Source: Chloroherpetonaceae bacterium
GTDB lineage: Bacteria; Bacteroidota; Chlorobiia; Chlorobiales; Thermochlorobacteraceae
Length of the DNA stretch: 64,000 nucleotides
Assembly: GCA_025056565.1 (NCBI GenBank)
Contig: JANWWA010000004.1
Span: 61,689 to 125,688, forward strand
Direction of reading: 5' to 3'
The notes under the pieces were generated by a model. The model was not told where the DNA came from. It did not search any database and worked only from the letters and a program-made list of their open reading frames with translations. The translations under genes were made by a program, and so were the position numbers. The first letter of the stretch is position 1, and every line of letters starts with the position of its first letter. Below, piece after piece: positions 1 to 64,000 of this stretch.

Positions 1-15
1 GGTGTAGATTTTGGA

Positions 16-822
16 CTACCAGTCTTTTTCTGGACGCACAGAGCCAGCTGACTTCTTGGCTTGATACTTTTTTAGCATTCCTTTTTCGTTGTCTTTCAAA
101 GCGTCTAAGATGCGCTCCGCTTCCTCTGGGCTAAAATTCTGCAACTTTGGCATTTGCGGTTTGTCCTGAGCGCCAGAAGCATCTTGTGGGGGTGGCGGCG
201 GTGCGGTGTCTTTTTGCTCGCCCTGTGGAGGCTTCGCATCTTGTTTATGAGGGTCGGGCTGTGTGTCTGAATTTGGGGTGTCTTTCTGCTTGTCGCTCTG
301 GTCATTTTGCTGATGTTGTCTGTGTTGCTCGCGCTGTTTCTGGCGCTGCTCTTCTCTATGCAAAAGAGAGCGAACAAACTCGTAGTTTGTCTTTGCGTCA
401 TAGTCTTTGGGATTGAGCGAGAGAGCTTCTTTGTAGGCGCTCAAAGCTTGGCGGTAGAGGTTCATACGCTCCTCGACGGGAGCATTTCTGCCCTGTTGCA
501 CCAAAGCGTTCCCGATGTTGTAATGCGCATCAGCGCGTAAGTCAGCACTGAGGCTTGGATTCTGAGCCAGTGATTCAAACTGCTTGATGGCTTCAGCATA
601 ATTGCGTTTCCGATACTCCACATTTGCTTGATTGAACAGCGCTTCTTTCTTCTCTTCCAGTGAAGATTTTTCTGAGGCTACCTTGTCGTAATACCGTTTG
701 GCTTCATCGTACTCGCCACGATTGTAAGCGCGGTTGCCACGCTCAATATCTATAAACTGGGCCTGTGCCGTGTGCCACATAAGCCCGAAAGCAAGCACGA
801 GGATAAGCGATTGATGCGTCAT
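16..822 (-). CDS. secreted TPR-repeat protein, BatC-like
   Basis: ORF 16..882 trimmed to the ATG at 822, which opens a signal peptide MTHQSLILVLAFGLMWHTAQAQ. TPR-like repeats are present (YNRGEYDEAKRYYDKV, YRKRNYAEAIKQFESL, AHYNIGNALVQQG, ALSAYKEALSLNP), followed by a Q/K/P/D-rich low-complexity tail. Starts 10 nt after the stop of a vWA gene, as in Bat operons. Confidence 0.75.
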   Translation of the reverse strand: MTHQSLILVLAFGLMWHTAQAQFIDIERGNRAYNRGEYDEAKRYYDKVASEKSSLEEKKEALFNQANVEYRKRNYAEAIKQFESLAQNPSLSADLRADAHYNIGNALVQQGRNAPVEERMNLYRQALSAYKEALSLNPKDYDAKTNYEFVRSLLHREEQRQKQREQHRQHQQNDQSDKQKDTPNSDTQPDPHKQDAKPPQGEQKDTAPPPPPQDASGAQDKPQMPKLQNFSPEEAERILDALKDNEKGMLKKYQAKKSAGSVRPEKDW

Positions 823-832
823 AGCAGAAGCA

Positions 833-1873
833 CTATTTGCGTGTCCATGTCCACTTGCGTTCCGATAGCAAAGTGTCGGCAATCAAGAGCACCAAAGCCA
901 TGGAAAGCAAGATTTGAAAGCGGTCGTCGTAGTCAACATACTCTCGCGAAGCCAGTTCCGCTTTTTGTAGCGAGTTAAGTTCAGAAGCAAGCGGCTCAAG
1001 ACCACTGGTTTGCGCATCAATGCGATAGAAATTGCCGCCGGTTTGGGTCGCCAAGGCACGCAAGTGGTCAGGCACGAATGCGGTGGTAACAATGCCGGCT
1101 TGATTGCGCTTAAAATCAATGCGCCGACCTTGTGCATCGAGCACAGGAATCGGCACAGGGTTGTCCGAGCCAATGCCCACTGCATAAATGCGTATTTGCT
1201 CAGCTTGGGCGGCATCAATAGCGGCTTGCAAATTGCCTTCGTGGTCTTCGCCATCGCTGAACATCAAGATGACCTTGTTACGCGGCTGGCTTCTGTCACT
1301 TGCAGCGGCACCGCTCTCAATGCCACGAAAGGCACGCACCGATTCCAGAATCGCATCACGAAAATTAGTGCCCTGTGGTTGGATAGCATCAGTGGAAGCC
1401 ACTTCCAAAAAGAGCCGAAGAGCATTCTTGTCAGTCGTTAGTGGGCACTGCAAGAATGCTTCGCCTGCAAAAATAACCAGCCCGATGCGGTCTTCGCCCA
1501 GCCTATCGAGCAGGCGACTGATTTCATACTTGGCTTTCTGCAATCGATTGGGCTTGACGTCTTCAGCCAACATACTGTTTGAGACATCGAGCGCAATGAC
1601 AATATCAATGCCTTTCTTCTTGACCTCTTTGAGGCGCGTGCCGACTTGTGGCGCGGCAAATGCAACAAGAATGAGGGCGGCAGCCACCCAAATGAAGATG
1701 GCTTTCCAAACAGCTTGTGCACGGCTATGCGAAGCAGCAAGCTGCTGAACCAATTCAAAGTTCCCAAACTGGCGTAGTGCGTTCCAGCGGGCCCAAAGCC
1801 CATAGATAAGAAGCAGCGCCAGTGGAAGCAGCGCCCATAGCCACTGCAGATGTTCTGGATAACCGAACCGCAT
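833..1873 (-). CDS. vWA-domain membrane protein, BatA/BatB-like
   Basis: MRFGYPEHLQWLWALLPLALLL N-terminus is typical of BatA/B. MIDAS motif region IVIALDVSNSM. A second TM segment lies at the C-terminus. The track start at 1894 is a TTG; the ATG at 1873 is preferred. Confidence 0.85.
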   Translation of the reverse strand: MRFGYPEHLQWLWALLPLALLLIYGLWARWNALRQFGNFELVQQLAASHSRAQAVWKAIFIWVAAALILVAFAAPQVGTRLKEVKKKGIDIVIALDVSNSMLAEDVKPNRLQKAKYEISRLLDRLGEDRIGLVIFAGEAFLQCPLTTDKNALRLFLEVASTDAIQPQGTNFRDAILESVRAFRGIESGAAASDRSQPRNKVILMFSDGEDHEGNLQAAIDAAQAEQIRIYAVGIGSDNPVPIPVLDAQGRRIDFKRNQAGIVTTAFVPDHLRALATQTGGNFYRIDAQTSGLEPLASELNSLQKAELASREYVDYDDRFQILLSMALVLLIADTLLSERKWTWTRK

Positions 1874-2030
1874 TCTGCCGAAAGGAAAGCCCAAATATAC
1901 AGCTTACCACGAAGCCAGTGAAACCAACTGAAAGCCTTGTGCAGCAAAAAGCCCTCAAGAAGATAGGCAGCGTGGGTGGAGTGACTGAACTGTGATTCAC
2001 CGCAACAAAAGCTGCACGTGCCTTGCCAGC

Positions 2031-3611
2031 TCACCGCTTTAGTTTCTTGATACGGATTTTGCCCTGCGATGCTTGCAGTGAAATCAGTGCACCGCCACCG
2101 TTGAGCGTGATGGTGAGTTCATCATCAGAGCCGTCTATACCATTTGTTCTTTGAGCCTCAAAGTCTGAAAGAATGCGGCTGGCTTTGCTGCGGCTGTTGC
2201 CCCCAGCTCGAGCGAGCGAATCAAGTTGAGCAGCGCGTGCCTTTACCAAGTATTTTTGCAGCGCGCCGAGTTGACCAGCAGTGAGGACATAGCGAAGGCT
2301 GTCAATGCTAACAACAATTGTTGAACCACCAAAGCCTTCTGGCGTGGTAATCAAAACAGGTTTTAGACGCAGGCTGTCAATGACAAGAACAGAGCTGTGT
2401 GCAAAGTGATTGGGTCGCACAATTACTGCAGAGCCCGTAATAAGACTATCCACAATGCGCCCTGATCGTACTAAAGGAAGTTTAATAGTTGTGTCAAAGC
2501 GAATCACGAGGCTGTGTTCATCGATGTCTGTTGAGTTGCGAAGTGCGCGCAGCTCTTGAATGAATGCATCAATTTCTCGCAGGCGATGGAGCGTATGGAG
2601 GTAAGGTAAGCGAGACAAAGATAGTGAGTTGTCTCGTACTTGTGCTTCAATAGTCGCTTTTGCTGATTCAGGCACGCGAAGCTCAATGTCGCCAAATGTG
2701 GTGCTTAGGAAGCTGTGTCCAGCCGCATTGGGGAGAAGTTCTGCGTAGATGTTGCCTGCAGTGGCGTGAGCTGAAATTGTCCCAGCAATATTTTCCAAAC
2801 GAATAGAGCCGCTGCTGGTTTTCACATCTACTTTACCAGTGGCGCGTTTCACTGTGATGTGACCGCCAGAGGTAGAAGCACTCAGGTCAGAATAGGCGGC
2901 TTGCACGCGAATATCGCCACCAGAGGTGTTCAGAAATGCATCGCCCTGAACAGAATCTATATAGATGTGTCCCCCTAAGGTTTTGACATGCAATTTGTTG
3001 CCAGCTGTGCCAATACGCACTGTGCCGCCTGAGGTGCTGACATCTAAACGACCACCGACTTTGCCGATGCGAACATCGCCGCCTGAAGTTTTTACATATC
3101 CGTCGCCTTGGGCTTCTTCAAGAGAGATAGAACCGCTGGTGGCAGAAAGGTCAACGTTGCCTTTCACCGTGTGTAGGCGAATATCCCCATAGTTGCTCGA
3201 GGCGCGCACAGAACCAAGAAGTGTCTCTCCAAGCAAAATATCGCCAGCCAGTGATTTGAGCTCGAGGTTGAACATGACAGGCACGCTGACTTCAAAGCGG
3301 AGAAGACGACTCGGGCGGCTCGGCCAACTGGAGCGTTGAGGACGGTAACTGACACTTACAGTATTACCGCTCTGAGCTATTTTGAGAGCGTTGCTCTCGT
3401 CCTCGTCGATGCCCACTGCGCGTATTGAGACCACATTGTCGTCTCTCACCGAGACCACGATATCCCCAGCGCTAATGGAAATTTGCAGAGACCCACCGGG
3501 CTGAACGAAGAATGTGCGTTCAATGTCAGTGCGCTCGTCTGAGAGCGACCCGCCAAATAGCGTGCGATGAAGCGCTAAAAAAAGCAGCAGCGATGCAACC
3601 AGATTCTTCAT
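2031..3611 (-). CDS. secreted DUF4097-like beta-strand repeat protein (putative adhesin fold)
   Basis: Signal peptide MKNLVASLLLFLALHRTLFG. Many short repeats of the form SGG(D/H/T)(I/V)R(I/V) (TSGGDVRIG, TSGGTVRIG, TSGGDIRVQ, TSGGHITVK, SSGSIRLE). Lies immediately downstream of the anti-sigma gene. Confidence 0.7.
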   Translation of the reverse strand: MKNLVASLLLFLALHRTLFGGSLSDERTDIERTFFVQPGGSLQISISAGDIVVSVRDDNVVSIRAVGIDEDESNALKIAQSGNTVSVSYRPQRSSWPSRPSRLLRFEVSVPVMFNLELKSLAGDILLGETLLGSVRASSNYGDIRLHTVKGNVDLSATSGSISLEEAQGDGYVKTSGGDVRIGKVGGRLDVSTSGGTVRIGTAGNKLHVKTLGGHIYIDSVQGDAFLNTSGGDIRVQAAYSDLSASTSGGHITVKRATGKVDVKTSSGSIRLENIAGTISAHATAGNIYAELLPNAAGHSFLSTTFGDIELRVPESAKATIEAQVRDNSLSLSRLPYLHTLHRLREIDAFIQELRALRNSTDIDEHSLVIRFDTTIKLPLVRSGRIVDSLITGSAVIVRPNHFAHSSVLVIDSLRLKPVLITTPEGFGGSTIVVSIDSLRYVLTAGQLGALQKYLVKARAAQLDSLARAGGNSRSKASRILSDFEAQRTNGIDGSDDELTITLNGGGALISLQASQGKIRIKKLKR

Positions 3612-3628
3612 AGCTTGTAGCAGTTGGG

Positions 3629-4612
3629 TTATTGGAGAGAAAGAGGTTCAGAAAGTTCTTCGAGCAATGCACCTGCATTAGTGCGAATGTATGGATTCTC
3701 ATCTTGCTCCAAGCGCGTTCGCAACTTAGAAAGCGAAAGCGCATCAAGCGAGAAGCCAATGCCGCGTGCAAGTGCGTCTATCGCCGCAATGCGTAGACCA
3801 GCGTTTGAGTCGTTCATCAATACATAAAGCAGCGCTTGACCAATTTCAGCAGTGGGCGGCAACTGGAGCAGAAGGTTCAAAGCATTATGCCGTAACTCAG
3901 TGTGCAGGTCATACTTAACAACGCGAATCAGTGCAGCACGAATATCAGGCTGATGCAATAGGGCAGGTGTTTGATGCAAAATACCAAAGGCTTGCTGGCG
4001 ACTCTCCAGCGGTTGATCAGCAGCCAAAGCACGGGCTAACAAAGCACAAATGCGAGGGTCATGCACTGTGCCAGATAGTTCCTGTGGCACAAGTACATCG
4101 AAGTCAATGCGGCAGGTGCTATCGGTAAGGGATTCGATGGTGCGAACAAGAGCCCGTTGTGCAAAGTCCTTGGAAAAACCTTGTGTGGCAGAGTGAGAAA
4201 GAGTAGGCAGCTTAAACGAAAGAAAGAACGTAACATACCCAACCAATCCACCTAAGATAAACACCAGCACCATAGTGAGTGCCAGTTGATAAAGTGATGC
4301 AGGCTTTGCGTGCAGCGGTATGAACGCCTCAAGCGCAAACAAAAGCCGCTGATAGAAAGAAGGTGGAGCTGCTTCAAGACGAAGACGGGATTTCAGGGCA
4401 GCACGGGCATCAGCTAAAAGTGTTGATGGAGGTGAAGTGGCAAAAGCTGTGTTAAGGCGTGCAAGCAAGGTTTGCAGTGTGCTAACCTGTTCTCTTGCAA
4501 CCGCGTCTTGCTGAAGAAGGGCATCTATTTCTTCCTTTTCGTCGTTGCTGAGTGCATTCAGCACGTAGAGTATCAGTCGTTCATTGAGCTCATTAGGGTT
4601 CATCGTCGTCAT
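3629..4612 (-). CDS. putative anti-sigma factor with single TM and HEAT-like periplasmic domain
   Basis: N-terminus LILYVLNALSNDEKEEIDALLQQDAVAREQV resembles anti-sigma N-terminal helices. One central TM (LALTMVLVFILGGLVGYVTFFLSF). C-terminal HEAT-like repeats (NAGLRIAAIDALARG, ENPYIRTNAGALL). Starts 13 nt downstream of the ECF sigma gene. Confidence 0.6.
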   Translation of the reverse strand: MTTMNPNELNERLILYVLNALSNDEKEEIDALLQQDAVAREQVSTLQTLLARLNTAFATSPPSTLLADARAALKSRLRLEAAPPSFYQRLLFALEAFIPLHAKPASLYQLALTMVLVFILGGLVGYVTFFLSFKLPTLSHSATQGFSKDFAQRALVRTIESLTDSTCRIDFDVLVPQELSGTVHDPRICALLARALAADQPLESRQQAFGILHQTPALLHQPDIRAALIRVVKYDLHTELRHNALNLLLQLPPTAEIGQALLYVLMNDSNAGLRIAAIDALARGIGFSLDALSLSKLRTRLEQDENPYIRTNAGALLEELSEPLSLQ

Positions 4613-4624
4613 GATAATTGTTGG

Positions 4625-5176
4625 TTAAACGGATAAATCGCGTAGCACGCGCTGCAAGCGGGTAACAGCCTCATAGAGATGCTTCTTTACGGTGCCTTCG
4701 GCACAGTTCATCATCTTAGCGATTTCTTTGATGGAGTAACCTTCATAATGTTTGAGCAAAAATGCCATCTTTTGATGGGGTGAAAGACTCATCAAGGCCT
4801 CCTCAACTTGCAAAGCAAGCATAGGACTGGGCGATACAGCGTAGCCATTGAGGGCGTCCTCGGACTTGAGCACATCTTGTTCCTGAGATAAGCGTTGCTG
4901 CTGCGTACGGTAGCTCAGGCAAACATTTGTAACGATTTGATATAGCCAAGTGGAAAACTCGCTGCGACCTTCAAACTGCGGCAAACCTCTATAGACGCGC
5001 AGAAAAATTTCTTGGTAGAGGTCTTTAGCATCTTCCTCGCTGGCGGTATATCGCCATACCAGTGCAAGCACCCGCTCATCGTATCGCTCAACAAGGCGTT
5101 CAAATGCACGGAGGTTACCTGCCTGCGCAGCCTGAATCAAATCCATCTCAGAAATCGACAGTTCGTGCTTCGCCAT
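4625..5176 (-). CDS. ECF-type RNA polymerase sigma-70 family factor
   Basis: Region 2 (FERLVERYDERVLALVWRYTASEEDAKDLYQEIFLRVYRGLPQF, FSTWLYQIVTNVC) and region 4 HTH (GYSIKEIAKMMNCAEGTVKKHLYEAVTRL). The ATG at 5176 gives a typical 183-aa ECF length. The upstream extension to 5293 is not sigma-like. Confidence 0.9.
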   Translation of the reverse strand: MAKHELSISEMDLIQAAQAGNLRAFERLVERYDERVLALVWRYTASEEDAKDLYQEIFLRVYRGLPQFEGRSEFSTWLYQIVTNVCLSYRTQQQRLSQEQDVLKSEDALNGYAVSPSPMLALQVEEALMSLSPHQKMAFLLKHYEGYSIKEIAKMMNCAEGTVKKHLYEAVTRLQRVLRDLSV

Positions 5177-5524
5177 TGCGAGTAGTTGGCTTCGCTTTCT
5201 TAGTAAGACTGGCAGAGAAGCCAAAAAGTTGGGGGTGGAAAAATTTTTCATGGATTTGGCAGGGAGAGATGCAGGCAAAAGCTCACTGGGCATACACCAC
5301 CGATATGAAGATGTTCAATAGGACACCGCATTTGTGCCTGCCTGCAAGCAAATTGAAGCGTGTGGCACAGGGATAGAATAAGATCGCGCATGCTCTGCGC
5401 AGCGATTACAAATAATCTGTGCAGCAGAGTGAGGTGCAAGTAGCATTGTGGTTGGATGTTTCACATATCACGCAGGGCAGCACAGAGCGGAGTAGCTTGG
5501 AGCACGCAGAGAGCGCAGTCAGGT

Positions 5525-5565
5525 AAAAAAGGGAGCAGCGTTGAGACGTTCGCTTCGCCGCTCCC
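5525..5565 (-). terminator. rho-independent terminator downstream of the S9 peptidase gene
   Basis: On the minus strand GGGAGCGGCG (comp. of 5556-5565) pairs with CGCUGCUCCC (comp. of 5531-5540). There is one mismatch and a 15-nt loop. The stem is followed by UUUUUU (5525-5530). Lies 24 nt after the stop at 5589. Confidence 0.6.
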
Positions 5566-5588
5566 AACTTTGTATCCCTATTCCATCT

Positions 5589-8042
5589 TTAATCCAGCTG
5601 TGAAGTTTTGGTGTCAGCGTTCTTAACATACTTTTCGAGCCACTCATGCATTTCATACAGCATGTGCATCACGGATTCACGGGCTTGGTAGCCGTGTGAT
5701 TCATGCGGCAGAAGCACCATTCGGGCAGTCTTACCAAGCCCTTTAAGCGCATTGAAGAACCGCTCGGTTTGAATCGGGAAGGTGCCTTGATTGTTGTCAG
5801 CTTCGCCGTGAATGAGCAAAATGGGTTCATTGATTTTATCGGCATGCATAAAAGGTGACATGGCAATGTAGGTTTCAGGGGCTTGCCAAAGCGTGCGTTC
5901 TTCGTTCTGGAAGCCGAAGGGGGTCAGCGTGCGATTGTAGGCGCCGCTGCGGGCAATGCCAGCTCGGAATAGGTCAGAATGTGCAAGGAGGTTTGCCGTC
6001 ATAAACGCGCCGTAAGAGTGACCACCAATCGCAATCCGACGGCGGTCAGCTACGCCGCGCCGCACGACTTCCTCCACAGCGGCTTTGGCACTTGCAACCA
6101 ACTGAGGAATGTATGTGTCGTTAGGCTCCTTGCCACCCTCACCGACGATTGGCATAGTTGGGCCGTCCAAAATTGCGTAGCCTTGCGTGAGCCAAAAAAG
6201 TGGCGACCCCCAGTTGATACGCGTAAAGCGATATGGAGAGCCGACAACTTGACTGGCTGCCTGTGCACTCTTGAACTCGCGCGGATAAGCCCACATCAGC
6301 ATCGGCAGAGGACCTTTCTCTGGTGTCCAACCTTCAGGGGTATAAAGCGTCGCAGAAAGCTCCACGCCATCTTCGCGCTTGTATTTGATGAGTTCCTTCT
6401 GAACTTTTGCCAGAGCGGGTGCAGGATGCGGAAAATTCGTCAGCGCGGTCAGCGTGTTATCAGATAGGTTTCGCACAAAGTAATTTGGTGGGTCTGTTTG
6501 CGACTCACGGCTGGTTACGATGCGCTGGCTGGCTTCATCCAGCACGTCAATTGGATATTCGTAGTAGGGCGCAGCTGACTGCCAGAGACGCTCTGCTTTC
6601 TTTGTGGTGAGATTAAACTTATCCAGAAAAGGCTTGTCGCCCTCAGGGGAGGCACCTTCGCCAATCATCAGGAGCGCATTGCCGCCATCAGCAAGATGTA
6701 GGACTGAAAAACCGTTTGGGAGCATTTTCATCACTGGCTCGCCTGGGTCACTGTATCGGTCTTCAAAGGAGCGGTCAAAAAGCAAATCAGGCTGAGCATC
6801 TTTGACATCAGGCATAAGTTTCCAAGTGCGGATTTTGCGTGTCGACCACCAAGTTTCGCTGATGAGCGCAAAGTGCGTCTCGCTCCAGAGTGCGCTTTGA
6901 AAGCGATAGGTTAAGGCTGCAATTTCCTTCGGTGCATCTGTAAACGGCTCGGCTAAAACAAAGAGCTTATCACGCACCTCAGCTTTGACCTTCGGGTCGC
7001 CATTATCCTGAGCTTCGACCCAGTAAAGCGTGGCTGGGGCATCGGGACGCCACTGACAATTCCGGACACCTTTGCGTGCTGCATCACGCCCAAGCGGAAT
7101 ATCTTCAGCAAGCGGTAAGTCAGCAATTTCCTTAACCAATTTGCCAGTCAAGTCCAGAACTTCAATTTTCTTCGGAAAACGGGCGGCGGGCACAAGGTAT
7201 GAAAAGGGTCGGTGCAGCGTTTCCACCAAGAGATACTTCCCATTTGGCGAAGGCTGAAAAGTGGCAATTAAACCTTCTTTGGCAATCGGTTTGAGCGCGC
7301 CAGACAGCGAGACTTGCGCTAACTTGGACGCAAGGAAATACTCAAAGAGTGCCTCATCGTGAGCGTTTTTCAGAAGGTCTTGAAAGGTTGGTGCAGCAGC
7401 TGTCTTGCCCGAAGTTTCTTGAATAACAGGACCAGTTGGCACGGCAGGCGCCAGAGGCTCTTTACCACGCTTGTCGGAGATAAGTTTAACAATCAAGCCT
7501 TTGCTGTCGGGCAACCACACAAATGCTGGACCGAATGCATCATTCAGAGGTGCATTAATCAGTTTCTTTGCACTGGCCGTAGCTACATTAGCTAACCAAA
7601 GCTCAATGCTGTTGGAGCGCGTAAGGGTAAAAGCAAGGTAAGCCCCATTTGGCGACCAACGCACATTCGTAATACGTGCCTCACTGGGCAAGCCTGAAAT
7701 CACACGTTCCTCTGGTTTATCAATTGACCGAAGCACCAGTTTAGTAAAGTAACTGGCTCGGCTTGGACCGTTGGTGCGCGGATTGATACGCAAGCCAGCA
7801 AGACGATACTCAGGTGCCGCTAACTCCGAAATCGGCGGCAGGCTCGGCCGTTCCAGAATAAGCATCAAGGTGCGATTGGGCGAAAGGCTGACAGCAGGCG
7901 TAGGCGGCGCATCTACCAAATCGGCAATCGCCTTCGGTGGCATCTTATAGCCAGTGCTACCTTGTGCGAAAGTAGATTGGCTCATAGTTAGCAAGGCAAG
8001 TAGTGTGAGCGCAAGGCGCAGCCGTAAAATAGTTGCTTGCAT
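5589..8042 (-). CDS. secreted prolyl-oligopeptidase-family (S9) serine peptidase
   Basis: Signal peptide after the ATG at 8042 (MQATILRLRLALTLLALLTMSQSTFAQG). C-terminal alpha/beta-hydrolase domain with nucleophile elbow GGHSYGAF, then LLIHGEADNN and HESHGY (Ser-Asp-His order of family S9). Long propeller-like N-terminal region. Confidence 0.85.
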   Translation of the reverse strand: MQATILRLRLALTLLALLTMSQSTFAQGSTGYKMPPKAIADLVDAPPTPAVSLSPNRTLMLILERPSLPPISELAAPEYRLAGLRINPRTNGPSRASYFTKLVLRSIDKPEERVISGLPSEARITNVRWSPNGAYLAFTLTRSNSIELWLANVATASAKKLINAPLNDAFGPAFVWLPDSKGLIVKLISDKRGKEPLAPAVPTGPVIQETSGKTAAAPTFQDLLKNAHDEALFEYFLASKLAQVSLSGALKPIAKEGLIATFQPSPNGKYLLVETLHRPFSYLVPAARFPKKIEVLDLTGKLVKEIADLPLAEDIPLGRDAARKGVRNCQWRPDAPATLYWVEAQDNGDPKVKAEVRDKLFVLAEPFTDAPKEIAALTYRFQSALWSETHFALISETWWSTRKIRTWKLMPDVKDAQPDLLFDRSFEDRYSDPGEPVMKMLPNGFSVLHLADGGNALLMIGEGASPEGDKPFLDKFNLTTKKAERLWQSAAPYYEYPIDVLDEASQRIVTSRESQTDPPNYFVRNLSDNTLTALTNFPHPAPALAKVQKELIKYKREDGVELSATLYTPEGWTPEKGPLPMLMWAYPREFKSAQAASQVVGSPYRFTRINWGSPLFWLTQGYAILDGPTMPIVGEGGKEPNDTYIPQLVASAKAAVEEVVRRGVADRRRIAIGGHSYGAFMTANLLAHSDLFRAGIARSGAYNRTLTPFGFQNEERTLWQAPETYIAMSPFMHADKINEPILLIHGEADNNQGTFPIQTERFFNALKGLGKTARMVLLPHESHGYQARESVMHMLYEMHEWLEKYVKNADTKTSQLD

Positions 8043-8378
8043 AGTTGAAAAGTCATAGTTGTTGATGAGCTTCTTGCTTGGGAAGGAAGCTAAGAAAATC
8101 TGTGGTAAGTTCAACACTATGAAGTATCACAAAGTGAAGTAAGCGCAAAAGGAAGTACTCACTCTTTCTTTTAAGATAGTCTTACCCCTCAAATAGCTGA
8201 CATCGGAGTGGCTCAGCCTCTGGAAGCAGCACAGACACAGTGCGTTCTAAGGCGAGTTATTATCATACGGTCTCACTGCTGGGTTTGGAATTATCCAATA
8301 CATACCGTAATATCGGCGGCTGTTCAACGCCTGTTGAACAGAGAACTCTATCACAAAACAAAAAAGGAGGGATGCTGT

Positions 8379-9626
8379 ATGCAAGCTATTCGCTCACTTG
8401 TTCTTTCTTTGACGCTTCTGGTTGTGCTCTCGCTATCGAGTTGCCGCGACCAATCCTTCAGCCCACAGCTGCCCGAAGAAAAACCCACTGTCCAAAAAAG
8501 CACTGTCATTGAAGGGCACTATATTGTTGTGTTCAAAGACTTTGAGGCTGCCCCTGAGCTTACAGCCAGTCAAAAAACCCGTCTCCGCACCCCACAGTAT
8601 GCTGAATTGCAAGCAGTCCGAAACAAGGTTGATGACCTTGCCGCTTTGTATGGCATTGATCGGAGCAAAATCGAGCGCACATATAGCTACGCCCTGCAAG
8701 GCTTTGCAGCAGAACTCACAGAGGCACAAGTCGAGGCATTGCGTAAAGACCCAAGAGTCGCATACGTAGAGCCTGACCAAGAAGTGACACTGAGCTACAC
8801 CGTAGATGATGAACCCAAAGAGCAGGCTGAGCTAATGAATCAGACCACACCTTGGGGGATTACACGTGTCGGCGGTGCCGTCAATGCAGCAGGGCTCTCA
8901 CGCTGGGCTTGGGTCGTGGACTCAGGCATTCAGCTTGACCACCCGGACTTAACGGTCAATACCACATTTGCGCGCACCTTTGTGAACGAGCCTGGCGGTG
9001 CAGATGACCGAAATGGGCATGGTACACACGTAGCAGGCACGATTGCAGCGCGCAACAACACAATTGGCGTCGTAGGTGTAGCGGCAGGAGCAACAGTTGT
9101 GCCAGTGAAAGTCTTCGGTGCCAGCGGTAGCTCCAGCAACTCCATTATCATTTCAGGTATTGACTATGTTACTGCAAATGCAGTAGCAGGCGATGTCTGC
9201 AATATGAGCTTAGGGGGTGGGGCATCAACAGCTGTAGATGATGCAGTACGCCGCTGTGCCGCAAGAGGCATTCGCTGTGCAGTCGCAGCAGGAAATTCCT
9301 CTGCCAATGCTAACAATTATTCACCAGCACGCGTCAATGGCACGAACATCTGGACAGTTTCTGCGCACGATGTCAATGACCGCTTTGCATCGTTTTCTAA
9401 CTATGGCAACCCACCGATCGATTGGTGCGCACCTGGCGTGAACGTCAATTCTACTTGGATTGGTAGCGGATACCGCTCAATTAGTGGCACATCAATGGCG
9501 ACGCCGCATGTGGCGGGCATCTTGCTGGTAAACAACGGTGTGATCAATGAGCGTAACAACATCAATGGTACGCGCTACGTCATTGGTGACCCCGATTCCT
9601 CGCCTGACCGATTGGCTCGGCGATAA
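8379..9626 (+). CDS. subtilisin-like serine protease (S8) with I9 propeptide, lipoprotein signal
   Basis: ATG at 8379 is preceded by AAAAGGAGGG. Lipobox LSLSSC. I9-type propeptide (GHYIVVFKD...ALQGFAAELTEAQVEALRKDPRVAYVEPDQ). Catalytic triad motifs VVDSGI, HGTHVAGTIAA, GTSMATPHVAG. Confidence 0.92.
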   Translation: MQAIRSLVLSLTLLVVLSLSSCRDQSFSPQLPEEKPTVQKSTVIEGHYIVVFKDFEAAPELTASQKTRLRTPQYAELQAVRNKVDDLAALYGIDRSKIERTYSYALQGFAAELTEAQVEALRKDPRVAYVEPDQEVTLSYTVDDEPKEQAELMNQTTPWGITRVGGAVNAAGLSRWAWVVDSGIQLDHPDLTVNTTFARTFVNEPGGADDRNGHGTHVAGTIAARNNTIGVVGVAAGATVVPVKVFGASGSSSNSIIISGIDYVTANAVAGDVCNMSLGGGASTAVDDAVRRCAARGIRCAVAAGNSSANANNYSPARVNGTNIWTVSAHDVNDRFASFSNYGNPPIDWCAPGVNVNSTWIGSGYRSISGTSMATPHVAGILLVNNGVINERNNINGTRYVIGDPDSSPDRLARR

Positions 9627-9649
9627 GTTTGAGCACATTTTCTATCAAG

Positions 9650-9686
9650 AAAAGCCGCGAAGCGATTTCGCGGCTTTTTCGTTTTT
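9650..9686. terminator. bidirectional rho-independent terminator between convergent protease and asd genes
   Basis: Perfect 12-bp stem AAAAGCCGCGAA (9650-9661) / TTCGCGGCTTTT (9667-9678) with a 5-nt loop. T-run on the plus side (to 9686) and A-run on the other side. Confidence 0.7.
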
Positions 9687-10719
9687 AACTTCGCATCAAA
9701 TCTAACTGCTTGGGTACCAGATGACCAACGAGGCGCTCAGCGATCTGCACAGCATTGGTAGCAGCACCTTTGCGAAGGTTGTCAGCGACAATCCATAAGT
9801 TCAAGCTCTTTGGCTGCGATAGGTCGCGCCGCACTCGGCCTACGAAGACTTCGTCACGCCCGTAACAATCAATTGGCATAGGGTAAAGCCGCTGTTGCGG
9901 GTTGTCTTTGAGCACCACACCCGGTGCAGACGATAAAATCGAGCGCACTTCCTCGAGGTCAAATTCTTGCTCAAACTCAATATTCACTGCTTCACTGTGT
10001 CCACCATAAACAGGCACGCGCACTGCTGTGGGCGAGACTTGAATCGAGGCGTCTCCCATAATTTTTTTCGTCTCGTGTATCATTTTCATTTCCTCTTTCG
10101 TGTAGCCATCTTCGACAAACTCATCAATTTGTGGCACTACATTAAATGCAATCGGATGAAAGTGCACGTGCTGTGCAGGTTTGACACCTGCCAACTCCGA
10201 CTCTAAAGCCTCCAGACCTTTTTTACCCTTGCCAGTTACCGACTGATAAGTAGAGACCACTACACGACGAATCTTATAGCGGTCGTGCAAAGGTTTTAAG
10301 ACCACGACCATCTGGATAGTTGAACAATTCGGATTGGCGATAATCGGTGCAGGGCGTCCATTTTGAAAGATGGTCTCAGGATTAACTTCTGGCACAACAA
10401 GCGGCACCTCATGCTCCATTCGGAAAGCAGAGGAGTTATCAATTACAATTGCACCTTGCGCAGCCGCAACGGGTGCCCAAACCTTACTGGCAGCAGCACC
10501 AGCTGAGAACAGCGCAATGTCCACGTCAGCAAAAGCGGCTGCAGAGGGCACTTGCACCGTGTAGGATTGACTTTGAAACTCAATTACCTGGCCTGCAGAG
10601 CGCTCACTGGCAAGAGGCACGATTTTCTGCACAGGAAAATGCCGCTCTGCCAAGCAAGCCAGCATGGTGCGACCGACCAGACCGGTTGCACCTAAGACCG
10701 CAACGGTATAGCGATGCAT
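9685..10719 (-). CDS. asd: aspartate-semialdehyde dehydrogenase
   Basis: NAD(P)-binding N-terminus VAVLGATGLVGRTML and active-site region NPNCSTIQMVV. The 344-aa length matches the short Asd class. Confidence 0.92.
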   Translation of the reverse strand: MHRYTVAVLGATGLVGRTMLACLAERHFPVQKIVPLASERSAGQVIEFQSQSYTVQVPSAAAFADVDIALFSAGAAASKVWAPVAAAQGAIVIDNSSAFRMEHEVPLVVPEVNPETIFQNGRPAPIIANPNCSTIQMVVVLKPLHDRYKIRRVVVSTYQSVTGKGKKGLEALESELAGVKPAQHVHFHPIAFNVVPQIDEFVEDGYTKEEMKMIHETKKIMGDASIQVSPTAVRVPVYGGHSEAVNIEFEQEFDLEEVRSILSSAPGVVLKDNPQQRLYPMPIDCYGRDEVFVGRVRRDLSQPKSLNLWIVADNLRKGAATNAVQIAERLVGHLVPKQLDLMRS

Positions 10720-10788
10720 GTTGATACTTGGTTAGCGTTCAGTGTGCAAAGATACGCACACCGCGCTGTGCTGAGCAATTAAATGCAA

Positions 10789-10816
10789 CAAAAAAGCCCT
10801 GTTTGACAGGGCTTTT
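10789..10816 (-). terminator. rho-independent terminator downstream of orphan membrane-protein gene
   Basis: 8-bp stem AAGCCCTG (10794-10801) / CAGGGCTT (10807-10814) with a 5-nt loop. On the minus strand it is followed by UUUUUU (comp. of 10790-10795). Confidence 0.65.
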
Positions 10817-10887
10817 GGGCAAGCATTGCGCAAAGTGGGCATGTGCTTGCTCGGGCGTTTCAGCCTCCATACTCACTTGGCTGAACG

Positions 10888-11727
10888 CTATTTGGATTTC
10901 ACTGCGTCTGAAGCGCTGCTTAGGCTCTTAGCAATCCAGCCTGCAATGCCAGACTTTTCAACCACCGTGCGAGCCACATCGCCTGACTGCAAGAGTGCAA
11001 AATACGGCAGCGTAATAGTCGCTAAAATAGGTGCTCCAATCAGCATCGCAATAAATTGTGTGAGGCGGTCTCTGTGCGTAAGATCGCTAATGAGTGCCGT
11101 CACCCGATAAGTGCCCATCAGTGGTAGGAAAGGTGCCATCATCACATTAGTAACCGCTTTGGTTGCACCATCAATAAACGCATCGGGCTTGTATTCTTTT
11201 TCGGACTTATCGAACCCAGCACCGAGCACCTCAGGAATGTCGTCCAATGCCTTCATGAAGGCTTTATCAATTCCCTTTTCACGAATGCGCGCCGACTGGA
11301 AATTAGCCGCTTCGTAAAGTCCCATCAGCACATTAAACGGTGCAGTAAGGAGCAGGGACAAAATACCAGCCATCCACCGTTGTGACTCGTCGCCACTTTT
11401 GACAAAGTCGGCACCCAGCTTGAAACCACGATAGATGCCCAAAATTGGAATGTATGGCCAGCTGGTGCTAAGCACAATCCATGCCGTCAGCCAGTCATTC
11501 ATACGGCGCTGCGCAGGGTCGTCAATGTGTTCATACTTCAGCTTGCCGCTGATGTAGTCACCAAACATCTCAAGAGCATTTCTGCCCGTATCCTTAATCT
11601 CAACCTTCATTCCGAGCGACTCGCTGACCTCTGGCAAGAACTCAATGGTGTGCGGCAGCGTAAAGTGATAGACAAAGGCGGTAGGCAGGACTCGAACGGC
11701 ATCTGCTCCCGTTGCATTGACAGCCAT
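10888..11727 (-). CDS. hypothetical membrane protein with internal P-x-x-x-L-M-G-x-Y repeats
   Basis: ATG at 11727 with a strong SD (AAAGGAGAAAAACU-AUG). Has its own terminator. Four hydrophobic segments, three ending in a related motif (WPYIPILGIYRG, TAPFNVLMGLYEA, MAPFLPLMGTYRV) and a fourth, degenerate one (GAPILATITLPYF). I recognise no family. Confidence 0.7.
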   Translation of the reverse strand: MAVNATGADAVRVLPTAFVYHFTLPHTIEFLPEVSESLGMKVEIKDTGRNALEMFGDYISGKLKYEHIDDPAQRRMNDWLTAWIVLSTSWPYIPILGIYRGFKLGADFVKSGDESQRWMAGILSLLLTAPFNVLMGLYEAANFQSARIREKGIDKAFMKALDDIPEVLGAGFDKSEKEYKPDAFIDGATKAVTNVMMAPFLPLMGTYRVTALISDLTHRDRLTQFIAMLIGAPILATITLPYFALLQSGDVARTVVEKSGIAGWIAKSLSSASDAVKSK

Positions 11728-11913
11728 AGTTTTTCTCCTTTGCGATTAAAGGTTTGTAAGAAACATATCCTCAAAAGTCAGCAACCCGTAGGGCTGCGCT
11801 ACTCTTTTTGCCTCAGCGGGCAGAGGTTACTTCTGATGTGAATTTAGACAAGGCAGGCGGCTTTTCAAAGAAAATTGTAACGACCGAATCGACTTTATCA
11901 GCAGTGAACAGGG

Positions 11914-14364
11914 TTACAATGCCGCGCCCAGCGTAAGATAAAAGTTGCGGATTTCTGCAGGAATGATACCAGGTCCTGGATATGAGTCGGCGCGGCGTGT
12001 AAAGTAAAAGTTGTTCGTGAGGTTTGTTACGCCGGCTTCAATGCTAAGCAGTCCAATCTGATAGCGCAGTGACGCATCCGCAACCCAGTATGCTGGAATG
12101 ATGCCATTGACAGCTGTCGCAGTGCGCACGGCATTGGTAGCATCGGTGAAATGCTCGCCTGTGTAAGAAAATTGCACCGTAGCTTGGAACTTCTCCTGCC
12201 GAAAAGTCAAACCAGAGCGGAAAGTGATAGGTGGCACAAGCTCTACGCGTTTCTGGCGAATGGAAGGTTCATCTGTGTTGATGTAACGCGCATCTAAAAG
12301 CGCAAAATTAGAGAAAAGCGAGAGGCTAAATGTGGCATAGCGGTTAAAAAGTCTGGCTACATCGGCTTCAATGAATGTTTCAATGCCAATCGTGCGTGAG
12401 TCAGCGATATTGGTGCGTAAACGATAGGGCAAAAACAGCGGCGGCTGGTCGTTTTTCAAAAGCAGACCGATTTGGTTGTTGTAGCCCAGCATAAAAAGCG
12501 TAAGGTCGTAATACACCAACCCTTCCCAATTGCCACGCACGCCGAAGTCCGCATTAAACCCACGCTCGTCTTGAATGTGGGGGTCAACGGCAAAATTAGG
12601 ATTGACAATGCGTAGGTCGCTGAACGTGATGGAGCGATAGTTTTGCGAAAAGTTCGCATACACTTCCACGCTACTGCTGGGTGTGTAGCTAAGACCAACA
12701 CCGAAAAACACAAATGCACGCCGCCGTTCAAGAAACTCATCGGTGCGCTGAACAGCCACTGTGTTGCCAGCTCCATCATACACATACTGCTTAAAATAAC
12801 CTTCTGCGAAAGTTTGGATATTCTCATAACGGACACCGGGCGTAATAGAAAGCTGCGGCGTGAGCACAAAGATATTTTCTGCAAACACGGAAAAGTTTGT
12901 GTTTGGGAAAAGGTAGCTGGAGTTTTCAGGCTCGTTTGGATTAAGAAATTCAAAGGTGGGATTGGCGCTGGCATCGGCATCGCCTTGTTTTTGTGTAGTT
13001 CTGCCATGAAAAATCCGAAATCCAGCAAGAAAGCTCGAGAGGTTACCAAAGAAATTGTAACGATGAATGAAGCGTGTTTCATTGGCAAGGTTACGAAAAT
13101 CGGCGTGGATCAACGTGCGGTTACGTGTGCCATCCAAGCGTGGCACATCGTCATTTTTGAAAATCACATCTAAGTTTCCGACCGATTGGCGGCTTGAGAG
13201 CAAGCCATAAAAGCGGCTGTTGAGGCGTGTCAGCTCTGAGAAGTGGTAGTCTGCAGTGAGAGCAGCGACTTGCCAATCAATGCGAAACCAGTTGCGAGGG
13301 CGCAGCGATTGGCGGGGGTCTGTTGCAAACTGGTTATCGGTCAGACCACCGGGCTGACGCGCAAGGTAGTGCATGAAAGTGTAGTTCAGCGTGAGCGAAA
13401 GTTTTTCTGACAAGGCATAGCGCGTCGATAGATACGCCGTGTGCTGGTAAAATTCAGAGTTGGGGCGCCAGCCGTCACCACGCTTGAATTGATAGAAGCC
13501 GTAGTAGTTTAGCCTGTCCAAAGTGCCGCCGATACTATTGAATGAATTAAAGAGACCAAATGAACCAAGCGTTTGCCGCGTGAGGAACTCAAAAGGCTTA
13601 CCAGCAGGTCCCTCTTTGAAGACAAAGTTGAGCATTCCGCCAAACTGCGTGCCGTATTGAAGCGATGCGGCGCCACGCACAATCTCAATGCGGTCAAGGG
13701 CTTCAAAGGGTGGCGTATAGTAGCTTTCAGGATAGCCCAAAGGATCTGCCGAAATATCGTAGCCATTCTGACGCACATTGAAGTTCGAAGTGCGATTGGG
13801 GCTTAGCCCTCTACCGCCAATGCCTAATTGCAAACCCGCGCCATCCGATTCCCAGATGTTAAGACCTGAGACCTTCGCAAAAGTCTGACGGGCATTATTG
13901 GCGGCAAAGTTCCCGGTCAAGTCAGCCAGCACAATGCGTTCTGTTTTCTTCGCTTCATAGATGGCAACGCCTTCGACTGAAGCAAGTTTAGATATGCCGA
14001 AGGCATTAACTTTCTGGTCGCGCACAAAGATGTCGCTGGCTTGGAAAGAAAGTGGCACTAAGCGTATCTCAATAGGCTGCGAGAGCTGAAAGCGGTCTAG
14101 TGCTTGCGCAAAAGGTTCGTAGCCGCCTGCACTGACTTTCAAGGAGTCGCGCTCAAAAGGCGGCGCTGCGAAACGAAATTCGCCTTTCGCATCTGTGACC
14201 GTGCCAACCCCCTGCGCTTTGAGATAAACCGCTGCGCCTGCAATAGCTTCACCAGTTTCACGGTCGCGCACAGTGCCGAAGACCGTTGCAGATTCTTGTG
14301 CCCAAAGTTCTGTGGCAAAGAAAGCAAGGCTCACAAAGTATGTGCAAAGTCTGCAGTGCATCAT
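11914..14364 (-). CDS. TonB-dependent outer-membrane receptor with N-terminal carboxypeptidase-regulatory-like domain
   Basis: Signal peptide MMHCRLCTYFVSLAFFATELWAQ. CarboxypepD_reg-like TVFGTVRDRETGEAIAGAAVYLKAQGVGTVTDAKGEFRF. Plug region (IEIVRGAASLQYGTQFGG) and a long beta-barrel. The start ATG overlaps the HTTM stop (ATGA at 14361-14364). Confidence 0.9.
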   Translation of the reverse strand: MMHCRLCTYFVSLAFFATELWAQESATVFGTVRDRETGEAIAGAAVYLKAQGVGTVTDAKGEFRFAAPPFERDSLKVSAGGYEPFAQALDRFQLSQPIEIRLVPLSFQASDIFVRDQKVNAFGISKLASVEGVAIYEAKKTERIVLADLTGNFAANNARQTFAKVSGLNIWESDGAGLQLGIGGRGLSPNRTSNFNVRQNGYDISADPLGYPESYYTPPFEALDRIEIVRGAASLQYGTQFGGMLNFVFKEGPAGKPFEFLTRQTLGSFGLFNSFNSIGGTLDRLNYYGFYQFKRGDGWRPNSEFYQHTAYLSTRYALSEKLSLTLNYTFMHYLARQPGGLTDNQFATDPRQSLRPRNWFRIDWQVAALTADYHFSELTRLNSRFYGLLSSRQSVGNLDVIFKNDDVPRLDGTRNRTLIHADFRNLANETRFIHRYNFFGNLSSFLAGFRIFHGRTTQKQGDADASANPTFEFLNPNEPENSSYLFPNTNFSVFAENIFVLTPQLSITPGVRYENIQTFAEGYFKQYVYDGAGNTVAVQRTDEFLERRRAFVFFGVGLSYTPSSSVEVYANFSQNYRSITFSDLRIVNPNFAVDPHIQDERGFNADFGVRGNWEGLVYYDLTLFMLGYNNQIGLLLKNDQPPLFLPYRLRTNIADSRTIGIETFIEADVARLFNRYATFSLSLFSNFALLDARYINTDEPSIRQKRVELVPPITFRSGLTFRQEKFQATVQFSYTGEHFTDATNAVRTATAVNGIIPAYWVADASLRYQIGLLSIEAGVTNLTNNFYFTRRADSYPGPGIIPAEIRNFYLTLGAAL

Positions 14365-15773
14365 TGGCTTGCAGAAACCAGTTGGCGTTCAAACGGCAGA
14401 ATCCATGACTTGTAATGAAACCCCTCTTTTTCTTTGGCAAGATCGACGGTTGGGTCAATCAGGAGCCGACCGGGGCGACCGTTCATCGTAACATACACTT
14501 CAGCACGCACCTGTGGGTCTGTGACGCCATGTGCTGCGTAGTAATCGCGTAGAAAGTGCGCAAACTCCAAAATCATATCAGGCTGAAAGGACATTTGCTT
14601 TTCTTGGGTCGGATTTAGAAACTCAGCGTTATTGACCACGCCTTCTCGACCCGTTACACTATCCTTGACATAAAAAATTGCAGTGCCGGCCTTTTCTACC
14701 AGCATCACACGCCACGAGAAGCGGTAGCCTTGCTCATTCCAGAAAAATTCGCATGGATTCCACCACGAGTTATTCGGATAGAGCAGAAATCGAAAAGGCA
14801 GGAGGAATTGCAGCGCAAAATGCACAGCCAAAAGCATCAGAACAAGTGGTTGCCAGCGGGTCTGGTATGTCTTCGCCGATAGCGTTGCAGGCGATTGAGC
14901 GCTTAGGGGCAGCGCACGATGCAGCACAGATGCAATCAGACTAATTGCTCTCTTATGAAAGTCTTCTGAGAAGAAAATCGTGGTTGCACCAATCATCACA
15001 ATAGGGAAGACGCCGATTGGGAACATCATGCCTGTAATCGTGTGGAACAGAACGACAGCAAGGTAAGCCAGCACACGGGTGACTTTCCAAGAAAGAAAGA
15101 AGACAATCGTGCAGTCGTAAATCATTCCTGCCCAACTAAATAAGTATGCAGTGAGATCAAATGGCATTGCCCAGCCGATAAGCGGGAGCTTGTCTTGAGC
15201 GCGCAACCACAGTCGCAGGGGCATTGCTTCCAAAAGCCACTCTGAGTTGATTTTTGCAATGCCTGCAAAGAAATAAACAATCGCCAGCTGGAGCTTGAAC
15301 AAATCAATCGTCCAGCGCGGCACATGCTCTACACGAAGTGCTGGACGAAGCAAGATGTCAAGCGAAAAGTATCGATGTGCGGGCACAAGCGTTAGCAAAA
15401 ACGCCGTGATGCTGACAAAGTAGTAGTGATTGAGATAATAGGCTTTGTCCAGTAGTTCGACATATGTGAAAAGCAAGAAAAATAGCACAGAGGACACGCG
15501 GTAAAAAAGCCCTAACATGATGCAAAACGAGGTCAGCCCCATTGCGATGAAGACAAGATACATTCCCACTGCACCAAGCGGTTTGACCCACTCAAAGCCG
15601 TAATAAGTGAAGTGCATGACAGGCTTGATGTATTGGTCTTCAATCCAGCCAAGCAGCCAAAACCGAATCGTGCTAATGAGCATCACCAGCCCAAACACTA
15701 TGCGAAACATTGCGAGCGGCGCAATGTGCACAGGCTTTGTGAGAAATGATGTAAGCATCTGCAGCTTGACCAT
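14361..15773 (-). CDS. HTTM-domain polytopic membrane protein (vitamin-K-dependent gamma-carboxylase-like fold)
   Basis: N-terminus KPVHIAPLAMFRIVFGLVMLISTIRFWLLGWIEDQYIKPVMHFTYYGFEWV is the characteristic HTTM start. Multiple TMs, and a soluble C-terminal domain. Confidence 0.8.
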   Translation of the reverse strand: MVKLQMLTSFLTKPVHIAPLAMFRIVFGLVMLISTIRFWLLGWIEDQYIKPVMHFTYYGFEWVKPLGAVGMYLVFIAMGLTSFCIMLGLFYRVSSVLFFLLFTYVELLDKAYYLNHYYFVSITAFLLTLVPAHRYFSLDILLRPALRVEHVPRWTIDLFKLQLAIVYFFAGIAKINSEWLLEAMPLRLWLRAQDKLPLIGWAMPFDLTAYLFSWAGMIYDCTIVFFLSWKVTRVLAYLAVVLFHTITGMMFPIGVFPIVMIGATTIFFSEDFHKRAISLIASVLHRALPLSAQSPATLSAKTYQTRWQPLVLMLLAVHFALQFLLPFRFLLYPNNSWWNPCEFFWNEQGYRFSWRVMLVEKAGTAIFYVKDSVTGREGVVNNAEFLNPTQEKQMSFQPDMILEFAHFLRDYYAAHGVTDPQVRAEVYVTMNGRPGRLLIDPTVDLAKEKEGFHYKSWILPFERQLVSASQ

Positions 15774-15911
15774 TTAGCAAAGCAATTGTGTTAGGTCTTC
15801 CAAGTGCGTGCTATCCCTCTCACGCTGAGCTTCAAAAAACTCCAAGTCTGCTTGCCTGCGCTGGCTCCAAAGAAAGAGAAACCTTGCCCTGTGTAGTGGA
15901 GAGCATCGTTC

Positions 15912-17054
15912 TCAGTCGCCATCGCCACTGCTGAAAGTGATCGTGAGGGAAAGCAGCGAAGCCATTTCGCTCTTGAAAAAGCGGGTATGTCGCTGCAGCT
16001 CGGTGTGGAATGCATCGACCACTGCAAAATTTGAGACAATCGTTTGCGAAAGCGGTGCATCGGGCAGCGCATTCATTCGCTGCTTGACAAGCTCCAGCTG
16101 AGCCAGCGTGGAGATAACAAGAGCGGCACCGTTTGGCACGCTACGCAAGTAATCATCAAAACCTAAATCATCTATGCCAGTGCGACGGTGCATACCGAGA
16201 TAAATCATCTCAATCGCTTGTAAATGCTCACGAATGAACTTGACGGATTTACCGCTGTAGAAGGCTTCCACTTTTTGCGGCTCAGGGCGAGTTTGTCCTG
16301 GGCGCTTGCCTGCTGGCAGCCCTACCTTGAAATTCTTGATGTGCTCAAAGCTCTTTACGAACTCGTTAAAGAGCATTGAGGTCGAGCTGCCAACGCTGGT
16401 GCCATCATTGGTGATGAATTCAGCACGGTAGCGCTGCCAAGCATTTGCCGTTGCATCTACGTTTGCTTTAATGTCAGCTACAATCGCTTGTAGATACTGC
16501 CGTCGGTCAGGATTGCTGAAGCGAGAGATAATTTGTGCAAGCGTGCTATCACTGAAAAGGAGATACTCCACAGCGTTGAACCCGCGTGTATCACGGCTAA
16601 AATCATCGGTGGAGAAATTGCGCTGCTGGATTCGCTCTTCAATGCGTGCGGCATTTGTGGGAAAGACCCCGATTTTCTGAAACAGCGTGCCGGTTGATGT
16701 GGTCGCTGGCCCAAAATCAAATGTGCAGGCGTATTGCCACGCCGTGTAAGCCTCTTCCCAAGCCTGCTGTGCTGCACGCAAAGCGGCTTCACTGGGCGAG
16801 GCTGTAAAAGCATTAACTGCAGCTTGCATTGCATTGACTTTGCTTTGCAGCTCACTGTAACTTGGTATGATGAAATTTTCGGCGATGTTACGCAGCATTG
16901 AGCGGCGGTCAAAGCTATCCGTGCTTCCCTCAGTGGTACCGTTGTTACAAGAAACCGCAAAAGTTGCAGCAGTGGCAATAGCCGTAGTCGTAAGCACAAG
17001 TGACCACAAGGGGTTTGCAGAAAGACGTCTTAGGAGCAAAGCGGTGCGCATCAT
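15912..17054 (-). CDS. imelysin-family (peptidase M75-like) lipoprotein
   Basis: Lipobox TFAVSC. Two-lobed helical protein with imelysin-like segments (AAQQAWEEAYTAWQ, FDFGPA, RGFNAVEYLLF, HLQAIEMIYLG). Sits in the usual context next to HTTM and a TonB receptor. Confidence 0.75.
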   Translation of the reverse strand: MMRTALLLRRLSANPLWSLVLTTTAIATAATFAVSCNNGTTEGSTDSFDRRSMLRNIAENFIIPSYSELQSKVNAMQAAVNAFTASPSEAALRAAQQAWEEAYTAWQYACTFDFGPATTSTGTLFQKIGVFPTNAARIEERIQQRNFSTDDFSRDTRGFNAVEYLLFSDSTLAQIISRFSNPDRRQYLQAIVADIKANVDATANAWQRYRAEFITNDGTSVGSSTSMLFNEFVKSFEHIKNFKVGLPAGKRPGQTRPEPQKVEAFYSGKSVKFIREHLQAIEMIYLGMHRRTGIDDLGFDDYLRSVPNGAALVISTLAQLELVKQRMNALPDAPLSQTIVSNFAVVDAFHTELQRHTRFFKSEMASLLSLTITFSSGDGD

Positions 17055-17099
17055 CTGTGTCAGTCGCAGTTAGAGTTGGTGAAGGTTTCTGCTTGAAAG

Positions 17100-18284
17100 C
17101 TATCGGCGATTCTGTTGAGCAACCCAATTGAGCTTGAAACTTTCCACCTCTGCATCGGTGAAGCCGTAGATTTGTGCAAGACGCTCAATGACGCCAACGC
17201 CGGGGTCGTTACGTCCATCTAAGCGAAAAAGCTCGGCAGCCGTAGGGCTTGAACTAAGAAATCGGAACGACTGTGCAGAGGCAGTGGCATCGAATGGAGC
17301 GCGTAGCCGTTCCAGCAATTCATCAATTTGTGCATCGGTGATACGGCGTTGCGAGGCAGGGACAGCTTTCCAGCCAGAAAGAAAGCCAACAGCCTCACCG
17401 TAAGCGTGCATTGCGCTGGTAATAGTGGCGTCGTCACGCACACCTGAGGTGAGCGCTGCCAGCGTTGAATGGCAGTAATTAATCACTGTTGCTGCAAGTA
17501 CCTTCTCCCAATTAAGCTTGAAATCTGCGAGAGCTTTGTCGCGCTCTGAGTTGTAAGCTGAACCTGCGCGCACCGCAGCCTTTGCTGTAATGAGATTACG
17601 CTTGATTTGCTCATAGAGACTGTTTCGGTCATTGATGTCGCTACGGCGAGCAGCGTATTGTGCTGTGAAGCGGTCGCGTTGTGGGTCTGTGCTGCGTTCA
17701 TTGTTAGCAAAACTAGGCTTTGCACCATATATCTCCACAAGCCTATCAATCGTTGCTTCGGTGATGTTGCCAGTGTTGATAAGTGAAACAGCGTGGTTAT
17801 ACATTGCAGCCGCAAAGAGACCTTTTTCGATCACTTGCTCCATTTCCAGCATATTCTCGTCGTAGAGGTAGCCTATGCGTCCACCGTTGGTGGTGGGCAC
17901 CACACCACCATCACCCGTTGGTGCACTTTCCCATGGGTAGCGGGTGCGTTTGCCTGTCGCCTTTTGCAACTCCTCTAAGGCAACATTTACCTTGTTGCGA
18001 TAAAGCAGTGGCGTAATTTGTTGCAGGGTCGTGCCGTCCCAGAAACTACGCAAGGAAGCCAGCGTCAGCGTTGAGTCCATATTGCGCCCGACTTGCATAT
18101 GTGCGGTGAGCGCTGCAAGCTCTGTGCGCACACGTGCTTCGGTCGCTACATTTGCTGTGTAGCCCGTCGAGTCATATACCGACGGAATATCGAGCGGTGA
18201 GGTAGGTGAACTTGGATTATTGCGGCAAGCACTAAGCAGCAGCGCCGCAAAAAGCATCAGGCGTGCAAGTGAAAGCAGACGCAT
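17100..18284 (-). CDS. lipoprotein of the imelysin-associated DUF4856-like family
   Basis: Lipobox LLLSAC. Helical protein with EQVIEKGLFAAAMYNHA and AMHAYGEAVGFLSGW segments, which resemble DUF4856 as I remember it. First gene of the operon. The family label is less certain than the CDS itself. Confidence 0.6.
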   Translation of the reverse strand: MRLLSLARLMLFAALLLSACRNNPSSPTSPLDIPSVYDSTGYTANVATEARVRTELAALTAHMQVGRNMDSTLTLASLRSFWDGTTLQQITPLLYRNKVNVALEELQKATGKRTRYPWESAPTGDGGVVPTTNGGRIGYLYDENMLEMEQVIEKGLFAAAMYNHAVSLINTGNITEATIDRLVEIYGAKPSFANNERSTDPQRDRFTAQYAARRSDINDRNSLYEQIKRNLITAKAAVRAGSAYNSERDKALADFKLNWEKVLAATVINYCHSTLAALTSGVRDDATITSAMHAYGEAVGFLSGWKAVPASQRRITDAQIDELLERLRAPFDATASAQSFRFLSSSPTAAELFRLDGRNDPGVGVIERLAQIYGFTDAEVESFKLNWVAQQNRR

Positions 18285-18291
18285 TTGGATT

Positions 18292-18318
18292 ATTTAATTA
18301 GACAAAATCTAATTTAAT
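18292..18318. promoter_or_regulatory. imperfect inverted repeat, candidate operator in front of the iron-uptake-like operon
   Basis: ATTTAATTAGA (18292-18302), spacer CAAAA, then TCTAATTTAAT (18308-18318). 10 of 11 positions are complementary. Begins 8 nt upstream of the ATG at 18284, in an AT-rich spacer. Confidence 0.3.
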
Positions 18319-18376
18319 AGATATAAGATGATTTTGCAAGGGAAAGAGCGCAAAGAAGAGCTAGGAAGTGAAGTGG

Positions 18377-19177
18377 CTACTCGAACGAAGTGCCAAAGTA
18401 GGTTTGAACTTTGCTTAAAAGCCAGCCGTGAATTTTGCCGTTGGTAGCTATAATATTTCCCGATTTGAGGTAATCGTTATTGCCCTTAAAATCAGTAACC
18501 ACACCACCGGCCTCCTTAACAATGAGTGCCCCAGCGGCAATATCCCAGATTTTGAGACCATATTCCCAGAAACCATCGAACCGACCGCAAGCCGTGTAGG
18601 CAAGGTCAATTGCGGCGGAGCCTGGACGACGAATGCCAGCAGTGCTAACTAAAATGTCCTTGAAGAGATTGAGGTAAGCATCTAAGTGTTCATAGACCTT
18701 GTAAGGGAAACCGGTAGCTAAGAGCAATTTTTCGCTGCGAAAGTTTCGCGTAACACGGATGCGGCGATTGTTAAGATAAGCGCCGCGCCCTTTCTCAGCC
18801 GTGAAAAGCTCCTTCGTCATTGGCTGATAAATTGCACCAACTTGCAATTCGCCCCTTTCATCCATCAACGCCACACTGATGCAGAAGATGGCAAGCGAGT
18901 GAATAAAGTTGAGCGTGCCATCAATAGGGTCAATAATCCAGCGCCGACCTGAAGAGCCTTTCTCCAGCGTGCCTTCTTCGCCCATTATCTCATCGTAAGG
19001 AAATTTCTTGCGAATAGCCTCCGCAGCAAGTGCCTCGCATTCTTTGTCAACTTTGGTGACAAAGTCGTTGCGGTCCTTAAGACTAATGTGCGCAGTGGAA
19101 AGATGCCCAAAGTTTTTGCGGGCATACTTTCCAGCCGATTTTACAGCTGTAATAGCGGTGATAAGTTCGCGCGTCAT
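18377..19177 (-). CDS. suhB: inositol monophosphatase family protein (SuhB-like)
   Basis: Family motifs EEG, WIIDPIDGTLNFIH and WDIAAG. Confidence 0.88.
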   Translation of the reverse strand: MTRELITAITAVKSAGKYARKNFGHLSTAHISLKDRNDFVTKVDKECEALAAEAIRKKFPYDEIMGEEGTLEKGSSGRRWIIDPIDGTLNFIHSLAIFCISVALMDERGELQVGAIYQPMTKELFTAEKGRGAYLNNRRIRVTRNFRSEKLLLATGFPYKVYEHLDAYLNLFKDILVSTAGIRRPGSAAIDLAYTACGRFDGFWEYGLKIWDIAAGALIVKEAGGVVTDFKGNNDYLKSGNIIATNGKIHGWLLSKVQTYFGTSFE

Positions 19178-19337
19178 ACTTCATTCTTCCAGAGGTTTTT
19201 TGGTGGAACAAACAGCTATTGAAGCATGTTACTAAGTTAGCTCTCCATGCTATGAAACGTTTGCTTGCTTTTCATCATTCCGAAGGGTCGAAACAACACT
19301 TCAAAGGTGAGAAATTCTAAATGCTTGCACAACGCTT

Positions 19338-20054
19338 GTGTCTGAAGCAACGCCACTAATTACGCTCCGAGCTGTTAGCCGAATATACAACCTCAATGCA
19401 GCGCCAGTAGTGGCGCTCAAAGGCGTCAGTTTCACAGTGATACGTGGCGAATATGTCTCTATTGTGGGCAAATCAGGCAGCGGCAAGTCAACTTTGCTGA
19501 ACCTAATTGGCGGAATGGATTTGCCGACTTCAGGGGAGATTGAAGCGGCAGGCAAAGTGCTGACGAAAATGAATGCGTCTGAGCTGGCACACTACCGACG
19601 GTATGTGGTCGGAATGATTTTCCAAGCCTTTAACCTCATTCCAAATATGACAGCTTGGGAAAATGTTGCGTTGCCAATGCTCTTTTCAGGCGTGCCAGAA
19701 TCGCAGCGGCAAGCCCGTGCCAAAATGTTGCTTGAACGCGTCGGACTAGAGCACCGCTTTAACCACCGTCCCGTTGAACTTTCAGGCGGCGAACAGCAGC
19801 GCGTGGCAATTGCTCGTGCCCTTGTCAATGATCCTGAGTTTTTACTGGCGGACGAACCTACAGGCAACTTGGACTCTCGCACATCTGAGGAAATTATTGC
19901 ACTGCTGCAAGACATTCATGCCAGAGGCAAAACCGTCCTGATGATTACGCATGACCTATCACTAGCAGAGCAACTCTCGACACGCATTATCACACTGCGA
20001 GATGGGGAAGTCATTTGCGACGAAGCTCATAAGCCAACTTTAAACAAAGTATGA
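19338..20054 (+). CDS. ABC transporter ATP-binding protein (MacB/LolD-type)
   Basis: Walker [10 protein letters not shown], signature [15 protein letters not shown], Walker [14 protein letters not shown]-loop ITHD. GTG start at 19338. Confidence 0.9.
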
Positions 20055-21418
20055 GTGCAAGCGACCTTGTGAAATTTGCCATAGGCAACTTGCGTCGTGC
20101 ACCGCTCCGCTCACTGCTCACAATTCTGGGCGTGGCGATTGGCACTGCCGCGCTCGTGGCAATGGTCTCTTTTGGCAGCGGTTTGCAAAAAACATTCTCT
20201 GATGAGTTTAGTGACCTCGAGCTATTCAATACGGTGCGCATCACGCCGACCCGTGTGGATCTCTCCACTATTTTCACGCTTTCCCGACGCACAGTACGAA
20301 ATCTCCAGCAGCCAGAAGAAAGAAATCAAATCATACTGACCGATTCAGTGCTTCAGCGTGTGCGCGACATCGTTCAGCCGCTGGCACCAAACGCTTTGGT
20401 TTATCCCGAAATCATCTTCCCATGTAAGGTCATCGTGGATACGATGGAAACAATTGTGATGGCAGAAGCCCTGCCTGCAGCCATTGCAAAAGTAGCGGGG
20501 TATCGTGAAATCCGCATCGGCAAGTTTTTTGAGAGCGATACGGCAAGCGATGTGGTGATTTCAGAAATTTTGCTCACTCGGATTGGGATTCGCAATCCGC
20601 AAGCAGCCATTGGAAAGCTCATCAAACTAACTACCATTGCCCTCGATGCTCAAAAATTGCTGACTAGCCCTTTGCCTATCTTCAGTGCAGGACTGCCAAT
20701 TGCTGAGCGCAGCTATGACTTTCGCATCGGTGGTGTGCTAAGCAGCGACATTCAGAAACTCTCCAGCGGCTTTCGCTTGATTTTGCCGATTGAGACCTCT
20801 GCAAAAATTAGCCGCCTGAATTTTCTTTCAACTATTGAACTTTTGCGCAGAAATGAACAAAGTGCGGGCTATCAAGCCATCATCATTCGCGCCAGTAATC
20901 AGAAAGAATGTGAAGCGATTGCCGCAGCGATGAATGCAATCGGGCTCAATGCCACAAGTTTTACCGACCAATTTGAGGAGTTCAAGAAACTTTTCTTGCT
21001 CTTCGACCTTGCGCTGGCTGTAATCGGCACCGTAGCGCTGGTGGTGGCAACGCTAGGTATTGCTAATACAATGGTAATGTCGGTGATGGAGCGATACCGT
21101 GAAATTGGCATTATGAAGGCAATTGGTGCAGGCGACGACGATATTCGCAAAATCTTTTTTGTAGAGAGCGCCGTCATTGGCTTCTTGGGGAGTGTTGCTG
21201 GACTGGTAATTGGACAGCTTGCAACTGAGGGCATCAATGCCTTAGTGAATTGGTATGTTTCATCGCAAACGGGCACGCGAATCGACTTCTTTTACTTTCC
21301 ACTTTGGTTAGTTTTGAGCGCAATTGGGTTTGCAGTGTTCATCAGTCTGGTAGCAGGTTTTTATCCAGCGCGCCGTGCAGCTCGCATTCAGCCTGTTGAA
21401 GCCCTGCGTTATCAGTGA
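20051..21418 (+). CDS. ABC transporter permease, FtsX/MacB-type
   Basis: ATGA overlap with the ATPase gene. N-terminal TM, a large periplasmic domain of about 270 aa, and three C-terminal TMs with ERYREIGIMKAIGA. Confidence 0.88.
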   Translation: MSASDLVKFAIGNLRRAPLRSLLTILGVAIGTAALVAMVSFGSGLQKTFSDEFSDLELFNTVRITPTRVDLSTIFTLSRRTVRNLQQPEERNQIILTDSVLQRVRDIVQPLAPNALVYPEIIFPCKVIVDTMETIVMAEALPAAIAKVAGYREIRIGKFFESDTASDVVISEILLTRIGIRNPQAAIGKLIKLTTIALDAQKLLTSPLPIFSAGLPIAERSYDFRIGGVLSSDIQKLSSGFRLILPIETSAKISRLNFLSTIELLRRNEQSAGYQAIIIRASNQKECEAIAAAMNAIGLNATSFTDQFEEFKKLFLLFDLALAVIGTVALVVATLGIANTMVMSVMERYREIGIMKAIGAGDDDIRKIFFVESAVIGFLGSVAGLVIGQLATEGINALVNWYVSSQTGTRIDFFYFPLWLVLSAIGFAVFISLVAGFYPARRAARIQPVEALRYQ

Positions 21419-21592
21419 GCACTTTATGCCTTGTCAATCTCTAATCAATCTCTAATTAGCGCCAACTCTGCCAGTAGAATTTGGCTAATGCTTAGACAAT
21501 TGCCGCTCTATCCTTCGCTCGCAGCGAGAACGAAGAAGTGTTATTGTTGGAGCAAACACAGCAGATCTAGACGCTTTGCCGTGCTGGTTTAT

Positions 21593-23782
21593 TTAGAGCT
21601 TTTCCAAGATGAACTCGGTCATTAGTTGGTGCAAGTGGAAGCGTGCTGGACCGCGAATGCCGTGATATTGCTCAGGGTAGAACATTGCTTGAAAAGATTT
21701 GCCAAGCTCCTGCAGCTTCTTGGCAAAGGCAACAGAATTCTGAAAATGCACATTGTCATCCAGCGTGCCGTGAATCAAGAGAAAGTGACCTTTGAGCTTG
21801 TCAGCGTGTGTAAGTGGGGCAGAGATTTCATAGCCTTTAGGATTGCGCTGCGGCGTATCCATATACCGCTCTGTGTAAATCGTGTCGTAAAATTTCCAGT
21901 GCGTAACGGGCGCGCCCGCGATGCCTGCCTTGAACACTGGCTCGCCCAGTGAGTTGCCATATGTCATACACATGGAGGCCATATAACCGCCGTAACTCCA
22001 CCCATAGATGCCAATCCGACTTTTGTCGACAAAGGGCAGCGATGAAAGAAACTTTGCGCCAGCCACTTGGTCTTCTGTTTCAGCGATGCCTAACTTTTTG
22101 TAGGTCAGTTTCTTAAACGCTGCGCCGCGAAAGCCCGTGCCCCGATTGTCCACACTGAAAACCAAATACCCTCGCTGTGAAAGGTAGTGATACCAAAGGT
22201 TGACCGCACCCCACATATTGCGCACAGTTTGTGAACCTGGACCGCCATAGACATGCATGAGGACAGGATATTTCCTTGACGAGTCAAAGTCTGCTGGCAA
22301 AAGCAGCCAAGCATTAAGTTCCACACCTGTCGCATTTTTGAACGTAAGAAACTGCACTTTGCCCATTCGGTATTCAGAGAGTGTTTTCTCCAGTGCTGCG
22401 TTGTTTTCCAGCTCACGCACAAGCGACCCATCTTTTTTGCGCAGGTAGAACTTTGGCGGTGTGCTGACACTCGAATATGTGTGGTAGTAAAGTGAGCCAT
22501 CGGGCGAAAACTCTGCGCTGTGCGTGCCACGCTCCGAAGTAAGCCGCCTAAGGTCAGAGCCATCAAACTTCACCGAATACAGATGCCGCTCCAGAGGACT
22601 TTCTTTCGCCGATGTGAAATAAAGCGTCTGGTTTGTCTCATCGACATAGAGCAAGGCATCGTCATCAAAATCGCCTTTGGTCAGTTGGGCTTTGAGCGTG
22701 CCGTCGTAGCCATAGAGATAAAAATGCTGGTAGCCATCACGGTCAGAACTCCAGATAAATGCTTCTGAATTCTTGAGGAAACGGTAGCCGTTATGTTCCA
22801 CTTCAATCCACGCTTCGCTGCGTTCTGTGAGCACAAGGCGAGAGGTCTTTTGCTCAATGTCATAGAAGAAAAGCTCCAGCACATTTTGCTGCCGGTTGAG
22901 CCGCTGGTAAGCCAGTCGCTTGGAATCAGGTAGCCAGTCAATGCGTGGAATGTAGATGTCCGTATTTTCGCCAAGGTCAATATAGGTCGGCTGCGGTCGG
23001 CGCGAATCGACACTGACGACACCAATTTTCACAAGCGAGTTTTTGTCACCTGCCTTGGGGTAGCGGTATTCCAGAAATGAGAGATAAAGCGAATCATACT
23101 TGGCGATTTTGAACTCAGGCACTTGGCTCTGGTCAAGTCGCCAGAAAGCAATGTGTTTGGAATCAGGCGACCACTGCCAGCCGTCAATGATGGAAAACTC
23201 TTCTTCATAAACCCAATCAAAAACGCCGTTGAGAACATTAGCGCTGCCATCTCGTGTAAGCTGCGTTTCCCTGCCTGTGTCAATGTCATAGACGAAAAGA
23301 TTTTTGTCGCGCACATAGCCAACCTTTTTGCCATCGGGCGAGAGCTTAATGATTTCATATTCACCTTTGATGCGGGAGATTTTCGTAACAAGGTTGGTCT
23401 TTCGGCTGTAGAGATAAACTTCACCGCCCGTTTTAAGCCGACGCGCAGGCAGTGCACCTGTAAGCAAGATATACTCTTTATCGCGACTGATTTCAAAGTG
23501 TGCAAAGTCAATTGGCTTGCCTAAAAACTTGAGGTCTTCGCCACGCACAAGAATTTCTTTCTGATTGTTTAGCGCATTAACAAGAACAATGTTCACTGTC
23601 TTAGTTTTTTCATCAGCCTCGAGTGCAGCATAGGTGTCGCCGCTAAACCAGTTAAACCCTTCCACAAAGCGTGGCAGGAGTTTGCGCGATTTGAAAATCT
23701 CCTCAAGCGTCAGAGATTTTTCTTGCGCAATAGCATATGTGGAAACCCAAAGAAGAAAAAATGAAACGATGAGACGAGTCAT
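21593..23782 (-). CDS. dipeptidyl-peptidase IV-like (S9B) serine peptidase, secreted
   Basis: Signal peptide from the ATG at 23782 (MTRLIVSFFLLWVSTYAIAQ). DPP-IV propeller region (WSPDSKHIAFWR, YPKAGDKN). Catalytic GWSYGGYM, LLIHGTLDDNVHFQN, YHGI. The start overlaps the stop of the M48 gene (ATGA at 23779-23782). Confidence 0.9.
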   Translation of the reverse strand: MTRLIVSFFLLWVSTYAIAQEKSLTLEEIFKSRKLLPRFVEGFNWFSGDTYAALEADEKTKTVNIVLVNALNNQKEILVRGEDLKFLGKPIDFAHFEISRDKEYILLTGALPARRLKTGGEVYLYSRKTNLVTKISRIKGEYEIIKLSPDGKKVGYVRDKNLFVYDIDTGRETQLTRDGSANVLNGVFDWVYEEEFSIIDGWQWSPDSKHIAFWRLDQSQVPEFKIAKYDSLYLSFLEYRYPKAGDKNSLVKIGVVSVDSRRPQPTYIDLGENTDIYIPRIDWLPDSKRLAYQRLNRQQNVLELFFYDIEQKTSRLVLTERSEAWIEVEHNGYRFLKNSEAFIWSSDRDGYQHFYLYGYDGTLKAQLTKGDFDDDALLYVDETNQTLYFTSAKESPLERHLYSVKFDGSDLRRLTSERGTHSAEFSPDGSLYYHTYSSVSTPPKFYLRKKDGSLVRELENNAALEKTLSEYRMGKVQFLTFKNATGVELNAWLLLPADFDSSRKYPVLMHVYGGPGSQTVRNMWGAVNLWYHYLSQRGYLVFSVDNRGTGFRGAAFKKLTYKKLGIAETEDQVAGAKFLSSLPFVDKSRIGIYGWSYGGYMASMCMTYGNSLGEPVFKAGIAGAPVTHWKFYDTIYTERYMDTPQRNPKGYEISAPLTHADKLKGHFLLIHGTLDDNVHFQNSVAFAKKLQELGKSFQAMFYPEQYHGIRGPARFHLHQLMTEFILEKL

Positions 23783-24894
23783 TGTTGCAGATAAGTTGAT
23801 TCCTGAGATGTTTTTTGAAAAGGTCTCTGGAACAAGGCGTTCCATTCTTCGGGCGAAAGATAGGATTTCGGGTGCAGTGTTGCAGACACTTTTTGCGCCA
23901 GTGCAGCGCGCTCCTTTTGCGACGGGTGCGTAGAAAGCACAGATGGAATTTCAAAGCTGCTGCTGCCAATGCGCTCTAAGAGGCGTGGCAAAGCGCGCGC
24001 ATCAAGACCAGCAGTTTGCAAAATTTGCAGGGCAAATTCATCGGCTTCAAGTTCTTCGCTGCGGCTGTAGGAGAGGTCAAGCAGATTGGAACTCTGGCTA
24101 AGCAAAATGCCAGAAAGTCCTTGCACATCACCAAAGGCAATGGAGAGCGTGACGGCAAAAAGTGCACTGCGCAAAAGGCGCTTTGAGCCGTGCCGCAACG
24201 CAACATGCCCAGCCTCATGGGCCAAAAGCCCAAAAAGTTCACTTTCGCTGCGAATTGAATCCAAAATACCACGATAAAGCACAATGTAACCACCAGGCAA
24301 AGCAAAGGCATTTTTGACCTGCCGATTTTCCACGACCATAATCTTGAGATGCAGGGCAGTGTCGCCGTGCCATCTGCGAATAAGCGTAGCACATTTTCGG
24401 AGTGTGGCATCTGCAGCAGAGTCTTTCTCGAGGCGTTCAGTGCGCAAAAAATCATTCAGTGCAGCTTCGCCTAAGGCGCGTTCCAGCTCAGGGGGCACTC
24501 GAGCCGCAGAATATGATACAAGGGCATTGATGCCCAGCGTAAAGAAGAGTACGCCCAAAGCAGCCAGCACACCAAAGAAAATGAGCGTGCGAAGATAAAA
24601 GGGCGTTTTGAACTCGCGGCTTGCCTTAAAAAACCCGTTTCGTTCCAGTACTGCAATGCCAGCACGGTCAGAGAGCATCACGACACTATCTCCCAGTGCC
24701 TCTGCTGTGATTTTGACAAACTCTGTGTTCGGCTGCTCTGAGACTTGGAACGAACCGACAGGCAAGTCTATACCTGCATCTTGCTTTTCGATGTGCAAGC
24801 CACTGGGTGCAATACGCAGCACAATGCGCTCAGGCGTTGAGGCGCTGCGATGAAAGAGCTGTGCAACCCCTTGCCATTCCAGCGGTTCTGGCAT
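23779..24894 (-). CDS. M48-family zinc metallopeptidase, membrane-anchored
   Basis: HExxH motif LLAHEAGHVALRH with downstream EELEADEFAL. A hydrophobic segment LIFFGVLAALGVLFFTLGINALV precedes the catalytic domain. Confidence 0.85.
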   Translation of the reverse strand: MPEPLEWQGVAQLFHRSASTPERIVLRIAPSGLHIEKQDAGIDLPVGSFQVSEQPNTEFVKITAEALGDSVVMLSDRAGIAVLERNGFFKASREFKTPFYLRTLIFFGVLAALGVLFFTLGINALVSYSAARVPPELERALGEAALNDFLRTERLEKDSAADATLRKCATLIRRWHGDTALHLKIMVVENRQVKNAFALPGGYIVLYRGILDSIRSESELFGLLAHEAGHVALRHGSKRLLRSALFAVTLSIAFGDVQGLSGILLSQSSNLLDLSYSRSEELEADEFALQILQTAGLDARALPRLLERIGSSSFEIPSVLSTHPSQKERAALAQKVSATLHPKSYLSPEEWNALFQRPFQKTSQESTYLQQ

Positions 24895-25120
24895 ATAGTT
24901 GAACCAGTTGAGTCGTGAAAAATACTAACTACAAAATTGCCAAATCTTGAGGAAAGATGAACGCCTTCTGCTACAGCATTAAAACGTTGCCAGAGTCATG
25001 CACGAGGGAGAAATCAGGCGTAGCGAACAAAGCATAAAGCAGTCTCAAAGACGCTGTGCATTTCTTTAGCGGGTGAGCGTGTATTTTTGCGCCTAATTTT
25101 AACTGAGCATATTTCAAACA

Positions 25121-25981
25121 ATGGCGGTAAAACTTCGGCTTGTCCAACACGATTGCGTGCTAGCAAACTTTAATGAAAATCTCTGCAAACATATTGCGTT
25201 TTGTGAGCAAGCGATCCGAGACGGCATAGAATTCATTGCATTCCCCGAACTTTCGCTGACTGGCTACCTTGTGCAAGATGCAGCGCAAGACTTAGCCATG
25301 CACATTTCAGATGAGCGCCTGCAGCCGCTTCGAGAACTCTCTAAGCATCTCTCAATTCTCTGTGGCGGCATTGAACTCTCTGATGATTACGGGGTCTATA
25401 ATGCGGCATTTTTCTTCGAGGATGGTATAGCAAAGGTAGCGCATCGCAAGGTTTATCTGCCAACCTACGGAATGTTTGAAGAACTGCGCTACTTTCAAGC
25501 AGGTCAGCGCATTGAGCCGATTGAATCGCGGCGGCTAGGCAAGATAGGGATTGCGATTTGTGAAGATAATTGGCACGTTACAGTGCCGCTGCTGCACGCT
25601 TTGCAAGGCGCAAAAATACTCTTTGCAATGGTAAATAGCCCATTGCGAATAGATTTTGAGACAGGCGATATAAGCGTGGCGGCAGTATGGCAGCGGCTGA
25701 CACGCACATTTGCCGGGCTTTTTTCTGTGTATGTCGCATTCGTGAGCCGAGTAGGCAATGAAGATGGGCTGACATACTGGGGCGGCTCTGAGGTGATTGC
25801 GCCAGATAGCTCGCAGGTGGCGTCTTTGCCTCAGTTTGTGGAAGCAGCCTTAGACTGCACAATTGATATGAACGCTGTAAAACGCGCTCGCTTGCGTTCC
25901 TCCCATTTTCTTGATGAAGATGTGCGCCTAATTGCAGCGGAACTGCAGCGGATTGTGGCTAAGCAGCATAACTTAGGCTAA
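25121..25981 (+). CDS. carbon-nitrogen hydrolase (nitrilase superfamily) protein
   Basis: Glu-Lys-Cys triad contexts FPELSLTGY, HRKVYLP, IAICEDNWH. Confidence 0.85.
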   Translation: MAVKLRLVQHDCVLANFNENLCKHIAFCEQAIRDGIEFIAFPELSLTGYLVQDAAQDLAMHISDERLQPLRELSKHLSILCGGIELSDDYGVYNAAFFFEDGIAKVAHRKVYLPTYGMFEELRYFQAGQRIEPIESRRLGKIGIAICEDNWHVTVPLLHALQGAKILFAMVNSPLRIDFETGDISVAAVWQRLTRTFAGLFSVYVAFVSRVGNEDGLTYWGGSEVIAPDSSQVASLPQFVEAALDCTIDMNAVKRARLRSSHFLDEDVRLIAAELQRIVAKQHNLG

Positions 25982-26004
25982 GCACGCCTCAGTGCAAAGC
26001 AACC

Positions 26005-26361
26005 CTACTCAAACTTTTTTACCGTTGGGCGACGTAGCTCCTGCCGTGAGCGCGGATGAGGCTGCAAAGAGCGCAGTCGCTCCTGACGAGATTTTCGGTC
26101 AACGACAAAGATGGTAACCTCAATTTCATCTTCACTATACCCTGCAGCTTGTGCAGCGGCGATAACTGCTTTATAAGTCGCTTCACTCAGGAGAGACTTG
26201 GGCGTGCCAGTAGTCTGAAAGTAAAAGTATTCTGTGCGATAGGTGCTGTCCGCAGCCAAAGTAGAAGTCGCACTTGGCGTGTCGCAGTGGCGATGTGGCG
26301 TGCTCGAGGGTGAAGATGAAAGTAGCAGTGCGGCAGTGAGCAAAAACAAACCTCGTTTCAT
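26005..26361 (-). CDS. small secreted hypothetical protein
   Basis: ATG start and signal-like N-terminus MKRGLFLLTAALLLSSSPSS. No recognisable family and no obvious SD. Confidence 0.5.
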   Translation of the reverse strand: MKRGLFLLTAALLLSSSPSSTPHRHCDTPSATSTLAADSTYRTEYFYFQTTGTPKSLLSEATYKAVIAAAQAAGYSEDEIEVTIFVVDRKSRQERLRSLQPHPRSRQELRRPTVKKFE

Positions 26362-26563
26362 ACTCTGCTAGGTAAGATTAAGGGCAACCTGTTCAGCAGG
26401 AAGCTAAGACTTCTATGTGAAAAAGCAAATTGCGTTGCGGCGCACAAGTTATGCCATCATGTTTTATGGCAGGTCGAGTTGTGAGTTACTTAGGCTGCTC
26501 CCCGCAGCAAAGCAATAAAAGATGCAGAGCCGTCTTTCTATGCAGGAATAGTATAGCTACTGG

Positions 26564-27370
26564 CTAAGCAGCCTTGTAACCACGACGAATTTCATAGAGC
26601 GTCAGCACGGGGATGACTTCAGTGTGCACAAATCCAGCGGCTTGCATCATCTCAATCAGATTGCCGCTCAGAAAAGCTTCTGCATATGGTTCAAGGAAAA
26701 GCAGACTACTGATATTGCCACCTAATTTTGAAATGCTGGTAGACTGCGCGCCGTCAAACACCAAAAACACTCCGCCGGGCTTTAGCACACGCAGCGCTTC
26801 TTTCATCACGTTTAGCCCTGCCTCAGGCGGCATTTCGTGAAAGAGCAGCGAAGCAGTCACAGCATCAAAAGTGTTGCTCTCAAAGGGTAAATGCTCCGCG
26901 TTGGCATGAAGAAAAGTGATGTTGGAAAACGCTCTAGCTTTGAGCTGCGCAGCTGCAATCATATACGGCGAAAGGTCAATGCCGACTATTTGTGCATTCG
27001 GTAGTCGTTCTGCAATAAAGCGCGTTGCAGTGCCTGTGCCGCAGCCCAAATCCAAAATGTGCTGGGCGTCACTGGGAAACATCTGGGCAAGCGTTGTGCG
27101 GAGATACGACTCACTGGGTACAAGAATTTTATTCGTAATTGGGTCGTATGTGATGGCGGCATCCTTATTAAGGTATCCGCCCTCTACGCTATGAAAATCT
27201 TGAAGGTAGTAGTCGGGATACTGCACGCTGGGGTTTTTGAGTCTAGCGCCCTCTGCTTGTAGGTCAACACCGTCAAAGATGCGTTCCGTAAGAAGCGGGC
27301 GCAACCACGCTTCGTTGGCTTCCAGAAAATTGACAATGCTTTGCTGAAGAAAACTGCGAGCTACTTTCAT
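26564..27370 (-). CDS. class I SAM-dependent methyltransferase (type 11-like)
   Basis: SAM motif I ILDLGCGTG, post-I IVGIDLSPYM, motif II/III FDAVTASLLFHEMP and LKPGGVFLVFDG. The ATG at 27370 is preferred over the GTG at 27418, but the start is uncertain. Confidence 0.8.
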   Translation of the reverse strand: MKVARSFLQQSIVNFLEANEAWLRPLLTERIFDGVDLQAEGARLKNPSVQYPDYYLQDFHSVEGGYLNKDAAITYDPITNKILVPSESYLRTTLAQMFPSDAQHILDLGCGTGTATRFIAERLPNAQIVGIDLSPYMIAAAQLKARAFSNITFLHANAEHLPFESNTFDAVTASLLFHEMPPEAGLNVMKEALRVLKPGGVFLVFDGAQSTSISKLGGNISSLLFLEPYAEAFLSGNLIEMMQAAGFVHTEVIPVLTLYEIRRGYKAA

Positions 27371-27608
27371 ACTACGTGTCGGTTGAATTGCAGCAGCTCT
27401 AACGGTGATTTCAAGCACGACGTTTCAGGGGCAAGATAGGAATTACGAGAATCACGCGCTGTTCGGTTTGGAATTGAGCCGCAAAGGCGCTACATTTAAG
27501 CGGTTCACTGAGCGTAGAAATCCGCACCTTTGGATACCCAAGTCGCTGTATCTAAGTCGCTTCTCGCTCTGACCACACTTAATAACTTAAACTTACTACG
27601 CTCAGACA

Positions 27609-27935
27609 ATGGCAACGAAACTCTATGTCGGCAACTTGAATTACGCTACCAGTGAAGAAGGGCTTCGCAACGTTTTTGCCAATTTCGGCGAAATCGTTTC
27701 TGTGAAGATTATTCAAGGAAAAGGCTTCGGTTTTGTGGAGTATAAGTCCGCAGACGACGCCGAAGCAGCTAAGGAAGCTCTAAACAACACACAATTAGAC
27801 GGTCGCTCCATCAAGGTAAGCGATGCACGCCCACAAGAAAAGAAGTCCTTTGGAGAACGAGGCGGATTGGGAGGCGAGCGAAGATTCGGTGGTAGCAAAG
27901 GCAGTAGCGGTTATCAGCGGCGTGAACGCTACTAA
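27609..27935 (+). CDS. RRM-type RNA-binding protein with Gly/Arg-rich tail
   Basis: RNP-2 KLYVGNL and RNP-1 KGFGFVEY. C-terminal GERGGLGGERRFGGSKGSSGYQRRERY. Confidence 0.92.
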   Translation: MATKLYVGNLNYATSEEGLRNVFANFGEIVSVKIIQGKGFGFVEYKSADDAEAAKEALNNTQLDGRSIKVSDARPQEKKSFGERGGLGGERRFGGSKGSSGYQRRERY

Positions 27936-28016
27936 GCCTGTCTCAGCGTGCCGCACCGCTTGCAGGCAATACGGCTTTCTTGCATAAATCTTTCTTTGCA
28001 ACCAGCTCTGTCAGCA

Positions 28017-28481
28017 ATGCTTGAGCAATGGATGGAGTGGGCTTTGCGGGAAGCCGAAAAAGCTTTTGAGCACAATGAAATTCCCGTCGGTGCCGTTGTG
28101 ATTGACGCCAACGGCACCGTTGTCGGCAGAGGACACAACCAAGTGGAGATGCTGAGCGACGCTACAGCACACGCTGAGATGATTGCACTCACGGCGGCAA
28201 TGGCGACCCTTGGAACGAAATATCTCCCTGACTGCACGCTGGTCGTTACCTTAGAGCCTTGCCCAATGTGTGCAGGGGCAATTGTCTTGGCAAAAATCGG
28301 GCGCGTTGTCTTTGGCAGTTACGATGGGAAATGGGGAGCGTGCGGCACTGTATTTAATCTCGTGGAGTCTCACAAGCTGAATCACCGTGCTGAAGTGATA
28401 GGTGGTGTCTTGGAAGAACGCTGCACCACGCTCATCAAATCATTTTTTGCTTCCTTGCGCCTCAGACCAGCAAAGAATTGA
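28017..28481 (+). CDS. tadA: tRNA adenosine(34) deaminase
   Basis: Deaminase zinc motifs HAEMIAL and PCPMCAGA. The ATG at 28017 gives a typical 154-aa protein. Confidence 0.9.
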   Translation: MLEQWMEWALREAEKAFEHNEIPVGAVVIDANGTVVGRGHNQVEMLSDATAHAEMIALTAAMATLGTKYLPDCTLVVTLEPCPMCAGAIVLAKIGRVVFGSYDGKWGACGTVFNLVESHKLNHRAEVIGGVLEERCTTLIKSFFASLRLRPAKN

Positions 28482-28716
28482 AGACCCGAAGTAACGCATC
28501 TGTCGTCAGGTTTCTCCCTTCCACCTTGCGGGAACACTTCACTTAGCGGCGGCAAGAATAACGGGCGAACGCACGAGGTGCTGTTGTCCCCGCTCAGAGG
28601 AAAGTGACCCTTCACAGGGTGGCACGCTAAAGTGTGCGCATCTCTATGTTGTCTTGCGAGCAATTTTGTGCAAATTTTTTAGTCTGTCGGTACAGAACAA
28701 ATCTAATTCAACTAAA
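28482..28716 (+). other. 235-nt spacer: GC-rich hairpin-forming element plus AT-rich promoter-like tail upstream of the CDF-sugE-scsB operon; possible cis-regulatory RNA
   Basis: Local hairpins ACCCT-TCAC-AGGGT (28607-28620) and GCACGC-TAAA-GTGTGC (28622-28637). An alternative pairing is GTGCT (28578-28582) with GGCAC (28621-28625). Contains the string ACGAGGTGC (28573-28581). No riboswitch class could be confirmed by eye. Confidence 0.25.
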
Positions 28717-29310
28717 ATGTGTGAGCTGGACACTCACTACGCTAACCAACTGCGTGCGGTTCGTGTGGTGTTACTGATTAATTTGCTAATGTTTACCGTA
28801 GAAATGGCAGCAGGCTTGTGGGCAGAATCCACTGGGCTGATTGCAGATTCACTGGATATGCTGGCAGATGCGGCAGTCTATGGGCTGACACTCTATGCAA
28901 TTGGTAAAACAGCGCGAGAAAAAAAGACAGCAGCGTGGGCGGCGGCAATTGCACAGTTTATCTTGGCACTTTGGTTAGCTTACGAGGTAGTGCGCCGATT
29001 CTTAGGTGGCAGCGAGCCAATTGGTTGGGCAATGATGGGCGTGAGCGCACTGGCGTTTGCCGCAAACTATGCTTGTCTGCTCCTACTTGATGCACATAAA
29101 AAAGGTGAAGCGCATTTAAGAGCCGCTTGGATTTTTACGAAGTATGACCTACTTGCCAACGTGGGAGTGATTGTGTCAGGCGCACTGGTGCTTTGGCTAC
29201 ATACCAACCTACCTGACCTTGTTATCGGCTCAATAATTGCGCTCCTTGTGTTTTATGGAACCATTGAGATTTTTGATGTCGTTAAAGAGAAAAAAGCCTC
29301 AATAACCTAA
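28717..29310 (+). CDS. cation diffusion facilitator-type transporter lacking the cytoplasmic C-terminal domain
   Basis: TM2 metal-site motif ADSLDMLADA. Hydrophobic segments throughout, and the protein ends right after the last TM (197 aa from the ATG at 28717). The track start at 28654 is a TTG with a non-homologous extension. Confidence 0.75.
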   Translation: MCELDTHYANQLRAVRVVLLINLLMFTVEMAAGLWAESTGLIADSLDMLADAAVYGLTLYAIGKTAREKKTAAWAAAIAQFILALWLAYEVVRRFLGGSEPIGWAMMGVSALAFAANYACLLLLDAHKKGEAHLRAAWIFTKYDLLANVGVIVSGALVLWLHTNLPDLVIGSIIALLVFYGTIEIFDVVKEKKASIT

Positions 29311-29326
29311 ACAGTTGCGTGCAACA

Positions 29327-29647
29327 ATGGCTTGGCTCATTCTCATTATTGCAGGACTCTGTGAGGTCGGCTTTACAACCTGTATGAAACTTTCTAATAA
29401 CTTCTCAGACTGGCGCTGGACGCTGGGATTTCTGGTCTGCATTACGCTTAGCTTTTTGTTTCTGAGCAAAGCCGCACAAACCTTGCCGCTCGGCACCAGT
29501 TACGCTGTCTGGACAGGTGTCGGAGCAGCGGGTACCGCACTGGTGGGCATTCTTCTTTTCAAGGAATCGTCGGATTTTTGGCGGCTCTTTTTCATCTCTA
29601 CACTAATTGCGTCCATCATCGGGCTAAAGTTCGTTTCCGCAGAATGA
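29327..29647 (+). CDS. sugE: SMR-family exporter, SugE/Gdx-like (guanidinium/quaternary cation)
   Basis: MAWLILIIAGLCEVGFTTCMKLS with the conserved membrane Glu. Four TMs in 106 aa. Starts 16 nt after the CDF stop. Confidence 0.88.
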   Translation: MAWLILIIAGLCEVGFTTCMKLSNNFSDWRWTLGFLVCITLSFLFLSKAAQTLPLGTSYAVWTGVGAAGTALVGILLFKESSDFWRLFFISTLIASIIGLKFVSAE

Positions 29648-31848
29648 CGAGAACCTGTCAGCGCATTGGGTCTTTTAGGCAGCTAAGGCAAAAGCGGCAT
29701 GCGGCAGTGCATTCACTTTTCGCGCTTGGTCTGCTGCTTCTCTGTTCTGCTGCGTCTGCCCAAGTCGTGGATGGCAGCGTGCTGGTCGAACCTGCACTGT
29801 ATGCGGTCGAGGCAAAAGGGGAGCGCGCTTACACGCTGGTGCTGCACTTCAAAATTCAGAAGGGTTGGCATTTATACTGGAAAAATGCAGGTGATGCAGG
29901 TTTTGCACCCAGAGTAAAGTGGCAACTGCCTGATGGCTCTAAGATAGGAGACTTGCAATTTCCAACTCCGCACAAAATTGTAGAATCAGGTCTTGTGGCG
30001 TTTGGCTACACAGATGAGTTGGTGTTGCTATCGGAGTTGGAGTTGCCTGCAACACTGCCAACAGACCTCACTATTTCGGCAGAGCTGGACTGGCTGGTTT
30101 GCAAGGAGTCGTGTGTGCCGGGCAGCGCCCGTGTAGCACTGAATCTCAAAGCGCTCCGTCCGCAAGACCGTGAAGTCGCACGGAGACTGCTTCAAAAGGT
30201 AAGTGAAGCCTTGCCTAAGCCGCTGGCGCTTAGTGGTCTCGAGTGCTCCAAAGTTACCTTCGATGGCAAGGCGATTACGCTTTCGTTCAGCGGCAAGAGC
30301 GTTGCTCCAATTCGTGACTTTTTCCCTGAACCACACGACCAGCTTCTCTTCCGATACAGTGAGTTTAAGGTAGAACAACAGCAGGTTGTAATGCCTGTAA
30401 CGACACAAGGGCAACTGCCTGCAAATACGCTCATCAAGGGGGTTTTGCTGATTGGCGAGAAAGGCTATGAAGTAAGCGTTCCACTGCTTGCCAGTGCAGA
30501 AATTCCTGCTTCAACGGCAGCGTCCAGTCGCTTGCTCGAGCAAGAGTTTGTTGGTGTCAAGGCGCAAACAGCGGAGCTGCCATTAGGCTTAGCGCTGCTG
30601 TTTGCCCTGCTGGGCGGACTGATTCTGAATGTAATGCCCTGCGTGTTGCCTGTGCTCTCGCTTAAAGTGATGGGATTGATACAGAGCGCACATCAGAGCA
30701 AATCTGAGAGTGCAAAGCACGGATTGGTGTTCACATTAGGTGTGCTGGTATCCTTTTGGATACTGGCGCTGCTGGTAGTGCTCTTGCAGCAAGCTGGTGA
30801 GCAAGTCGGCTGGGGGTTTCAGTTTCAATCGCCGATGTTTGTCTTGGTGATGATTCTGGTAATGTTTGTCTTTGGCTTAAATCTTGCAGGCGTATTTGAA
30901 TTCTCAACTCCCAGCGTGTCAAGTGAGCTGAGTCAAACTTTAATGCGCAGCGACCTTAGTAGCACGTTTGCAAATGGCATTTTAGCAACGACCTTAGCCA
31001 CGCCGTGCACGGCACCATTTCTCGGTAGCGCCTTAGGCTTTGCATTTTCGCAGCCTGCGGCTGTGATTTTCTTAGTTTTCACCGCAGTAGGACTAGGGCT
31101 GGCTTTACCATACCTTATTCTTGCAATTAAGCCCCAGTGGCTGAAGTTTATTCCAAAGCCAGGTGCTTGGATGTATCGCTTCAAGCAAGCAATGAGCTTT
31201 CCTTTGTTTGCTACGGCAATTTGGTTGCTCTCAGTACTGGGTGAGCAGCTCGGATTGGAAGGCGTGATCGCTACGCTGATATTGCTTTTGGCGGTCGGAG
31301 TCGGGTGCTGGCTCATTGGTCAGTTTATTGACCTACAAGCCTCATGGTGGCGTAAGGCAACTATCTGGACGTTGGTTGTAACAATAGTTGGCATAACATA
31401 CTTTATCACCTTTGAGCGCAACTTAAACTGGCGTGCAGCTAAAGTCTTGTCGCAGGTAGAAACACCCGCAAACAGCAAAATTCTCTGGCAGCCTTTCTCA
31501 ATTGCTGCGATTGAATCAGCGGTGCAGTCTGGCAAGACCGTGTTTGTGGACTTTACAGCAGAGTGGTGCTTTACATGCAAGGTCACCGAAAAGACTGTGC
31601 TGGAAACAGATGCAGTGGAGCGCAAGATGGCAGAGTTAGGCATTGTGCCGATACGAGCCGATTGGACAAATCGCAACGACGAAATTACGCGACTTCTGAA
31701 AAAGTTTGGTCGCTCAGGTGTGCCGCTCTATGTGGTCTTTCCATCAGGGCGGCTAAATGAACCGATTGTGCTGCCTGAGGTGCTGACCCCTGAACTGCTC
31801 ATTGAAGCACTGGAAAAGGCTGCTCGTAAGCAAGCAGTTGCAGGGTAA
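29644..31848 (+). CDS. thiol:disulfide interchange protein, ScsB/DsbD-like (N-terminal DsbD-alpha-like domain, DsbD transmembrane core, C-terminal thioredoxin)
   Basis: ATG at 29644 overlaps the sugE stop (ATGA). N-domain GWHLYWKNAGDAGFAPRVKW and WLVCKESCVPG. Core with MPCVLPVLSLK and ATPCTAPFLG. C-terminal thioredoxin motif WCFTCK. Confidence 0.88.
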   Translation: MTRTCQRIGSFRQLRQKRHAAVHSLFALGLLLLCSAASAQVVDGSVLVEPALYAVEAKGERAYTLVLHFKIQKGWHLYWKNAGDAGFAPRVKWQLPDGSKIGDLQFPTPHKIVESGLVAFGYTDELVLLSELELPATLPTDLTISAELDWLVCKESCVPGSARVALNLKALRPQDREVARRLLQKVSEALPKPLALSGLECSKVTFDGKAITLSFSGKSVAPIRDFFPEPHDQLLFRYSEFKVEQQQVVMPVTTQGQLPANTLIKGVLLIGEKGYEVSVPLLASAEIPASTAASSRLLEQEFVGVKAQTAELPLGLALLFALLGGLILNVMPCVLPVLSLKVMGLIQSAHQSKSESAKHGLVFTLGVLVSFWILALLVVLLQQAGEQVGWGFQFQSPMFVLVMILVMFVFGLNLAGVFEFSTPSVSSELSQTLMRSDLSSTFANGILATTLATPCTAPFLGSALGFAFSQPAAVIFLVFTAVGLGLALPYLILAIKPQWLKFIPKPGAWMYRFKQAMSFPLFATAIWLLSVLGEQLGLEGVIATLILLLAVGVGCWLIGQFIDLQASWWRKATIWTLVVTIVGITYFITFERNLNWRAAKVLSQVETPANSKILWQPFSIAAIESAVQSGKTVFVDFTAEWCFTCKVTEKTVLETDAVERKMAELGIVPIRADWTNRNDEITRLLKKFGRSGVPLYVVFPSGRLNEPIVLPEVLTPELLIEALEKAARKQAVAG

Positions 31849-31862
31849 AGCGACACACCTGC

Positions 31863-32762
31863 CTACGGAGCAACCAACATTGCAGCGCCAAACACTCCTG
31901 CACTGTCGCCTAAAAGTGGTTTCAAGATCTGGGTATCTAGTCGGTGGTTGAACACATACTTTTTAAGCTCTGCGACGCCCTCTGTGTAAAGAAGAGCGAT
32001 ATTGCCAACACCGCCCCCAAGCACGATAGCGTCAGGGTCTAAGATGTTAACCACCGTTGCAAGGGCACGACCAAAGTAGTGGCAGAGTCGCCGCATAGTG
32101 GCGGTAGCGCTGGCATCTATGCCCTGTTCGAAGCGCTGGACAATTTCGGGTAACTTTCGCACAGTGCCGCTTTGTTGGGCATAAAATTTCTCTAAGGCGG
32201 GACCTGAAATGAAACTCTCGACGCAACCGCGAATACCGCTGTAGCAAGGCTCGGCTGTGTCGTCAAGACTGTTGTGTCCCCACTCGCCTGCAATTCCTTG
32301 CGCACCGTTCCACACTTTGCCGTTGATAACGATGCCGCCGCCGACCCCTGTGCCCATAATAACCCCGAAGACTACAGCCGCTCCCTTCGCAGCGCCTAAG
32401 GTGGCTTCTGCCAAAGCGAAGCAATTCGCATCGTTAGCAATCACAACTTCTACGCCAAGCTTATCCGACAAGTCTTTCGGCAGATTCTTTCCGTTGAGGG
32501 CAGTGGTATTGCAATTTTTCATTGCAGAAAGGTAGGGGTCAAATGTGCCGGGCGTGCCGATTCCGATACGTTGAGGCCGTTCACCAGAGGCTTGCGCCAG
32601 TTGCTCAACAAGGTGAGCGACTTGGTTTAGGATATGTGTGTAGCCTTTCTCTGCTTCGGTTGGAATGCGAAGGCGGCAAAGCGGCTCAGGGCTAACGGCA
32701 TCTGGCAGCACCACGCCCTCAATTTTAGTGCCGCCTAAGTCAATGCCCCAGATAGCTGACAT
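31863..32762 (-). CDS. ROK-family sugar kinase (NagK/glucokinase-like)
   Basis: ATP-binding N-terminus WGIDLGGTKIEG, DNDANCFALAE-like NDANCFALAEA, and zinc motif region CYSGIRGCVESFISG. Confidence 0.85.
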   Translation of the reverse strand: MSAIWGIDLGGTKIEGVVLPDAVSPEPLCRLRIPTEAEKGYTHILNQVAHLVEQLAQASGERPQRIGIGTPGTFDPYLSAMKNCNTTALNGKNLPKDLSDKLGVEVVIANDANCFALAEATLGAAKGAAVVFGVIMGTGVGGGIVINGKVWNGAQGIAGEWGHNSLDDTAEPCYSGIRGCVESFISGPALEKFYAQQSGTVRKLPEIVQRFEQGIDASATATMRRLCHYFGRALATVVNILDPDAIVLGGGVGNIALLYTEGVAELKKYVFNHRLDTQILKPLLGDSAGVFGAAMLVAP

Positions 32763-32947
32763 ATGGTGTTAGGTCGTTTTGACAAATTCGTAAAATTGCT
32801 AAAATGATTGGTTGCGAGGACAATCAACACACGGTCGTGGCAAACTATTTGCAGTGCCTTCCCTTTCGTAGCAAAGTTGGAAAAAAGTTTCAAAACCGTT
32901 TTCTTGCAAAAGCCTACCTAAAGTTAAACTGGTGAAAGGAGAGAAGT

Positions 32948-33361
32948 ATGCAGAAGGCCATTCTCGAGGAGCAAATCGGAGGAATTGCGCTTCAGCTGCC
33001 TGCTTTGCCACCCAACATTAAGGAAGTATTTGTCAAAATTATGCCCTACCTCGGCATCGTCTGGCTGGTTCTTGGTATACTCGGACTTGTTGGGTTACTC
33101 GCAATCGGTGTGTTAGCGATTCTCACGCTTGCGTTGGGCCCGCTGGCATTCTTGAGTTTTGTAACACTTCTTGCAACTGTGATTATGACTGGGTTGGCTT
33201 TGCCGGGGCTTTTCAATCGCCGCCGTGAAGGCTGGGTATGGCTATACTACGCTGAGTTAGTAGGTCTACTGAGCAATGTGCTATCGTTCAGTCTCTTCGG
33301 CATTATTGTCGGGCTACTCTGGCTCTATCTGCTGTTTCAGATACGGGAAAGCTATGCTTAG
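32948..33361 (+). CDS. small hypothetical integral membrane protein
   Basis: ATG preceded by AAAGGAGAG. Three to four TM segments (IVWLVLGILGLVGLLAIGVLAILTLALG, FVTLLATVIMTGLALPGL, LSFSLFGIIVGLLWLYLLF). No family recognised. Confidence 0.65.
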   Translation: MQKAILEEQIGGIALQLPALPPNIKEVFVKIMPYLGIVWLVLGILGLVGLLAIGVLAILTLALGPLAFLSFVTLLATVIMTGLALPGLFNRRREGWVWLYYAELVGLLSNVLSFSLFGIIVGLLWLYLLFQIRESYA

Positions 33362-33411
33362 CTGGTGTAAAAGCATGTGCTAAACCTCCTTCATGCATGC
33401 ATCCAACAGGG

Positions 33412-33445
33412 AAGCCCTGCTTTCGCTGATGGCGGAGCAGGGCTT
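33412..33445. terminator. hairpin between convergent genes (small membrane protein and pscB); no clear U-tract
   Basis: Perfect 10-bp stem AAGCCCTGCT (33412-33421) / AGCAGGGCTT (33436-33445) with a 14-nt loop. Confidence 0.4.
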
Positions 33446-33473
33446 GAATCCACGCTGCGAGAAGATGTTTTCT

Positions 33474-33797
33474 TCAGCGAGCAAAGAAAGGCTTGTCGTA
33501 GAGTTCCAGTCGCTTTTCAGGCGTGTAGCGAAAGTCGAGAATATCGCCTTCGGGACGCACTTCAATAAGAGCACCAGAAGGACAAGCATCTGCATCAAAG
33601 CATAGCTGGCAGGAAATGCATGCCTTCTGGTCAATATAGTAACGGAATCCACCTTCCTGCACATCACCGTAGAGCTTGACGCCGATGGCGTTCACTTTCG
33701 GTGGACATTGGTCTAAGCAGAACCCGCAAGCGATGCAGAGATTTTCAATGATGTCGTATTTGTTCTTTACCCGCTTTTTGACCTTTGCTTCTGCCAT
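33474..33797 (-). CDS. pscB: reaction-centre Fe-S subunit PscB (FA/FB 2x[4Fe-4S] protein), short form
   Basis: Two cluster motifs, CIACGFCLDQCP and CISCQLCFDADACP. ATG at 33797 with GGAGG 7 nt upstream. Lies 154 nt downstream of pscA on the same strand. Maximum ORF length is 107 aa. Confidence 0.85.
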   Translation of the reverse strand: MAEAKVKKRVKNKYDIIENLCIACGFCLDQCPPKVNAIGVKLYGDVQEGGFRYYIDQKACISCQLCFDADACPSGALIEVRPEGDILDFRYTPEKRLELYDKPFFAR

Positions 33798-33889
33798 TGG
33801 ATAGCCTCCATTTCGAGAGTTTGAATTTTGAGAAGTTTGTTAAGTGGAATAATAAAACTCTTTTTTTCGTTCCCAAACTTTCTCAGGAT

Positions 33890-33924
33890 AAAAAAGGGGA
33901 CTTGGACGCGCCGTCCAGTCCCCC
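33890..33924 (-). terminator. intrinsic terminator-like hairpin between pscA and pscB
   Basis: On the minus strand GGGGACUGGACG pairs with CGUCCAAGUCCCC (33896-33924), with one bulged A and a short GC-rich loop. Followed directly by UUUUUU (comp. of 33890-33895). Lies 28 nt after the pscA stop. Confidence 0.6.
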
Positions 33925-33951
33925 ACCAAGTCTTCGCCCTAAGGAAAGAAC

Positions 33952-36243
33952 CTACGCAATCAGTTTCAGCAGGAAGTCCACCACTTGCGCCAGCATATCG
34001 CTACCTGCACGGGCGGCGTCGCTAACAGGTGGCGGTGCAGGTTGATTCGTAGCGTAGAAGCCATTGGCAACATAGAGCCAGACCAGCATAAATGTGCCGC
34101 TGAAATAGAGAATCGTACCTGCAAACTTCGAGTCCGAAAGGTTCAGCACTGGGAAGCGGAACTTGACGTCGCGTCCAAGGAGAGCTTTGCCCAGCCAGCG
34201 AATCGTGCGGGTTTGAATGTCCGCACCTTCCAGACGAGAGCCTCTATCCTTGAACCAGACGGCAAAGCTGATGAACCAGACAAGGTGTCCAAGCAGCAAG
34301 ACGACGGTCAAGTGCGAGCTTGCCCAGATTGCTTGGGTTTCCGTCCACATATAGTAGAAGACACCGCCTGTGTAGTGATGGTTGAGCTTGGCAATTGCAT
34401 CCCACGCATTGCAGTCCGCTACAGCCATACCGTAGTTCATTGACGCCAGCCAGCCACCGTCAATATACCATTCAATGACGGAGAGCGGTTTCACAGACCA
34501 GAGAATCGCAAACCACATCTGGTCTTGAATTGAGACGCCGCATGTGCCGCCATAGACAGGGCCGATGCACGGGAACGAGAAGGAGTTCTTCTTCAGACCC
34601 AGGTCATCCCAGAGCGCCGAAGTATGTGAGAAGAACGCAATGCGTGAAGTCGCCACTGATGCAAAGAGCCAGCCTGCTACAATCGCATGCCAAGCGCACC
34701 AGTCATTGATACTGGGGTCAGTGAACATCCACGCAAACATCGGTGTGGGCTTCAGCCAGTAGAAGCTCATTGTGATGTTTGCGCCCATCATATTGAGTTC
34801 GCACAGCGAGTTCCAGCAAATTACGGCATAAACCGAAATCATCGTTGTGAAGCACAGCACCATAATCGTGCCGACAAACTTCACTTGGAATTCCTTGTTG
34901 CGTCCCAGCGCAATCCACTTCGACTTCAACTGATTGTAAAGGCCAGACATTTGAATCTTCAACAGATATTGCCCGCCATGAAAGACGCCTGAGAACACAT
35001 AGAGGAATCCACAGATGATATGGTTAAATGCCACAAGGTTGATGACCACCTGCGCCATACCAAACACCTTGCCATCTTTGGGCAGAATGGCATAAGGCGG
35101 ATATTCAGGATACTCCACCTTGCTCAGGTCAGTGTTGCCAAATTCATCAAAGCCCACGCGGTTAAAGGGTTCGCCATAGATGTAGTAGACCAAATCATTG
35201 AGCTGCGTGTAGAAGAACTGTGGTCTATCCGTGAAGGCAGCAAAGGCAAACCAGCCAAGGGCGATATTGACGTAGCCCATTGAGGTAAGGTGCACCGAGA
35301 AGATAGCGCGAAGGTCGTCGTTGAGATGTTCGGCGACGCGCGGTGGATTGGCTTTCCAGTAGAAGCCCAGTGCTAGCCAGACCGCTGCCCAGATAAAGGA
35401 CATAAAGGCTTCGGAGTTGATTTTCTGGAAGTTAGGCTCAGGGGTGATGCCTAAAACAAACCACATCACAAAGCCCCACGCCAGAAAGAGGAAGCCTTGA
35501 TAAATCGTGTGCGGTCCAAGTGCTTCGGCGTAGTTTTTGGCACTGGGGCCGCCGATACCACCGGGGATAATGCTACCGAACATTCGGAAATCACGGAAGT
35601 TGCCCGGCACACTGGCTTGCTTATAGTTCCAAAAGAAAAGGAACGCCAGTGGGTTTGAAAGGTTGCTCGTCCAGTGTCGCCAACCACCGAAGATAAGGAA
35701 GGCACCCACGACAAAGTGAATACCAGCCCACCAGAGCAGCTTGCGTGCAGCTTCCATTTGCGCAGCCGGTTCTGTGCTGTAGGTATCAATACCAAGCGAC
35801 ACCAAGCGAGGCTTGATGGTCAGGTAGAACCAGTTGTCATAGAACCCGGGTGCACCGTTCGGGAAAATCTGAATGCCTGAAATGTAATAGATACCCATCA
35901 CGATGCCCAAGCAGCCCAGCAACGCAAGATGACCGCCGAAGACTTGTTCGTCGGTGAGCTTGTCAACATCGAAGGCTTGATACCACTTAGTCGTGCGGGT
36001 TTCCGTGCGTTTTAGGAGGAAGCGCTTCATCTCGGCCACATCTGCCTCCATCACGGCGGGTTTGGCAGGTGCAGCTGCAGGCTTGGCTTCACCGGCCTTC
36101 GGTGCTGCTTTTGCTGCAGCGGCTTGCGCAGCAGCAGGTTTCTTGGCAGCAGCTTGAAGTTTCCCGGCTTGAGTAGGCACAGGTTTCTTTTCGCCGCCAC
36201 CGCCTTCTGGTGTTCCGCCAGTCGGTTTCTCTTGGTCAGCCAT
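33952..36243 (-). CDS. pscA: type-I photosynthetic reaction-centre core subunit PscA
   Basis: 763-aa polytopic protein with the FX-cluster loop FPCIGPVYGGTCGVSIQDQ (FPCxGPxxGGTC). Long colinear resemblance, from memory, to green-sulfur-bacterial PscA (KWYQAFD, GHLALLG, GIQIFPNGAPGF, GGWRHWT, EGADIQTRTIRWLGK). SD AAGGAG upstream of the ATG at 36243. Confidence 0.95.
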   Translation of the reverse strand: MADQEKPTGGTPEGGGGEKKPVPTQAGKLQAAAKKPAAAQAAAAKAAPKAGEAKPAAAPAKPAVMEADVAEMKRFLLKRTETRTTKWYQAFDVDKLTDEQVFGGHLALLGCLGIVMGIYYISGIQIFPNGAPGFYDNWFYLTIKPRLVSLGIDTYSTEPAAQMEAARKLLWWAGIHFVVGAFLIFGGWRHWTSNLSNPLAFLFFWNYKQASVPGNFRDFRMFGSIIPGGIGGPSAKNYAEALGPHTIYQGFLFLAWGFVMWFVLGITPEPNFQKINSEAFMSFIWAAVWLALGFYWKANPPRVAEHLNDDLRAIFSVHLTSMGYVNIALGWFAFAAFTDRPQFFYTQLNDLVYYIYGEPFNRVGFDEFGNTDLSKVEYPEYPPYAILPKDGKVFGMAQVVINLVAFNHIICGFLYVFSGVFHGGQYLLKIQMSGLYNQLKSKWIALGRNKEFQVKFVGTIMVLCFTTMISVYAVICWNSLCELNMMGANITMSFYWLKPTPMFAWMFTDPSINDWCAWHAIVAGWLFASVATSRIAFFSHTSALWDDLGLKKNSFSFPCIGPVYGGTCGVSIQDQMWFAILWSVKPLSVIEWYIDGGWLASMNYGMAVADCNAWDAIAKLNHHYTGGVFYYMWTETQAIWASSHLTVVLLLGHLVWFISFAVWFKDRGSRLEGADIQTRTIRWLGKALLGRDVKFRFPVLNLSDSKFAGTILYFSGTFMLVWLYVANGFYATNQPAPPPVSDAARAGSDMLAQVVDFLLKLIA

Positions 36244-36561
36244 AGTTTTCTCCTTTCAAAAAAGTTTGAAACAAGTGAAGAAATGTTCGCCGTGCCTAAC
36301 CGTTCATTTTCAGCGGCGAACGAACGCTTCAAGTTTGAACCGTGCTTTGCCCGCGTTACTGCAAAGCACGCTGGGTACTGCTTCAAACTTTTCAAAGAAC
36401 AATGCACAACTCATGCGTTACTGCAAGTTACGACTACTGCGGATACTGCTTCTCACCGATGCCTCAGCAAGCGTGAGCCTTACTATTGCATCAGGTGAGA
36501 AAGAACAGCGTTTGTTTCGGTTGCGGTTGAGGCGAAAAGTCAAAGAACACGGTGAAAACTC
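36244..36561 (-). promoter_or_regulatory. repeat-rich pscA upstream/leader region (candidate promoter, operator sites and 5' UTR structure)
   Basis: Five TACTGC hexamers (36357, 36376, 36419, 36435, 36444). Exact 12-nt direct repeat GCGTTACTGCAA (36353-36364 and 36415-36426). 10-bp perfect inverted repeat 36341-36350 / 36361-36370, nested inside AAGTTTGAA / TTCAAACTT (36331-36339 / 36382-36390). Confidence 0.5.
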
Positions 36562-37626
36562 CTAATTTTTCAAGGATTGGTTACGCGAGGTGCCCGTGCC
36601 TCGGTAAAGAATTTCGAAATTCTCTCTGAGGTATTGCTCCAGCTCAGTGCAAGTTTTGGCGCGGAAATCGGCTTCAAAAGGCTGCGATTTGCGCTCGCCG
36701 GTAAACTGTCCGCCTAAGATGAAGCGAACCCCACGCTTTTTGAGGAACTTTCTAAACAATTCAAAGCGCCGATAGGTCGCTGGTCGCACGCGAGCCGTTG
36801 TAACCGACATATAGACAATTGCTGGGTGCACCTCATCGACCACTCGCTCTAAATCTTTGAATGGCACAGCGGCACCAACATAGCTAACCTCCATTCCCAT
36901 ACTTTGGCACACCAGCGATACACCGAGTAGACCAACTTCGTGATACTCGGACTCTGGGCAAGTGCATACCAGTGCGACAGGCTTTGCCAGCGGCATCATA
37001 GCAGGCATAGCATCATCAGTCTTCCTGCCGTTCTGCGAGACGGCATTCATCGTCAGCCCAACATTGATGCCAAGGCCTTCGCGTGGCGACTTTTCTGGGT
37101 GCAGCAACCCTTTTTCGTAGCGTGTTTTGACTGCTAAAACGGCTTCAATGACGATGTTGGTGATAATGTGCTCCTCACCGATACCTAATTTTTTCTGCGC
37201 CCAAAGTTCGCCAACTCGGTACATTGCTGGGGCTATCATCTTGTCAAAGAGCGTAGCAAAGGAAATGCCGTGTTCTACAGCTTTGCTGAGGAGCGCTTCC
37301 ACTTCATTTTTGCGGAAACCTAAGAGCAGTTCAGTGAGCTTGTGCGCCAGCGCATTCACATCGCCGCGCACCAGAAGTATTTCGCTGTTGAGGTCGATAT
37401 AGTCCGCATAACTTTTCTCCAGATTCAAGCGCTCCAGTCGGTCGGGCGGAATTTCAATGTTGTTTTTGCTAATGAATTCCAGCACATCCTCGAGTTTGAA
37501 CTTGCGATGTCCACCGACGGTTTTGTGGTGCTTAATCAGCCCCATATTAGACCAGCGCTTGACGGTGGTCTCACCGACTGCGCATAGCTCCGAAAGCTCT
37601 TTGGTTGAGAAAAACTGCGTCGTCAT
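36562..37626 (-). CDS. MerR-family transcriptional regulator with B12-binding domain (CarH/LitR-like)
   Basis: N-terminal HTH FSTKELSELCAVGETTVKRWSNMGLIKHHKTVGGHRKF. Helical cap with VGELWAQKKLGIGEEHIITN. Rossmann-type B12-binding module with CPESEYHEVGLLG, VYMSVTT, ILGGQ. ATG at 37626 with GAGGAG upstream. Confidence 0.8.
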   Translation of the reverse strand: MTTQFFSTKELSELCAVGETTVKRWSNMGLIKHHKTVGGHRKFKLEDVLEFISKNNIEIPPDRLERLNLEKSYADYIDLNSEILLVRGDVNALAHKLTELLLGFRKNEVEALLSKAVEHGISFATLFDKMIAPAMYRVGELWAQKKLGIGEEHIITNIVIEAVLAVKTRYEKGLLHPEKSPREGLGINVGLTMNAVSQNGRKTDDAMPAMMPLAKPVALVCTCPESEYHEVGLLGVSLVCQSMGMEVSYVGAAVPFKDLERVVDEVHPAIVYMSVTTARVRPATYRRFELFRKFLKKRGVRFILGGQFTGERKSQPFEADFRAKTCTELEQYLRENFEILYRGTGTSRNQSLKN

Positions 37627-37922
37627 ACTTCGGCGCTCCTCGTTTCGGTTACTTCAAGCGCGGCACAGCTGCCGTGCTGGTGCTCCTGCTGCGATGCTAA
37701 CTTACAAAAAGCCCTCCCACTCTGCAACTTTTAACCGTGCCGAAAAACGGCTTCACAGGGCACTTTTTACAGCGCACAAGTCTTATGCTGCCCAACGATT
37801 AGGCGTAAAAACGACCGTTTCGGCTCTCAAACGACCGATATGGCAACTCTATCCCTCTCTTTGCTGAAAAGCATAGTGAGAGCAGAAAGAATTGAGCAGC
37901 TATCAACCTTGTCAGCAAGGGG

Positions 37923-39332
37923 CTACTTTCCGATGCAAAATTTGGCGAAGATGTGGTTGAGGATGTCGTCCGTGGTGACTTTGCCAGTAATCGCACCGAT
38001 GTGGTCTAAGGCATCGCGTAAATCAAAGGCAATGAGTTCAGTGGAGGCGTGGTGTTGCAACTGCAGTTCAGCTTGCTCCAAACTTTGCAGCGCATTGCAA
38101 ATAGCTTCATAATGACGCAGGTTGGTCAGCAGGATGCTACCGTCCGAGAGGGTGGCTGTGCCAAGAGCAAGGGCGCGCATTTTTTGGCGAAGCGCACTAA
38201 TGCCATCTTTTGTCAGTGCAGAAATCTTTACTGTGTCAATGCTATTGAGGTGAAGCTCGGCAGCAAGACCTTTGTCCGTCTTGTTGAGCACAAGCAAGAA
38301 TCTGGCATCAGGATTTTTGGCTCTAAGCGTCTCTATTTCCCTGATTTCATCGGGGTCGGCAGGTTGCGAGGCATCTATGACATAGAGAATCAAATCGGCT
38401 TCTTCAATTTTTTCGTAGCTGCGTCGAATACCTTCCATCTCAATTTGGTCTCGTGTCGAGCGCAGGCCAGCCGTATCAATCAGCCTGAAGAGCACACCAT
38501 CAATAACGAAACTTTCTTCGATGTAGTCGCGTGTGGTGCCAGCGACATCGCTCACAATTGCGCGCTCTTTACCTAACAGTGCGTTGAGCAAGGTGGATTT
38601 ACCTGCATTAGGCTTGCCGACAATCACTGTCCGAACGCCTTCTTGCACGAGTTTGCCGAGCTTAAATGAATGCGCTAGCTCAATCAAGTGGGCTTTCAGT
38701 TCCAACATTTTGGCTTGCAAGGCTTCACGGCTTTGAAACTCTACGTCTTCTTCGGCGAAGTCAAGTTCAAGCTCAAGCATTGCGCAAGCCTGAAGCAAGT
38801 CTTCGCGCAAGGCAGAAAGTTTTTTGGAAAGGTCACCTTTAAGATGCGAGAGCGCTGAGCGGTAGGCAGCAACCGTCTTAGCATGAATGAGTTCACCGAT
38901 GGCTTCTGCTTGCACAAGGTCAATGCGTCCGTTGAGAAAGGCACGACGAGTAAATTCGCCGGCTTCTGCCAAACGGCAGCCTGCGTTGAGCAGCGTTTCC
39001 AGCACCGTTTGCGTTACAATCACACCGCCGTGGCAGTTGAACTCTACGGTATCTTCCATCGTGTAACTGCGAGGCGACTTATAGACAATCGCCATTACTT
39101 CATCAACGATGTCGCCTTGCGCATCAATGATGTGTCCATAGTGGGCAGTATGGGACGGTGCGCGGACAAAAGAAAAATTTTTGCTCTTTGCTTTGCGAAA
39201 GACCTTATCGGCAATTTGCAGAACACCCTCGCCGCTCATTCGCACAATCGCAATAGCACTTTCACCGACTGCCGTGGCAATTGCAGCAATTGGCTCTTGT
39301 TGAACAATGCTCATCTTAATGCATTGGTTCAT
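37923..39332 (-). CDS. mnmE: tRNA modification GTPase MnmE
   Basis: N-terminal PIAAIATAVGESAIAIVRMSG. G-domain GKPNAGKSTLLNAL, DTAG, NKTD. C-terminal FCIGK. An alternative start is the ATG at 39314. Confidence 0.92.
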   Translation of the reverse strand: MNQCIKMSIVQQEPIAAIATAVGESAIAIVRMSGEGVLQIADKVFRKAKSKNFSFVRAPSHTAHYGHIIDAQGDIVDEVMAIVYKSPRSYTMEDTVEFNCHGGVIVTQTVLETLLNAGCRLAEAGEFTRRAFLNGRIDLVQAEAIGELIHAKTVAAYRSALSHLKGDLSKKLSALREDLLQACAMLELELDFAEEDVEFQSREALQAKMLELKAHLIELAHSFKLGKLVQEGVRTVIVGKPNAGKSTLLNALLGKERAIVSDVAGTTRDYIEESFVIDGVLFRLIDTAGLRSTRDQIEMEGIRRSYEKIEEADLILYVIDASQPADPDEIREIETLRAKNPDARFLLVLNKTDKGLAAELHLNSIDTVKISALTKDGISALRQKMRALALGTATLSDGSILLTNLRHYEAICNALQSLEQAELQLQHHASTELIAFDLRDALDHIGAITGKVTTDDILNHIFAKFCIGK

Positions 39333-39357
39333 CGTTCTGACATAAGCCCGAAAGATA

Positions 39358-39387
39358 ATGAAAAGAGCCGCTTTGCTTAGCGGCTCT
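39358..39387 (-). terminator. terminator-like hairpin downstream of the T9SS surface-protein gene
   Basis: 8-bp stem AGAGCCGC (39364-39371) / GCGGCTCT (39380-39387) with an 8-nt loop. On the minus strand it is followed by a short U-rich stretch (UUUUCAUU). Confidence 0.5.
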
Positions 39388-39408
39388 CTGGTGTCGACTG
39401 GTGCTCAG

Positions 39409-42400
39409 TTACTTCAGAAGTATCATCTTCTTTGTTTCCACAAAACGACCTGCCTGCAAGCGATAAAGGTAGATGCCGCTAGCGAGGTTTTGTGCATTGA
39501 ATGTAACACGGTAGCGCCCAGCAGTCTGACGCTGGCTAATGAGCGTAGCGACTTCACGACCGAGCATATCATAGACTTTGAGCACAACATCACTCACAGC
39601 GGGCAGTTCATAGACGATCACCGTGCTTGGATTGAATGGATTGGGATAGTTCTGCCAGAGCGCAAAGTCTCTGGGCACGCCAGCGGAGATGTCGCGCTCT
39701 ACACTGAGCACACCGAAGGTAGCAGTAGTGTCTGCAATCAATGTGCCAGAGGTGGCAACCAGTCGGAAGTTGCCAGCAGCGGTAATGCGAAGGCTGTCAA
39801 AAGTAGCTCTGCCTTGCACAGCAGCGCGCGTGGTATTGCCTGTAAGAGTGCCTGTGCCAATAAGCGAGACAGTAATGTTGCCTGTGAAGGTTGTATCACG
39901 CGTGGTATCGGCGCGCACAGCATCGACGAAAAAGGTAGGTATCACAATGTTCTGGCGTGCGGAAGTAGGTGCATTGACAAAGCGTAGGCGAGTTGCAGGG
40001 GGCGGAGCAATGTTGATAACGGGAGAGCTGGCAGTGGGCAAGCCTTGTGCCGATGCGGTGAGCGTAACAGGGCCGGCTACATCAACGCGCACGCTGTCAA
40101 AGGTAGCTTCTCCATTCACTGCAGCCTTGCTAAGCACGCCAGAGAGCGTTTGCAGGTCAACTTCTTCAGGTAACGCTGCGCTACTCTGCCGACCGATGGT
40201 AATCACAGCTCTGAAACTGGTATCTACGGTGTTGTCAGGACGACGTGCTTGCACGCGGAATGCAGGCAAGAACTGCCCAACCCGGCCACTGGTAGGCACA
40301 TTCACAAACGCCAGTTGTGATGCACGTGCCAAAATAGTGATGTTGCTACTTGTGGCACTAGTCAGCCCTGTTGCTGAGGCTGATAGCGTGTAAGTGCCCG
40401 CTTGACTGAGCGTAATATCATTGAATGTAGCTGTGCCATTCACTGCAGCGCGTGTGAGTGTGCCGCCAATCGTACCTGGCCCTGTGGCACGAGAAAGCGT
40501 GATATTGCCAGTAAAGTCCGTTGCCACGGTGTTATCCGCACGGCGTGCTTGCACCACAATCGGTGGTAAAACGACCCCAGCTGTGCCAGCTGTCGGCACA
40601 CTGGTAAAAGCAAGTTGCGTGGCTGGTGGAGCTGCAGGGGTTACGCTGGCCCAAGTTTGCCCAACTCGAATTTCATCAATCTCAATGTTGCCGGTGTTAC
40701 TACCTTGACGAATGCAAATGCTAGCAGCTTGCGCAATAGCATCTGTGCTAGCATTGTTTGTTACTGCCCCTGCTGGCTCGCTGCCACCAAAGTTTGTCGT
40801 TGGATTGATCCAGAGACTGGCAACGCCAGAAGCAAAATCATACTTGATCACCACAAAATGCGTCTGACCCACGGGGAAGTTTGCCGTGTTAAAGGTTGGG
40901 TTGGTTGAACCAGCGGCGCCCCTGTTTGCCACACCAATCTGCACTGTATTGCCTGATGTGCCTTTGCGAATATGAAGGCGTGCAAAGAATACCGTGACAC
41001 CCGTGCTACCACTAGTCGTTGCAAGGTGTAATGGATAGTCGCCAATTGGACTCGTGTTGTCGGCTAGGCCCAACGTATCCAAGAACTTAATGAGTGCCGA
41101 ATAATACAAAACTCCAGATGCAACAGCTGGAAAGGCACGATTAACATCTTCAGTGTTATTGCGTGTCGTGCGCACGCGGTTGCCCTGCGGTGGGGCTAGC
41201 TGTGGATACGAGAGACTGTTACCGACATCACTCGGTGTGGTGAGGAACTGTATCTGCCCAGCCGTTCCACTGTGCGTTGCCCAGTTTGGTGCAGCGTTCA
41301 GCGCCCCTGTGCCGTTGAACGGCTCATAGAACGGCGAGAAGCCTGCTTGTACTGTGAAAGGCGCACTGGTGCCTGCCGCAAGGTTATCGCCCGAGGTGCG
41401 CGTGGCGGTGAGGGTAACATTCGTCGCCGCTGGACTAAGCGTAACGCCCGAAATAATCACGCTGTTCTGACCTGCGGGAATCGTGCCAGTGGTCGTGCCA
41501 CCGATTGTGCTACCTGTGGCAGAGAGCTGAACACCTGTTGCTTGAGTTACATTCGCTGGCTGATTGGCTGCGTCCTGTGCTTGCACGGTTACGCTAAATG
41601 GCTGTCCTGCTGTGGGCGAAGCAGGAGTAATGCTTGTAATTGCTAGCTTCGTCGGTGTCGGAGCCGTGATGTTAATGTTCCCGCTTGTGGCGGCAGTCAG
41701 CGAGCCACTGGTAGCGGTCAGTGTGTAAGTGCCTGCTTGGTCAAACTTGATATCGTCAAAGGTTGCAACCCCTGCTACGGCAGCTTTGGTAAGTGTGCCA
41801 GAAAGATTTCCTGGACCGCTGGCTTTGGCAAGCGTGATGTTACCTGCAAAACTGGTTACTAATGCATTATTCGCATCTCTGGCTTCCACCGTGAAAGCAG
41901 GCAGGTTTGTGTTGACTATTCCGTTAGCAGGCACATTCACAAACGCTAATTGTGTGGCAGGACCTGCCGCCGTAGCGCTGGCTGTAATTGTTAAATCGTC
42001 AACCGCTAAACCGTGATCGTTTCCAGGGGAATTAAAGTCCACCCAGCGCAGCATAATTTCTTGTCCCGCTGGAATGCTCACGGTAAGTGTCTTTGTGCGT
42101 GTAACACGATTTGCAGCCAAATTACCATTTAGTGCTGATGCAGTAGCCGCATTTACTGGACCCACAAACGAAAGGTCAGTATCAGCTGTCCAAGTTCCAC
42201 TTGTAAGGCTGGTGACGGTAGCACCAATCTGGTAAGAGAAGTGCAATGAATCGTTGTCAGTTCTGCCGCCGTTTCTCCACTGCTCGCCCGTGTAGGAAAT
42301 CTGCAGTGAAGTGATGGTTTGCGCGGTGTTGTTTTTCAGGCGAATACCGAAAATAATTGTGCCTGTGGTGCCTGAAGCCAAGCTACCCAGTGCTCTGTCG

Positions 42401-42672
42401 GTCTGCGTGCCCGTGCCGAAACTGTAAAGTGCGCCAGTGTTCGAGCTGCCATCATCAGCACGATACTGATTGGAAAAAGTGCCTGTGCCACCAACCCAAG
42501 TAGCATACCAACCCGTAAGTGTAGAGTTGTCTGTCCAAGTGTTGGTCGTGCCAGAGGTGGCTAACGTATTGAAGTCCTGAGTGATAGTAGCTGGCAGCGA
42601 GTTGATATTCACTTGTGAGTATGCAGCAGTAGAGAGTATGAGAAGCCAAAAAAGAAGTATCGCTTTTCTCAT
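39409..42672 (-). CDS. large secreted surface protein with tandem Ig-like repeats, jelly-roll-like domains and T9SS C-terminal sorting domain
   Basis: Signal peptide from the ATG at 42672 (MRKAILLFWLLILSTAAYSQ). Five repeats of about 95 aa (ATQLAFVNVP...TYTLTATSGSL... and variants) flank a central domain ending IDEIRVGQTWASV. C-terminal NYPNPFNPSTVIVYELP...GIYLYRLQAGRFVETKKMILLK is a Por/T9SS secretion tail. Confidence 0.88.
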   Translation of the reverse strand: MRKAILLFWLLILSTAAYSQVNINSLPATITQDFNTLATSGTTNTWTDNSTLTGWYATWVGGTGTFSNQYRADDGSSNTGALYSFGTGTQTDRALGSLASGTTGTIIFGIRLKNNTAQTITSLQISYTGEQWRNGGRTDNDSLHFSYQIGATVTSLTSGTWTADTDLSFVGPVNAATASALNGNLAANRVTRTKTLTVSIPAGQEIMLRWVDFNSPGNDHGLAVDDLTITASATAAGPATQLAFVNVPANGIVNTNLPAFTVEARDANNALVTSFAGNITLAKASGPGNLSGTLTKAAVAGVATFDDIKFDQAGTYTLTATSGSLTAATSGNINITAPTPTKLAITSITPASPTAGQPFSVTVQAQDAANQPANVTQATGVQLSATGSTIGGTTTGTIPAGQNSVIISGVTLSPAATNVTLTATRTSGDNLAAGTSAPFTVQAGFSPFYEPFNGTGALNAAPNWATHSGTAGQIQFLTTPSDVGNSLSYPQLAPPQGNRVRTTRNNTEDVNRAFPAVASGVLYYSALIKFLDTLGLADNTSPIGDYPLHLATTSGSTGVTVFFARLHIRKGTSGNTVQIGVANRGAAGSTNPTFNTANFPVGQTHFVVIKYDFASGVASLWINPTTNFGGSEPAGAVTNNASTDAIAQAASICIRQGSNTGNIEIDEIRVGQTWASVTPAAPPATQLAFTSVPTAGTAGVVLPPIVVQARRADNTVATDFTGNITLSRATGPGTIGGTLTRAAVNGTATFNDITLSQAGTYTLSASATGLTSATSSNITILARASQLAFVNVPTSGRVGQFLPAFRVQARRPDNTVDTSFRAVITIGRQSSAALPEEVDLQTLSGVLSKAAVNGEATFDSVRVDVAGPVTLTASAQGLPTASSPVINIAPPPATRLRFVNAPTSARQNIVIPTFFVDAVRADTTRDTTFTGNITVSLIGTGTLTGNTTRAAVQGRATFDSLRITAAGNFRLVATSGTLIADTTATFGVLSVERDISAGVPRDFALWQNYPNPFNPSTVIVYELPAVSDVVLKVYDMLGREVATLISQRQTAGRYRVTFNAQNLASGIYLYRLQAGRFVETKKMILLK

Positions 42673-43065
42673 TGATGGCGTGTGGCGTTTAGTTGCAGAG
42701 TAGTGTGCGTTCAGACTGCTTGCACGGAAAAGGTATAAAAAGTCGCAAACTTCCGTAGCAAGATAGAGGTTCAGCATTTTTGGCGCAACGAATGAGGCAA
42801 GATTTAACGGTTCTTTAACTTTCGCAGTGAAAAGTGACGTCATTCAGTTGCCTAATTAACACGGGCGAATAAGACTACCTTTCCACTCAGAAGAGCAAAC
42901 GGTTTTGCCCGAATGCGAAGTGAAGCTCTGCCAGTGTAGAGGCGGTTAGCTTAACTACACGCACAGCGGTCCAGCACAGGAGCGCTCGCAAAATGCAAGC
43001 AGCATTGTATTTTCAGAAGCAACCTAGTAGGCTAATTCAAACCTTACTTAACGCATTACGGCTCA

Positions 43066-44148
43066 ATGTTCGAGCAATTAGACCAACTCGTCGAGCGATA
43101 CAAGGAAATCGAGGCGCAACTTGCATTGCCTGAAACGGTAGCTGACCAAGCACGGTTTCGCAAGCTAAGCAAAGAGTATCGCTCGCTAGAAGAAGTCGTG
43201 AAGGTCTACTCGGAATATAAGCGTGTGAAGAGAGACCTTGCAGCGGCGAAAGAAATGCTCTACGCTGAGAAAGACCCCGAAATGCATACCTTAGCGCAAG
43301 CGGAGTATGACGAACTCTCAGAGCAACTTCCGCAACTGGAAGAAAAACTAAAAATGCTGCTTTTGCCCAAAGATGAAGCGGACTCTCGCAATGCAATTGT
43401 GGAAATTCGCGCAGGCACAGGCGGTGATGAAGCCGCGCTCTTTGCCGCCGATCTGTTCCGAATGTATCAGCGCTATGCTGAACGAAAAGGCTGGACGCTG
43501 CAGGTGTTAGACTACAACGACACAGGCGGAATGGGTGGCTACAAGGAAATCATTTTCAGCCTAAGTGGCGAAGATGTCTATGGCACGATGAAGTTTGAAA
43601 GCGGAGTGCATCGAGTTCAACGTGTGCCTGAAACGGAGTCGCAAGGCAGGGTGCATACCTCCGCCGCATCGGTGGCCGTCCTGCCCGAAGCAGAGGAAGT
43701 TGATGTCGAGATTCGCAAAGAAGATTTGGAGATTTCAACCTATCGTAGTGGCGGCAAAGGCGGGCAGAATGTGAACAAAGTAGAGACGGCTGTGCGAATC
43801 CGCCACATTCCCACAGGTATCGTGGTAGCGTGTCAAGAAGAACGCTCACAGCTGCAGAATCGTGAGCGGGCAATGAAGATGCTGCGTGCAAAGCTTTACG
43901 ATGCCAAACTGCAAGCGCAGCAGCAACAGCGCACAGATATGCGCCGAGCAATGGTCGGCAGCGGCGACCGCAGCGACAAAATCCGCACTTACAACTTTCC
44001 TCAGAACCGCGTAACTGACCACCGCTTAGAAGGTGAACTGAAAAACTGGTCGCTACAGGAAATCATTGATGGAAATTTGGATGGCTTGCTAGAAGCCTTG
44101 AAATTACAAGACCAGACAGAACGCCTAAAAGCGCAAGCCAGTGCATAG
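43066..44148 (+). CDS. prfA: peptide chain release factor 1
   Basis: GGQ motif [22 protein letters not shown]1-type P-x-T tripeptide in [17 protein letters not shown]. No frameshift site, consistent with RF1 rather than RF2. Confidence 0.93.
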
Positions 44149-44282
44149 CTGCACTAGTAAGCGTGGCTCTGAACCTCTCTGCCCCCTGAAACACAAAAAT
44201 TCTTAGGTGCGGCCTCAGTATGTAGAACGCTTTTTTTGTAATTTCACTTGACTTTCGCTAACTCTCTCAAAACCTGGAGACG

Positions 44283-45239
44283 ATGAATACTGCACCACAA
44301 AATGGGACAACGGCAAGTCTTTTTTACCAAATCTACCACTCGCCGCTCTTTGAGCGCACGATGCTGGTAATTATTATAGTTGCAGGAGCAATCGTAGGAC
44401 TGGAGACCTCGCCTACCTTAGTGGCACAATACGGCCCGATTTTTCACCTGCTCGACCAGCTGGTCTTAGCGGCTTTTACCATTGAGCTAGTCTTGAACTT
44501 TGCAAGCTACGGTCGCTCGCCTATGCAGTTTTTTAAAGATGGGTGGAACATTTTCGACCTTTTCGTCGTGATAGCGTGTGCCTTGCCTTACTTTCTGCCG
44601 CCTGACGCATTTCACACTCACTTTTTTGCCGTGCTGCGCCTTGCACGCGTGCTGCGCGTGCTAAAACTCGCTGAACAGTTTGAAGAACTCCAGCTCATTA
44701 TCAATGCACTGTTCAATAGCATACCGAGTCTCTTTTATGTGTTTTTGCTGCTCGTGATGTATTTCTACATCTACGCAGTGTTAGGAGTTGATTTCTTCCA
44801 GAAAGACTGTGAGGAGTTCGACTCAATACCAGCGGCGCTGCTGACGCTCTTTCGCATTGTAACCTTCGATGACTGGGCAGCACTGATGAAAGACCTAATG
44901 AAGCAGCATAATGCGGTAGGTGTGGCACTCTACTTTGTGAGTTTCATTCTCTTTGGCGCAATGATTTTTCTTAACCTGTTTATTGGCATCATCACAAGCG
45001 AGCTGGCAGAGCTGCGTGAAGCACGTCAAGCGATGGCACTGAAAAAGCATTTACCTGCGTCGCCGCACAGCTCCGACACTGACTTAGCAGCCATGGAAGC
45101 GATGCTTGATCGTCAACTGTCAGAAATGGCGCTGTTGAAGGTGCAACTTGCTCAACTGCGTGCCACGCTAAATCCGCCGTTCTCAGCGCCTGAAGCAACC
45201 GTGTCTTCAACGGCAAAGAGTTCGCAAAATCGAGAGTAA
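44283..45239 (+). CDS. single-domain voltage-gated cation channel (BacNav/NaChBac family) with TFDDW selectivity filter
   Basis: Six TMs. S4 with basic residues every third position (AVLRLARVLRVLKLAEQ). Pore loop LLTLFRIVTFDDWAALM. C-terminal coiled-coil-like LAAMEAMLDRQLSEMALLKVQLAQLRATL. Confidence 0.85.
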   Translation: MNTAPQNGTTASLFYQIYHSPLFERTMLVIIIVAGAIVGLETSPTLVAQYGPIFHLLDQLVLAAFTIELVLNFASYGRSPMQFFKDGWNIFDLFVVIACALPYFLPPDAFHTHFFAVLRLARVLRVLKLAEQFEELQLIINALFNSIPSLFYVFLLLVMYFYIYAVLGVDFFQKDCEEFDSIPAALLTLFRIVTFDDWAALMKDLMKQHNAVGVALYFVSFILFGAMIFLNLFIGIITSELAELREARQAMALKKHLPASPHSSDTDLAAMEAMLDRQLSEMALLKVQLAQLRATLNPPFSAPEATVSSTAKSSQNRE

Positions 45240-45483
45240 TGTCACTGGCTCGCTGCCAACAAAAGAATGCATAAGCATATCTGATGTGTCATCTTCCAAA
45301 GGCTCCCCACAAGAGACAAGATGAGTACAGCAGTTCCCTCTAAGCGTGCGCTTTGAAATATGACGCACAATTTTGATAACTTTGTGCAGTGTGGCTCTAC
45401 TATCGGTTTAGGTTAGCTGGCTAATCGCTGGCGCTTGCGCGTTCGAACGTTTCGACTTTGCTTGAACTAAACCTGTATTAACT

Positions 45484-47043
45484 ATGACAATGTGCCGACC
45501 AGCGTTTCTGCTGCTTTTTCTCCTTGCCGCTCGCCCAAGTCTTGCTAATTGGTCTGAGTCCTCTCTACCGCATTGGTCTCTTTCAGGGGCTTGCTTTAAT
45601 GTGTGCAGCGTAAATGGTTCTGCAGTGCAAGCAGGCTCAATGGGAGGCATGCCGGTTGCTGTACAGACATTAGCCCAGAGCGATGAACCTGTGCCCGCTG
45701 CTTGGTCTAATGCAAGATTTTCCTGTGCGAATGGCACAGGTGGAGTAGTGTATGCCGTTGCAACCGATGGAACAGGCAAGTGGTATGTTGGTGGTAGTTT
45801 CACAATGGTTAATGGCACGCAGAACCTTTCTGTCAACCACATTGCGTGCTTTGATGCCAAGACAAACACATGGTCGCCCTTAGGGAATGCGTCAGGGAAC
45901 GGGGTCAATGGCGAAGTGCGAGCTATTGTAGTGGTGGGCAACTCAGTTATTGTGGGAGGCGAATTTACCCAAGCCAATGTGGGGTCATCGTCGCCCGTAT
46001 CAGTCAATAACCTTGCTCGATTTGACCTGAGCACCCAAACTTGGTCGCCACTGGGTTCTGAAGCAGGCAATGGGGTTAATGGGCGGGTGTATGCACTGAG
46101 CGTGTTAGGCTCCCGCATTTTTGTAGGCGGTGATTTTACGCAAGCTAATGTAGGCAGTGCGGCACAAGTGCCTGCTAATCATCTTGCGATGTTCAATGTG
46201 CGCAATAGCACTTGGAGTGCATTAGGCACGGCAGGCGGGAATGGCGTCAACGGTGTGGTGTATGCAATTGCGTCAGTAGGAGAAGAAGTGTTCATCGGTG
46301 GAGATTTCACTGAAGCCAACTGTGGCGGGGCAGTGCTCAAAGCAAATGCAATTGCTCGCTTTCACCTTACGGCAAATCGGTGGTCGACACTGGGCTCAGG
46401 TGGCGGCAATGGCGTAAGCGGCGCTTCACAGCCAGCGGTGTATGCCCTTGCAGTGTCGGGTGAAGACGTGTTCGTCGGGGGCGAATTTACGCAGGTCAAT
46501 GCAGGCTCGCCAATTCTTGCAAACTACATTGCACGCTTTCACACGGGCACGAATACATGGTCGCCACTGGGCAAGCCGCCGGGCAATGGAGTTAATGGAG
46601 CGGTCAATGCAATTGCAGTGTTGGGCAATAGTGTGTTTGTTGGTGGCTTTTTTACCAAGGCTAATCTTGGTGCCACACTGCCCGTTATGGCAAGCTATGT
46701 TGCTCGGTTTCATCTGGATAGCCAAACTTGGTCAGTGCTAAGTTCTGGCAGCGGAGTCAACAACGAAGTGTATGCAATTGCGGCTTCTGGCAACGATGTA
46801 TTTATCGGTGGCAACTTTACACAAGCCAATGTGGGAGGTTCTGCAACCGTTTCAGCCAGTTTTGTGGTGCGTTTCAATGCGGGTACCAACACTTGGTCTG
46901 TTATTGGCTTTGAGCTGGGCTACCAGCATCGCAATTTCCAAGATGCACAGCCAAGTGCTAAACAGGCGCAGTCCCTTCAAAGCGATGCATTGGTGGTGGC
47001 AGCGGCAGTTGGCGGAAGTAAAACCGCATTGATGCTAACTTGA
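45484..47043 (+). CDS. secreted seven-repeat beta-propeller protein (Kelch-like / delta-60 DUF5122-like repeats)
   Basis: Signal peptide MTMCRPAFLLLFLLAARPSLA. Seven units of about 57 aa with the pattern VYA(I/L)xxxGxxVF(V/I)GGxFTxANxG....N.IARF...TNTWSxLG..GNGVNG. Confidence 0.8.
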   Translation: MTMCRPAFLLLFLLAARPSLANWSESSLPHWSLSGACFNVCSVNGSAVQAGSMGGMPVAVQTLAQSDEPVPAAWSNARFSCANGTGGVVYAVATDGTGKWYVGGSFTMVNGTQNLSVNHIACFDAKTNTWSPLGNASGNGVNGEVRAIVVVGNSVIVGGEFTQANVGSSSPVSVNNLARFDLSTQTWSPLGSEAGNGVNGRVYALSVLGSRIFVGGDFTQANVGSAAQVPANHLAMFNVRNSTWSALGTAGGNGVNGVVYAIASVGEEVFIGGDFTEANCGGAVLKANAIARFHLTANRWSTLGSGGGNGVSGASQPAVYALAVSGEDVFVGGEFTQVNAGSPILANYIARFHTGTNTWSPLGKPPGNGVNGAVNAIAVLGNSVFVGGFFTKANLGATLPVMASYVARFHLDSQTWSVLSSGSGVNNEVYAIAASGNDVFIGGNFTQANVGGSATVSASFVVRFNAGTNTWSVIGFELGYQHRNFQDAQPSAKQAQSLQSDALVVAAAVGGSKTALMLT

Positions 47044-47143
47044 TAAGCAGCACTATCACACGCTGTCCTGCAATCAAAAGCCAATCCTGCAGCAAGACTC
47101 AGAGGTAAGATTTCCTGTCATACTCGGTGGTCGCCTCTCACCG

Positions 47144-50100
47144 CTATTTATTGGTGTTGCATGTTGCGCGCTGCCCTGTTTTTGTGCTCTTGTGTGCAGC
47201 CAGTTGCTTCATTTGCGGAGTTGCGTCGGCTGCCGTTTGAGCTGGCTGTTCCTGCAGTGCTTTGATAATCTCGAGCAGCGCGTTTGTGTCAAAGGGTTTG
47301 GAGACGACGGTAATCCCTTGCTTGGCTAATGCGGCGGACTTGTGCGGTTCCAAGTAGCCTGTAATTGCGATAGCTTTCAGAGTAGGGCGTAACTTAAACA
47401 AGCGTTGAAAGAGCTGCAATCCATCCAAATTTGGCATACCCATATCGCTGATAACGATTTCAATCTCCTCCGAGTGCTTCTTAAAAAGCCGAAGCGCAGA
47501 GTCGCCGTCTTCAGCTTCAACAACGGATAGATTGTGGCGGCGCAAAAGTTGTGCAAGTGTTCTGCGCAAAAACGCTTCATCGTCGACAATCATCACGGTT
47601 GTCTTTTCCAGCTGCAAGGGCGGTGCTGCAGTTGCAACTTCGACCAAGTCTTGTTGCTGCAAAAGGGGCAAGATCACTTTGAAGGTCGTGCCGCAGCCAA
47701 GCTCGCTTTCAACATCAATCGTGCCTTGATGAGCGGTTACAAAGCCATGCACAATCGCAAGGCCTAGCCCTGTGCCTTTACCAATGCCTTTGGTAGTGAA
47801 GAAAGGTTCAAAGATGCGGGAACGGATTTCGGGCGGGATGCCAGTGCCTGTATCACGCACTTCTACGACCACTGCGGGTTCAGCTTCTGGGGTCAGGATT
47901 GGGCAAGTCGTTGTGTAGACCTTGAACTCCAACTCACCGCCATTAGGCATCGCATCGCCCGCATTAATGCCCAAATTGAGAAAGACTTGGTAAAGCTGCT
48001 TGTCACTGCCATTGATAAGGGCTTTGTCGGCAAGCAGTGTTGCAGAAACGCTAATTTTTTTGTCCAGCAATCGGCGCAGCGTGGCGGCAACATCGCTCAC
48101 GACCTCAATCAGGTTCAAGGGCTGCATCTCGGTTTTCTCAGAGCGTGAGAAGTCCAGCAATTGGCGGGCGATGCTGGCACCGCGCTCAATGGTTTTGCGA
48201 ATCGTGGCAACTTGCTTTTGCACAGTTTGAGTTTTGGCATGCAGTCCGATATGCTCATTAGCTAGCCCAATGATAGCCATAATGTTGTTGAATTCGTGTG
48301 CAATACCGCTAGCAAGTGTGCCAATTGCTTCCAGCTTTTGAGAGGCTAACATTTTCTCCATGATCTGCTGGCGCTCTATTTCGGCTTCCTTTTGCGCAGT
48401 GATGTCAATAACCACGTGACTGACGCGCACGACTTTGCCTTCGTCATTTTTGGTCATAGAGCTAATTGAGCGAATGTATTTGATGCGCCCACCGTCTAAG
48501 AGCAAGCGAAATTCCGTCTCATAGTCTTGACCAGTTGCAATGGCTGCTTGATGCTGCCGCATGATGCGGTCACGGTCATCTGGGTGCACGCGCTGCAGGA
48601 AGTCCTCAAAGGTAAGATGGCGTTGCTCGGGAGAGATTTCAAAAATGCGGTAGGTTTCCTTTGACCATTCAATGGTGTGCGTAAGCAGATTCATCTCGCA
48701 ACTACCGATGTGTGCAATCGCTTGGGCTTCTGCCAGCATCGCTTCGCTACGGCGAAGTCGGTCTTCGGCTCGCTTGCGCTCGGTAACATTCTGCACGACG
48801 ACCATTACCTGAGTCGTCTGTCCATCGCTGTCGTGCAGTGGCGTGGCAATGTATTCATACTGCGCCGTGCCAAAATCCAGCTCAAAGCGGCTTTCTGTGC
48901 CTTTAAGAGCGCTAAGCAAGTAAGGTTTAAGTTGCGCAGCAAGGTGTGGCGGATAAATCTGGTCAACTGTTCTGCCAACTAATTGCTCAGGGAGAATACC
49001 CACACGGCGATACTCGGTGCCTTCGGTGAAGACCAGCGTAAGGTTCGAATCGTAGATGCCCAGCATGCCGTTTGGGAAATTCCTTGCAATTGTTTCGTAG
49101 AGCTTCTGGGAACGATGCAGCTCACGGGTGCGCTCACGAATACGCTTCTCCAGAGAACGGTTCAGCTGGCGCAGCTCCAGCTCCAGTTGCTTTTGCGCTG
49201 TGATGTCTTGCGCTGTGCCGATGATTTGCACAACCTTACCACTTTCATCGCGCATAAAGACACGATGCATCATGCGAAGCCAGCGCCATTCGCCTTTGTG
49301 GTTTTTCATTCTAAGCTCTCGCACGAATGTGTCACTATCGCTGGCGGTGTCGAAGAATGCCTGATGTTCAGCAAGCACATTGAGGTCGTCAGGATGCAAT
49401 TTTTCTTGGAAACGGGAGCTACTGAAATTTTGGAGATCAGCAGGCGAATAATTCCCAAAGGAGATAGCTTCACGATTCAAAAAAGTAAAGCGCTGCTGCT
49501 GAATGTCGTAGAGGTAAATGAGGTTGGGCGAGAGGTCAACAACCTGACGCACAAACTCGCTTTTCTCTCGCAATTCGTCTTCAGCGCGCTTTTTTTCGGT
49601 AATATCCAGAAAAATGCCGTTAAATGTAACCCATTTTGACTCAGGGCTGTGCGTCGGTACGCTATATGCCTGAATCCAACGAATGTCGCCATTTGGCTTG
49701 CGGATCCTGAAGCGCATTGAAAATGGTACCAACTGACGAGCGCAGCGATGCACTTCAGCGACAATCGAAGGGAGTTCCTCTGGAAAGAGCAGTTGTGCAA
49801 ATTGACCTATATCGGCAGCCAGCACAGTGCTGCTAATACCAAAGACGTCTTGTGCTTGCGGACTAATGTAGGCATATCGACTGGTTTGCGCCACTGTCTG
49901 CATATCGCCACGCTGGTAGGCTGCCCAGTTGGCTTCAGGCTCAATCTCGTAGCGGTAAATCACGCATGGCACCAGTGAGGTTACAGCCGAAAGCTGCGCG
50001 GCTTGTGCTTCACGCGTGGCTTCAGCGCGCTTGCGCTCTGTGATGTTGAGCGTAACGGTCAGAATGTGTTCAATTTCCCCAGCTTCATTTGGCAATGGCA

Positions 50101-50872
50101 CGGCGACATTTTGATAGATGAACCCGCCGTGTTCGAACTCAAAGGCTTGCGGTTCACCTTGAAAGACTTTGCGGTAGAGTGCCTTAGACCGCGTCAGGTC
50201 TTTATTCGGGAAAAGCTCATCAAGTGACTTGCCCACCAGCGTAGCGGCATCGAGCCCATACTTTGCATACTCCTCGCCATCGGCGAAGCGTAGACGGAAC
50301 TCTTTGTCCAGCACATTAATTGCGCCTGAGGGAAAATGATGTGCGACCGCTTTAAGCAGGCGCTCTGTTTCGGACGCTCTGCTTTCTTTTTCACGCAACT
50401 CTTTTTCCAGACGCTTTTGCTCATGCATCAAAGCTTGGAATTCTTCACGAGCGCGTGTTAGCTCAGCTTGAAGAAGTCGCAGGGCATCGGCATAATCGCT
50501 CAGGTGTCGCTCTCGCACAATGGAGAGCATTCTTGTACGCTTGCCCTCTACTTCCTCGAAGAAGACAACGGTCTCGAGCGAAAGTTGAAAGCCACTGTGC
50601 AGAGTGTGCGTAGAAAAGAAGCGCTCACCATCTTTTGCCGATGCAAAAAGTGATTCATATCGGGCAACAATGCTGGCTTGAGCTTCAACGGGGTAGAGCA
50701 CCGAGATGTGCTTTCCGATGAGGTGATTCAACTCGTGCTGGTAGAGCTTTGCAAAGGCAGGGTTAGCCCACACAATTGTGCCAGCTTCGTCCGTCATTAC
50801 GACGCCATCTGATACACTTTCCCAAATTGCCTGACACAACTTGTCAGAAAGTGAAATAAAATCTGTTCGCAT
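47144..50872 (-). CDS. hybrid sensor histidine kinase (multiple PAS/PAC, HisKA, HATPase_c, C-terminal receiver)
   Basis: At least five PAC-type endings ([54 protein letters not shown]). H-box [15 protein letters not shown] boxes [26 protein letters not shown]. Receiver VMIVDDEAF...[12 protein letters not shown]...AITGY. Confidence 0.9.
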
Positions 50873-50956
50873 AGTGCATCAAGTTGTTAGGGTGTTCAAG
50901 CGCTGCTCTCAGATTCAGATTACCAAGTGTAAACCTGTTCGAAAGTGTGCCAATCG

Positions 50957-52231
50957 CTAATGCTGCGCTACAATATTCTTTTGAGCAGGCAAGTGGCGCA
51001 TTAGACCTGCTTCTACATTTTCTTTGCAGCGCAGGACCGCTTCGCTGAGCGCGGCACTGAGCTTGCTAATATCCCACGGCTTTTGAATGTGCCGAAACAG
51101 CAAGCCCTTATTGATGAGTGCGATAATATCCTCAATGTCGCTGAAGGCAGTCATTAGAATTTTTGGTACCAGCGGGGCTAAGGCTTCAGCTTCTTGCAAG
51201 AACTGGCTGCCTGATTTCTTGGGCATTCGCATATCGGTAAGAATACATGCTACGAAGGCGCTGCTTTCCAGAATATCCAGAGCCGCATCGGCTGAGGTGC
51301 AAGTGAGCACGTCGTAATCTGCACTAAGAAGCTCAGAGAGCGCACTGAGCACACGGCTTTCATCGTCGACAACCAGAATTCTGGGTTTGCCACTTCGACC
51401 ACAGAAGACTTTTTCGAATACAGACTTCTCGTTAGGTAGAGTCTGCAAAGCTGTCGAGAATTTTGCCTTGCTCTCTTCAAGGAGCGCGACTTTGGCATTA
51501 AGCTTTGCGAAAAATTCTTCTTCAAAGCTCTCGAACTTCTTAAGCTCAGAAATGGCCTCAGCTCGGAAGGCAGCAAAGAATTCCTCTTCGAAGCTTTCAA
51601 AGACACGTTCAGGCGACAATTGGTCTGAAGCGACCTCAGAGCGAGCAAAGAACTCTTCTTCAAAGCTTGTGTAGCCCGGGTCAGTTTTGCGCCGCTGTGG
51701 AAGTGGGTCTGGAATCGGGGGCAGGTGGCCATCAGGCGGTGGCACAAAATTTGGGTCAGTGCGCCGACGCTGTGGGATGGGCGCAGGTGATGCCGCTTGC
51801 TGAGTAGAAGCAGGTGCTTTCTTTGGCTGCTCACGATTCATCTTTTGGCAGCGCAGCATATAGCTAGCCATTGCCAGTGCCACGATAGATTTTAGCGTCT
51901 CTGGCACCCATGGCTTGCGCACATATCGAAAAACCTCTCCTACATTAACCGAGTCCAGCACAGCATCTAAGTCAGCGTATCCAGTGAGCAAGATGCGCAT
52001 GGTGTGAGGGGCAATCTGCTTGACATTGCGCAGCAGTTCTACGCCCCGCATACCGGGCATACGCTGGTCGCTGATGACAATCGCCACATCAAGATGGTGT
52101 TGCAAGAGCGTGAGTGCCGTCTGCCCATCAGAGGCAGTGAGAACTTGAAACTCTCTGTCGAAGAGTTGCGAGAGCGACTCTAACACCTGCGGCTCATCGT
52201 CGACGATAAGCATTTTGGGTTTTTTATGCAT
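50957..52231 (-). CDS. response regulator with two receiver domains and a repeat-containing linker, no output domain
   Basis: REC1 MLIVDDEP...ISDQRMPGMRG...LLTGY...FRYVRKPW. REC2 ILVVDDES...LTDMRMPKKSG...LMTAF...FRHIQKPW. The linker of about 155 aa has 2x PQRR(R/K)TDP and 3x SFEEEFFA. Confidence 0.9.
   Translation of the reverse strand: MHKKPKMLIVDDEPQVLESLSQLFDREFQVLTASDGQTALTLLQHHLDVAIVISDQRMPGMRGVELLRNVKQIAPHTMRILLTGYADLDAVLDSVNVGEVFRYVRKPWVPETLKSIVALAMASYMLRCQKMNREQPKKAPASTQQAASPAPIPQRRRTDPNFVPPPDGHLPPIPDPLPQRRKTDPGYTSFEEEFFARSEVASDQLSPERVFESFEEEFFAAFRAEAISELKKFESFEEEFFAKLNAKVALLEESKAKFSTALQTLPNEKSVFEKVFCGRSGKPRILVVDDESRVLSALSELLSADYDVLTCTSADAALDILESSAFVACILTDMRMPKKSGSQFLQEAEALAPLVPKILMTAFSDIEDIIALINKGLLFRHIQKPWDISKLSAALSEAVLRCKENVEAGLMRHLPAQKNIVAQH
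51506..51775 (-). repeat. intragenic short-motif repeats in the REC-REC linker
   Basis: Encodes PQRRRTDP and PQRRKTDP, then YTSFEEEFFA, FESFEEEFFA and FESFEEEFFA. The corresponding DNA units (gaa/gag-ttc-ttc-aaa/gaa-gct) are visibly repeated at about 51510, 51580 and 51650. Confidence 0.85.
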
Positions 52232-52273
52232 TGTTCTACCCTACTTGATTGTTTCATCTTCCAAAATATGAAC

Positions 52274-52321
52274 GGGGCGAGGGAAGACAGGGTAAAAACC
52301 AAATATGCTGACCCTCGCCCT
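52274..52321 (-). terminator. long-loop hairpin between kinase 2 and response regulator 1 (possible terminator/processing site)
   Basis: Perfect 9-bp GC-rich stem GGGCGAGGG (52275-52283) / CCCTCGCCC (52312-52320) with a 28-nt loop. On the minus strand it is followed by GUUCAUAUUUUGG. Confidence 0.4.
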
Positions 52322-52350
52322 TAAAGTTGCCCCGAGTAGTTGCAAAGGAT

Positions 52351-55300
52351 TTAACTTTTCGTTTCCAAAAATTCCACAGCGGGAATTTTCACAAAGAAGG
52401 TGGTGCCAACGCCTTCTTCAGTCTCAAAATATAGCTTGCCATTGTGCTTTTGCACGATAGAGTAGCAAATCGAAAGGCCGAGACCTGTGCCTTTGCCAAC
52501 AGGCTTTGTCGTAAAGAACGGGTCAAAAATCTTGGATTGGATGTGCTTGGGAATGCCCTTGCCATTGTCACTAACCTTGACGACAACATAACCATCTTCA
52601 AGACCAGTTGACACGTGCACTTTGCCTTCAGGCCTTTCCTCGACAGCGTGAATGGCATTTTGAATCAAGTTCAAAAACACTTGGTTGAGCTGCGCAGGGA
52701 AGCAATCAACCATTGGAATGTCGCCATATTCCGTAGTCAGCTCAATATTTTTGTCTTTCAACTGATGCCCAATCATTAAGAGACAGCTACGCACTCCTTC
52801 ATTGATATCAGCTTTTTTCATTTCAGCTTCATCGAGGCGTGAGAAGTTGCGCATGCTCCGAACAAGGTTTGCCATCTGCTCAAAGCCCAGCATCACACCG
52901 TTAAAGAGGCGATCCGTGCGGCGAATGGTCTCGTCGAGTTCCGCTATCGTGCCGTTTGGCGAATGGCTGACCTCCTGCATTTTTGTAAAGGCTTCCTCGA
53001 GCTGACCGTTATAGACACAATCCTGTGCTTCGATCGCTTTGCGAAGCAGCGCAGAGATATTCTTGAAGCGGTCGCGAATAAGTGCCACATTGTTGGAGGC
53101 GTAGCCGATTGGGGTATTAAGTTCGTGTGCAATACCAGCGACCATTTGCCCCAGTGCCGACATCTTTTCCGATTGAATGAGATGCTTTTGTGTCTCTTGG
53201 ATTTCCTTGATGCGCGCCTGCAGCTCAGCTTCCAATGTTTTAAGCTGTGTGATATCTACACAGATCCCATACCAAAGGATTGCCCCATCTTCACGCTTCG
53301 TTGGCTTGCCTTGAAAACGCGTCCAAATGCGTTTGCCAGTGGGCAGCGTAAAGCACGTCTCGTATAGGAACGGTGACATATTAGCAGCAGATTCTGCTAC
53401 AGCAACTTGCGAAGCGGCAACATCATCAGGCTCCATCATTGCAAAAAGTAGTGATGGGTTTTGCATAATTGCTTCGGGTTCCAATCCAAAAATGTCGCGG
53501 CAGCCTTCGCTAACATATGGCATCTGAATAGTCCCATCAGGCAGAAGTGCAAACTGGTAAATCATTCCGGGCACGGCATTCACCGTCTTGCGGAAGTTTT
53601 CTTCGCTCTTGCGCAGTTTTTCTTCGGTTTCTTTAATGTCGGTGATGTCCTGCATCGGGCCGAACACGCGAATCGGTGTGCCGTTGGCATCTCGCTCAAT
53701 ATCGTAGATAACCTTGATGTAGCGAATGCGCCCGTTGTCAGCCCGACGAATGCGATAAGTGGCATCACCACGCAAGGCGGTGGGTGAAGACAGGACGGCT
53801 TGGAAACGCTGCATCGTTTCCAGTGCGTCTTCTGGCAACACGAAGCGCTCAAAGAACCTTTGCACACTCATCTGATATCCCCCTTCTTGCTCTGCACTTG
53901 TGCCCAACAGAGCGTAGCAGCGGTCGTTCAGGGTAGAGACCTGTGTGCGCAAATCGCTTTCCCAGAAAGCCAGCTGAGCAAGGTCGGCGGCGGCGTTCAT
54001 CTGCGCCTGCTGCTGTCGCAGTTTCGCTTCGGCTTCTTTGCGCTCACGCGATTGCATGGCAAGTGAAACCATATCCGCCACATACAGCGCAAAGTTGATT
54101 TCTTCGCCCGTCCACTCACGTGTGCCGCCAAGATGCTCCAAACAAATCACGCCTAAGACCTGGCCGTTGTAACGGATAGGCACATCAAGCATAGCCCCGA
54201 TGCCTTGCGGGGTCAGATAGACATCTGAAAACTCAGCCGTGGCAGGATGACGGTGTGCATCGGTTGCAACAATGTTGCGTTCCGACCGCAGCGCCGCAAA
54301 GTAATTTGGAAAGTCTTTGGCAAAAAGCTCTGTGCCTTTGGAGTGCGTCCGTGTAGGCTGATGGAAGACATCAACTGACACAATTTTAGTCATTTCGTCA
54401 TCGACAAACCACACTCCTGCTTGGCCTACACTAATTGCATCGCAAAGTTGTTCGGTTAGCACGGCAACAGCGCTATCAAAATCACCATTGTAAAACTCGG
54501 GGCGCGTCGAGATATTCTGTTGAACGGTTTGGATTTTGGCAACAAGCTGCTCGCGCTGCTTTTGCTCGGTAATCTCAGTGCGCACACCATAGAGAACAAT
54601 GCTGCCGTCCGCTTGCTTTTCTGGATTGGAGTTGACACGCACCCACTTGGTCTTTCCAGAAGGCGTGATGATGCGCATTGTAATATCTAGTGGCACAAGA
54701 TGCTCTAATGTGCGGCGAATTTGTCGCCAGTATGCTTCTACATCGTCGGGGTGCCACATTTTGGTCAGAATTGTGGCATCACGCATCGCTTCTTCTGCGC
54801 TAACTTCGTAGAGCGCTTTGCAATTTTCACTCATAAACGGATAGGAGTATGTGCCATCAGGATTAAACTTTAATTGGTAAATGACACTGGGCACAGTGTT
54901 GACGGTTTTTCGGAAGATTTCTTCGCTCTTGCGCAGTTTTTCTTCGGCTTCTTTGATGTCGGTGATGTCCTGCATCGGGCCGAAGAGGCGAACAGGCACG
55001 CTGTCCGCGTTGCGCTCCACGTGGTAGATGACCTTAATGTAGCGAATCGTGCCGTCGTCAGCCCGACGAATGCGATAGGTTGCTTCACCACGATTCAGTG
55101 TGGGCGAAGCTAAAATGGCTTGCAGGTGCTGCACCGAAGCAGGCACATCTTCGGGCAGAACAAAGCGTGAGAGGTAATCCTCGATTGAAATTTCGTATTT
55201 GCCTTCGCGTGCAACGCTGGTGCCCAGAAGCGCATAGCATTGTTCGTTGAAGAAAAAGCACTGCTTCTGCAAATCCCCTTCCCAGAATGCCAGCTTTGCC

Positions 55301-55842
55301 AGATCGACGGCGGCATTGAGTTGCTCTTGCTGCAAGCGCAGTCGGGCTTCAGCTTCTTTTTGCGCCGTGATGTCCATGCGCACGCCGTAGAAGAGTAGAC
55401 CGCCATCTGGCTGCAGTTCTGGCTGCGAGCGCACATGTAGCCACTTGATTTGACCGTCAGGCATCACAATGCGACATTCCATATCAAAAGGCTGCAAAGT
55501 GCGACGGCATTCCTCAACACGGCGCATATACTCGCCGACATCATCAGGGTGCCACATGCGCGTAATCAGCGACGCATCTTGCATAATGCGTTCTGGCTCA
55601 ATGCCATAGATGGCTTTGCTGCCTTCGCTGACAAATGGATAGACAATTGTGCCATCGGGACGAAAGAGAATCTGATAAATCATACTGGGCACGGTGTTCA
55701 CCATCTTGCGAAAGGTCTCTTCACTTGGGCGCAATCGGCGTTCCAGTTCAGCTTGCGTGGCAGCGTAGTGGGTGGCGGTGCTGGCTTCTGTGTAATGCCC
55801 ATTTCCATTTTCGTGGTTCGTGTGCAGGTCTTTGGTCAACAT
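52351..55842 (-). CDS. sensor histidine kinase (five PAS/PAC, one GAF, HisKA, HATPase_c)
   Basis: PAC endings [57 protein letters not shown]-like region GVWFVDDE...[21 protein letters not shown]-box [38 protein letters not shown]. Confidence 0.9.
53533..54036 (-). repeat. intragenic duplication copy 2 (PAS unit, kinase 2 residues ~603-770)
   Basis: See copy 1. Shared peptides include [59 protein letters not shown]. Confidence 0.85.
54853..55356 (-). repeat. intragenic duplication copy 1 (PAS unit, kinase 2 residues ~163-330)
   Basis: Colinear with residues ~603-770 at a constant offset of 440 aa (1320 nt). Includes a 74-nt stretch (54911-54984) with only 3 mismatches to 53591-53664. Confidence 0.85.
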
Positions 55843-55864
55843 AGTGTCCTCCTTCAGTGTGGGT

Positions 55865-56977
55865 TTAGGCTTGTGATTTTTGTTTGGCCATCTGGCTAAG
55901 GGCAGCCAGCGCGCTGAGTGTATTGTTGGGGTTCAGCGCAGGCTTGCTGTCTTGCGCAGCTTTATCTGAATGATGTGAAGTGCCATTGCTGCTGCTTTCT
56001 TCTAACTTAGATTTTACCTGATAGAGATAGAGGTCAATTGCTTCAGCAATCGTTTCGCGCAGTTTTTCAGGATGCCATGGCTTCTGAATGTAGCGATAGA
56101 TTTGTCCCTCGTTGATAAGGCGGATGATGTCTTCAACATCAGTGTATGCCGTGATGAGAATCTTAGGCACAAGCGGCGCAATCTCTCTGGATTCAATGAG
56201 AAAGTCTGTGCCGGTCTTCTTCGGCATACGCTGGTCAGTGAGAAGCAGCGTCATAAAAGAGTCTTGCTTTAAGAGCGCCATCGCTTCATCGGCTGAGCGA
56301 GCCGTAAAAACTTCATAAGAATCAGAGAGCAATTGCGTAAGCGCAGTCAGCACACCTTGCTCATCATCGACGACCAAAATCTTGGGCTTACCGCTGGGGC
56401 TTTGAAAGGCTTGCTCAACATTGCCTGGAGCAGCTTGCGTAAGTCGGTCGAAGAACTTCTCCTCAATGCTGCGCTGCTTTTGCAATTCTTGCATAGCGAG
56501 GCTTTGCACAGAGCTCGATTCAAGTGCTTCGGGAGAGGCAACGGGTTCTGACTTTTTAGCCGCTTCCTTTGCTTCTTTGACCTTTTTGCGACTAAGGTAA
56601 GTTGCGGCTGCCAGTGAGACAATCGCCGTCAGTTCATCAGGTTTCCAAGGCTTTTTGACATAGCGGAACACTTCACCCACATTAACCGAATCCAAAATTG
56701 CATCAGCATCAGCAAAACCTGTCAGCAAGATGCGAATCGTGTCTGGGGAGATTTCCTTGATGGCTTTGAGCACATCAATGCCTTTGAGGCCGGGCATTCG
56801 CTGGTCGCTCACCACGATTGCAATATCGGGATGCTGCCGCACATACTCAATTGCTTCTTGACCGCAGCAGACTGTGTGCACATCGTAGGTGGTGTCAAAG
56901 AGCTGCGCTAGCCCCTCGAGAATCATTGGCTCATCATCAACGAAGAGCACTTTAAGTTTCTTGGATGATTGCATCAT
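55865..56977 (-). CDS. response regulator with two receiver domains, no output domain (paralogue of 50957-52231)
   Basis: REC1 VLFVDDEP...VSDQRMPGLKG...LLTGF...FRYVKKPW. REC2 ILVVDDEQ...LTDQRMPKKTG...LITAY...YRYIQKPW. Shorter linker with a single IEEKFFDRL. Its stop lies 22 nt before the kinase 2 start. Confidence 0.9.
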   Translation of the reverse strand: MMQSSKKLKVLFVDDEPMILEGLAQLFDTTYDVHTVCCGQEAIEYVRQHPDIAIVVSDQRMPGLKGIDVLKAIKEISPDTIRILLTGFADADAILDSVNVGEVFRYVKKPWKPDELTAIVSLAAATYLSRKKVKEAKEAAKKSEPVASPEALESSSVQSLAMQELQKQRSIEEKFFDRLTQAAPGNVEQAFQSPSGKPKILVVDDEQGVLTALTQLLSDSYEVFTARSADEAMALLKQDSFMTLLLTDQRMPKKTGTDFLIESREIAPLVPKILITAYTDVEDIIRLINEGQIYRYIQKPWHPEKLRETIAEAIDLYLYQVKSKLEESSSNGTSHHSDKAAQDSKPALNPNNTLSALAALSQMAKQKSQA

Positions 56978-57131
56978 AGTTTAGTTTTGTTTGCGTTGCA
57001 GAGCCTACTGTGCAAAAAGTGCAGCAAAAGTCGCTCAGGGCGCTTCAAAAGAAATAAGATTTCGATAAGTTTTGAATAATTTGACTTGGTAAGTTCTTTC
57101 AAAAAGAGGACTTACGCTCGAAATTTTTTTT

Positions 57132-58907
57132 TCATAGCCCGCCTCCATTGCGCAAAACAGGGTTGGGTTGGCTTGACTGGCGCATGAAAAACGACTGTGG
57201 CTGTGGCACATAGACAGCGTAGTTGGGGGTGTCCAAGACCTTCACAAGCTGGAGCAGGTGGGCAGTCCATTCTAACTCATTGACGGTTTGTAGCTGCAGT
57301 CTTTCGCTGGAAAGAACAGTCTTTTCGAGCACAATTGCGCACGATGGCTCTGCTGCAAGTGTATCTCGAAGCGCTGCAGCAGCAGTGACAGGCAACCGCA
57401 CATAGCGCATCATTGCGCCCCACTTCATAGTATCCACGTCAATCCCATCAAAGTAGTAGCTGAACTGTGGATTAAAACGCTGGTCTCCAATGCGCGCAGG
57501 AGGCACAAGGTGAATGAGACAGGCGGGCTTAGACTGGTGCACAAACTCCGATGCGGACTTTGCCCCGTGATAAGTTTGCACAAATGCTAATCCATTGACT
57601 GCACTCCATATTGCAACACAGGTGCTGGTCAAGATAAGCAAGGTAAGAAGCACTGCGCGCGTTTGCTCACGACGCAAAGCTATGTGCACCAAAGCACCCG
57701 CTGCCAGCGCTGCAGCCAGCACAGCCACTATGCCCAGCATGACCAGCCAATCCTGATTGAGTATCGCTTCAAGCACTGCGCGGTGAAAGGGTTGCAAGAG
57801 CGACCAAATGCAGGATAGAAACAGTGCGCTCAATGCGATTAGCTTCACCAAGTGGTGCTCGTTAGGCACATTCAGTAGCAAGGATAAGGATTCTGCAGCC
57901 ATCAATATCAGGGGTGGCAAAAAAAGCAGCGTGTACCAAAGGAGCTTGGTTTGCGAAAGCGATAGCACCGATGCGGTAAGCAGTAGCCAGATAAGCCATC
58001 TCACACGATAGGGCTTACGAACATGCGGTTGCCGCCAAAATGCCCAGAACCAAAGCATACTCAGCGCAGCCAAAGGGATACGCGTGAGCACTACATTGAG
58101 ATAGTAAAAGACCCCTGTGCGATGCTGCGACAGCATTTGATTGCGCTGCACTCGGTCGGCCACAAACCATGAGATATACTGCTCAAAATATCCCGGATGC
58201 TGAGCACATATCCACGCAAACCATAGCATCGCCACTGAAAGTCCAAGAGCATAGAACAGTAGTAAGGCACGCAAAGCATTCTTGCAGGTAATTTGCTTTG
58301 TCCAAATGCGATAGCCTTCACACAGACCAATTGCAAGCGCAGGAAAAAGTCCAACCAGCACTTTCGTCATCAAAGCGCCGCCAAGCACCAATCCAGCCGC
58401 TGCAGCATGCCAGAGGCGACCGGACTGTTCATAGCGCTGGAAAAAATAAACTTGAAGCATGGAAAGCCACATCAGCAACATATCAAGCTGAGCAAGGCGA
58501 GCATACCAGAGCACCAGTGGCAAAAAGCCTGCTACAACTAGCGCATAAAGCGGGGTATGTGGTAAATCTGACCGTTTTGCAACCTGCACCAGCGTTGTCA
58601 AAAAAAGGCAGGCAGCAAGCCACGACGGCAAGCGAAAAGCAAACTCTCCCATTCCAACCACCTTCGCCGAGAGTGCAGCAAGCCAGATGTAGAGCGGTGG
58701 GTGAGACGCAGAGTAAAATCCGCCGATGGCATAGTCGCTTTGGTCAAGCCAGCAATTGAAGTAAAGGATGGCTTTCGTGCGCAGAGCGTAGTAGCCTTCA
58801 TCGTAAGGCTGAAGTTCCAAGTAAGGCAGTTGCCATAGCACAAGCAGCCATATCGACAGTGCAAGTAAGGAGGTAAAAGTCAGAGATGGCTGAAATAGCC
58901 TTCGCAT
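57132..58907 (-). CDS. polytopic glycosyltransferase, family 39/83-like (ArnT/PMT-type)
   Basis: N-terminal loop YDEGYYALRTKAIL...SHPPLYIWLAALSAKVVGMGEFAFRLPSWL is typical of ArnT/PMT_2 proteins. About 12 TMs and a soluble C-terminal domain. The ATG at 58907 is preferred over the TTG at 58910. Confidence 0.78.
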   Translation of the reverse strand: MRRLFQPSLTFTSLLALSIWLLVLWQLPYLELQPYDEGYYALRTKAILYFNCWLDQSDYAIGGFYSASHPPLYIWLAALSAKVVGMGEFAFRLPSWLAACLFLTTLVQVAKRSDLPHTPLYALVVAGFLPLVLWYARLAQLDMLLMWLSMLQVYFFQRYEQSGRLWHAAAAGLVLGGALMTKVLVGLFPALAIGLCEGYRIWTKQITCKNALRALLLFYALGLSVAMLWFAWICAQHPGYFEQYISWFVADRVQRNQMLSQHRTGVFYYLNVVLTRIPLAALSMLWFWAFWRQPHVRKPYRVRWLIWLLLTASVLSLSQTKLLWYTLLFLPPLILMAAESLSLLLNVPNEHHLVKLIALSALFLSCIWSLLQPFHRAVLEAILNQDWLVMLGIVAVLAAALAAGALVHIALRREQTRAVLLTLLILTSTCVAIWSAVNGLAFVQTYHGAKSASEFVHQSKPACLIHLVPPARIGDQRFNPQFSYYFDGIDVDTMKWGAMMRYVRLPVTAAAALRDTLAAEPSCAIVLEKTVLSSERLQLQTVNELEWTAHLLQLVKVLDTPNYAVYVPQPQSFFMRQSSQPNPVLRNGGGL

Positions 58908-59030
58908 CAATCAAGCTCCAATTCTTAGCTTACGCAACAGGATTTTGAAGTGCTTTTGCTTGTAAAGACGGCTACACACAGCTTCTCTTAGACGCATTTG
59001 CAAAAATATGCGAAAAGCGAGGAGCTTTGA

Positions 59031-60056
59031 CTACTCCAGACTTTTGGGGCGAATTTCTTCTTGCCAGCGTTTGAGCCAAGCGCGCTGATGGCGCTCGAGG
59101 TAATCGGTTTGCGACAGAAGTGGTTTAAGCGATAAACCTTTCAGCCAGTCCACATTTAGCTTCAAGTCACTGCGAGCAGGAATGCGGTAGAAGCGTTCCG
59201 CTTGAATGTGTAGACTTTCTGGGGAAGTGACGAACTCATAGAATCGCTTTGCATTCTCCAAGTGCTTTGCGCCCTTTACAATTGCAATGCCCTCAATAGC
59301 GAAAACGGTGCCGCTTTCAGGGAGAATAAAACCAAATGGAAATCGATTCAAGCGAGATTGCAAAAGGGCATCATTTAGGTTCCAGAGTGTGAGCAACGCC
59401 TCGCCACGAGCGAGTTTCAAAAAAAGCTGTGTTGGGTCAGCTGCATAGCTTTTCGTATTAGCATGCAGCTTTTCTAGCCACGCAAAGCCAGAGTCGACCG
59501 ACCCAGTGCGCACGCGCTCCTTTTCAATCATTGCTGCAAAGATGGTCTGCATTGTGCCTGATTGCACAGGGTCACGAATGATGATTTGACGCTGCCAGCG
59601 TCTATCCAAAAGGTCGTCCCACTCTTTGGGCACAGCATCTGGCGAAAGGAGTTCTGTGTTGTACATAATGCCTTCTGCCGTCCGATGCGTGGCGTGCCAA
59701 GTGTGACGAGGCGACTTGTATTCAGGAGACAAGGCAGAAGCCCATGACGGCGTATAAGGTTCCAGCAGCCCTAACGAATCCGCAAGCACAAACAGCTCTT
59801 TAGGACCACCCCACCACACATCAGCCTGTGGATTTTCTCGCTCAGTCTGAATGCGGTCAAAGATGCTCTGCGACCCCATATCGAGCCAGACGACATCTAC
59901 AGTTGGATAGGCTGCCTCAAAAGCTTGCTCGAAGTAAGAGAGCATTTCTTTGCCGTGTGGCGAGTAGACCACAACCTTGTCTTTGGCAGGGGTCTGGCAA
60001 CTGGCTAAAAGTCCGATTAGCCAAAGGTGCACGGGTATACGAAAGATGTGTAGCAT
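59031..60056 (-). CDS. ABC-transporter periplasmic substrate-binding lipoprotein (Fe3+/polyamine-type family 1), orphan
   Basis: Lipobox GLLASC. VVVYSPHGKEMLSYFEQAFEAAYP...VWLDMGSQSIFDRI...ADVWWGG pattern of FbpA/PotD-like binding proteins. No permease or ATPase gene is adjacent. Confidence 0.75.
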   Translation of the reverse strand: MLHIFRIPVHLWLIGLLASCQTPAKDKVVVYSPHGKEMLSYFEQAFEAAYPTVDVVWLDMGSQSIFDRIQTERENPQADVWWGGPKELFVLADSLGLLEPYTPSWASALSPEYKSPRHTWHATHRTAEGIMYNTELLSPDAVPKEWDDLLDRRWQRQIIIRDPVQSGTMQTIFAAMIEKERVRTGSVDSGFAWLEKLHANTKSYAADPTQLFLKLARGEALLTLWNLNDALLQSRLNRFPFGFILPESGTVFAIEGIAIVKGAKHLENAKRFYEFVTSPESLHIQAERFYRIPARSDLKLNVDWLKGLSLKPLLSQTDYLERHQRAWLKRWQEEIRPKSLE

Positions 60057-60109
60057 GGCAAAAGATGTCGTTACGGTGAGCCTTCAACGCTCAGGTGCAA
60101 ATGATTCGT

Positions 60110-60418
60110 TCAACTGGGCTTTGATTTTGCGCGCAGCGCCGCCGCACAAGCTACGCAAATGCCGTGAGAGACAGTGTGATACTCATTCTCTTTAGTAGGG
60201 CGAATCCGTAAAACTTCACCACACCATGCACAGACTTGCACCACAAATTGCTGCGCCGGTTCCGAGTGACTCGAGTGGGCAAGTGTTGGCACAAACTGCC
60301 TGAAACGGCATAGTGCAGGTGCAGAATCACAGTGAACTTGGCAGCCCAAGCGCTGGCAGGTTTCGGGGGGAAAATGAAATGGGCAAGTAGATTGCGCTCT
60401 ATCCATTTGCTTGCACAT
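60110..60418 (-). CDS. possible small Cys/His-rich (zinc-ribbon-like) protein
   Basis: 102-aa ORF with ATG starts at 60418 and 60406. 9 Cys arranged as CPFH..C....C...C and CAWC...(18)...HGICVAC. The overlapping alternative frame looks less protein-like. No family recognised. Confidence 0.35.
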   Translation of the reverse strand: MCKQMDRAQSTCPFHFPPETCQRLGCQVHCDSAPALCRFRQFVPTLAHSSHSEPAQQFVVQVCAWCGEVLRIRPTKENEYHTVSHGICVACAAALRAKSKPS

Positions 60419-60663
60419 TTAACGAACCCGCTAATCAAAAACGGCTGCATGACAAGCGCTCAAACACCGTGCCAGTCCAAAAGGATAGGCACAAACATAG
60501 CGTCCTGCGTAGGTAAGCACAGCCGTCAGGGCAAAAATCACCATAGCGTGGCGAAATCTCCACCGAAGTCTGCTGAACCCACCTTGCACTGCAGAAATCA
60601 CCGAAGCCATCGCAAGTTCAAAGTGCCTATATTTGGCAGATACAGGTATGAATCCCAAGAACG

Positions 60664-63600
60664 ATGACGCCGAACTTCATTCATCTTCATACCCATACAC
60701 ATTACTCTATGCTGAGCAGTCCCATTCTGCCAGCCGAACTGTTTCAGAAATGCCTTGACTTAGGAATGAACGCAGTGGCGGTAACTGACCATGCGTCGCT
60801 GTTCAATATGCCGGAGCTATTTAGTGAGGCAAAGAAAGTCTCTGAAAAGTGTGGTCAGCCTTTCAAGCTCATCGTTGGAGCGGAGCTATTTATTGCGCCT
60901 ACATCACGCCACGACAAAAGCACCACCGAAGTGCACCACTTAAATGTGCTGGTGAAAAATCGGATAGGCTACAAGAACCTATGCAAAATTCTCTCCATTG
61001 CAGCACGGGAAGGGTTTTATTACCGCCCCCGTGCAGACCGTGAAACGCTCTTCACACACGCCGAAGGGCTAATTTGCACCACTTCTTGTGACCGTGGTGA
61101 ACTGGCTAAGCTGGTGCTGAGGGGCGATGAAGCAGGTGCGGAGGCATTTATCAAAGCACATAAGGAAGTGTTCGGCGATGATTTCTACATTGAGCTCGAG
61201 CGACACAACGCACCCGAAGACGCACGCCTAAATGCGCACCTTATCCGACTGGCTACGAAATGGGACGTGAAACTGGTTGCGACCAACGATGTGCACTACT
61301 TGGAGAAAAAAGATGCGCCCATTCAAGAAGTAATGCTGGCAATGAAGAGCAAAGCAACGCTCTCTTCCAGCAAACGAATGAAGTTTCCAACCGATGAATT
61401 TTACCTCAAATCCCCCGAAGAAATGGCTGCACTTTTCGACAACAGCCACAATGAACTGTCGCACACGCTGGAAATTGCCGAGAAGTGTGAGTTTCACTTC
61501 AAAGATAGCAACCCCCAACTGCCGCTCTTCAAATTACCCGAAGGATTCAAAGATGACGCGGACTATCTGCGCTACCTCACCTATCAAGGTGCTGCACGCA
61601 AATATGGCGACCTTGATGCACTAGGCGAGCGTGGCAAGCAAATTCGTGAGCGCATTGAGTATGAACTGACCACGATTGCCAAAATGGGCTTTAGCTCCTA
61701 CTTCCTGATTGTGAGCGACCTTATCGCCGCCTCGCGTCGACAAGGCTACTCGGTAGGGCCTGGACGGGGCTCGGTCGCAGGTAGCATTGTAGCCTATCTA
61801 ACGGATATCACCCGTGTGGAGCCGCTCCAGTATGACCTGCTCTTCGAGCGTTTTCTCAATCCTGAGCGCATCTCAATGCCCGACATTGACATTGATTTTA
61901 CACCTGTAGGCAAGCAAAAAGTCTTGGAATACACGATTGATCGCTACGGTGAGCAAAGCGTGGCAAAAGTGGTGGCGATTTCAACCTTAGGTGCCAAAGC
62001 AGTTATCAAAGATGTTGGACGAGTCTTGGAAATTCCTCTCGAGGAAGTGACGCGGATTACAAAATTAGTGCCCAGCAAGCCGATTGGGGCAGCGTTGCGC
62101 GACTTTGTCTATGGCAAGCGTGACAAGCACGGTAACCTTGAAATTGAGCCTGTTAAAGAGCTGCAGGACTTGCTTAAAAGTCCTGATGTGCGCATTCGAA
62201 AACTGATGGAATATTCGCTGGCGCTGGAAGGACGAGCGCGCAATGTGTCAGTGCATGCAGCAGGCGTGGTCATCACCAATGGATGTGTCGATGACTACGT
62301 GCCACTCTACATTTCCGACAAGGTGGAAGCCGAAGAGCGCCGCTACGCTGATGAAGAACCCGAAGAAATCGAGCTGAGCAGCACCGGCTTCAAAAGCAAG
62401 GATGAAAAGCAGGTCGTAACGCAGTTCGATAAAGACTGGATTGAAAAAGCAGGGCTACTTAAAATTGACTATCTTGGCTTAGAGACGCTGGCCGTGATTG
62501 ATGAAGCCTTGCGGCTCATTGAAAAGCGGCACAAAGTTACTATTGATTTGGAAAGCCTGCCAATGGACGATATGAAGACCTACAAAATTTTTCAGGACGG
62601 CAAAATGGCAGGCATTTTCCAGTTTGAATCGCCTGGCATGCAAAGCTATATGATGCAACTGCGCCCCACATGCATTGATGACATTATTGCAATGAATGCG
62701 CTCTACCGCCCAGGTCCGATGGACTTGATTCCACGCTACATCGAGCGCAAGCACGGCCGTGAAGCCATTGAGTATCCGCATCCCTTGCTCGAGCCGATTT
62801 TAAAGTCCACCTACGGCATCCCAGTCTATCAAGAGCAAGTGATGCAGATGGCGCAGGTGATGGCGGGCTACACGCTCGGCGGGGCGGACATTCTGCGGCG
62901 TGCAATGGGCAAAAAGGAAAAAGACAAGATGGCACAGGAACGTGAAAAGTTCGTAAAAGGCGCAGCCGAGCGCGGCATCTCTGAGGCCAAAGCAAATGAA
63001 GTCTTTGATATGATGGAAAAATTTGCTGGCTACGGCTTCAATAAATCGCATGCAGCAGCCTATGGGATTTTGGCATACTGGACAGCGTATCTCAAAGCGC
63101 ATTACACCGCAGAGTTTATGTGTGCGGTGCTGAACAGCGAAGCAGGTGACGCAGAACGAATGAAATTGCTCACCGATGAAGTGCGGTCAATGGGTATCAA
63201 GATTTTGCCGCCGAGCCTGAACAAAAGCGACGCACTCTCAACTGTCGAAGACTTGCCAAACGGGCGCACAGCAATTCGCATTGGTTTTTCAGCCATCAAG
63301 CACGTAGGCAGTGCAGCAAAAGAGATTGTAGCAGCTCGCAAACGCCGCAGGAAATCTTTCAAAAACTTGTTTGACTTCTGTGCGTCGGTAGATTTGCGCG
63401 TGATCAATCGAAAGGCTATTGAGTGCCTGATTGAAGCAGGTGCAATGGACGAGTTCGGGGTAGGGCGGGCTACGCTCTTGCAGAACCTCGAGCGCGCTAT
63501 AGAGTTTGGACAAAAGCAGAATAGGCGCACCACTTTGGGGCAAGAGGGCTTTTTTAACGATGAGCAGTTTCTCGGCTCGGAAGAGGCTGCATACCCAGAG

Positions 63601-64000
63601 CTGGTAAAAGCCGAAGAGTGGAGCGATTCAGAGCGACTGCGCCGTGAAGTGGCGCTTATTGGTTTCTATGTGTCCACACACCCGCTCGATGCCTATCGCC
63701 GTGATTGGGAAGCCTTTGCTACACTCAAGCTCGGCAGCAAAACCTTTGAGCCGAAGCGACTCTATCGCATTATTGGCGTGCTCACCGAGCTGAAAAAGCA
63801 TCTGGACAAAAAAGGCAATCCAATGCTTTTTGGCACGATTGAAGACTTCGAAGGTAAGGCAGACCTAACCGCATTCGCCAGCGTGTATGAACGCTTCGAG
63901 AAAGACTTCCAGAAAGATGCGGTTGTGATGCTAATTGCTGAGGCAGAGCGCAAAGACAATCAAACCAAACTCTTGGTGCAAGAAGTGATTCCTATTCGGA
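60664..64000 (+). CDS. dnaE: DNA polymerase III alpha subunit, 3' end cut by the window
   Basis: Absent from the ORF track because the frame stays open to the window end. My translation from the ATG at 60664 is MTPNFIHLHTHTHYSMLSSPILPAELFQKCLDLGMNAVAVTDHASLFNMPELF (PHP domain). Later in frame are GGADILRRAMGKKEKDKM and FAGYGFNKSHAAAYGILAYWTAYLKAHY. Confidence 0.93.
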   Translation, partial: MTPNFIHLHTHTHYSMLSSPILPAELFQKCLDLGMNAVAVTDHASLFNMPELFSEAKKVSEKCGQPFKLIVGAELFIAPTSRHDKSTTEVHHLNVLVKNRIGYKNLCKILSIAAREGFYYRPRADRETLFTHAEGLICTTSCDRGELAKLVLRGDEAGAEAFIKAHKEVFGDDFYIELERHNAPEDARLNAHLIRLATKWDVKLVATNDVHYLEKKDAPIQEVMLAMKSKATLSSSKRMKFPTDEFYLKSPEEMAALFDNSHNELSHTLEIAEKCEFHFKDSNPQLPLFKLPEGFKDDADYLRYLTYQGAARKYGDLDALGERGKQIRERIEYELTTIAKMGFSSYFLIVSDLIAASRRQGYSVGPGRGSVAGSIVAYLTDITRVEPLQYDLLFERFLNPERISMPDIDIDFTPVGKQKVLEYTIDRYGEQSVAKVVAISTLGAKAVIKDVGRVLEIPLEEVTRITKLVPSKPIGAALRDFVYGKRDKHGNLEIEPVKELQDLLKSPDVRIRKLMEYSLALEGRARNVSVHAAGVVITNGCVDDYVPLYISDKVEAEERRYADEEPEEIELSSTGFKSKDEKQVVTQFDKDWIEKAGLLKIDYLGLETLAVIDEALRLIEKRHKVTIDLESLPMDDMKTYKIFQDGKMAGIFQFESPGMQSYMMQLRPTCIDDIIAMNALYRPGPMDLIPRYIERKHGREAIEYPHPLLEPILKSTYGIPVYQEQVMQMAQVMAGYTLGGADILRRAMGKKEKDKMAQEREKFVKGAAERGISEAKANEVFDMMEKFAGYGFNKSHAAAYGILAYWTAYLKAHYTAEFMCAVLNSEAGDAERMKLLTDEVRSMGIKILPPSLNKSDALSTVEDLPNGRTAIRIGFSAIKHVGSAAKEIVAARKRRRKSFKNLFDFCASVDLRVINRKAIECLIEAGAMDEFGVGRATLLQNLERAIEFGQKQNRRTTLGQEGFFNDEQFLGSEEAAYPELVKAEEWSDSERLRREVALIGFYVSTHPLDAYRRDWEAFATLKLGSKTFEPKRLYRIIGVLTELKKHLDKKGNPMLFGTIEDFEGKADLTAFASVYERFEKDFQKDAVVMLIAEAERKDNQTKLLVQEVIPIR

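Follow-up and report, generated by a model that had tools for sequence, protein, structure and literature searches.

A probable B12-dependent regulator of the CtMerR family encoded beside the reaction-centre gene pscA in Chloroherpetonaceae, with a likely operator of tandem 9-bp repeats

In the window, by which we mean the whole 64-kb stretch of DNA analysed, an open reading frame on the minus strand at 36562..37626 encodes a 354-aa protein that is probably a B12-binding transcription factor of the CtMerR family, an assignment based on the ORF itself, Pfam, a PDB match and orthologues. Its translation is exactly as quoted in the initial annotation of this DNA, and pscA is, as stated there, co-oriented with it and starts 318 nt downstream. 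The pscA gene (33952..36243, minus strand) encodes the 763-aa core subunit of the type-I reaction centre, which gives a PsaA_PsaB match and has an Ala/Pro/Lys-rich N-terminal extension, and its product is 96% identical to PscA of Ca. Thermochlorobacter and 60-62% identical to PscA of Chlorobiaceae. It is followed by pscB (33474..33797, minus strand), which encodes the 107-aa 2x[4Fe-4S] subunit with matches to Fer4_7 and related families; pscB-like proteins (77-99% identical) come after pscA in 6 of the 13 related loci. The order of regulator and pscA, in the same orientation, was found in all 14 Chloroherpetonaceae loci (the 13 related ones and the window), which represent six clades, and it is kept despite differing flanks and divergence of the regulator to 50% identity, while the adjacency of pscB was lost in one clade. 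The initial annotation had spoken of Chlorobiota-type phototrophs, and a survey of the pscA neighbourhood supports this for the 13 related Chloroherpetonaceae loci but not for Chlorobiaceae, in which there is no regulator homologue and dapF lies upstream of pscA instead. In other phyla, none of the 70 loci with homologues has pscA beside them, and the homologues of Blastocatellia are located away from photosystem genes. Our literature search found no earlier link of CarH or B12 photoreceptors with Chloroherpeton, Chlorobi or pscA. The association of the regulator with pscA is real and previously undescribed.

The protein consists of an HTH, a helical cap and a Rossmann module, and this architecture, together with the motifs that had been quoted for it, was recovered in full by translation, Pfam, AlphaFold and fold search. 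The N-terminal part (residues 1-55; 37462..37626, minus strand) is a BldC/excisionase-like winged HTH with matches to Pfam HTH_17 (residues 6-55, E 1.1e-9) and NCBIfam HTH_BldC (E 1.9e-9); its stretch TVKRW...GGHRKF is nearly invariant in the regulator family, with K23, R24, W25, G38, H40 and R41 invariant. The helical-bundle B12 cap (residues 90-171; 37114..37359, minus strand) carries the motifs GELWA (139-143) and EEH (151-153), and thus W142 and E152-H153 of the upper-ligand pocket, and is modelled with pLDDT above 90. The Rossmann-type cobalamin-binding domain (residues 217-336; 36619..36978, minus strand) contains H229 within PESEYHEVG (224-232), GxxxP at 251-255, YMSVTT (272-277) and ILGGQ (303-307) with GG at 305-306, and it is supported by the AlphaFold model and by Foldseek. 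Both B12 domains proposed in the initial annotation give significant Pfam matches, B12-binding_2 (PF02607) over residues 94-163 with E 4.1e-13 and B12-binding (PF02310) over residues 219-308 with E 1.8e-6, the latter at 28.2 bits and so just under the gathering cut-off of 32.1. The insert between these two domains (residues 172-216; 36979..37113, minus strand), which had been called atypical, is indeed present and specific to the Chloroherpetonaceae tier, but it turns out to be a disordered, poorly conserved linker: the stretch that had been quoted, residues 171-216, is missing in the nearest outgroup and differs in sequence and length among orthologues, and residues 179-211 have pLDDT below 50 and are predicted to be disordered in a model with an overall pLDDT of 81. 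The same architecture is found in 44 orthologues (51-100% identity) and is therefore far beyond chance.

Sequence and analogy indicate that the regulator is probably a CtMerR-family transcription factor that depends on coenzyme B12 (adenosylcobalamin) and has a B12 module of the CarH-photoreceptor type. The closest solved structure by sequence in the PDB search is CtMerR (8jbs, E 1.5e-25), and 8jbs and 8jbt are also the top Foldseek matches (E about 1e-12, target TM 0.82-0.85, rmsd 3.3-3.5 A). CtMerR is the Chloracidobacterium thermophilum protein WP_157850694 (PDB 8JBS/8JBT; Yu et al., FEBS J 2024, PMC11796333), which binds AdoCbl and, when green light photolyses the cofactor, passes from a tetramer to a monomer (PMC11796333). 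Like the regulator, it has the three-part architecture with a BldC-like HTH (TVKRW...GGHR[KR]F) and keeps the Trp, the Glu-His, the lower-ligand His and GxxxP. Both proteins lack a His after the Trp and should therefore have no bis-His state, both come from type-I reaction-centre phototrophs of hot-spring mats, and the CtMerR gene, like the regulator gene, has a tandem 9-bp array upstream (GAACGTTTT-GAACGTTTC in L091). However, CtMerR is only 26-29% identical to the Chloroherpetonaceae proteins, which unlike it have the ~45-residue disordered insert and replace the GxxH glycine by Ser (or Ile/Phe), and the neighbour of the CtMerR orthologue is a polyprenyl synthetase operon, whereas that of the regulator is pscA.

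The initial annotation had assigned the regulator to the CarH/LitR type, which is correct for the ligand residues of the B12 cap and Rossmann domain but not for the DNA-binding head. CarH/LitR proteins (Thermus thermophilus, Myxococcus xanthus, Bacillus megaterium; PDB 5C8D/E/F) have the same cap and Rossmann B12 module, and an HMMER alignment to Thermus CarH/LitR places W142, E152, H153 and H229 opposite TtCarH W131, E141, H142 and H177, the equivalents that had been anticipated. The counterparts of Trp131 and Glu141-His142, which in CarH/LitR lie over the 5'-deoxyadenosyl group, are invariant among 24 homologues, as are H229, P255 and G305-306; the Rossmann pattern of CarH/LitR, (D/E)xHxxG...SxL/T...GG, is likewise present (H229 in ESEYHEVG, SVT at 274-276, GG at 305-306, with the fold supported), and H229 in ExHxxG is the predicted lower axial ligand. 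By contrast, the equivalent of TtCarH His132, which forms the bis-His light-state adduct, is Ala143 in the regulator and A, N, S, C, E, D or Q in orthologues, and the GxxH glycine is Ser226; thus, the light-state chemistry may differ. The N-terminal heads of CarH/LitR and of the regulator are both distantly related to MerR, and the N-terminal 71 aa of the regulator matched 8jbs with E 2e-8 (over residues 3-52) and BldC 6ama with 1.6e-3 in the PDB, whereas the E value for TtCarH was 0.9 and the CarH-type MerR winged-helix head is not matched; NCBIfam TransRegCarH, whose cut-off is 400 bits, scored 46.8. Judged by sequence, the regulator is not a classical CarH/LitR, and its DNA-binding head is BldC-like. 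The operators of CarH/LitR proteins are direct repeats of 11 bp that overlap the target promoter, and the targets of these proteins are carotenoid genes, whereas the regulator locus has 9-bp candidate repeats and a reaction-centre neighbour; it is pscA and pscB that adjoin the regulator, and no carotenoid genes were found close by. By likeness to CarH/LitR, a dark-state oligomer on direct repeats is likely for the regulator as well.

AerR/PpaA of purple bacteria are B12-binding antirepressors that couple cobalamin to photosystem gene expression, but they have no DNA-binding domain, act via CrtJ/PpsR and bind photolysed (hydroxo)cobalamin, whereas the regulator carries an N-terminal HTH. They are not detectably its closest relatives, and the neighbouring genes that were examined include no ppsR/crtJ-like one. 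The HTH of BldC of Streptomyces (PDB 6AMA/6AMK; PMC5859096) is akin to that of the regulator, including the Arg that reads a C-G pair (BldC Arg30, equivalent to the invariant R24), although BldC is a 68-residue stand-alone domain without effector and the regulator is a 354-aa protein with its head fused to a B12 sensor.

The regulator gene has a Shine-Dalgarno sequence and a conserved promoter block, TTTG...TTTTTGTAAGTT, which is present in 14 of 14 loci and contains the putative promoter-like element TTGCAG-N17-TAAGTT (37699..37727, minus strand). Upstream of this element, at about 75 bp from its putative -35 hexamer, a distance that is unusual for a simple repressor, lies a candidate operator of tandem 9-bp direct repeats, AGCCGAAAC-GGTCGTTTT-TACGCCTAA (37799..37825, minus strand), recognised by its conserved position and by PWM; a further copy, CGGTCGTTT, is located beside it at 37829-37837. 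The array has the consensus rGyCGwTTw and its position upstream of the regulator is conserved in six of six clades. A leave-one-clade-out PWM recovers it in five of the six at no more than 0.5% of background, and with the PWM built without the window's own clade it is the top tandem match in the 64-kb window. One of this clade's repeat units, an A-tract variant, receives a low score from the cross-phylum PWM. Related arrays adjoin homologues in other phyla at 21 of 70 loci against 3.5 expected, and because of this we consider the array a likely operator. Its 9-bp period and its layout of A/T-tract and C-G agree with BldC operators: BldC binds head-to-tail on 9-bp direct repeats AATTxxxx(C) (PMC5859096), and the BldC example site AATTCGGTC-GAATTTCGC closely resembles GGTCGATTT-GGTCGATTT. 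The array was flagged as terminator-like in the window, but a mere terminator of the upstream gene was rejected as a general explanation because other loci have pure direct repeats, with the true terminators of unrelated upstream genes farther upstream. We also rejected TTTTGTAAGTT as a family-wide operator; of the non-Chlorobiota loci, the full motif occurs only in the Chloracidobacterium-type one, and its 7-mer core occurs once more, in L019. The second-best array match in the window, at 11877-11894 between a TonB-dependent receptor gene and a gene of unknown function, is uninformative.

The regulator-pscA spacer (36244..36561, minus strand; 318 nt) had been proposed as the candidate binding region, but the only operator-like element found in the window is the one at 37799-37825 upstream of the regulator. 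Neither the Chlorobiota PWM nor the independent cross-phylum PWM detected a 9-bp array in the window's spacer, and the spacers of its clade have none; in clade C, a second array is located inside the spacer and matches a PWM built solely from other phyla. A genome-by-genome search for 11-mers common to the pscA spacer and the region upstream of the regulator gave nothing consistent across clades. The spacer does contain five GCAGTA-like units (36331..36480, minus strand), all on the pscA coding strand, upstream of and overlapping the conserved block GTTCTTTGAAAAGTTTGAAGCAGTACC (36374-36400). This strand-specific cluster is the densest in the window (5 per 120 nt, where 0.23 would be expected), and its copy number varies by clade, with zero in clade F and one isolated copy in clade E. 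Folding of the clade A-C sequences predicts a hairpin in the pscA leader, GTTCGCCG...(AAAATGAAC loop)...CGGCGAAC (36285..36321, minus strand), which all 10 sequences form around an invariant AAAUGAAC with complementary, clade-specific arms; in the covariation run, RNAalifold chose the invariant GUUCG/UGAAC pairing and MAFFT set the clade-specific arms out of register. The Rfam scan of the whole window returned no family at threshold, and thus neither a B12 riboswitch nor any other known RNA. The terminator scan found no terminator-like site in any of the 14 spacers, the window's included (36244..36561 has no intrinsic terminator), whereas upstream of the regulator the same scan found canonical terminators in six loci (L001, L004, L005, L007, L012 and the window, whose site overlaps the array) and weaker matches in L008, L010 and L011.

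The best explanation of these observations, to which we give a probability of roughly 0.55, is a CtMerR-family B12/light regulator whose regulated promoter reads into pscA(-pscB). By analogy with CtMerR and TtCarH, the AdoCbl-loaded regulator would form an oligomer (a tetramer) in the dark, the HTH heads of which would sit head-to-tail on the tandem 9-bp repeats; in the light, the Co-C bond would be cleaved, the oligomer would disassemble and the DNA would be freed. Transcription from the regulated promoter probably continues into pscA(-pscB), because there is no terminator between regulator and pscA in 14 of 14 genomes, and reaction-centre synthesis would then respond to light and B12 supply, by repression or by activation. 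Since the window's spacer has no array, we infer the control of pscA from synteny and the absent terminator, and it could be exerted via read-through or via an unrecognised site. It is very likely that pscA has its own strong promoter, so that read-through may contribute little. The stricter proposal that a cobalamin photoreceptor directly gates the type-I reaction-centre operon, binding in the fashion of BldC at the head of the regulator-pscA-pscB unit and being released by light, is tentative, and we rate it somewhat below an even chance.

It may also be that the protein is a genuine B12/light regulator with its targets elsewhere, such as carotenoid, isoprenoid or photoprotection genes, which would resemble the situation of CarH/LitR and probably that of CtMerR; only autoregulation would then take place at this locus, and the adjacency would be meaningless for pscA control. 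The sole operator-like array in the window precedes the regulator itself and the spacer there has none, a polyprenyl synthetase operon lies divergently beside the CtMerR orthologue and the Blastocatellia homologues lie away from photosystem genes, all of which would be expected in such a case. Nevertheless, the same-strand adjacency to pscA in 14 of 14 genomes of six clades, though the flanks vary and one clade no longer has pscB next to pscA, is not readily accounted for unless the two genes are functionally coupled. That no spacer holds a terminator and that clade C has an array inside its spacer point in the same direction; we thus regard targets solely elsewhere as unlikely, although this is the most serious of the alternatives.

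Another account is that the regulator senses cobalamin supply and not light, the B12-loaded protein altering its DNA binding and thereby matching reaction-centre apoprotein to B12-dependent bacteriochlorophyll synthesis, with photolysis being incidental. Bacteriochlorophyll synthesis involves the radical-SAM/B12 enzymes BchE, BchQ and BchR, the B12 ligand residues of the regulator are conserved, and AerR/PpaA are a generally known precedent in purple bacteria. The light-response signature consists of GxxW, EH, GxxH and GxxxP (SignatureFinder), of which the regulator has GELW, EH and GAAVP, while GxxH reads SEYH with Ser226 for Gly (Ile or Phe in some orthologues); the unconserved glycine and the absent bis-His histidine would suit a sensor of supply. 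However, the upper-ligand Trp and Glu-His residues separate light-responsive from light-independent B12 domains (SignatureFinder), and the regulator bears these marks in its 5'-deoxyadenosyl upper-ligand residues W142 and E152-H153, which are invariant. CtMerR likewise has no bis-His histidine, yet it is light-responsive (PMC11796333), and a pure supply sensor therefore seems rather improbable to us. That the reading frame arose by chance or is a decayed or non-functional remnant, as the PF02310 score slightly under the gathering threshold and the long disordered insert might suggest, is effectively refuted by conservation, namely 44 intact orthologues with invariant HTH and ligand residues as well as conservation of the promoter block and the Shine-Dalgarno sequence, alongside a confident model.

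To our knowledge, almost nothing is known about the control of reaction-centre synthesis in the green bacteria of Chlorobiota, which have few regulators and no described light sensor for this purpose, and no DNA targets or physiological role have been reported for CtMerR. With this work, the CtMerR family gains a predicted operator (tandem 9-bp repeats, with binding of the BldC kind) as well as a first candidate for its physiological role, and if the proposed reading is true, these would be its first physiological target and operator. Green-light switches of this kind, which derive from thermophiles and whose DNA-binding head differs from the CarH one, may also be of use in optogenetics. A photoreceptor-type B12 sensor locked beside pscA throughout the family is a testable lead on photosystem control. 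Chloroherpetonaceae include the culturable Chloroherpeton thalassium as well as Ca. Thermochlorobacter, aerobic photoheterotrophs that must avoid running a type-I centre in bright, oxic conditions, and the question is therefore directly testable. If the proposed reading holds, Chlorobiota would thereby have their first described case of reaction-centre synthesis controlled by a photoreceptor.

The 354-residue open reading frame at 36562..37626 (minus strand) proved to be real, with a translation that agrees with the initial annotation, and the three expected Pfam domains were all matched, namely HTH_17 at residues 6-55 (E 1.1e-9), B12-binding_2 at residues 94-163 (E 4.1e-13) and B12-binding at residues 219-308 (E 1.8e-6), the last at 28.2 bits and thus slightly below its gathering score of 32.1. 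An AlphaFold model calculated from a family alignment of 24 sequences was confident (mean pLDDT 81.3, pTM 0.75) and consists of a small winged HTH, linker helices, a helical bundle and a five-stranded Rossmann domain, with disorder at residues 179-211 and 341-354. The closest solved structure is the B12-binding domain of the Chloracidobacterium thermophilum MerR-family protein CtMerR (8jbs/8jbt; E 1.5e-25 by sequence vs 3.8e-8 for Thermus CarH, TtCarH), and the fold match to it reached a TM of 0.82-0.85 on target. For the first 71 residues, the E-value was 2e-8 with CtMerR, 1.6e-3 with Streptomyces BldC (6ama) and only 0.9 with TtCarH, while in NCBIfam HTH_BldC matched at 1.9e-9 and the CarH equivalog model scored 46.8 bits against a cut-off of 400, so the CarH/LitR-type label initially assigned to this protein does not hold for its DNA-binding head. 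The regulator has the same unusual, non-CarH DNA-binding head as CtMerR, and its identity to CtMerR is only 26-29%. Because head and fold match CtMerR and the CarH model stays far below its cut-off, we place the regulator with the CtMerR kind, as a divergent subfamily, and not with CarH/LitR; that it is a B12-binding transcription factor of this kind is very likely. CtMerR binds adenosylcobalamin (AdoCbl), undergoes photolysis under 530-nm light, passes from tetramer to monomer and has a DNA-binding domain that differs from that of CarH (Yu et al., FEBS J 2024, PMC11796333); the paper gives no DNA targets and no genomic context for it.

The regulator is co-oriented with pscA (33952..36243, minus strand), whose start lies 318 nt downstream, as first annotated; pscB (33474-33797, minus strand), encoding a 107-aa two-cluster ferredoxin, follows pscA, and housekeeping genes (mnmE, a T9SS-secreted protein, prfA, a ROK kinase, DsbD and others) stand on both sides. 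A search of 5.8 billion proteins returned 44 at 51-100% identity, of which the named sources were nearly all Chloroherpetonaceae, Chlorobiales, Ca. Thermochlorobacter or Chloroherpeton thalassium, and several were JGI entries with functional names only. One of them, P0035, is labelled Rhizobacter sp., but its 4,241-nt contig also bears pscA and looks like a mis-binned contig. Below 51%, identity falls off a cliff to ~32% in Blastocatellia, followed by Myxococcota and others. A species-level genome collection held an orthologue in twelve Chloroherpetonaceae genomes, which together with C. thalassium gave 13 loci besides the window, and the proposed synteny is kept in all of them (13/13), with pscA on the same strand after the regulator and a spacer of 142-356 nt. 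The genes flanking the pair vary from locus to locus. pscB comes right after pscA in the window, L001, L004-L006, L013 and L014, whereas this adjacency is gone in clade C (L007-L011, L015), where no pscB was found within ~4-7 kb downstream of pscA; thus, the regulator-pscA link is more conserved than the pscA-pscB link. Across loci the regulator diverges down to 50% identity and PscA ranges over 69-96%; against Ca. Thermochlorobacter orthologues the regulator, at 76-78%, evolves much faster than PscA, at 96%.

Outside the family, pscA was found beside none of the homologues at 70 loci in other phyla. In Blastocatellia (L002, L003), the homologues (~32% identical) have an ACP synthase gene upstream and consistently converge with a large sigma-70 (RpoD-like) gene. 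On a hot-spring contig, the gene for an 84%-identical CtMerR orthologue is oriented divergently to an operon that includes a polyprenyl synthetase, an isoprenoid setting like that of CarH. Upstream of pscA in Chlorobiaceae (Prosthecochloris, Chlorobium and relatives) is a divergent dapF, with no trace of the regulator there, and the downstream order pscA-pscB-GT2-EF-G is common to Chlorobiaceae and Chloroherpeton. Taken together, the 13/13 synteny, the 0/70 in other phyla and the Chlorobiaceae arrangement make the pairing family-specific and strongly conserved. Outside the family, the closest relatives of the regulator come from acidobacteria, a hint of an ancient transfer between phototrophs that live in mats. 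As to the reaction-centre subunits themselves, PscB has 107 aa in the window and 111 aa in C. thalassium, and window PscA carries an Ala/Pro/Lys-rich N-terminal extension of ~60 residues (36055-36243); Chlorobiaceae (L084-L090 compared) show the reverse, with PscB of 243-317 aa and PscA of 731-774 aa, so that a low-complexity extension seems to be carried by a different subunit in the two families.

Upstream of the regulator, a promoter-like block, TTTG-N(~19)-TTTTyGTAAGTT, is common to all 14 loci and reads TTGCAG-N17-TAAGTT in the window (37699-37727). Its -10-like part, the 11-mer TTTTGTAAGTT (window 37699-37712), is found again on a GC-rich Chloracidobacterium-like contig, where it precedes the CtMerR-type gene (L091 7437-7990), with a second copy, TTTGTAAGAC, 71 nt away; beside the other homologues in other phyla the full motif was not found, and its 7-mer core TTGTAAG occurred once (L019). 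About 75 bp upstream of the block in the 14 loci, 9-bp units with the consensus rGyCGwTTw stand two or three in tandem; the window has AGCCGAAAC GGTCGTTTT TACGCCTAA at 37799-37825 and one more copy at 37829-37837. Leave-one-clade-out searches found the array again in five of the six clades, where 0-4 of 850 background windows scored as high, and a PWM made without the window's clade ranked it as the top tandem match on either strand of the 64 kb (16.0 vs 12.6 for the next best). In the window only, the array and an extra CGGTCGTTT copy can form a weak hairpin that contains G-U pairs and is followed by TTTTT (37812-37837, minus strand), so the element may double as the terminator of upstream mnmE.

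Period and layout of the array agree with the sites of BldC, whose protomers bind head-to-tail on 9-bp direct repeats AATTxxxx(C), e.g. AATTCGGTC-GAATTTCGC (PMC5859096), and the C-G-reading arginine of BldC corresponds to invariant R24 of the regulator, the numbering offset being inferred. Arrays of the same type stand beside other-phyla homologues (GAGCGTTTC-GAGCGTTTC and GAACGTTTT-GAGCGATTC) and at the CtMerR-type locus (GAACGTTTT-GAACGTTTC), and at 21 of 70 other-phyla loci an array ranked among the top 5% of that locus's background (3.5 expected). A PWM learned from other-phyla loci only (consensus GAGCGATTT-GAGCGATTC) picked up the arrays of three Chloroherpetonaceae clades (B, C and E) as well as a second, conserved array within the clade C regulator-pscA spacer. 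These results are good evidence for autoregulation of the regulator and for the tandem repeats as the predicted cognate operator of its HTH family.

For the clade of the window itself, PWM searches of the regulator-pscA spacer found no 9-bp array, and no motif was common to this spacer and the regulator-upstream region. Intrinsic terminators were absent from the spacer at all 14 loci in a scan that found canonical ones for unrelated genes upstream of the regulator, which makes read-through from the regulator promoter into pscA plausible. The spacer also contains five GCAGTA-like hexamers (36331-36480, minus strand), all on the pscA coding strand and some 9 nt apart, and nowhere else in the window are such hexamers packed as closely (0.23 expected per 120 nt). 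Clades A-D have 1 to 6 copies, clade E has one isolated copy and clade F has none. A conserved block (36374-36400) and two leader hairpins (36285-36321, proximal, and 36331-36390; minus strand), which matched no Rfam family, complete the picture. In the proximal hairpin, both the loop AAAUGAAC and a 5' GUUC are invariant, and this GUUC could alternatively pair with loop GAAC; the arms vary by clade and stay complementary (GUUCGCC/GGCGAAC, GUUCAGA/UCUGAAC, CGCGCC/GGCGCG, CGUGUCG/CGACACG). A formal covariation test gave no support to these arms: they fell out of register in the MAFFT alignment, and RNAalifold preferred an invariant GUUCG/UGAAC pairing. Cluster, block and hairpins point to a separate promoter for pscA and a structured leader of ~140 nt, and we could tie none of them to the regulator. 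We put the probability that the regulator controls pscA at roughly 0.5; that it has other targets and merely autoregulates at this locus, where the array lies upstream of its own gene, is unlikely beside the conserved pairing.

In a HMMER alignment to Thermus CarH/LitR (3whp, 5c8d), the equivalents of Trp131, Glu141, His142 and His177 line up as W142, E152-H153 and H229, and A143 takes the place of H132; CtMerR likewise is without the bis-His histidine and has Arg in its place (PMC11796333). W142, E152, H153, H229, P255 and G305-G306 are invariant among 24 homologues in two sequence tiers. Of the four motifs by which SignatureFinder splits light-responsive from light-independent B12 domains, three are present (GxxW, EH, GxxxP); at GxxH, Ser226 replaces Gly, and some orthologues have Ile or Phe. 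By analogy, the regulator is probably light-responsive through AdoCbl, and the idea that it senses B12 supply rather than light, which the altered GxxH would favour, is improbable.

This kind of photoreceptor is already known, CarH since 2011-2015 and CtMerR since 2024. In the library that we searched, no paper tied a CarH/CtMerR-like protein to pscA, Chloroherpeton or Chlorobi. Three things appear new: a Chloroherpetonaceae subfamily that bears an insert and an altered GxxH motif, the fixed place of its gene in front of a type-I reaction-centre gene, and a 9-bp tandem operator predicted for the entire CtMerR-kind family. Judging from CtMerR and TtCarH, the regulator would load AdoCbl and form an oligomer in the dark that light would disassemble; its HTH heads would sit head-to-tail on 9-bp units, as in BldC, and genome organisation suggests that pscA(-pscB) expression would depend on it. 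Most Thermochlorobacter genes peak by day in a study that does not mention pscA (PMC11788075), and this fits CarH logic, by which pscA would be repressed in the dark and expressed in the light.
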